Translations under genes and position numbers: made by a program | In this document: positions 1 to 34,230 of the stretch, piece after piece | Numbering within the stretch: position 1 is the first letter of the stretch | Layout: every line of letters starts with the position of its first letter | The notes under the pieces: generated by a model | Database searches by the model: none | What the model saw: only the letters and a program-made list of their open reading frames with translations | What the model was told of the DNA's origin: nothing | Origin: Chiloscyllium plagiosum | Taxonomy: Eukaryota | Direction of reading: 5' to 3' | Length of the DNA: 34,230 bases | NCBI RefSeq assembly: GCF_004010195.1 | Contig: NW_025213584.1 | Coordinates: 1 to 34,230 of the forward strand

Positions 1-29
1 TCAGTTATAAGGACTGTTTTAAAAATTAC

Positions 30-500
30 TAGAGCAATTATTGTGCAGTGAGATAGGATCAATGGTTGACCTCATAGTTAACACGCGTCTAGTTAACAGC
101 AATCATATGATTACATTTTGTATTCAAATTGAGAGAGAGAAGAAAGGGTCCAAAATTACTTTTTAAACTTAATTCTAATTATGATGACATGAAATCAGAC
201 CTGGCTAAATTGATTAGAAATAATACAGTAGCAGTGGCAGTCACTTAAAGTTTTTATTTCTGAATACATTGGGTAGATATATTCTAACAAAAAAGAAGAA
301 TTCCAAGAGGAGGATCTAGCATTCGAGATTAGCTTTAAAAACAAAAGTTAGTTTTAGTTAGAAAAAAAAATCACATATTTGGGCAAAGATGGGTGGCAGG
401 TTAGAAGATTGAACAGAACATCAAAACCAGCAAAGAGTGACCAAATCATTAATAGTAAGGAAAAAAATTAGATTACCAGAGAAAATGAGCTGGAAACATA
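30..500 (+). mobile_element. Degenerate CR1 LINE ORF2 fragment (endonuclease C-terminus/tether)
   Basis: Decayed coding remnants (e.g. ...YILTKKKNSKRR...) and A-rich composition typical of CR1 ORF2. Confidence 0.55.
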
Positions 501-614
501 GAACTACTGGGCTACTATATTGATCTCCTAATTTAAAGAAGGATGTAAATGAGTTGGAAGCAGATTGATACCTGGTTATAGACTGATTTGGAGGTGCCGG
601 TTATAGACTGGGCT

Positions 615-1020
615 TGCACTGGGCTGGAATTTAGAGTAAGAGGTGACTTGCTCGAAACGTATAACATCCAAAGGGGTCTTGACAGGTTGCACAGAGAAAG
701 GGTTTTCATCTTGTGGGGGAATCCAGAACTAGAGGTCACTGTAAAAATCAGGGATCATCCATTTAACACAAAGTTGAGAAGAACTTTTTTTTTAACAAAG
801 GCTCATGAGTATTTGGAACACTCTTCCCCAAAAACGGTTGAAGCAGAGTCTTTGAATATTTTTAAAGCAAAGGTAGGTAGAGCCTTGATTAACAAGGGGG
901 TGAAAATTTATCAAGCATTAGTGGAAATGTAGAATAATCAGATTAGCCATGATTGTATTGAATGGCTGAGCATGCTTGAGGGGCTAAGTGGTCTTGACCT
1001 CTTAATTTGTATGTTTGTAA
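615..1020 (+). mobile_element. CR1 LINE 3' end fragment
   Basis: EFRVRGDLLETYNIQRGLDR...KIRDHPFNTKLRRTFF (CR1 ORF2 C-terminal RGDLIExYK motif), followed by the 3' UTR ...gccatgattgtattgaatggc... Confidence 0.85.
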
Positions 1021-2187
1021 GTGTAACAATAGGTTAGGCGTCAAATCTAGTTTGCAACATACTTTAAGTGGAATTTAAGAACCTTGGATGAGAAGAAAGG
1101 AGTAGAAGTCAATTCCTTTCTGTATGGTGAGTTGAGTGGTAGAGGGCTGTTAATCAGGTGGAAAGGTGGCTGATGGGTCCACACTGTTTTCTCACCTCCA
1201 ACCAATTAAATTCTGTAATGGGAAGGCCAGTGGATCTACCTCCCTGTCTTATTGTCATTTGAGGCCCTTTTGGGCAATGGACATTTAAGGGATTCATCTC
1301 ACTGTCACTTCTATTACAATATAGTAAGTTTAGGGATTGCTTGTTGATGGTAAGACTAGTAAAATCCATATGTTGCCTGTGGTTTCCTGGAGGTAGGGTG
1401 AGGTGTCCCTTGTTTAAAAGCACTTTGTACCTAACATTCCATCCCTGATCTCTTGGTACCCAAGATTTCCCTCCACCCTTCCTACTCACCCCTTGCCCCC
1501 ATGTGGATAGCTGTTTGAGGTATTAGGCGCAAGACTAATGTGCTCCTGCTATGTTGTGTAATATAGTTGGTGATTTATGTTGCTGCATTGTAAACAGTGC
1601 TTTCAGCTTCAGCTGTTGATTGGCTTTAGCTAATATTTGCTTCTTTTCCTTGCCAGTGGGGTGGAGCTTGTCTGTTTATGTGATCTTTGCACGATGATGC
1701 AATGACTTTAATGATTCAGCAGGAGATTTTATTTAAAAATATATTGGTTCATTTTTTTTTTGTCGATTTTGATTATTCCTCTCTAGTAGCTCATGCTAAG
1801 AAATCTCGGCACTCCTTCCCAACATTTTATACCCATTAGTGCTGATGAAACTATTGAGGTGAATATCTTCATCTTGCAAACATGAAGCTTTTTCCTGGAA
1901 GCATACCTTTGTTAAATCTGTCCTTAAGTTTTCTCTCCAAATTTCCTAATGATGCATATGTAGAATAAATCTGTTTTCAGAGCTGTTTTGAGTATTTTTG
2001 AAGACAAACAAATGTTGACGTTTTTGTGTTGTGCACACTTTATTTTCTGCTTAAAAAATTACCATTGTAATTAAGATTTATTTTAATTTGCATTAGAAGT
2101 AAAATCTCATCTTTAAAACAGGTAATGGTTATATGTTTTTTTATAATGCAAATTGTGCAGCAAAGTTTCAATTTGTTTCAATTACAG

Positions 2188-2447
2188 GGCATTTGAAACA
2201 GATTGATCCTGAGACATTTAAAGATTTTTACAACTTTTGGAAGGAATCTGAGACTGAGGCACAAGAAGTTAACCTCCCTCTGGAAGTGATAGAGCGCTTG
2301 GACAAAAATGAATGTGTTTATAAATTATCATCATCTGTGAAAACCAATTATGGTGTGGGCAAAATTGCACTGACACAGAAGCGACTGTTTCTTCTTATAG
2401 AGGGAAGACCTGGCTATGTTGAGATTGCCAAATTTAGAGATATACTG
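2188..2447 (+). CDS. DENND3: DENND3 internal coding exon 1 of 10 in window (upstream exons lie outside the window)
   Basis: ttacag acceptor and gtaata donor. Encodes (G)[30 protein letters not shown]...[42 protein letters not shown], matching vertebrate DENND3 ([17 protein letters not shown]...). Phase 1 to 0. Confidence 0.95.
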
Positions 2448-2864
2448 GTAATACTTGAGAATAATGGTTACAATTTATACATTTTTAATGATTTTGTAAT
2501 TATTTTGTCTCCTTACGTTATAGAGATGATCCTCTGTTCTACACAAGTAGCAGGAAATAGGCAACCAAAGCAAGATTGCTGCCCAATTATACAAGTCCAT
2601 GTTTTTCTCATATCACAGTTAACCAGTTATATGATAAATGAATCAAGATTTAATAGATTTGTTCTAGAAAGATAATAATTTAGTTAATTGTTGCTGAAAG
2701 AATAGTATATTTTTAACTGTATGATCTGGTCAAACTTTTTAAATTAAAAGCATTGGTCTGTTATTGGAAAACACCAGCTGTGCAATAGAATGCTTAATAT
2801 TTAGTTGACTGATCATTTAGAGCTTTTGATCTTCATTAAGCAATACATAACTGAGCTTGAAAGT

Positions 2865-3345
2865 TTAGACATAGAAAATCAGAGCAGAATAGGCCATCCA
2901 ACCCTTCAAGCTTACTCTGCCATTCAATATGATCACGGCGATCATCCAACTCAACACTCTGTTCTTGCTTTCTCCCTGAACCTGTTGATTCTTTTAGCCC
3001 TATGAACTAACTTCTTCTTGAAAACATTCAATGTTTTGGCCTCAACTGCTTTGTGTGGCAGAGATTTCCACGGGTTCACTACTCTCAGGATGAAGAAATT
3101 TCTTCTCATCTCAGTCCTAAATAGCCTTCCCTGAGATGTGACCCCAGTTCTTTCCAGGATCTGGGAACAGCCTTCATTTACACTGTCTAGAACTTTATAG
3201 GTTCCTATGAAATCCTCTTATTCTTCTAAACTCCAGTGCATATAGTCCTAACCAATCCAGTCTTCCTTCATGTCAGTCCTACTGTCCCAGGAATTGGTCT
3301 GGTAACCAGAACTACTATGGGATGTAAATTATCAGGCCCTGGGAA
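2865..3345 (-). mobile_element. CR1 LINE 3' fragment with internal deletions
   Basis: Reverse-oriented CR1 3' UTR and ORF2 end (ctctgccattcaatatgatca; atgaagaaatttcttctcatctcagtcctaaa; cttctaaactccag). Confidence 0.8.
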
Positions 3346-3514
3346 ACATTGTTTGGAAATATTGTGAATAATTGAGCAGGGATAGAGACCTGAATGATCA
3401 TCTAGAAATAGGAAAATTCATTAATTTTCATCACAGTCCAAAAATTGCAGTACAAAATGGGATAGTTCTTGGAACAGAATGTACTCCCTGAAACATTGTC
3501 TTCCTGTTTAACAA

Positions 3515-3799
3515 ATTAGATTAGATTAGATTACTTACAGTGTCGAAACAGGCCCTTCGGCCCAACAAGTCCACACCGACCCTCCGAAGATCAACCCACC
3601 CAGACCCATTCCCCTACATTTACCCCTTCACCTAACACTATGGGCAATTTAGCATAGCCAATTCACCTAAACTGCACATTTTTGGACTGTGGGAGGAAAC
3701 CGGAGCACCTGGAGGAAACCCATGTAGACACGGGGCGAATATGCAAACACCACACAGACAGTTGCCTGAGGCAGGAATTGAATCCAGATCTCTGGCGCT
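3515..3799 (-). mobile_element. HE1-like V-SINE, 5'-truncated
   Basis: V-domain (ggactgtgggaggaaaccggagcacc...), B-box-like gaattgaatcc, LINE-derived tail ending in (TTAGA)3 on the + strand. Highly similar to 6668-6976. Confidence 0.9.
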
Positions 3800-3866
3800 C
3801 TAATCAATGGATTTGTTGAGTGTTACCTTATTTTTCATTGTCAATACTTTTCTTCTCAATTGTTAG

Positions 3867-4034
3867 GAACTTGAAAACATTTCAGTGATGTTTTTCCCAC
3901 TTCGAATCCCAGCTCTCAAAATTAAAACTACTCATAAGGAACCATTTATTGGAAACCTGAAGAATGAACGTGATCTTTGGCTGCTAATTGTGAAGGAAAT
4001 GTGGGCTGGGAGAAAAATGGCTGATAAGCACAAG
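3867..4034 (+). CDS. DENND3: DENND3 coding exon 2 of 10
   Basis: tgttag acceptor, gtttga donor, 168 bp. ELENISVMFFPLRIPALKIKTTHKEPFIGNLKNERDLWLLIVKEMWAGRKMADKHK. Phase 0 to 0. Confidence 0.93.
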
Positions 4035-4619
4035 GTTTGAGACTTTGTTTTGAAATACTTGATGGTGTAAATGTCTTTTGACCTTTTTTAAAAAAAAAAT
4101 CCATTCATCAGGTATACAAACTCCATTTATTTAGCACAAATCTTGTTGCAATTTGTGATCTTTGACCCATGATCTTATGCTTCTTGTCAGCATCTCCTAG
4201 TTTTACAGCAATTTTTTCAGAAGAGAGAGAAAAAACAAAAGTGGTATTTGAATGCTCTTTAAGAAAAAAGTCCCTAGCAGCAAAAGTTAAAGAACTATGG
4301 CTGAATTTAACCATCAGTATAATATTCATAAAATTGGATGTGCTACTAAAGAGGGACATAATGTAGGCCAGAAGTGACTGGTGGTCCTTATCCATTTGGA
4401 AGAAATACATACATGGTGGTGGCATCTGTATCTTGGGCAAACAAGAGGTTAAGGAAGCTTAATGGTAGTAAGCTGCCAAGAGTGGAAGGTATCGAATCTG
4501 GAGGTGACAGAACTTGGAGATGCGCATAAAGTTGCCAGTGGTAGATAATCCTGATAAGAGGCAGAGATGAACGTTGTTACAAAGTTGAAATTAAGGAAAC
4601 TTGAAGGTTATTGGGATCT

Positions 4620-5500
4620 TTGCTTTTCTTGGTGTATGCAAATCTTGGTTTGTAATGGATAATTTCAAAATTTGCAAATGACCCTAAATTTTGAAGAACT
4701 GTAAGCTGAGGAGGATAGTGCAGAATTTCAAAACAACATTGGCGAACTGGGGGTATATGTGGCAGGTGAAATTCAATGCAAAGAACGTTAGGTGATATAC
4801 TTCAGTTCAAAGAACGTGGAAAGGTTGCATAAAATAAAGAGTATTATTCTAAAGGTGTGTAGGAGCAGAAACCTGGGTGTATATGTACTTATGTCATTAA
4901 TGGTGGCAGGACAAGTGGACAGAACTGGTAATAAATTATACTGTATTCTAGGCATCATTAATAGTGGATGAAATGCAAGAACAGGGAGGTTATGATGAAC
5001 TGATATAAACATTGATTAAGTACTATGTGTAGTTCTGGTTATCTCGTTACAAGATGAGTTTGAATGCATTAGGTAGAGTTCAGGAGAGGTTTATAAGAAT
5101 GGTTCCAGGGAAGAATCACTTTAGTCATGAGGAAAGAATGGACAAGTTTGGATTGTTTTTGTTGGACAGCAGAAATCTAATAGGAGATTTGATAGAAGTG
5201 TTCAAAATCATGAATAGTCTGGATCGAGTAGATAGAGGCAAATTGTTCATAATGGTTAAAGGTTTGAGAGCTATTTTGCAATCAGAGAAAATGTGAGTTG
5301 GGGAAACCATTTTCACACAGCCAGAAGTTTGAGTCTGGATTGCACTGTCTGCAGGTTCAACTGAGGCATTGAAGTGGGGCACTGGATAATTATTTAAACA
5401 GAAACAATGCACAGGTTTACTGGAAAAGACAAGAGATTGGCAGCAAGTTAAAGTCCTCAGAAAACTAGTGCAGACATGCTGTGCTGAATGGCCTTGTTGT
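4620..5500 (+). mobile_element. CR1 LINE RT and 3' end, degenerate
   Basis: ISKFA(N)D (decayed KFADD), RVQERFIRMVPG, GDLIEVFKIM, and a 3' tail ...gctgaatggcc. Confidence 0.85.
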
Positions 5501-6040
5501 AGAATGTTACAGTGCAGTACAGACCCCTCGGCCTTGATGTTGCATCGACCTGTGGAACCAGTCTGAAACCAATCTATCTTACACTATTCCATTTTCCTCC
5601 ATATGTTTATTCAATGTCTATTTAAATGCCCTACTGATGCAGGCAGTGTGTTCCACACCCCTACTACTCTCCGAGTAAAGAAATAACCTCTGACATCTGT
5701 CCTCTTTCTATCGCCCTTCAATTAAAGCTATGTCCCCTCGTACTAGTCATCACCATCCAAGCAAAAAAGGATCTTACTGTCCACCTTATCTAACCCTCTG
5801 ATTATCTTGTGTATCTCAATTAAGTCACCTCTCAACCTTTTTCTCTCTAATGAAAACAGCCTCAAGTCTCTCAGCCTTTCCTCATAAGACCTTCCCTCCA
5901 TAGCAGGCAACATCCTGGTAAATCTCCTCTGAACCCTTTCCAAAGCTTCCACATCCTTCCTATAATATGGTGACCAGAACTGTATGCAATACGCCAAGTG
6001 CAGTTGCACCAGAGTTTTGTACAGCTGCAATATGACCTTG
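5500..6040 (-). mobile_element. CR1 LINE 3' end
   Basis: ORF 5743-6153: LYKTLVQLHLAYCIQFWSPYYRKDVEALERVQRRFTRMLP...FSLERKRLRGDLIEIHKIIRGLDKV. Confidence 0.92.
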
Positions 6041-6044
6041 TTCT

Positions 6045-6325
6045 TCTGTACTAAACCTACCTGTGTTACCTGGTCTCGCCTACATGTGACTTCAGAGCCA
6101 CAGCAATGTGGGTGACTCTGAACTGCCTTATGAAATGATGTAACATGGCACACAGTTGTATCAATTGTTTAAAAAGTCTCAAAAAAGAATTAAAACTGGA
6201 CAGACTACCTGGCATCAACCTAGCGCACTGGAAATAACAACAGCAAACTCACCCCTGTCAATGTGAAAAGCCTTCCTTACCAACACCTGGGAGCTAGCCT
6301 GAGATGACTGTCTCACAGGCTAGAC
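6045..6325 (+). mobile_element. L2/CR1-clade LINE or related SINE fragment
   Basis: gcctacatgtgacttcagagccacagcaatgtgggtgactct motif, also present in reverse orientation at about 17445-17490. Confidence 0.55.
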
Positions 6326-6667
6326 AATTTTCCAGTGTCAATTATGAAAATTGAGGCAGAAGTGGCAAACTGAGGTGAGACTTTTGAACTTGTTTCTGCA
6401 TGGTTTTGCTTCTCTGACATGACAGGAGGCTAACTGATGCAAAGCGTGTAACAGTCACAATTATTTGAGGCCATAAGTTTTAATCTTTGTTGAAAAAAAC
6501 TGAATTTTCAGTGAATCCAATTTGAGGCCAGATTAGTGACTCAGTGGATGTGTTGTGAATACAATTGCCATTCTCACATACAAAGAATTGTATGCTGTCT
6601 CCAAAAGAAAAAAAAGAAGAGTAACTTATTGTGCCAATGCTGCATGTAGTTGCAGTCATTTCAATTA

Positions 6668-6976
6668 ATTAGATTACTTACAGTGTGGAAACAGGCCCTT
6701 CGGCCCAACAACACCACACTGACCTGCCGAAGCGCACCCACCCAAACCCATTCCCCTACATTTACTCCTGCACCTAACACTACGGGCAATTTAGCCAATT
6801 CACCTAACCTGCACATTTTTGGACTGTGGGAGGAAACTGGAGCACCCAGAGGAAACCCACGCAGACACGGGGAGAATATGCAAACTCCACACAGTCAGTC
6901 GCCTGAGGTGGGAATTGAACCTGGGTCTCTGGCGCTGTGAGGCAGCAGTGCTAACCACTGTGCCACCATGACGCCC
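6668..6976 (-). mobile_element. Full-length HE1-like tRNA-derived V-SINE
   Basis: Minus strand: A box TGGCACAGTGG, B box GGTTCAATTCC, V-domain GTGTGGAGTTTGCATATTCTCCCCGTGTCTGCGTGGGTTTCC, and a LINE-like tail. Confidence 0.92.
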
Positions 6977-7514
6977 ACAAATTGTTTTGTTATCGTGCAG
7001 TTGAGATATGAAAGTGGCAAAGTTTGCCAGGAGGAGCAAGCAGTGAGCTGCTGCCACCAGGTAACTGTTCTGAATTTCATCCTGGGAACTGATGTCATCT
7101 CCTTCCTCAGTAAGGAGGGGAGAATCGAGAACCACATGGAAAAAGGCAAGATTAGATGATAATGGGATGCAAATGAATGGGAGTAAGAAACTTGTGGCTT
7201 CTTAGCGAGATTCAGAGCTTGTTATTTGACGCTGTAGTGGAAAATTGGAAACTCTTTTCATAATGTCAGGAATGTGATTCTCACTTGCATTCATTCTCCA
7301 CCTTCTCCCATTGCCCACAACATTTGAAGCAATGGAAAATTCCATCCACAGATTCCAGACTGATGTGTTCTTTCCCTAAGATCTTGCTACTTTGAATATC
7401 CTTATTTCTAAAATCTTTAACTCATTGTAGAAGCCAGTATTGTTCCAACATTTTGAAGATGAGCATAAAGTGTTTAATTTACCAACAGTAGTGTTTCCTT
7501 AATTTTGTTTTTAG

Positions 7515-7644
7515 GACCCACAGTACATTCAGCAAGCACTAACCAATGTTCTGTTAATGGATGCTGTGGTTGGATGCATGCAGTCTCCTCGAGCTATTTA
7601 TGCAGCTTCCAGATTGGCTTATTTTGACCGAATGAAAAATACGG
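7515..7644 (+). CDS. DENND3: DENND3 coding exon 3 of 10
   Basis: tttttag acceptor, gtaaga donor. [43 protein letters not shown]. Phase 0 to 1. Confidence 0.95.
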
Positions 7645-7774
7645 GTAAGAATAAGGAAAGTTTTATTTTAATTTTCACGAACTTTTGAAATTGTCTAATT
7701 TACATACTCTGCATTAATATTAGTTCTTTATTGCAACTTAAACATGAGTATAAAAATGTTAGCCAATAGTGATT

Positions 7775-9225
7775 TAGGGTCATACAGCGTGGAAACAGGC
7801 CCTTTGGCCTCCACTTGTCTATGCTGACCAGATTTCCTAAATGGAACTAGTCCCTTTTTCCTGCGTTTGGCTTATATCCCTCTAAACTTTACCTATCTGT
7901 GTACCTGACCAAATGTCTTTTAAATGTTGTAATTGTATTTGCCTCTACTACTTCCTCTGGCAACTCAATCCATACATGCACCACCCGCTGTATGAAACAG
8001 TTGCCCCTCAGGTCCCTTTTAAATCTTGTCCCTCTAACATTAAACCGATAGTTTTGGACTTGCCTATCTTTTGAGAAAAGACCTTGGCTACTCACTTTGT
8101 CTATGCCCCTCATGGTTTTATAAACCTCTAGTAGGTCACCCTTCAGCCTCCTACCTTGCAGGAAAGAAAGTCCAGCCTCTTCTTATTATTCAAACCTTCC
8201 AATGTCAGTAACATCCTTGTAAATCTTTTAAGCACCCTTTCCAGTTTAATAACATCCTATATATCTCTGACCAATGAAGGCAAATGTACCTAATGCATTC
8301 TTCATTACTCTGTCTACCGTGACACCACTGTTGAGGAACTGTGTACTTGCACCCAACAACTCTCCCCAGGGCCCTACCGTTAATGGTAAGTCCTGTCCTG
8401 GTTTGTCTTTCCAAAATGTAACACTTCACATTGATCTAAATTAAACTTCACCTACCATTCCTTGGTCCACTAGCCCAGCTAATCATGATCTGTTGTACTC
8501 TTAGATAACCCTCTTCACTGTCCATTACTCCACTAATTTTGGTGTCATCCACAAACTTACTAACCATGCCCTCCTATATTCTCACCCAAATTGTTTATAT
8601 AAATGATGAATAGCAATGGACCTAACACTGATCCTTGAGGTCACCATCCTCCAGTCTGAACAACACCACCCTCTCTTGCTTACTGTCAAGCCAATTTTGT
8701 TTCTAATTGGCTGGCTGGTTCCCATGTGATCTAACCTCACTAACCAGTCTCACATGGGGAACCTTGTCAAAGGCCTTGCTAAAGTCTATGTAGACAATAT
8801 CTATCACTCTGCCTTCATCTATTGTGGCCATCTCTTCAAAGAAAAGCTCAATCAAATTTGTGAGATTCTCCACTCATAGAGCCATGTTGACTATCCCTAG
8901 TCAGTCCTTGCCTTTCCAAAAGCATGTAGATCCTGTGTCTGAGTCCCCTCCAACAACTTATCCACCACTGATGTTAAGCTCACTGGCTTTTACTTGCAGC
9001 CTTTCTTCAATAACGGCACAACATTAGCTGTTCTCCAGTACTCTGGCCTTTCATCTATGGCTGGTGATGATACACATATCTCTGCTAGGTGCCCATAATT
9101 TCTTCCCTAGCTTCGGACAATATCCTAGGACACTCTTGATCAGGTTCCAGAGTTTTATCTACCTATATGCATTTTAAAGCCTCTGGCACCACCTCTTCTG
9201 TAATGTGGATTCTTTTCTAGACATC
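7775..9225 (-). mobile_element. CR1 LINE (RT to 3' end), degenerate
   Basis: Minus-strand IVYIDFSKAFDKVP, SKFVDDTKI, RGIDKV...RFKRDLRGNCFIQRVV, and 3' tail. Confidence 0.9.
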
Positions 9226-9439
9226 CTTATAGAAATGTCTTCCAGAATGTTAGTATGTTGACAGGCTCATCTTTATTCACAAACAGTATACTCAAATTCA
9301 TGAGGAAATTGTGCCCATTTTTATGAACTAAATTGAAGAAAATGGCTAATACCCAATTTTTAAAAATCTTGAAACACACAGCTGCCACATGCAGAGACTA
9401 CATAGTTAATGGGCATAATGTTCTCATGTGTTCAAACTT

Positions 9440-10885
9440 AAAGGTGAGGTGAGAGTGACTGCACTTGATATCAGTGCTACATTTGTTGAGTGTGGTAAGA
9501 AGGAGACCAAACGAAAGTAGAGTCATTGATAAAACTCTTCATTGGTTGGAGACATATCTGGCACAAGGGAAGATAATTATGGTTGTTAGAAATCAATCAT
9601 CCCAGCTCTGCAGGAATTCCTCAGATTACTGTCCAAGATCTAACCATCTTCAACTGCTTCTCAATGACCTTCCCTTGATTAAAGGGGCAGCAGTGGGAAT
9701 GTTCACTGATTGCACAATGTTCAACACCATTTCACACTCTTCAGATACTGAAGCAGTCCATATCCAAATGCAGCAAGATGTGGATTGTTTAGGCCAGGTT
9801 TCGGCTGACAGATAGCAAGCTATTACCGAATTAACAGTAAAATCTGGCCAGGACCTCAACCAACAGTGGTCTGATGCTGAGGTTGGAAGTGTCCAGGGCT
9901 CTAACCTTGTGCAGTATTGATCTTTGAAGTTCTGCTGTTGAGTTGTTCTGGTATTTGATTCTTATATAGATTTTCATTCTTTGGTCTCTGAGGTGATGTA
10001 TTGATGATTTCTTTCATCCAAGTTATTTGAAGACTGTAGCTAACTTCTGTATAAAAAGTAATTTCTTTGTTTATTATTACATTTGGCATTGACTGTTTGT
10101 TTGAAGACGCAGCTTTCCTGTGGTTATCTCCTTAAAATCTGTGGAGCAGTCCTTGCCCTTCATATTCATAAAGCATCCAGTTTATCAAGCAGGTGTCAAA
10201 GCAGTTTTGTTTCTATAATCTCACCAAGACATGGCTAATTGCTTGAATCTCATGTAACAACTTGCCTTTGTTCCTTAACAGCTTATTGCAGACACTGTTA
10301 TTGCTATGTGTAATAGTATTTTTTTGATTTGTTAAGTCTGTGACCAGTTAGTAACACTCTGAAGTATGGGCCATCCATACAACATTGTGGCTACAAGAGC
10401 AGGTCAGAGGCTAAGAATCCTACAGCAAGCAAGTCATCTCTTGACTCCTTATAGCCTGTCCACCATCCAGGTCAAAGTCAGGACCGTGTTGGAATACTGT
10501 CCACTTGCTTGGAAGAGCGCAGCTCCAACAACATTCCAGAAACTTGTCACTTCAAATTCACTAAAGCTCCTTAGACAACACCTTACAAATTCATGATCAT
10601 TATCACCTAGAAGGACAAGGATAGTGGAATCATGGGAACACTGCCATCTACATGTTCCCCTGTAAGCCACTCATTATTCTGACTTGGAAATATGCCACCA
10701 TTCCTTCAGTTTTGCTGGGTCAAAATTCTGGAATTGCCGCCCTGATGGGAATTGTGAGTGGACTCCAAATAGACTGTAGCAATTTAATAAGACAGCTCAC
10801 CATCCGCTTCACAAGGGCAATTGCGGATGGGCAATCAATGCTGGACCAATCAGCAATGCTAAAACACATGAATGAATAATAAAAA
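9440..10885 (+). mobile_element. L2/CR1-clade LINE 3' portion, interrupted by unrelated sequence at about 9820-10355
   Basis: EVRVTALDI, LHWLETYLAQ, NDLP..VGMFTD (RT). Resumes with VATRAGQRLRIL...VRTVLEYCPLAW and ends in ...atgaatgaataataaaaa. Confidence 0.75.
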
Positions 10886-10967
10886 GTACTCAACGTTTTA
10901 TTGGCCAGCATTTTCTAATTATTAGATTTCTGTGTCCAATTTCACTTGTACCTTGAATTTTTCCTAG

Positions 10968-11066
10968 TGCTTCCGAAAACAACTTCAGAAACTTTGAAAC
11001 ACAAGGTAAACCCTTCTGCTGGCCAAACAAGTCCTCAGGCTGTGAATGCACTTTTATATACACCAG
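10968..11066 (+). CDS. DENND3: DENND3 coding exon 4 of 10
   Basis: tttcctag acceptor, gtaaga donor, 99 bp. (V)[32 protein letters not shown](G). Phase 1 to 1. Confidence 0.9.
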
Positions 11067-12257
11067 GTAAGAATAAAAGTCTATCGTTTTGTTAGTAGGT
11101 ATTGCATAATTGAGATAATAGATCTGATTTTGAAATGGTAATAGAAATGCTAAGCTTGTTGTCATTACTCCAGTGAAATCGACTGCAGATGTTCAGAATA
11201 ACATGAAATAAAAGTCAAATGTTACTGTTAATGAGCCTCTATCCTCTGGGTCTTCAGGCCCCTTGATTGCAATCAACAGGAAATTTACAAATTGTTGCAA
11301 ATCTTCAATTTGAGGCTGTTTGTCTCTCGAAAAAAATCCTTAAAGTTAAATCTTAATCCAATCATATTTATTTTGCTGCATTCAATTTTAAGTTAAAAGC
11401 ACTGTGATTAACTGTTATCACTGCATATGCACCATTGCAGATCCTATGGATTGGCACTGATTTCATCAGGAGAAAGGAAGTCTGTGCCAGAGGTTCTCTG
11501 AGTCAATGCTTCTATTATGTATTTCTCCACCGTAGTCCTGTTTTGATGCTGGGAATTTGGGTGTGACCACAGACTAGGGTGAGGTGGCTTTGAAGACAGG
11601 AAGACGGGTCAGCATCAGTAGGGGATGGGAGCTTGAAGAGCAGACAACAAAGTTCCTTTTCACCTGCCAGGTTTGCATATTCTGTTGAATATAATGATCT
11701 GGCCTCGGAGCTTTTTTTCTTTAGGCGGCACCCATTGCACCTCTGCAAGACAAAACGTTGCCTGCATGTCATCAGGTCTTGGAGCTGATGCCAGGGCTGT
11801 TCTACCAAAGTGAATGTTCCACAGTCACTCTTGAATCTTCAAAGGAGAGAGAGATTTTAATTGCCCAGCAGCCTCAGTGAGAGTGGGAGACCCACAGTTA
11901 GGCAATATCTGTACCAGATCCTTGGCATCATTCCTTTAAGTGTATGGCACGTCTTTCTTACTGAACAAAAGTACTGGACAAATAATCTTGTCAGACCTTG
12001 TAAGATTGAACAAGTTTATTTGGTTTGACGGCCCATCATTTTCTGTGGTTTTATGTTGCATTTTAATAATTTACATGAAAATCAGCAGAACTGTGATGAA
12101 AAGGAATGATTTTATTGCACGAAACCAGTATTGATATCCAGGCAATATCGTAACATGGTGTACAAAAGGATCATTGACACAATTGAATTCCAGCATAAAT
12201 TCTGGCCTTCAGGAGAGAATGGTCAGGAGCAAAAAATATAGGGATGGGTAAAGAATT

Positions 12258-12995
12258 CCTACTTGGAATACTGTGTCCAGTTCTGGTCGCCCAGTTATAG
12301 GAATGATATCAAGTTGGAGAGGGTTCAGAAGAGATTTACCAGGATGGTGCCAAGTGTGGAAGGTTTGAGTTAGGCTGGGAATATTTTCATTGGAGCATAG
12401 GAGGTTGAGAGGTGACCTGATAGTTGTTTATAAAATAATGAGAGGTATAGATCAAGTTAAGGGTAGTTGTCTTTCCCAAGGAGGATGGATTTCAAGATTA
12501 GGGGGCACATTTTTACGATGAGAGGGGAGAGGTTTCAAAGAGACAGGAGGCAAACATTTTTTACACAGAGGATGGTTCGCTTGTGGAATGAACTTCCTGA
12601 GGAAGTGGAGGATGCGGGCACAGTTACATTGTTTAAAAGACATTTAGATAAGTACATGAATAGGAAAAGTTTAGAGGGATATGGGCCAGGAGCAGGCAGA
12701 TAGGACTAGTTTAGTTTGGAATAATTCTGGATCAGTGGTGCTGGAAAAGCACAGCAATTCAGGCAGCATCCGAAAAGCTTCGAAATCGACGTTTCGGGCA
12801 AAAGCCCTTCATCGGGAACGTCGATTTCGAAGCTTTTCGGATGCTGCCTGAATTGCTGTGCTCTTCCAGCACCACTGATCCAGAATCTGGTTTCCAGCAT
12901 CTGCAGTCATTGTTTTTACCTAGTTTGGAATAATGTTCGGCATGGACTGGTTGGACCAAAGAGTATGTCTCTGTTCTGTATGACCCGATGACTCT
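12258..12995 (+). mobile_element. CR1 LINE 3' end (host of the hairpin insertion)
   Basis: LEYCVQFWSP, RVQKRFTRMVP, RGDL, FFTQRMVRLWNELPEEV. The 3' UTR matches the copy at 14005-14380. Confidence 0.9.
12726..12920. mobile_element. Young Penelope-derived non-autonomous hairpin element with 14-bp TSD
   Basis: Arms 12724-12793 and 12817-12886 are complementary with one mismatch. 34-nt unpaired tail 12887-12920. Flanking direct repeat TAGTTTGGAATAAT at 12712-12725 and 12921-12934. Confidence 0.85.
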
Positions 12996-14004
12996 ACACT
13001 GCAATTGGCAAAATATTATTTTTTAAAATTTCTAGATCGTAGTTTCTGAAGAAACCGAGTTGAGAATGATAAGATTTGCTACTATCAATATACTTGATCA
13101 ATATACTTGATCCTCCCCTAGAGCCTTGCTGTCCTAAGTCCCAGTAAAACCATCTGACGCTCTCTCACCCTGTTGTCTCCCTTGGAATGGCCTTCGTTTC
13201 TGCTCCCTTAGTCATAGGATATGGCAAATAGTTTGAGCTTCTCCGTCATGGACTGTTTCATAGCTGCTGTTGTACACTTTGATCAGCTGCCTTTTCGTGG
13301 GTCCTACTTTGCAACAATTAAACACAGGCATAACTTCAAGGTTTTCCTTGAGCTCTATTCTTGTTCAGTTTGGGTAGCTTTTCAATACCCACTCCTAACT
13401 ACACTGACCTATTAATGATACCCACTTTCCTGCAAGTCACCACAACTCCCAAGATATTTTCTAATCCCTGACTGCAACATGTAACTGCCAAATAACTGCT
13501 AGAGTGTGACCCGAGTTCTAAAAGCACAGGAATATCCAACTCTGCTTGATTGCTTCTCACATGGTGTCCAACTACACGGACTTGGTGTAGTTCAGTTACC
13601 TTTGCAGCACTACAGCTCAACAGCCCACTTCTGGATAGTGCTTTATTTTCTTTGATTTTCCTTAGTCCCAACACATAGCTAACCAACTGCTCCAGGACAC
13701 CCCGAGCAAGAACTTCTGTTGTTCAGTTACCTTTCATGTGGTACTTCTAAAAGGCAACACTTCTAATATAGAGTCTTTCTTTTCTCTCCCTCACACTCCC
13801 ACTGAACTTTCAGTTCCCATTCCCTTGAGCTTCTGTTAGTGACCCTGAGCAGTCCTGAGTGACCTATTGAAAAACTTTGCAAATGGTCCTTTTCCCTAAT
13901 ATGAGTAGAATTGAATGCTCCGCACAATTCCTGGAATGAATGTACTCTGAACATTACGTTTCACTGACAATGCTTGCTTACTGTTAAAATTAAATAAGGA
14001 GTGG

Positions 14005-14380
14005 TTGGACAGGCTGGGAATTTTTTTCACTGGAGCAAAGGAGGTTGAGGAGGAACCTTATGGAAGTTTATAAGGTCATGAGAGTGAATGACAAGTGTCT
14101 TTTCTCTAGGGTAGTGGGGCTAGAGGGCATATTTTTTAGGTGCGAGGAGAAAGTTTTTAAAAAATACATGAGGGGCATTTGTTTTTTAACACAGAGTGGT
14201 TAGTGTGTGGAATGAATTTCCAGAGGAAGTGATATATTTGGGTAAGTACATGAATAGGAAATGTTTAGAGGGATATGAGCCAAGCACAGGCAGGTGGGAC
14301 AAGTTTAGTTTGGGATTATGGTGGCATGGACTGGTTAAACCAAAGGGTCTGTTTCTGTGCTGTGTGACTCAATGACTCTA
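14005..14380 (+). mobile_element. CR1 LINE 3' end fragment
   Basis: aggctggga...tcactggagc...gaggttgag; tgtggaatgaatttccagaggaagt; tail ...tgtgactcaatgactcta. Confidence 0.85.
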
Positions 14381-14938
14381 AATGGATATAATTAGTTAAA
14401 TACAAATTTTATAGATACTCCTTTGCATATTTAGTACATTTAGAAAACTATAAAGCTTAACTCAAACAAAAACAAGTACTTGTGACAAGTAGAACCAGCA
14501 GGATTTAAGCTTCATATCATGGACATAATTTAGTGCAGATACTCTTTCTCATTCCTTTAGCTTTGCAAGGAAGGTTTCATTTAAGTCTAGCTTTTCAGAG
14601 AGTGTTTCAAGGCCAGATCAGTAAACATGAAAAACAGCAACCCCTTGTGAAGTTTCATGATCATTACAATATGGAGGGAGTTACGTAAATTCATGAAATC
14701 TCTGTTGATTGCATTTGCTATTTAATGTGCAAGGTGGGGTTTTCAAGCGTTAACCATGTATGCTACATTTTTTGAATTTTGGGAAAAAGATGTACATATA
14801 TTGTAGGTTGTACTACTGTTCTAACTCGTACATGGTATAGAATTGTTGTTAGCTCGAAACTGGAATCTTGTGGCTTCCCTAGATCTTGCCTTAGGGAAAA
14901 TGATTATTGGTCCCGAACCAAATTATAACATATTAGGT

Positions 14939-16088
14939 GGTCCTGGATGTATGTTTGCTCGCTGAGCTGGAAGGTTCATTTTAAGATGTTTTGTCACCGT
15001 ACTAGGTAACATCTTTAGTGAGCCTCCGGATGAAGCACTGCTGGTGTTTCCTGCTTTCTGTTTATACCTTTGGTTTTCTTTGGGTTGGTGATGTCATTTC
15101 CTATGGTGATGCTATTTCCTGTTCTTTTTCTCAGGGAGTGATATATAGCATCCAAGTCAACATGTTTGTTGATAGAGTCCCAGTTGGAATGCCATGCTTC
15201 TAGGAATTCTCATATGTGTCTCTGTTTGGCTTGTCCTCAGATGGATGTGTTGTCCCAGTCAAAGTACTGTCCTTCCTTATCTGTATGTAAGGATACTAGT
15301 GAGAGAGGATCATGTCGTTTTGTGGCTGGTTGATGTTCATGTATCTTGGTGGCTAGTTTTCTGCCTGTGTGTCCAATGTAGTGTTTGTTACAGTTTTTGC
15401 AAAGGTATTTTGTAAATGACATTAGTTTTGCTTGTTGTCTGTATATGGTCTTTCAAGATCATTAGCTCCTGTTTTAGTGTCTGAATAGGTTTGTGGGCTA
15501 CCATGAAGCCAAAGGGTCTCAGTAGTCTGGGAGTCATTTCTGAGACGTCTTTGTAGGGGAGAGTGGCTAGGCTTTCTGCACGCGTTTTGTCTGCTTGTTT
15601 GGGTTTGTTCCTGAGAAATTGGCAGACTGTGTTCATTGGGTACCTTTTTTGAATACACTGTATGGGTGATTTTCACTAGTATCCTCACATACAGATAAGA
15701 AAGGACACCACTTCGACTAGGACAACACATCCATCCTAGGACAAATCAAACCGAGACACACATGAGAATTCCTAGAAGCATGGCATTCAAACTGGAACTC
15801 TATCAACAAACACATTGACTTGGATCCCATATACTACTCCCTGAGAAAAAGAACAGGAAATGGTATCGCTATAGGAAATGATGTCACCACAGGAAATGAC
15901 ATCACCAACCCAAGGAAACCCAAACATATAAAATGAAAGCAGGAAACACCGGCAGTGCTTCGTCTGGAAGCTCACTGAAGATGTTACCTAGTATGGTGAT
16001 GAAACTTCTGAAAATGAGCCTTCCAGCTCAGTGAGCAAACCTACATCCAGAACCTCAACCTGAGCTACAAATCTTCTCAAAATTCGCT
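14939..16088 (-). mobile_element. Penelope-like element, 5'-truncated, with GIY-YIG endonuclease remnant and inverted pseudo-LTR
   Basis: Frameshifted minus ORFs join to ...LATLPYKDVSEM..RLLRP...KTNVIYKIP/CKNCNKHYIGHTGRKLATKIHEH (GIY-YIG). About 14939-15302 is the reverse complement of about 15674-16053. Extra ~35-nt tail to 16088. Confidence 0.92.
15972..16011 (+). ncRNA. Minimal hammerhead ribozyme-like motif in the Penelope pseudo-LTR (degenerate)
   Basis: tca-CTGAAGA-t-gttacc-tagtat-ggtgat-GAAAC-TTC-tga: CUGANGA core, stem II, GAAA box, NUH triplet, 3-bp stem I. Confidence 0.6.
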
Positions 16089-16224
16089 AACACCTATGGA
16101 CGCAATATGCTAAAACTGGCCTGAAAATTCGTGGTCCTCTCTAGAATCATTATGTAAAGTTAGCAGTTTGGCATGGGATCATAACCGCTTTCAACAGCAG
16201 ATTTGATTGGATCAAATAAAAGAG

Positions 16225-16290
16225 AAATGTCGATTCTCCTGCTCCTTGGATGCTGCCTGACCTGCTTTTCCAGCACCACACTCTTGACCA
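16225..16290 (+). mobile_element. Half-copy of the Penelope-derived hairpin family
   Basis: gaaatgtcgattctcctgctccttggatgctgcctgacctgcttttccagcaccac, similar to 12817-12877 and 32196-32257. Confidence 0.7.
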
Positions 16291-16414
16291 AATAAAACAT
16301 GGTTGAAGTTTGTTCTCATCTGCAAAAATTTCTCACTATTCCAGGATCATTTGTTTTTTTTAACAATCTATCAGTCATGTACTAAATCACAAATTGCACA
16401 CTTTACTCTGCTAG

Positions 16415-16554
16415 GTCATCTGGTACATCTAGAAGAGGATGAGAATGCAAATCCAATATTATGGTGTGCATTAAGTGAAGGTAAAGTAGTGCTGTTTAAT
16501 GCAAAAACGTGGTCCATTCAGCAGCATTGTATTCAAGTGGGAAACTCGAAATTG
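16415..16554 (+). CDS. DENND3: DENND3 coding exon 5 of 10 (WD40 region)
   Basis: ctgctag acceptor, gtgagt donor. (G)HLVHLEEDENANPILWCALSEGKVVLFNAKTWSIQQHCIQVGNSKL. Phase 1 to 0. Confidence 0.94.
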
Positions 16555-17374
16555 GTGAGTTGAAACGTATTTTAAAACATATGAGAAGGCATTGAGGGCA
16601 AATTAGGTATCAGATGAAAAAAATTGGCAAATGCATTGCTGATGCATAACAATGTGCATTTTCTGACCTTTTACTTAGCTAATCGTGTTAAGATTAATGG
16701 AAAGATTCCCCTATTCACAACCGGCATTAGGTTACCATATAAACTTGTGTGAAATTTTCCATGTTATTTTTTTGTTTGCTTAAAAACTTCTGGTTTTCCA
16801 AGTGTCTTGTATAAACGTTGACCTGAGATTTTCAGTGATCAATGTCCAAAAATATCACAACCAAAGTACAATCCCTCCAATCACATCAAAATTCTCAATT
16901 TATTATTAATGAACAAAGTTAATCACAATATTCCTTGTCAATGAAGTGTATTGTTTATCATGGAAGCAGGATGAATGAAGATTGATTTTGAATTTTAGGA
17001 GAAACAACTTGCAGATCAGAGCATTAAAGCATCAGAGCATCTTTCATTGAGACAAGATATAGGGCCCAACTTCCAAACCAAACATTAAAACAATGGCTCG
17101 GGCCTTGTGATCTAAACTGTTGCCCTCAACCCACACAGAAAACACGTGCTGTTGCAAAGTTTAATGCAATCCTGATATTCAAAGACTTAAATCACAGTCT
17201 GGAAGCTGTCATTGTGATGTTTTCTATTGCTGCAGCCCGTCTGGTTTTCTATCCCAGTTCCTGAGAAGCATTGAAATCACAGGCCCAGCCAATGCTTTCT
17301 CTCCTGTGGTTTGGGGGCAAGCTCTTTAATAACAGAGAGAGAAAAACTGTAAATGTGTGGGCACCAGTGTTTTT

Positions 17375-17635
17375 TAAAAAATTTATTCACAGAATGTGGC
17401 AGTCACTGGCATTTAGTGGCCATCCTTAATTACTCAGAGGAAGGTTAAGAGTCAACCATATTGCTGTGGATCTGGAATCGTACATAAGCCAGACCAGATA
17501 AGGACAGCAGTTACCTTTCCTAAAGGATATTATTGCACCAGATGGGTTTTTCTGACAATCGACAGTGGTTTTGTGTTCAACACTCTCTGGATTTCTGGAT
17601 TAATTGTCCAGCAATAATGCCAGTAGGCCATTGAC
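17375..17635 (-). mobile_element. SINE/LINE fragment with L2-type 3' tail
   Basis: atttattcac...catccttaatt...gttaagagtcaaccatattgctgtggatctgga; reverse homolog of the tails at about 6075 and 10840. Confidence 0.65.
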
Positions 17636-17906
17636 TCTTTATTACCTTGTAAATGTACTGGTAACTGTCTTTAGTTGAAAATAAGCTGCTAAAAAACAAT
17701 AACCATGTAGATGTCAATCCCTTAAATTACTGAGTGAAAAAAAGTTTGGTCTGAAAAGTTTACTTAAACATGCGTTTGATTGGAATACTTCTTGGAAGAA
17801 TTTGATTTCATGTGTTAAGTGTGTGACATTTTGAAAATGTAAGATCTTACTGTGGAAGGGATGCAAAACAGACAGCATCTTGTCTGCTGAATACCTTGTT
17901 GATATA

Positions 17907-18165
17907 AGACCATAAGACATAGGAGTGGAAGTAAGGCCATTTGGCCCATTGAATCCACTCCGCTATTCAATCATGGCTGATGGGCATTTCAACTCCACTT
18001 ACCCGCATTCTCCCCGTAGCCCTTAATTCCTTGTGACATCAAGAATTTATCAATCTCTGGCTTGAAGACATTTAGCGTCCCGGCCTCAACTGCACTCTGC
18101 GGCAATGAATTCCACAGACCCACCACTCTCTGGCTGAAGAAATGTCTCCTCATTTCTGTTTTGAA
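17907..18165 (-). mobile_element. Relatively young CR1 3' end fragment
   Basis: taagaccataagacatagga...ggccatt...gccatgat-type tail and ctggctgaagaaatgtctcctcat (FFSQRVV on the minus strand). CpGs retained. Confidence 0.85.
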
Positions 18166-18264
18166 TTGTAATTTGAGGATTGGATGTCAATTCAAATGGA
18201 TCTAAAATTGCTATCACGTTCTTTTGAATGAAATCTTTCTTGTACAAACATGTTACACTGAAAT

Positions 18265-19552
18265 GTAGAAAATAGAAGGAGGAGTTGAATATTGGACTCT
18301 TTGAGCATACTCTGCCATTATTATGATCATGTCTGATCATCCAATTCAAACCCAGTTCTTGCTTTTCTTCCATTTTCTTAGATCCTTTTAGCCCCAAGTG
18401 CTATTTCTGACATCTACTTGAAATTGTGCCATGTTCAGGCTCCCCACTGTCTGAGTGAAGAAATTTCTGGTAATCTCAGATATGGATATTCCTGTATCCT
18501 TAGACTGTGACTTCTGGTTTTGGACTCCCCGCCATCTGGAACAGCCTTTCTGTCTAATCCTGTTCAAATTTAATAGGTTTCTATGAGATCACCCCCTATT
18601 CTTCTGAACTCCAGCAAATGTAATCCTGTCATCCCAGGAATCAGTCTGGTAAATCCTTGCTGCTCTCTCTGTGCAAGAATATCCTTCCTCAGATAAGGAG
18701 AACAAAACTGCACACGGTATTCCAGGTGTAGTCTGACCAATGTGTTGTATAATTGAAACAAAATATCCCGCTCCTGTACTCACATTTTCTTGCTACAAAA
18801 GCTTCACATTTATCCACATTATATTGCATCTGCCATGCATTTGGGCATTTACTCAACTTGTCCAACATTTCATCGTCCTCCTCACAACATCCCCCCCAGC
18901 TTTGTGTCAACTTCAAATCTGGAGACATCACATTTTGTTCCCTCATCTAAATCATTATTGTATATTGTAAATTGTTGGGGACCTAGTATTGATCCCTGCA
19001 ATGTCCAATTAGTCACTGACTGCCATTTGGTAAAACACCTGTTCATTCTTATTCTTTATTTCCTGTCTGTCAACCAGCTTTCTGTCCGTCTCAACACACT
19101 ACTCTCAATCACATTTGCTGTAATATTCCACACTAATCTCTTATGTGGGACTTGTTGAAAGCTTTTTAAAAGTTGAACTAAACCACATCCACTGGTTCCT
19201 TCTCATCAACTCTACTAGTTACATCCTTGAAAATATTCCAGTAGATTTGTCAAGCACGATGTGAGTCTATGCTAACTCTGTTTGGTTCTGTCAGTATTTT
19301 CCAAGAGCTCTGTTATTATATGTTTTACAATGGACTCTAGCATTTTCCCCACTACCAACGACAGCCTGACTTGTCTAAAATGCCTGGTTTTCTCTCTAAC
19401 TAACTTTTTTTTTAAGATAGAGGGTTACATGAGCTACTCTCCAATCTAAAGTGCTCCAGAGTCTATAGAATCTTGGAAAATGGCCACCGATGCATCCACA
19501 ATTTCGAGGGCCACTTCCATAACTACTGTGCAATGTAGACTGTCTGGCTTTG
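18265..19552 (-). mobile_element. CR1 LINE (RT to 3' end), degenerate
   Basis: LYNTLVRLHLEYRVQFCSPYLRKDI...EFRRIGGDLIETY; WQMQYNVDKC; DVV*FNF*KAFNKSH. Confidence 0.9.
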
Positions 19553-19798
19553 GGAAATACAATTTGAAAACATTGTGAATAATTGGGCAGGGAGGGAGAC
19601 CTTACAGATAATACAATAGTGAGAAAATTGATTAATTTTCATTGCAGTCCAAAAAGTGCAGTGTCGAATGTGATAATAGTTGGTACAAAATCTACTTCCT
19701 GAAACATGTATTCCTATTTAAGAGCTCTTATGAATTGTGTTACAATTTGATATTTCTATTATTGAAATTAGCCGGTTTTGTTATTGATTTATTTTCAG

Positions 19799-19959
19799 AA
19801 CTGTATGTTGGCAGTGGAGTTCAGCCAAGTTTGGGTTGGTTCACAAGATTCCTCTGTTTACATTATCAATGCTCATAGCATGTCCTGCAACAAGCAACTG
19901 ACTGAACACTTCAGTGATGTCACCGACATGGTCTTGGAGGATAAGGGCTCAAAGTTCAG
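19799..19959 (+). CDS. DENND3: DENND3 coding exon 6 of 10 (WD40 region)
   Basis: ttttcag acceptor, gtattg donor. NCMLAVEFSQVWVGSQDSSVYIINAHSMSCNKQLTEHFSDVTDMVLEDKGSKF. Phase 0 to 2. Confidence 0.94.
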
Positions 19960-20139
19960 GTATTGTAGCTCAAACAAATATGTTCTTTACTGTCTAGAAG
20001 TTAGATTTAGAGCTTTGAAATTATGATATTTGAAGAGAAGATATGAATAATGTATGAATTAATACAGCATGCTTTGAGTAAGCATCTTTTGATTTAGTTT
20101 GTGTTAAGTAGTGAAGTAATAAAGGTTTTGTATTTTTAG

Positions 20140-20282
20140 TCAAAAGCAAGTGTATTCATGCAGTCTCGATGGAAGAGTCATTTGCTGGGATGTGCACACA
20201 TTAGAGATAAAGACTAATTTTCAGTTGTCCAACTGCCACAAGTTAACTTCCATTAAACTTCACAATTCTATGCTCTGGTGTT
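20140..20282 (+). CDS. DENND3: DENND3 coding exon 7 of 10 (WD40 region)
   Basis: tttttag acceptor, gtaagt donor. (S)QKQVYSCSLDGRVICWDVHTLEIKTNFQLSNCHKLTSIKLHNSMLWC. Phase 2 to 1. Confidence 0.93.
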
Positions 20283-20283
20283 G

Positions 20284-20415
20284 TAAGTAATGGCAATATT
20301 TTGATTTTCTTTAAATTTTTCCAGTTTCTTAGAACAAGATAAAATTGCATAAGTAATAGCAATATTTTAATTTTCTTTAAATTTTTCCAGTTTCTTAAAA
20401 CAAGATAAAATTGCA
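20284..20415 (+). repeat. 66-bp tandem duplication starting within the exon-7 splice donor
   Basis: Units 20284-20349 and 20350-20415 differ at 3 positions. Confidence 0.9.
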
Positions 20416-20679
20416 TATATAGATAATAGATTTATTTAAATTGCACAGAAGATCATAGTATTTAACTACTAACCAAATATATTTCCTCAGTGTTGTAACA
20501 GTCAGGTTTATTTAACAATTGCATACTGCATTTTTTGACTATCCATTTATATGATGGAATGTTTCCTTCTATTCGATGCCTTACATGGATTTCACTTAAT
20601 CGTGGACTTTGTCATGCAGAAAGACACTATTTGGCTTATTAGGTTGATGCTGAGAAATTTAGGAAGTTCTGCTCTTTGG

Positions 20680-21330
20680 CCCTTTTCTGCATCCCTGCGA
20701 GTTTTTCTTTTCCATTCAGGTTTTATTCAATTCTGTTTTAAACACCATGGTTGAACCTGTAGCTATCACTATTTAAGGTAGTACAAGTCAGATTCAAATT
20801 ACAGTACATAAAAAAGTTTTTATCATGTTACCTTTGACTCTTTATTCCAATCATTTAAAACTGTGTCCTCTGGTTCTTGACCCCTCTCCCAATGGGAGCA
20901 TTTGCTCCCTATCTATTCAGTCTAAGTTCCTCATGATTTTGAACACTTCTCTCAAATCTCTTCTCACTCTTTGTTTAAGAGTATCCTCCTTAAAGCCTTC
21001 TGGTCCCTCTTAAAATATGATGTCAAAAGCTGTTCATTGAGATTGAGCTAGTGTTGTTAAACAAATCATTACTTCCTAGCTTTTGATCTCCTATGTATAC
21101 ATTCCTTTATTTAAAAAAATAGTTTAACACTAATGTTTCCTGTCGCTCAGCTCATTCAGAATCCATGCTGCCACTGTCCCATTTATTCTATGGGCTTCAA
21201 CTTTGCTAACAAACCTGTTGGGTGATGCCCTACCTCAAGCCTTTTGAGACTCTATGTTTATATTACCTTGCCCTCATTAATGCTCTCTATTATGCCCCCA
21301 AAAAACTCTATCAAATTAAATGGTTGTCTG
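20680..21330 (-). mobile_element. Old degenerate CR1 LINE fragments
   Basis: ctgtgtcctctggttcttgacc, ctcatgattttgaacacttctctcaaatct (RGDL..VFKIM on the minus strand), caagccttttg. Confidence 0.65.
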
Positions 21331-21371
21331 TAATATTAATATTTCAAGCTTGTCTGCCCTGAGTCTATTAG

Positions 21372-21490
21372 GTATAGGAGACGCTTTGCTGGAAGTGAAA
21401 AAAAATGGACAGGTGGTACGAAAAGTGACATTACTGGAAAATCCAAAAGGGAGTTATGTCCAATTTAGCAGTTTCCTTGTCTTTCTTGAG
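21372..21490 (+). CDS. DENND3: DENND3 coding exon 8 of 10
   Basis: ctattag acceptor, gtaggc donor. (C)IGDALLEVKKNGQVVRKVTLLENPKGSYVQFSSFLVFLE, the same length and pattern as human CTGNSIMVMKMNG...FLAFQLLPE. Phase 1 to 0 fits both neighbours. Confidence 0.88.
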
Positions 21491-21527
21491 GTAGGCTGAA
21501 ACAATTACATTTTGATACAACAAAAGT

Positions 21528-21722
21528 AAAAACAAAATATTGCTGATGCTCGAGATCTGAAATAAAACCAAAAAGTGCTAGAGAAACTTAACAGGTCTAC
21601 AGCATCTCTGGGGAGAGACAGAAAACTACAGCTAACATTTCAAGTCCAGTTGAAATTGGAAAGTTAACTCCATTTCTCTCTGTACCTTTGCTGCCAGAGC
21701 TACTAAGTTTCTCTAGTGCTTT
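21528..21722. mobile_element. Older hairpin-plus-tail element (Penelope-derived type)
   Basis: Arm aaagtgctagagaaactta...cagca (from 21572) is imperfectly complementary to tgctg...aagtttctctagtgcttt (to 21722). About 40-nt tail on the left side. Confidence 0.6.
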
Positions 21723-22407
21723 GTATAATACATATTGAGGCTTCGTGGAGAATACAGACCACCATTACTCTCTGGAAACCCCAGCTTCATTTTTTTTTTT
21801 GAAGATCGGAACAGGTATTTAATGTGGTGGATTGCTGAGGGTTGATAATTTGTCAAATGGTAGAAATTTCACCTCACCCCCTTTTTCCACCATGTTGGAA
21901 GGTCACAGATGTGAACTGTTTCTCCACATTTGCTGCTTGAATCTGCTGAATAATTCTAACATTTTCTGATTTATTTCAAATTTCTAGCACACGTAGCATT
22001 TTTTTTGTATTAGAAATACATATTATAGTTGAGTAAAATATTCAGTGTTCATTTCAAAAAAGAGTAAAGAAATGAAAAATGCAGTTAATGTTTGGAAAAA
22101 TGGTCCCTGATAATAGTACTGATTTTGCATAAACTTTGCAGCATTGGAAACACTTAATTGAAGAAAATGGGCATCTATTTACTGCTGTGAAATTGAGAAA
22201 ACTGCTTTACTTTTGAGAAAGTCAGTATGTTGGAGGTGACACTTTTGCATTTTATATATGGACATATTTTTGATTACTGGTGTTGTAGCAACAGAAGCAG
22301 GAGTCTTGAACAAGTGTTCTGAGATTACTCTTAAGTCGAACAAGCGAATAAAACTTGTGACATGTATTGTTTCATTTTCGTGACTGGCTCATATATTTTC
22401 TCTTCAG

Positions 22408-22545
22408 GAAAATCAGTTGGTGACAGCATGTGCTGATAAAGGAGAAGTTTGTATTTGGGATTTGAAATATCTGTCACAACCCTTGCAGAAGATCCAGCTT
22501 CAGGCCTGCAATAGCATTAATTGTATGATACGTGTTAAAAATCAG
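22408..22545 (+). CDS. DENND3: DENND3 coding exon 9 of 10
   Basis: tcttcag acceptor, gtattt donor. ENQLVTACADKGEVCIWDLKYLSQPLQKIQLQACNSINCMIRVKNQ. Phase 0 to 0. Confidence 0.94.
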
Positions 22546-23788
22546 GTATTTACATAACTTCAATTTCAAGTTTATTTAAGGAATGGTAATATTATTTCTA
22601 AATAACATGGAATTCAAATTATTACATTTAATTTTTCTCAGTACTGCCTTGTTGAGTCTTAATCAGAGCTACTGTTGTCAACTATAATGTGCCATTTTTT
22701 TTCTGGCATTAACTAACCAAAACTATATTAATTTTCTCACCACTTAATCTCTTTACCAGAATGAGTAAAAGCTCTGGTGTGATGTTGGCTCTTATTGTTA
22801 GTCCGCTGTTTTATGTTTTAAATGATCTTTTTTTAACAAACTGTTGAAAAGTAATTATCAAGCATATTCAAGTTATTGAAAAAAATCAAATTAAATAATA
22901 TTTCAAATTTTAAATAGATTTATTTTCCTCAGATTCTTTCTTTTAGTATGTATTGACTAATGTGTACATGTGTTTTGGATTTTTAATGTTGATTTTTAAT
23001 AAATTAGCCTAAGTGCTGGAAGTAATGCTTTCCACGTTCTACCATTGATTTTTTTCTTCATGATATTATGATATTTTCTTCATGTTAAAAAAAATTCTTT
23101 TAACCAGCTACCTTCAAATAAGCACAAAACATTTATATTCATGTAGAAGCACCAGATATCCTGTGCCAGGTTTGCAAGGCACCTGACACTTCTCAACTGT
23201 CTTCTGAACTTTTAATTAGAACTGGCTCTAGAATAAATATCAGGATTGTACCTATATCACAAACTTCTAGCCTAGTCTGCAACAATCATGAAATACTTGG
23301 CACTGTCTGCTGCGAACAACTGCATGTATGCACTACTCTAGAAATCATCCTCCACATGATTCCAGACCCACTACAACAATGTGTATAAATTCAATGATGC
23401 ACATGCAAAAAGAAGATACGCAATATTGAAATGGAGTTTGATGGGGTTAAGGAGTGGGCTGGCTGGAGGAGACAAATGAGGAGATGTGAGGAGGATATAA
23501 GAAGGGAGGCATTTGAGGAGTGAGGGAAGCCAGGAGGGAGAGCATCTCTGTCTACCCACCTGCTTATTAAAATGCACAGCCCACATGCACTAGTATTAAC
23601 AGATAAAGCTGAAAAATTTAAATATCTTTTAAATAACCCTAACCTTAACCCTGTCTTCTGCTACTCTGTCTTCTGTCCATTTCCTATCTGTTATCCTGAA
23701 CCCATCCAAAGATCTGCCTGTATTCACACCAAGTTAATCATACCAGACCATTGCTGACATGTGTTAGGCCATGGTTTGGCATGAACTA

Positions 23789-25145
23789 GTGTTATGATCC
23801 TTACAGATGGTCCTACTGGAAAATCGAATCCCACTCAGAGACCTGGCTTGATAAATCACGTTTGATTTAATTTGGTTTTAACTAAGTGGTTCCTCACTAA
23901 AACATAAATTAGAATTCTGTTGCAAAAGAAATTTAGATAAAATAGAATAATCCAAATTATCTACCTCTTTATTTTTTTATTATTTTTCTTTGGCTAACTC
24001 ATTTCCTGTAACTTCTTAATATCTTGGAGTTAAAGTTTTCTTAATTTAATTTCTCTCTGCTTTTCTTTCTCCTCTCTTTCCATTGTGCTATAACTTTTTT
24101 TCTCCTCAATTTTGCATCTTTTATTTCCTTAATTCAATTTTTGTAAACTTCTAACTGTACATTAGCTAATTTCATTTGTGACATCCGAGTTTCAGATTTG
24201 CTTCCTTCCAATTGTAAATGCGGTATAAGCACTTGAAGTATCTATCCTTATGGACTCCTAATTTTAAGTCTGTCCTCAATGTATCTGCTAATTAACTCTG
24301 CTCAGCTGTAGTCAAAGGTTGTAAATAATCCACTGTTATTATATCTTCCACTTCCACAACACTCTTAGTAACTTCTCAAGCCATCATCCAACTCTGTGCA
24401 ATAAAATTCACCACAGCACAGCAAATTTGAACTCAGAGCTACTCTGTTACTTTGTCAAGAAAGACACAGATCCCTCTTAAACAACATGAATGCAGAGTTC
24501 TGGGATGAGCCTCCATTTGTTATTGCCTTTGCGAAATATCACAGGTTCAACTAGAATTGCTGCTTTTCTGAGGCGACCTAATGCTCATCTAAATAAGTTT
24601 TTAAATCCGTAGGAATGCTATTTCTGAATTCTAAGTAGTCAAGCGGGAGGCTGGAAGAACGCAGCAGGCCAGGCAGCATCAGGAGGTGGAGGAGTCAATG
24701 TTCAGATGACCCTTCTGAATTCTTCCATTGTTAAAATTTGCCTTAAATTCTTAATTTTTTCTCTAAGTGATCCAAACCATAAATCCCAAAACATTTCTTT
24801 CTCCCCTACAAATTCCATAAGTTTCTTTCATGTCATCATAAATTTAAATTGCCAAGCTTCAGGTACAAGCTCATAAGCATTAAGTATTGCCTGTCTGTTC
24901 TCACACTGCAGATTTGTTCTTTTGACAGGCTGGTATTCACAGTCCTAGTTATACCTGTCAAAATATCTTGTAACCTCTTTTGGCAACCTCATCTGCCTGG
25001 TAATCTTCTCAATTGAGGTAAAATGCCTTCCAATTCCATCCTCATTCAATTTAGGCACTAAGTGTAGACTCATAATCATTCTTCTACTAATATTTTCTTC
25101 TTCATAACCCCTCTCAAAGACAAATAGCATCAGAGATTGTAGCAA
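23789..25145 (-). mobile_element. Fragmented Ty3/Gypsy LTR retrotransposon (gag remnants and PBS)
   Basis: Minus strand LHLVPKLNEDGIGRHFTSIEKITRQMRLPKE and AILNAYELVPEA (gag motif YELVPEA). TAACA followed by AA-TGGAGGCTCATCCC (tRNA-Pro PBS-like) at about 24498-24522. ATG at 24384 is followed by E/K-rich coiled-coil-like sequence. Confidence 0.7.
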
Positions 25146-25169
25146 GTCAGTCAATCAGTATTCATGTAG

Positions 25170-25320
25170 GAGCAAATTACTGCAGATGCTGGAATCTGTA
25201 CTGAAAACAACAAATGATGGAGATAGCGTCAATGGAGAGAGAGTAAGCTAATGTTTTCGAGTCTGGATGACTCTTCATCTGAGCTGGTGAAGTGTGGAAG
25301 GGGCAGCATTTATGTTGGTG
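25170..25320 (-). mobile_element. Penelope-derived pseudo-LTR fragment with degenerate hammerhead-like motif
   Basis: The tail actgcagatgctggaa is shared with the 12887-12910 family. Minus 25285-25246 reads agct-CAGATGA-a-gagtc-atcca-gactc-GAAAACATT-agct. Confidence 0.6.
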
Positions 25321-25327
25321 GAGAAAA

Positions 25328-25481
25328 GATGTTGATATTCCGATGAAAGAACTCATGTTGGTTTACCTTTATTTCAAAACATAAGGAAATACTTCTCATT
25401 TTGCGATGTTGATATTCCGATTAAGGAATTCATGTTGGTTTGCCTTTATTTCAAAGCATCAGGAAATACCTCCCCTTTTGA
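25328..25481 (+). repeat. 77-bp diverged tandem duplication
   Basis: Units start gatgttgatattccgat at 25328 and 25405. Confidence 0.88.
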
Positions 25482-26066
25482 GAACCTCCAGTGGTCTAAA
25501 CAATCTTGTGTTCCTTTATCATGTACATGCAGGTTATCATTATGTTGGTAGGGTTTCATTTGCTGATTTATCTTCTACTAGCTGGTTTAATAGTATTGCT
25601 TTAAGCTGGCTATCGAGGGCTTTTGTGGCACAGTGAGCCTTATCTCTGAGCCAGAAGGCCTGACTTAGAGTCCTATGCACTCCAGTGGTGTGTAATAACA
25701 CCTAAACAGGTTGATTAGAAGATATCTTTTAGTTGGGTCTTGTGGGGTCAAATATCATCTCGATTCCACTTTTTTTTTCCCCTTTGGTTTGGAGAGAAAT
25801 ATTTACTTGACTTATGTGCAATTGTGTTTCTTTTTACCAGTTTCAAATACAAAAACAATTGATTAGATAAGGTATTTGACTATTTTCTGCATGCAAAATT
25901 CTACTTACGAACAGTGAAATTTAATATTGTATGACAAAATCACAATTCTTTAATAAAAAAAGTAGAGTTTAGGTATTGCTAATGATTCTCTGTTGGAACT
26001 AGTTAATGCTATGTTGAAAGGAACATAAGTGACTAATAACATATAATTTTTAAAAACCTCTTTCAG

Positions 26067-26261
26067 CTCTGGATTGGAGGCAAAGGATCAGACAAAATGA
26101 GAGGGAAAATCTATGTGGTAGACACAATCAAATGCAGTGTGGAAAAGGAACTGGTGGCTCATGTAGACATGGTTCGAGTACTGTGCAGTATTGAAGACAG
26201 ATATGTTATTAGTGGTGCTGGCAAAGAAGATGGGAAAATTGCCATCTGGAATGTGGGGTAA
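26067..26261 (+). CDS. DENND3: DENND3 terminal coding exon with stop codon
   Basis: ctttcag acceptor. [67 protein letters not shown] (stop 26259-26261), matching the DENND3 C-terminus. Confidence 0.95.
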
Positions 26262-26465
26262 TTTATCATCTTGGCATGCCTTTTATTGTGTTGAACTTTG
26301 CTCATTTGAGGGAAGCATGCAATTCCTGTACTTCGGCCCATCTATTCAATAACGCTTTTCAAAGTATGTCTGAAACAAAAACATTGCACTACAGAATTAC
26401 TTAATGCATGCAACAGTGAGACTTAAATATTTTTATTTTATATGGAATCATTACAAATCTGCACT

Positions 26466-26471
26466 AATAAA
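26466..26471 (+). promoter_or_regulatory. Candidate proximal polyadenylation signal of DENND3
   Basis: AATAAA about 200 bp after the stop, followed by T-rich sequence. Confidence 0.4.
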
Positions 26472-27640
26472 GAGTAGATTTGATTTTTTCACTTTTATTC
26501 ATTCCTCTTGAAATTACATAGTGCAGACAAAAATGTTTTAAATTGGTGCTGAAGTGGAATGATTTGGGTTAACTTGAATTGTATTATTTCCATTGCGCAA
26601 TTGAACATAATTCACTTTTTACTACACTATATTTTGATTGAATCATATATATTTACCTTTCACATAACAAATTAACCAAAGAAAAGCTAATTAGATTGCC
26701 AAATATGCAAAATCCATAGATCAGGCAGCATCTGTGGAGAGAAATGTTTCAGGACAATGACCAAACTTGCTAAGTATTTCCAACACTTACTGTTTTTATT
26801 TCAGATTTTCTGTATTCTGCATACTATTTGTTAGTATTTAATTGCAACAATTTCATGTGTAAATTTGGAATTTATTACTCATTTGTATTTTTCATGTATT
26901 CACAGTTACTAAGGGTTTTGTAGGGGTCACTCTGCAAACTAATAATTTATAAAGGGAGTGAGGAATTAAAAAAGTGAAGAAAGGCTATAAAAAGAAATTA
27001 ATTGCAATTTAAAAGCAAAAATCAAACTTGAGCTTGAAGATTAGATGTAATATAATTAATATCTCATTAATGAGCTGCTTTCAATGCTTTTTTTCTAGTG
27101 CTATCTAGTTTGTAATGCTATCTAATAGTATGTATAAGATCTGAAAATATTTATCTGATCAATTCAGTTGCAGAGGGAAACAAAACACACCAATTTTTTT
27201 TGCAAGTATTTGAAAACTACAAAATGTCAATACAACACCAAGCAGTTTTTTGAGCTTTGACCTTTAGCTGTTGAGGGGCGATTGTCTAAAACCTCTGATT
27301 TTACTGCCCGTAGCGCATACTTCCATTATTTCCATGTGTCTATTATAAATTTTAATATGTTTGATCAGACATATTTTAAATAATCTGAATATAGGCATAG
27401 AATATAATTCACTGCCTTGCATCTATTATCTGTTATATTATGCTTAACATATAAAGGCTGCTAATTGCAGAACATTATTCAACTGTTCCTAATTTTTCTT
27501 AAGTTAAAACAACCCACCTACCTCAATCTTCCAAAGAAAATTATATCATTACCAATCCCTGCCCACTCAAATCAGTAAACCTATTATGATCCTGTGATTG
27601 ATTTAATTGTACTTGACATAACACCATAAGAAAGGGATAT

Positions 27641-27750
27641 CACAGTCGCACAGTGGTTAGCGCTGATTTTTCATAGTGCCAGGGTCCTGGGTTCAATTTC
27701 AGCCTCAGGCCACTATCTATGTGGAGTTTGCACATTCTCCCTATGTCTGT
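27641..27750 (+). mobile_element. HE1-like V-SINE 5' fragment
   Basis: gcacagtggttagc (A box), gggttcaattt (B box), gtggagtttgcacattctccc (V-domain start). Confidence 0.8.
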
Positions 27751-27751
27751 A

Positions 27752-28530
27752 TCCCAGTCTGAGCTAATCCCATTTGCCAGCATTTGCCCGATATCCTTCT
27801 AAACCCTTCCTATTCATGTCCCAATCCAGCTGCCTTTTAAATGTTGTACAGGTGCACAATCCTTTATCCGAAATCTTTGGGCTAGTTGTTTCTTAGAATT
27901 TGGAATTTTTCAGATTTTGGAATAAATGACATTTTCACAGTAAAATAAAATAAATTACCGAACAGCAGACACATGTGTGAATAGCATGAAGGTTGAGACA
28001 GAATTGATGCCTACCAGTGCTGGGCCAGCTGCCATGTCACGTCTGAGTGATGTGGTTTGAGTGGGTGTGGAATTGGGTCACCTGTTTGCACCCCAAAATG
28101 ACACTCCACAAAAAAATTTTGGATTTTGGAGCTTTTCAGATAAAGGATTGTGTACCTGTAATTGTACATGCTTGTTCCATACATACACAATCCTCTGCAT
28201 GGAAAGGTTACCCCTCGGGTCCTTTTTTATAAATCTTCCCCTCCCACATTAAACCTTTGCTCTCTAGATTTGAACTCCCCCACCATAGGAAAAAGACGTT
28301 GGTTATGCATCCTAACCATGCCAGTCATGATTTTATAAACCTGTATAAAAGGTCACCACTCAGTTTCCAATGCTGCAGGGAAAAAAAAACACCCCAGCCT
28401 ATTCACTCCCTGTAACTCAAACTGACCTGTCCCAGCAACATCCTTGGAAATCTTGTCTGCATCCTGTCAAGTTTAACACCATGCTCCCTATAGAAGAGCG
28501 ACCAGAATCGTATTCTAAAAGTGGCCTCAC
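27752..28530 (-). mobile_element. CR1 3' end interrupted by a MITE
   Basis: Homologous to 31110-31590 and 7850-8250 (catgattttataaacc, aggtcacc). Confidence 0.85.
27849..28158. mobile_element. Tc1/mariner-superfamily (Tigger/MER46-like) MITE, 310 bp
   Basis: 25-bp TIRs CAGGTGCACAATCCTTTATCCGAAA / TTTCAGATAAAGGATTGTGTACCTG (2 mismatches) and TA TSD. Removing it restores the CR1 sequence aatgttgtaattgta. Confidence 0.92.
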
Positions 28531-28539
28531 CACGTAAGG

Positions 28540-28835
28540 ATCAGAGGGCATAATCTCAGAGTAAGAGGTCGCCTAGTTATGCCAAAGGTAAGGAATTTCT
28601 TCTGTCAGAAGGCAGTGAATCTGTTAATTTTTTTTACCACCAGAGGACTGATGAGGCTGGGTCATTACATATATTTCAAGCTCATAGAAATTTTTAATCA
28701 ATAAGGGAATTAAGGGTTATGGGGGAAAGGCAGGAAAGTGGAATTGAGATCATCAGATCAGCCATGATCTCATTGAATGGTGGAACAGACTCAATGAGCC
28801 AAATGGTCTACTTCTGCTTCTATATCTTTATAGTG
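28540..28835 (+). mobile_element. CR1 3' end fragment
   Basis: gggcataatctcagagtaagagg...gaatttcttct...gatcagccatgatctcattgaatgg. Confidence 0.85.
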
Positions 28836-28939
28836 TTATGAAGTTTCTGCCTTTGTTTTAATGTAAATGTTTAGCCTGGCACAGCGATATTACAATTTTT
28901 AAAACATGCAGTGAACGAAAAATGCAGCATTTGGTAAAA

Positions 28940-30250
28940 GTCATGCTGATTTTCTTTATTGATAATTGCTTGGTAGTACAGAATTAAGCATTGCTAAAAA
29001 GAGTTACAGTTGAAGATTTTCACCTTGCATTAATCAGAATTGGAATGCAAGAAACTGACTTGGGAAAAGACCAAAAATTAATATAGCATGAAATTAGAGT
29101 GCTGATTTGCTGGTTCATGGTTGACTTGGTAAATATCAATCTTAGCTGATTAAACTCATACTTCATACTAGGCAGGTAGAGTCTGATTGGTTAGGGTGAA
29201 GCAGCAGGGTTTTGGCTGTCTCTAACTCTCTTTCTTGTAACATACAGACTACGCTCGAGGGCAAGTTGCAAAGACATTTGGTGGGCTCATGATCTTTCTA
29301 GTGATATATATGATTGGATAAGGTGACCTGGGAGTACAAATCCTGTCATATGAGCTGCCCGAGACATACCAAAGTGATGTCCCTTTACACTGTTATCTAT
29401 GATGTAATTGTGCAGAACATGAATTGGTCAAATGATTGAGTGTGAGCTAGTGCAGCCAATTCTTGTTTTCCATGTACGCTCTGAAACATTACTGTATATC
29501 CTGCAAAACATACATATCAAGAGCAGTATTGTGTCCATGTACTCTTTTGACATTGCTAGCTTACTTACCACTCTAGGAAACCATTCACATTTATATTTTA
29601 TCACTATATCTTGGCAATGTAGTGCAACCAGTGTCTGAATCTGTTTCCATCAAACTCATGAACTTGATAGATCATGTAGTCAAGCTAAATTTCAGTTATA
29701 GTAATGCGCCCTTTTGATCGAATAATGACTAATCTTTCACCCCTTGAACACTTCCAACAGTCAGTGACACGTTTGCAATGTTTGAATCCGTAGCTGCATC
29801 AAAGATTATCTTTACTCAATTTAGTAAACTCCATTCTGCGCTTAGGTTTACCATTTGAAAAGGAGGCATCAAACAAGATCCCTTTCCTTGATGTGTTAGC
29901 TAAAAAAATTGCCAATGGATTCTGTGCTAGTATCTGCCACAAGCCTACATTCAATGGCCAATATATGCATTTAATTGCAACAGTTTCATTTGCTGCAAAA
30001 TAGAGCTTATCGACAGGCTCATGAATAGACATTGTGAGAGGACGTATCAAGACTACCCGCATCAAATCATCATTCATGTGATATGTGAGTTCTGATCTTG
30101 TGATACATTCTTGCTCCATTTCCCATGGCATTGCTCTGACAATTCAGACGTTACCTGCCTTTAATTAGCTCATTATGACTGACATTTAAAAGATCTTGCT
30201 ACATCTCTATGCTAACTAGTCAGCACTCTCTTCTCATGCTGTATATGTTT
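28940..30250 (+). mobile_element. Old Penelope-like element with RT remnant and inverted pseudo-LTR
   Basis: SMYSFDIASLLT and LHSALRFT/EKEASNKIPFLDV...HKPTFNGQYMH (PLE RT motifs). About 29080-29200 is partly reverse-complementary to about 30120-30245. Confidence 0.75.
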
Positions 30251-30801
30251 TTATTATTGGAACAAATACATGTAAAATGTTTGTTATATTGCTCAATCAC
30301 CCAATGCAAGCACCAATATTCCATTTTTTAAACGCAGCTCAAAATGGCTTTTTATTAGCGTTTTAGTAGTTTGAAAGAACTCATGTCAGTTATTAATAAA
30401 TAAAAATAAATTTTATCCCAGGAGTATTATTGAAGTCATAATAGAAAAAGGTATTTAACATTTTACCCACAGAGGGATTGTTCTTTTCTTATTAAAGAGG
30501 TTACTGCACGTTTGTTATTACCTGTTACAGTACATTATTTCAGATAGTTAAGCTGTTAAATAGAATGTTTTTTAAACCACAATGTAACTGATAGTAAACC
30601 TAAGCAAAATTAGCTGCATTTAGTGAGTGTGATCAAAACCAAAATAAGTTTCTTTAATGGGCCATATAAAATGGTTTTTATTTTCACAAATGTTAAATTG
30701 AAATTGTTATATAAATACAAAATGCTTTGTACATTAATGTTTTTTTTAATGCTGCACTGGTCATATCTCATACTTGTATTTCTCAGATATTGCATATTTT
30801 T

Positions 30802-30807
30802 AATAAA
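30802..30807 (+). promoter_or_regulatory. Candidate distal polyadenylation signal
   Basis: AATAAA at the end of a repeat-free AT-rich block, followed about 15 nt later by a T/GT-rich tract (cttttttgtttcattt). Confidence 0.35.
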
Positions 30808-31034
30808 TACATACTACTATCTTTTTTGTTTCATTTCAGAAGCAAATGCTTGACTCTGAATTTCTGGACTATTGCTAATGGCATTTTGTAGAATCCAAAT
30901 GAGATGATTTCGGTTGCATTTTGTGAGAATGGTAGAACAGAAGGAACCACTTTCCCTACAAGTGGCTAATTGGACTGTGGATTAGTGAACAGTTGTCAAT
31001 TACTAAGACCGTTCACAGCTAACAGCTGTGTGAT

Positions 31035-32010
31035 TGATTAGAGTCATAGAGATGTGCAGCACGGAAACAGACCATTGGTCCAACTCGTCCATACCAACCA
31101 GATATCCTAACCTAATCTAGTCCCACTTGCTAGCACTTGGCCCATATCGCTCTAAACTCTTCTCTTCCTATTCATATACCCATCCAGATGCCTTTTAAAT
31201 GTTGTAATTGTATCAACCTCTACCACTTCCTCTGGCAGTTCATTCCATACATATACCACCTCTGTGTGAACAAGTAGCCCCTTAGGTCAGTTTTTAAATT
31301 TTTCCCCTCTTCCCCTAAACCTATGCCGTCTCATTCTGGACTCGCCCACCCGAGGGAAAATACTTTGTCTATTTAACCTCTCCATGCCCCTCATGAATTT
31401 ATAAACCTCTATAAAGGTCACCCCTCTGCCTCGGACAGTCCATGGAAAACAGCCTCTCCTGATAGCTCAAATCCTCCAACATTAGTAACATTCTTATGAA
31501 ACTCTAAAAGGTTCAGAAAAGATTTACAACATCCTTCCAATAGGAGGGAGGCCAGAATTACAACTAATATTCCAAAAGTGGCCTAACTAATGTCTTGTAC
31601 ATGACATCCAAACTCCTAAACTCAATGCTGTGACCAATAAAGCAAAGCCTATCAAATGCTGCCGTTACTATCCTATCTACCTGCGACTTGACTTTCAAGG
31701 AACTATGAACCTGCACCCCAAGGTTGCTTTGTTCAGCAATAGTCCCCAGGACTTTACCATTAACTACACAAGTCCTGCTCTGATTTGCCTTTCCAAAATG
31801 TAGCACCTCACATTTATCTAAATTAAATTCCGTCTGCCACTCCATAGCCCGTTGCCCCAACTGATAATTGTACTCTGAGGTAACCTTCTTCACTGTCCAC
31901 TACACCTCCAATTTTGGTGTAATCTGCAAAACTTACTAACTATACCTCCTATGTTCACATCCAAATCATTTATATAAATGATGAAAAGCAGCGGACTCAG
32001 CACCGATATA
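31035..32010 (-). mobile_element. CR1 LINE (RT to 3' end)
   Basis: YINDLDVNIGGIV..FADYTKIG; WQTEFNLDKCEVLHFGK...YKTLVRPLLEY; tail agagtcatagag. Confidence 0.92.
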
Positions 32011-32440
32011 TTATCCAGTTCAAACTGGATGGTTGCACCTGGGCAAGACTAGAACGAGGAGGGTTTAAACTGAAATAATAGGGAGATTGAAATCTATGCT
32101 CAGAAACAGAATAGAGGGAAATGACAGCAAAAACAGAAGACAGAATGGGAAATAAGAAGAGAGCAGAGAATCCAAGGGCAAAATTTTTTTTGCCCGAAAT
32201 GTTGATTTCCCTGCTCCTTGGATGCTGCCTGATCTGCTGTGCTTTTCCAGCACCACTCTAATCTAGACTCTGATTTCCAGCATCTGCAGTCCTCACTTTT
32301 GCCTCCAAAATTAGAACATGACCACAGTGCAAGAAAATGGAACAGGACTGAGAATGTCTTTTTTTTTTAAAAAAAGTCTTCTGGCTTGGAGCATTCAGAA
32401 AAAGTGGATGAATTAATCGCACAAATTAATATAAGAAATT
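32010..32440 (+). mobile_element. CR1 ORF1 end/ORF2 start fragment, interrupted at about 32186-32304
   Basis: Decayed DG-LHLGK...EEGLN* (ORF1 esterase end) and SIQKKVDELIAQI (ORF2 start). Confidence 0.6.
32186..32304 (+). mobile_element. Single-arm copy of the hairpin family (stem-II half, arm and tail)
   Basis: ttttgcccgaaatgttgatt...ggatgctgcctga...ccagcaccact...tttccagcatctgcagtc. Possible TSD caaaatt. Confidence 0.8.
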
Positions 32441-33905
32441 CTTATCTTAACATTCTAAATCTTCCATGTCCTTCTCCACAGTAAACACAGATGCATATAC
32501 TCATTTAGTATCTCTCCTTTCTCCTGCAGCGCCATACAAAGGCTGCCTTGTTGATCTTTGAGGGGCCCTATTCACTCCCTAGGTACCCTTTTGTCCTTAA
32601 TGTATGTGTAAAAGCCTCTTGGATTCTCCTTAACCCTAATTGCCAAAGCTATCTCACATCCCCTTTTTGCCTTCCTGATTTCCCTCTTAAGTACATTCCT
32701 ACTGCCTTTTTATTCATCTCAGGACTCACTCCATCTATCTTGTCTATATCTGACATATGTTTCCTTCTTTTTCTTAATCAAATCCTCAATTTCTTTAGTC
32801 ATCCAGCATTCCCTATACCTACCAGCCTTCCCTTTCACCCTAACAGGAATATGCGCTCTCTGGACACTCGTTTATCTCATTTCTGAAGGCTTTTGAACTG
32901 TCAAAACTACCCTTCCTCTTAGAACTTCAATTGTTAGATCTGGTCTATCCTTTTCCATCACTATTTTAAAACTAATGGAATTACAGTCACTGGCCCCAAA
33001 GTGCTTCCCTACTGACACCTCAGTCACCTGCCCTGCCTAATTTCCCAAGAGTAGGTACATCCACATACTGCATCAGAAAATTTTCTTGTACACACAAATT
33101 CCTCTCCATTTAAACTCATTAACACTATGGCAGTCTATATTTTGCAAGTTAAAATCCCCTACCATAACTATCCTATTATTCTTACAGATAGCTGTGATCT
33201 CCTTTGACTATTAGGGGGTCTACAATACAATCCCAGTAAGGTGATCGTCCCTTTCTTATTTCTCAGTTCCACCCAAATGACTTAGGACGTATTTCTGGGA
33301 ATATCCACCCCCAGTACAGCTGTAATACTACCCCTTATCAAAAACACCACTCCCCCTCCCCTCTTGCCTCCCTTTCTATCCTTCATGTAGTATTTGTATC
33401 CTGGAACATTAAGCTGCCAGTCCTGTCCATCCCTGAGCCATGTTTCTGTAATTGCTATGATATCCCAGTCCCATGCTCCTAACCATGCCCCGAGTTCATC
33501 TGCATTGAAATAAATGCAGTCTAATTTATCAGTCCTACCTTGTTCTCTGCTTTGTCTCTGCCTGTTCTGACTGTTTGACTCGCAATGTTCTTAATTGTAC
33601 CAGTCTCAGATTGATCTATTTCCTCACTATCTCCCTGGGTTACACCCCCTCCACCTTCGTAGTTTAAATCCTCCCAAGCAGTTCTCGCAAATCTCCCTGT
33701 CAGTATATTAGTCCCATTCCAATTTAGGTGCAATCCGTCCTTTTGTACAGGTCACTTCTACCCCAAAAGAGCTTCCAATGGTCCAAAAATGTTAATCCTT
33801 CTCCCATACACCAGCTTCTCAGCCATGCATTCATCTGCTCTATCCTCCTATTCCTGACCTCACTAGCTCATAGCACCGGGAGTAATCCAGATATTACTAT
33901 TCTTA
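32440..33905 (-). mobile_element. CR1 LINE 5' portion (ORF1 esterase C-terminus plus ORF2 endonuclease/tether)
   Basis: DGLHLNWNGTNILTGRFAR...EDLN (SGNH esterase end), WDWDIIAITETWL (APE start), and an LNEY-SVFTVEKD-like end. Confidence 0.88.
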
Positions 33906-34230
33906 TGGTTAGATCTCATGGAATAGAGGGAGAACTAGCCATTTGGATACAGAACTGGCTCAAAGGTAGAAGACAGAGGGTGGTGGTGGAGGGTTGTTTT
34001 TCAGACTGGAGGCCTGTGACCAATGGAGTGCCACAAAGATTGGTGTGGGTCTACTATTTTTGTCATTTATATAAATGATTTGGATATGAACATAGGAGGT
34101 ATAGTTAATAAGTTTGCAGATGACACCAAAATTGGAAGTGTAGTGGACAGCGAAGAAGCTTATCTCAGATTACAATGGGATCTTGATCAGATGGGCCTGT
34201 GGGCTGAGGAGTGGCAGATGGAGTTTAATT
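33906..34230 (+). mobile_element. CR1 LINE RT domain (continues beyond the window)
   Basis: VRSHGIEGELAIWIQNWLKGRRQRVVVEGCFSDWRPVTNGVPQ; YINDLDMNIGGIVNKFADDTKIG. Confidence 0.93.

Follow-up and report, generated by a model that had tools for sequence, protein, structure and literature searches.

Insertions of endonuclease-bearing (EN+) Penelope-like elements (PLEs) have been described as carrying an inverted, 5′-truncated pseudo-LTR (pLTR) together with an optional, one-sided tail of 30–40 bp (PMC3846280; PMC8557442), and the formation of the inverted repeats is described as undefined in the accessible text of the latter source. Metazoan PLEs contain minimal type-I hammerheads, opposite-strand pairs of such motifs 100–700 bp apart being reported as well, and the published model of their action, a dimer formed via a palindrome, comes with low activity even there (PMC4209133). 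The Poseidon protein of Anolis carolinensis, a predicted dimer, cuts and extends both strands in vitro and uses two internal start sites, the gap between which constitutes the tail; the hammerhead of that element cleaves only with the protein and is dispensable for insertion in vitro (PMC11167929). The accessible part of the same paper does not apply this result to inverted repeats, the word "inverted" being used there once, of a blocking group. For L1, dual priming was postulated, and the accessible part of the source presents it as not validated there (PMC2837659), and non-LTR retrozymes have been reported in the one cartilaginous fish sampled (bioRxiv 10.64898/2026.07.22.740005). A literature search with subscription papers largely outside its reach returned no work joining "Penelope" with "dual priming", and another, with subscription papers mostly outside, returned none on shark PLE hammerheads and, among the 25 of 35 entries listed, none on the PLE family described below.

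The window, that is, the whole stretch of DNA analysed, comprises 34,230 nt, within which the 3′ end of an old LINE, which we take to be of CR1 type, is interrupted by a 195-nt insert (Table 1). The insert is made up of two 5′-truncated ends of a very abundant PLE placed head to head. We read it, with a probability of roughly 0.65, as a young PLE insertion in which the two hammerhead-bearing ends were produced by two target-primed events. The identity of the element as a PLE is close to certain, and the insertion, which would stem from an endonuclease-bearing member, appears to have been dead on arrival.

Table 1. Features of the insert and of its host locus, with positions given in the window.
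Feature	Position	Strand	Remarks
Open frame with DENND3-like exon	2103..2450	+	E 2.7e-41 to PDB 6B3Y
3′ fragment of an old LINE (ORF2 end plus 3′ UTR), insertion target	12261..12711	+	Paralogous window copies at 67–74% identity (self-BLAST); CpG observed/expected 0.25
Left target-site duplication	12712..12725	+	14 nt; last 2 nt also match the element
Copy A, PLE end	12726..12818	-	Begins just upstream of the hammerhead core and reaches the tail-less end; holds left arm and 23-nt loop
Minimal type-I hammerhead remnant	12788..12815	-	Descriptor from PMC4209133
Central-junction microhomology	12817..12818	.	2 nt, AA/TT, common to copies A and B
Copy B arm, PLE end in sense	12817..12886	+	Truncated inside hammerhead GAAA
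PLE tail, copy B only	12887..12920	+	34 nt; also in the unpaired relative at 32188–32304
Right target-site duplication	12921..12934	+	First 5 nt match the family continuation (3′-junction microhomology)
Rest of the interrupted LINE 3′ end	12935..12996	+	Paralogous window copies

A perfect 14-nt direct repeat lies on both sides of the insert, and its equivalent is single, not double, in all three paralogous LINE ends aligned, so that the repeat is a true target-site duplication. The inverted arms (12724–12793 and 12817–12886) are 70 nt each, are separated by 23 nt and agree at 69 of 70 positions, the sole mismatch being 12747/12863; the tail is found on the right side alone. The arms, loop, tail, duplication and intact CpGs described in an earlier sequence-only reading were all recovered, with two refinements. 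Since the left duplication ends in the same 2 bp with which the left arm begins, just 68 bp of this arm lie within the 195-bp insert. The right duplication, in turn, opens with 5 nt that match the PLE family's continuation in contigs of run X5, which allows a duplication length below 14 bp and as low as 7. The folding energy is about −150 kcal/mol on both strands (z = −21.7; none of 200 shuffles folded equally well). No ORF is present in the insert, both copies being cut to about 100 nt, which leaves the unit as a bare hairpin. The CpG observed/expected ratio of 0.85 (10 CpG), against 0.22 for the whole window and 0.16 for the older relative at 32188–32304, shows that the copy is young, as had been proposed.

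The four features of PLE insertion units that were tested were all found, namely head-to-head copies, a one-sided tail, a short duplication of variable length and a pLTR hammerhead, the last in degraded form, and the PLE origin suggested earlier is thereby upheld. Like described EN+ PLE units, the insert has a tail at one end (34 nt, compared with 31 bp in rotifer Pen2a; PMC3846280, PMC8557442), a short, variable duplication (14 bp here, 8–10 bp in rotifers), an overlap at the inverted junction and a pLTR hammerhead. Unlike them, it contains no ORF; membership of the EN+ PLEs is a highly probable assignment made here from the end sequence, against which counts that no ORF connects the family with a PLE protein. 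The pattern of an inverted pLTR plus tail is already published, and the insert is a further PLE insertion unit.

Contigs of three public runs (X1, X5 and X14) were aligned to 12480–13140 at 90% likeness; about 6% of one raw RNA run, treated in the same way, gave 0 reads. Summed contig depth over the arms and loop was about 0.4–12 million, a quantity that is not copy number, against 5–34 on the unique flank, and the PLE end family is evidently present in great abundance. Of 1283 loose ends 18 were listed, and among these heterogeneous flanks start at 12818 (142 contigs), 12886 (47), 12920 (202) and 12921 (228), with an agreement of 0.33–0.37, and these positions are the exact ends of copies A and B. 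We read 12818, just upstream of the hammerhead core, as the putative preferred 5′ end of the family, and 12886 and 12920/12921 as its two putative 3′ ends, without and with the tail. Run X5 additionally has loose ends behind 12925 (39 contigs, agreement 0.42), which represent one consensus in one run. Family contigs align through 12818 and hence through the 2-nt central microhomology. The family has at least two subfamilies: letters other than those of this copy account for 46–84% at 12772–12775 in X1 and for 24–47% in X14, and position 12877 is split at about 55–66% in the three runs. On the strength of these letters at 12772–12775 the copy falls into a minority subfamily of organism A, and the minority letters are present in both of its arms. 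No family matches were found in metagenome or viral contigs. Separately, the joints from 12813 to 12878, 12813 to 12875 and 12807 to 12875 reach a contig depth of 150–470 in organism A, above that of the unique flank. Some junction forms may have been amplified as units, given single-contig joints of depth 288–469 compared with 5–34 on the unique flank, or the deep joints within 12807–12878 may reflect a natural pairing segment upstream of the hammerhead.

The observed geometry of the two copies, their polarity, the junction microhomologies and the coincidence with the family's end hotspots point to priming at both nicks. In the order of events that we infer, the enzyme would cut both strands at an AT-rich site in the old LINE, with a stagger of at most 14 nt. 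The 3′ end of the bottom strand would form 5 base pairs with RNA immediately beyond the tail and prime at the outer start site, giving rise to copy B, and the top strand's 3′ end would pair over 2 nt and prime at the inner start site, giving rise to the tail-less copy A, probably from another RNA or another pLTR. Synthesis of copy A would proceed as far as the 5′ stop usual in the family, located just upstream of the hammerhead core, and that of copy B would end 23 nt sooner, whereupon the two cDNA ends would anneal via AA/TT and be filled in. At the right, left and central junctions the microhomologies measure 5, 2 and 2 nt, and their chance probabilities under the window composition are 0.002, 0.10 and 0.09, respectively. 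Judged from this one locus, a mechanism of two target-primed events, one per nick, stands somewhat above even odds.

Such a reaction would resemble that of Anolis Poseidon in its two start sites with the tail between them, the cutting and extension of both strands, its AT-rich target and a hammerhead just upstream of the start sites, with the difference that the Anolis start site is not homologous to the cut DNA, whereas short matches occur here at both outer junctions (PMC11167929). With L1 dual or twin priming it would share the priming from both nicks, an inverted structure within the duplication and microhomology at the outer junctions, that at the inner junction being predicted. L1 dual priming was proposed for poly(A) tails (PMC2837659), whereas both events here would start near the same internal sites, and the arms are accordingly complements of one another, not separate stretches of the element. 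This copy helps slightly in choosing among the models, counting against simple fold-back and in favour of priming at both nicks, and as one among very many PLE end stubs a single locus carries small weight, its value being that of a clean fossil of the insertion reaction. It is a tentative and rather doubtful extension that PLE head-to-head repeats arise generally from a dimeric enzyme, two RNA templates and two nicks, with short pairing between target and RNA and one start site each. Should the pattern hold over hundreds of young copies, the in vitro result of two strands and two start sites would be tied to genomic architecture, and if the model were true, an unsettled step of PLE transposition could be tested on sequence alone through loop polarity, junction microhomology and arm-specific variants.

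Fold-back self-priming, the origin originally assigned to the insert, fails in its simple form. The loop belongs to the tail-less copy A and is in sense on the strand that carries the antisense tail, and since it is not antisense there, folding of a tail-primed cDNA does not yield it; a cDNA primed without the tail could fold to give the loop, but would then have no template for the tail. The observed polarity is obtained once extra trimming is granted, in that an antisense RNA or cDNA with tail would fold at AA/TT and copy arm and tail, and the 5′ tail complement would be removed, for example by the endonuclease, before integration. Self-priming has indeed been proposed for head-to-head PLE repeats (PMC3846280) and the tail ascribed to endonuclease resolution of an intermediate (PMC8557442), and both the 69/70 identity of the arms and the minority-subfamily letters common to them agree with such a route. 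We nonetheless consider it unlikely, as it requires an additional cut exactly at the inner start site and leaves the template-like matches at both outer junctions unexplained, and as the tail is explained in vitro by two RT start sites (PMC11167929). It would also produce arms that are identical at birth, whereas their sole difference falls at a site where both letters look common. No other letter at 5% or above is listed at 12747 or 12863, although the arms are deep and listed pieces span 12863, and both older relatives in the window have T, the letter of the left arm, at the mismatch site; taken together, both letters look common in the family. An arm difference at such a dimorphic site modestly favours two templates, as envisaged for priming at both nicks. 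That dimorphism may be a property of the majority subfamily and not of the minority one into which this copy falls, and the difference could also have arisen by a transition after insertion or by gene conversion.

The sequence-only reading had further taken the insert for a non-coding mini-element mimicking a MITE, in which case the whole 195-nt fold-back would be transcribed, re-inserted by PLE proteins and spread as a fixed hairpin. Non-autonomous PLE derivatives are known, namely MRC1 (PMC8557442) and retrozymes (bioRxiv 10.64898/2026.07.22.740005), and other family junctions (12813 to 12878) do occur on single contigs with depths of 358 and 469, about 14–70 times that of the unique flank; those deep joints, however, differ from the junction of this copy. 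At least seven different centre-to-arm joints were found among the 15 of 368 listed, none of which is the central junction of this copy, and 12816/12817 is not bridged by any of the 24 contig pieces listed out of 124,623; joints with sides of fewer than 30 letters may stem from repeats, a range that includes the short sides of three joints (18–30 letters), and an absent row proves nothing. Over the 20 runs sharing words with the sequence, the word share reaches at most 0.71, with plateaus at 0.45 and 0.61–0.71, close to the words expected without those of the junction (14/31 for the family only, 22.5/31 for family plus flank); this speaks weakly against a fixed hairpin and hints that the insertion is rare or private, as contigs can drop junction words. 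A transcript of the unit would, moreover, be almost entirely double-stranded. Altogether, a hairpin that copies itself is quite improbable, and the varied central junctions together with two unpaired relatives in the same window make the insert most likely a one-off by-product. Like non-LTR retrozymes it is non-coding, hammerhead-bearing and PLE-derived, and assignment to them was rejected given its head-to-head layout and single damaged motif, compared with their head-to-tail tandems with at least two intact hammerheads (bioRxiv 10.64898/2026.07.22.740005).

Long inverted arms between copies of a duplication would also suit a DNA-transposon MITE with long terminal inverted repeats. The ends are asymmetric, though, duplication length differs from relative to relative (14, 9 and about 7 bp), the sequence is also met without a partner, in a single orientation, and a PLE-type hammerhead and tail are present, which renders a DNA transposon barely credible. 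MITEs have symmetric terminal inverted repeats, a fixed duplication length and uniform copies, and this label was discarded in view of the one-sided tail, the variable duplications and the unpaired relatives; the earlier view that the insert was retrotransposed rather than moved as DNA is supported. A fold-back artefact of assembly or library at a repeat would be in keeping with the absence of any run above 0.71 of the words and of any listed contig spanning the junctions. Yet such an artefact would duplicate flanking sequence and would supply neither a family tail nor a clean 14-bp duplication, one site distinguishes the arms, and the same type of joint recurs elsewhere in family contigs, so an artefact is very improbable.

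The minus strand across the loop retains the parts of a minimal hammerhead, with C3 at 12815, C in place of U at position 4 (12814), a bulged A at 12808, stem II at 12807–12796, GAAA at 12795–12792 and C17 at 12788. Two descriptor matches were obtained in the window, one of them this motif (12815–12788), against a mean of 0.0 matches with a stem of at least 4 bp in 30 simulated random windows. Core boxes, a bulged base between A9 and stem II, G10.1–C11.1, palindromic positions 15.2–16.2 and the lack of loop III are as in published PLE hammerheads, unlike the U4>C change, the loss of helix I at the junction and the absence from this copy of a second, same-strand hammerhead with which to form a dimer; stem II has 4 bp, against 7–8 bp in Schistosoma (PMC4209133). 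Owing to the C at core position 4, an intact CUGANGA core is not found in this copy. Changes of U4 in the hammerhead core are damaging. The accessible part of PMC3088659 gives no account of the effect of U4C. A comparison with the family for an intact CTGATGA, put forward along with the sequence-only reading, bore out the canonical letter at position 4 in three of the five listed junction rows of family contigs covering the site, the other two showing junction letters, and the C of this copy in none of the five.

One or two pairs of helix I are left before the central junction, where about 4–5 bp would be expected, and the bases from A14 to C17 (12793–12788) are paired in the long helix with a probability of 0.67–1.0, as is the ACGU palindrome with 0.88–1.0 per base. 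We infer that the hammerhead of this copy is a passenger, predicted to be inactive and unable to fold. What had been recognised as a minimal hammerhead thus stands as a remnant with U4>C but probably not as a functional motif, helix I being cut off and the 3′ core locked in the long helix. The suggestion of a dimer ribozyme via the ACGU palindrome also finds little support in this copy, with the palindrome base-paired, helix I nearly gone and the motif strand opposite to DENND3. The fold-back places a U opposite A15.1 and so mimics a type-III hammerhead with a long helix III; this candidate was rejected because a single base lies between position 17 and C3, and helix I cannot form. At the gathering score Rfam returned no family, and the 11 matches at E up to 10 did not include a hammerhead family; these were generic hairpin and microRNA models far below their cut-offs, and a microRNA reading was dismissed on this account. 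The exact hammerhead pattern was matched in neither metagenome nor viral contigs. Both changes in this copy are T>C in element sense (n = 2 transitions, too few for further reading), and A-to-I editing of the sense template was discarded as their source, T>C being the wrong direction.

The DENND3-like exon lies on the plus strand, so the hammerhead strand is antisense to DENND3 pre-mRNA; for a downstream frame, WD40 matches were weak. The long hairpin anticipated in DENND3 sense RNA is borne out by a predicted fold of −150.1 kcal/mol, and the locus is a candidate intronic source of double-stranded RNA in a DENND3-like gene; that this RNA would be an ADAR or Drosha substrate, as had been suggested, is a conjecture. 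At 12905–12923 (+), the end of the tail and the first three bases of the duplication form a pyrimidine tract followed by TAG in DENND3 sense, which we assume to resemble a splice acceptor. This stretch could be a predicted cryptic 3′ splice site, and it may mark a putative intron end in the parent element.

The locus is also a candidate recent, possibly polymorphic marker. A joint corresponding to the empty site (209-nt skip) is absent from the 15 of 368 joints listed, and the skips of 215–216 nt among them come from paralogous LINE ends. Two contigs starting exactly at 12935 were considered as an empty allele and read instead as an ordinary graph break in a repeat. Run X14 (organism B) covers part of the right flank (13009–13031) with a 2-nt deletion at 13010, and the orthologous locus may be readable there. 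A perfect 13-nt tandem duplication is found at 13084–13109, just downstream of the LINE end.

Further element ends are scattered over the window. The region 16213–16297 holds an unpaired, tail-less 67-nt stub of a related subfamily (about 16222–16288) within a perfect 9-bp duplication, which ends near the tail-less end. An older unpaired stub with tail (32188–32304, in 32179–32312) has a possible 7-bp duplication and shows stem II, arm and tail in natural order on one strand; an 8-nt inversion of stem II is another possible reading of its 5′ end. At about 14939–16087 lies an older head-to-head element of another family. Its arms, at 15302–14935 (minus) and 15673–16061 (plus), agree at about 84%, and a minimal hammerhead is located at 15975 (+). 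As in the insert, the spacer, here of 370 nt and with decayed frames, continues the left copy, and only the right side is extended, by about 30 nt. The decayed frames resemble a GIY-YIG endonuclease end, and the endonuclease-like frames matched no Pfam family. A possible decayed 12-bp duplication flanks this element at 14926 and 16088 (8/12 match by eye). Further short, decayed fragments resembling element ends are present at 21510–21620, 24650–24680, 25175–25194 and 26765–26806.
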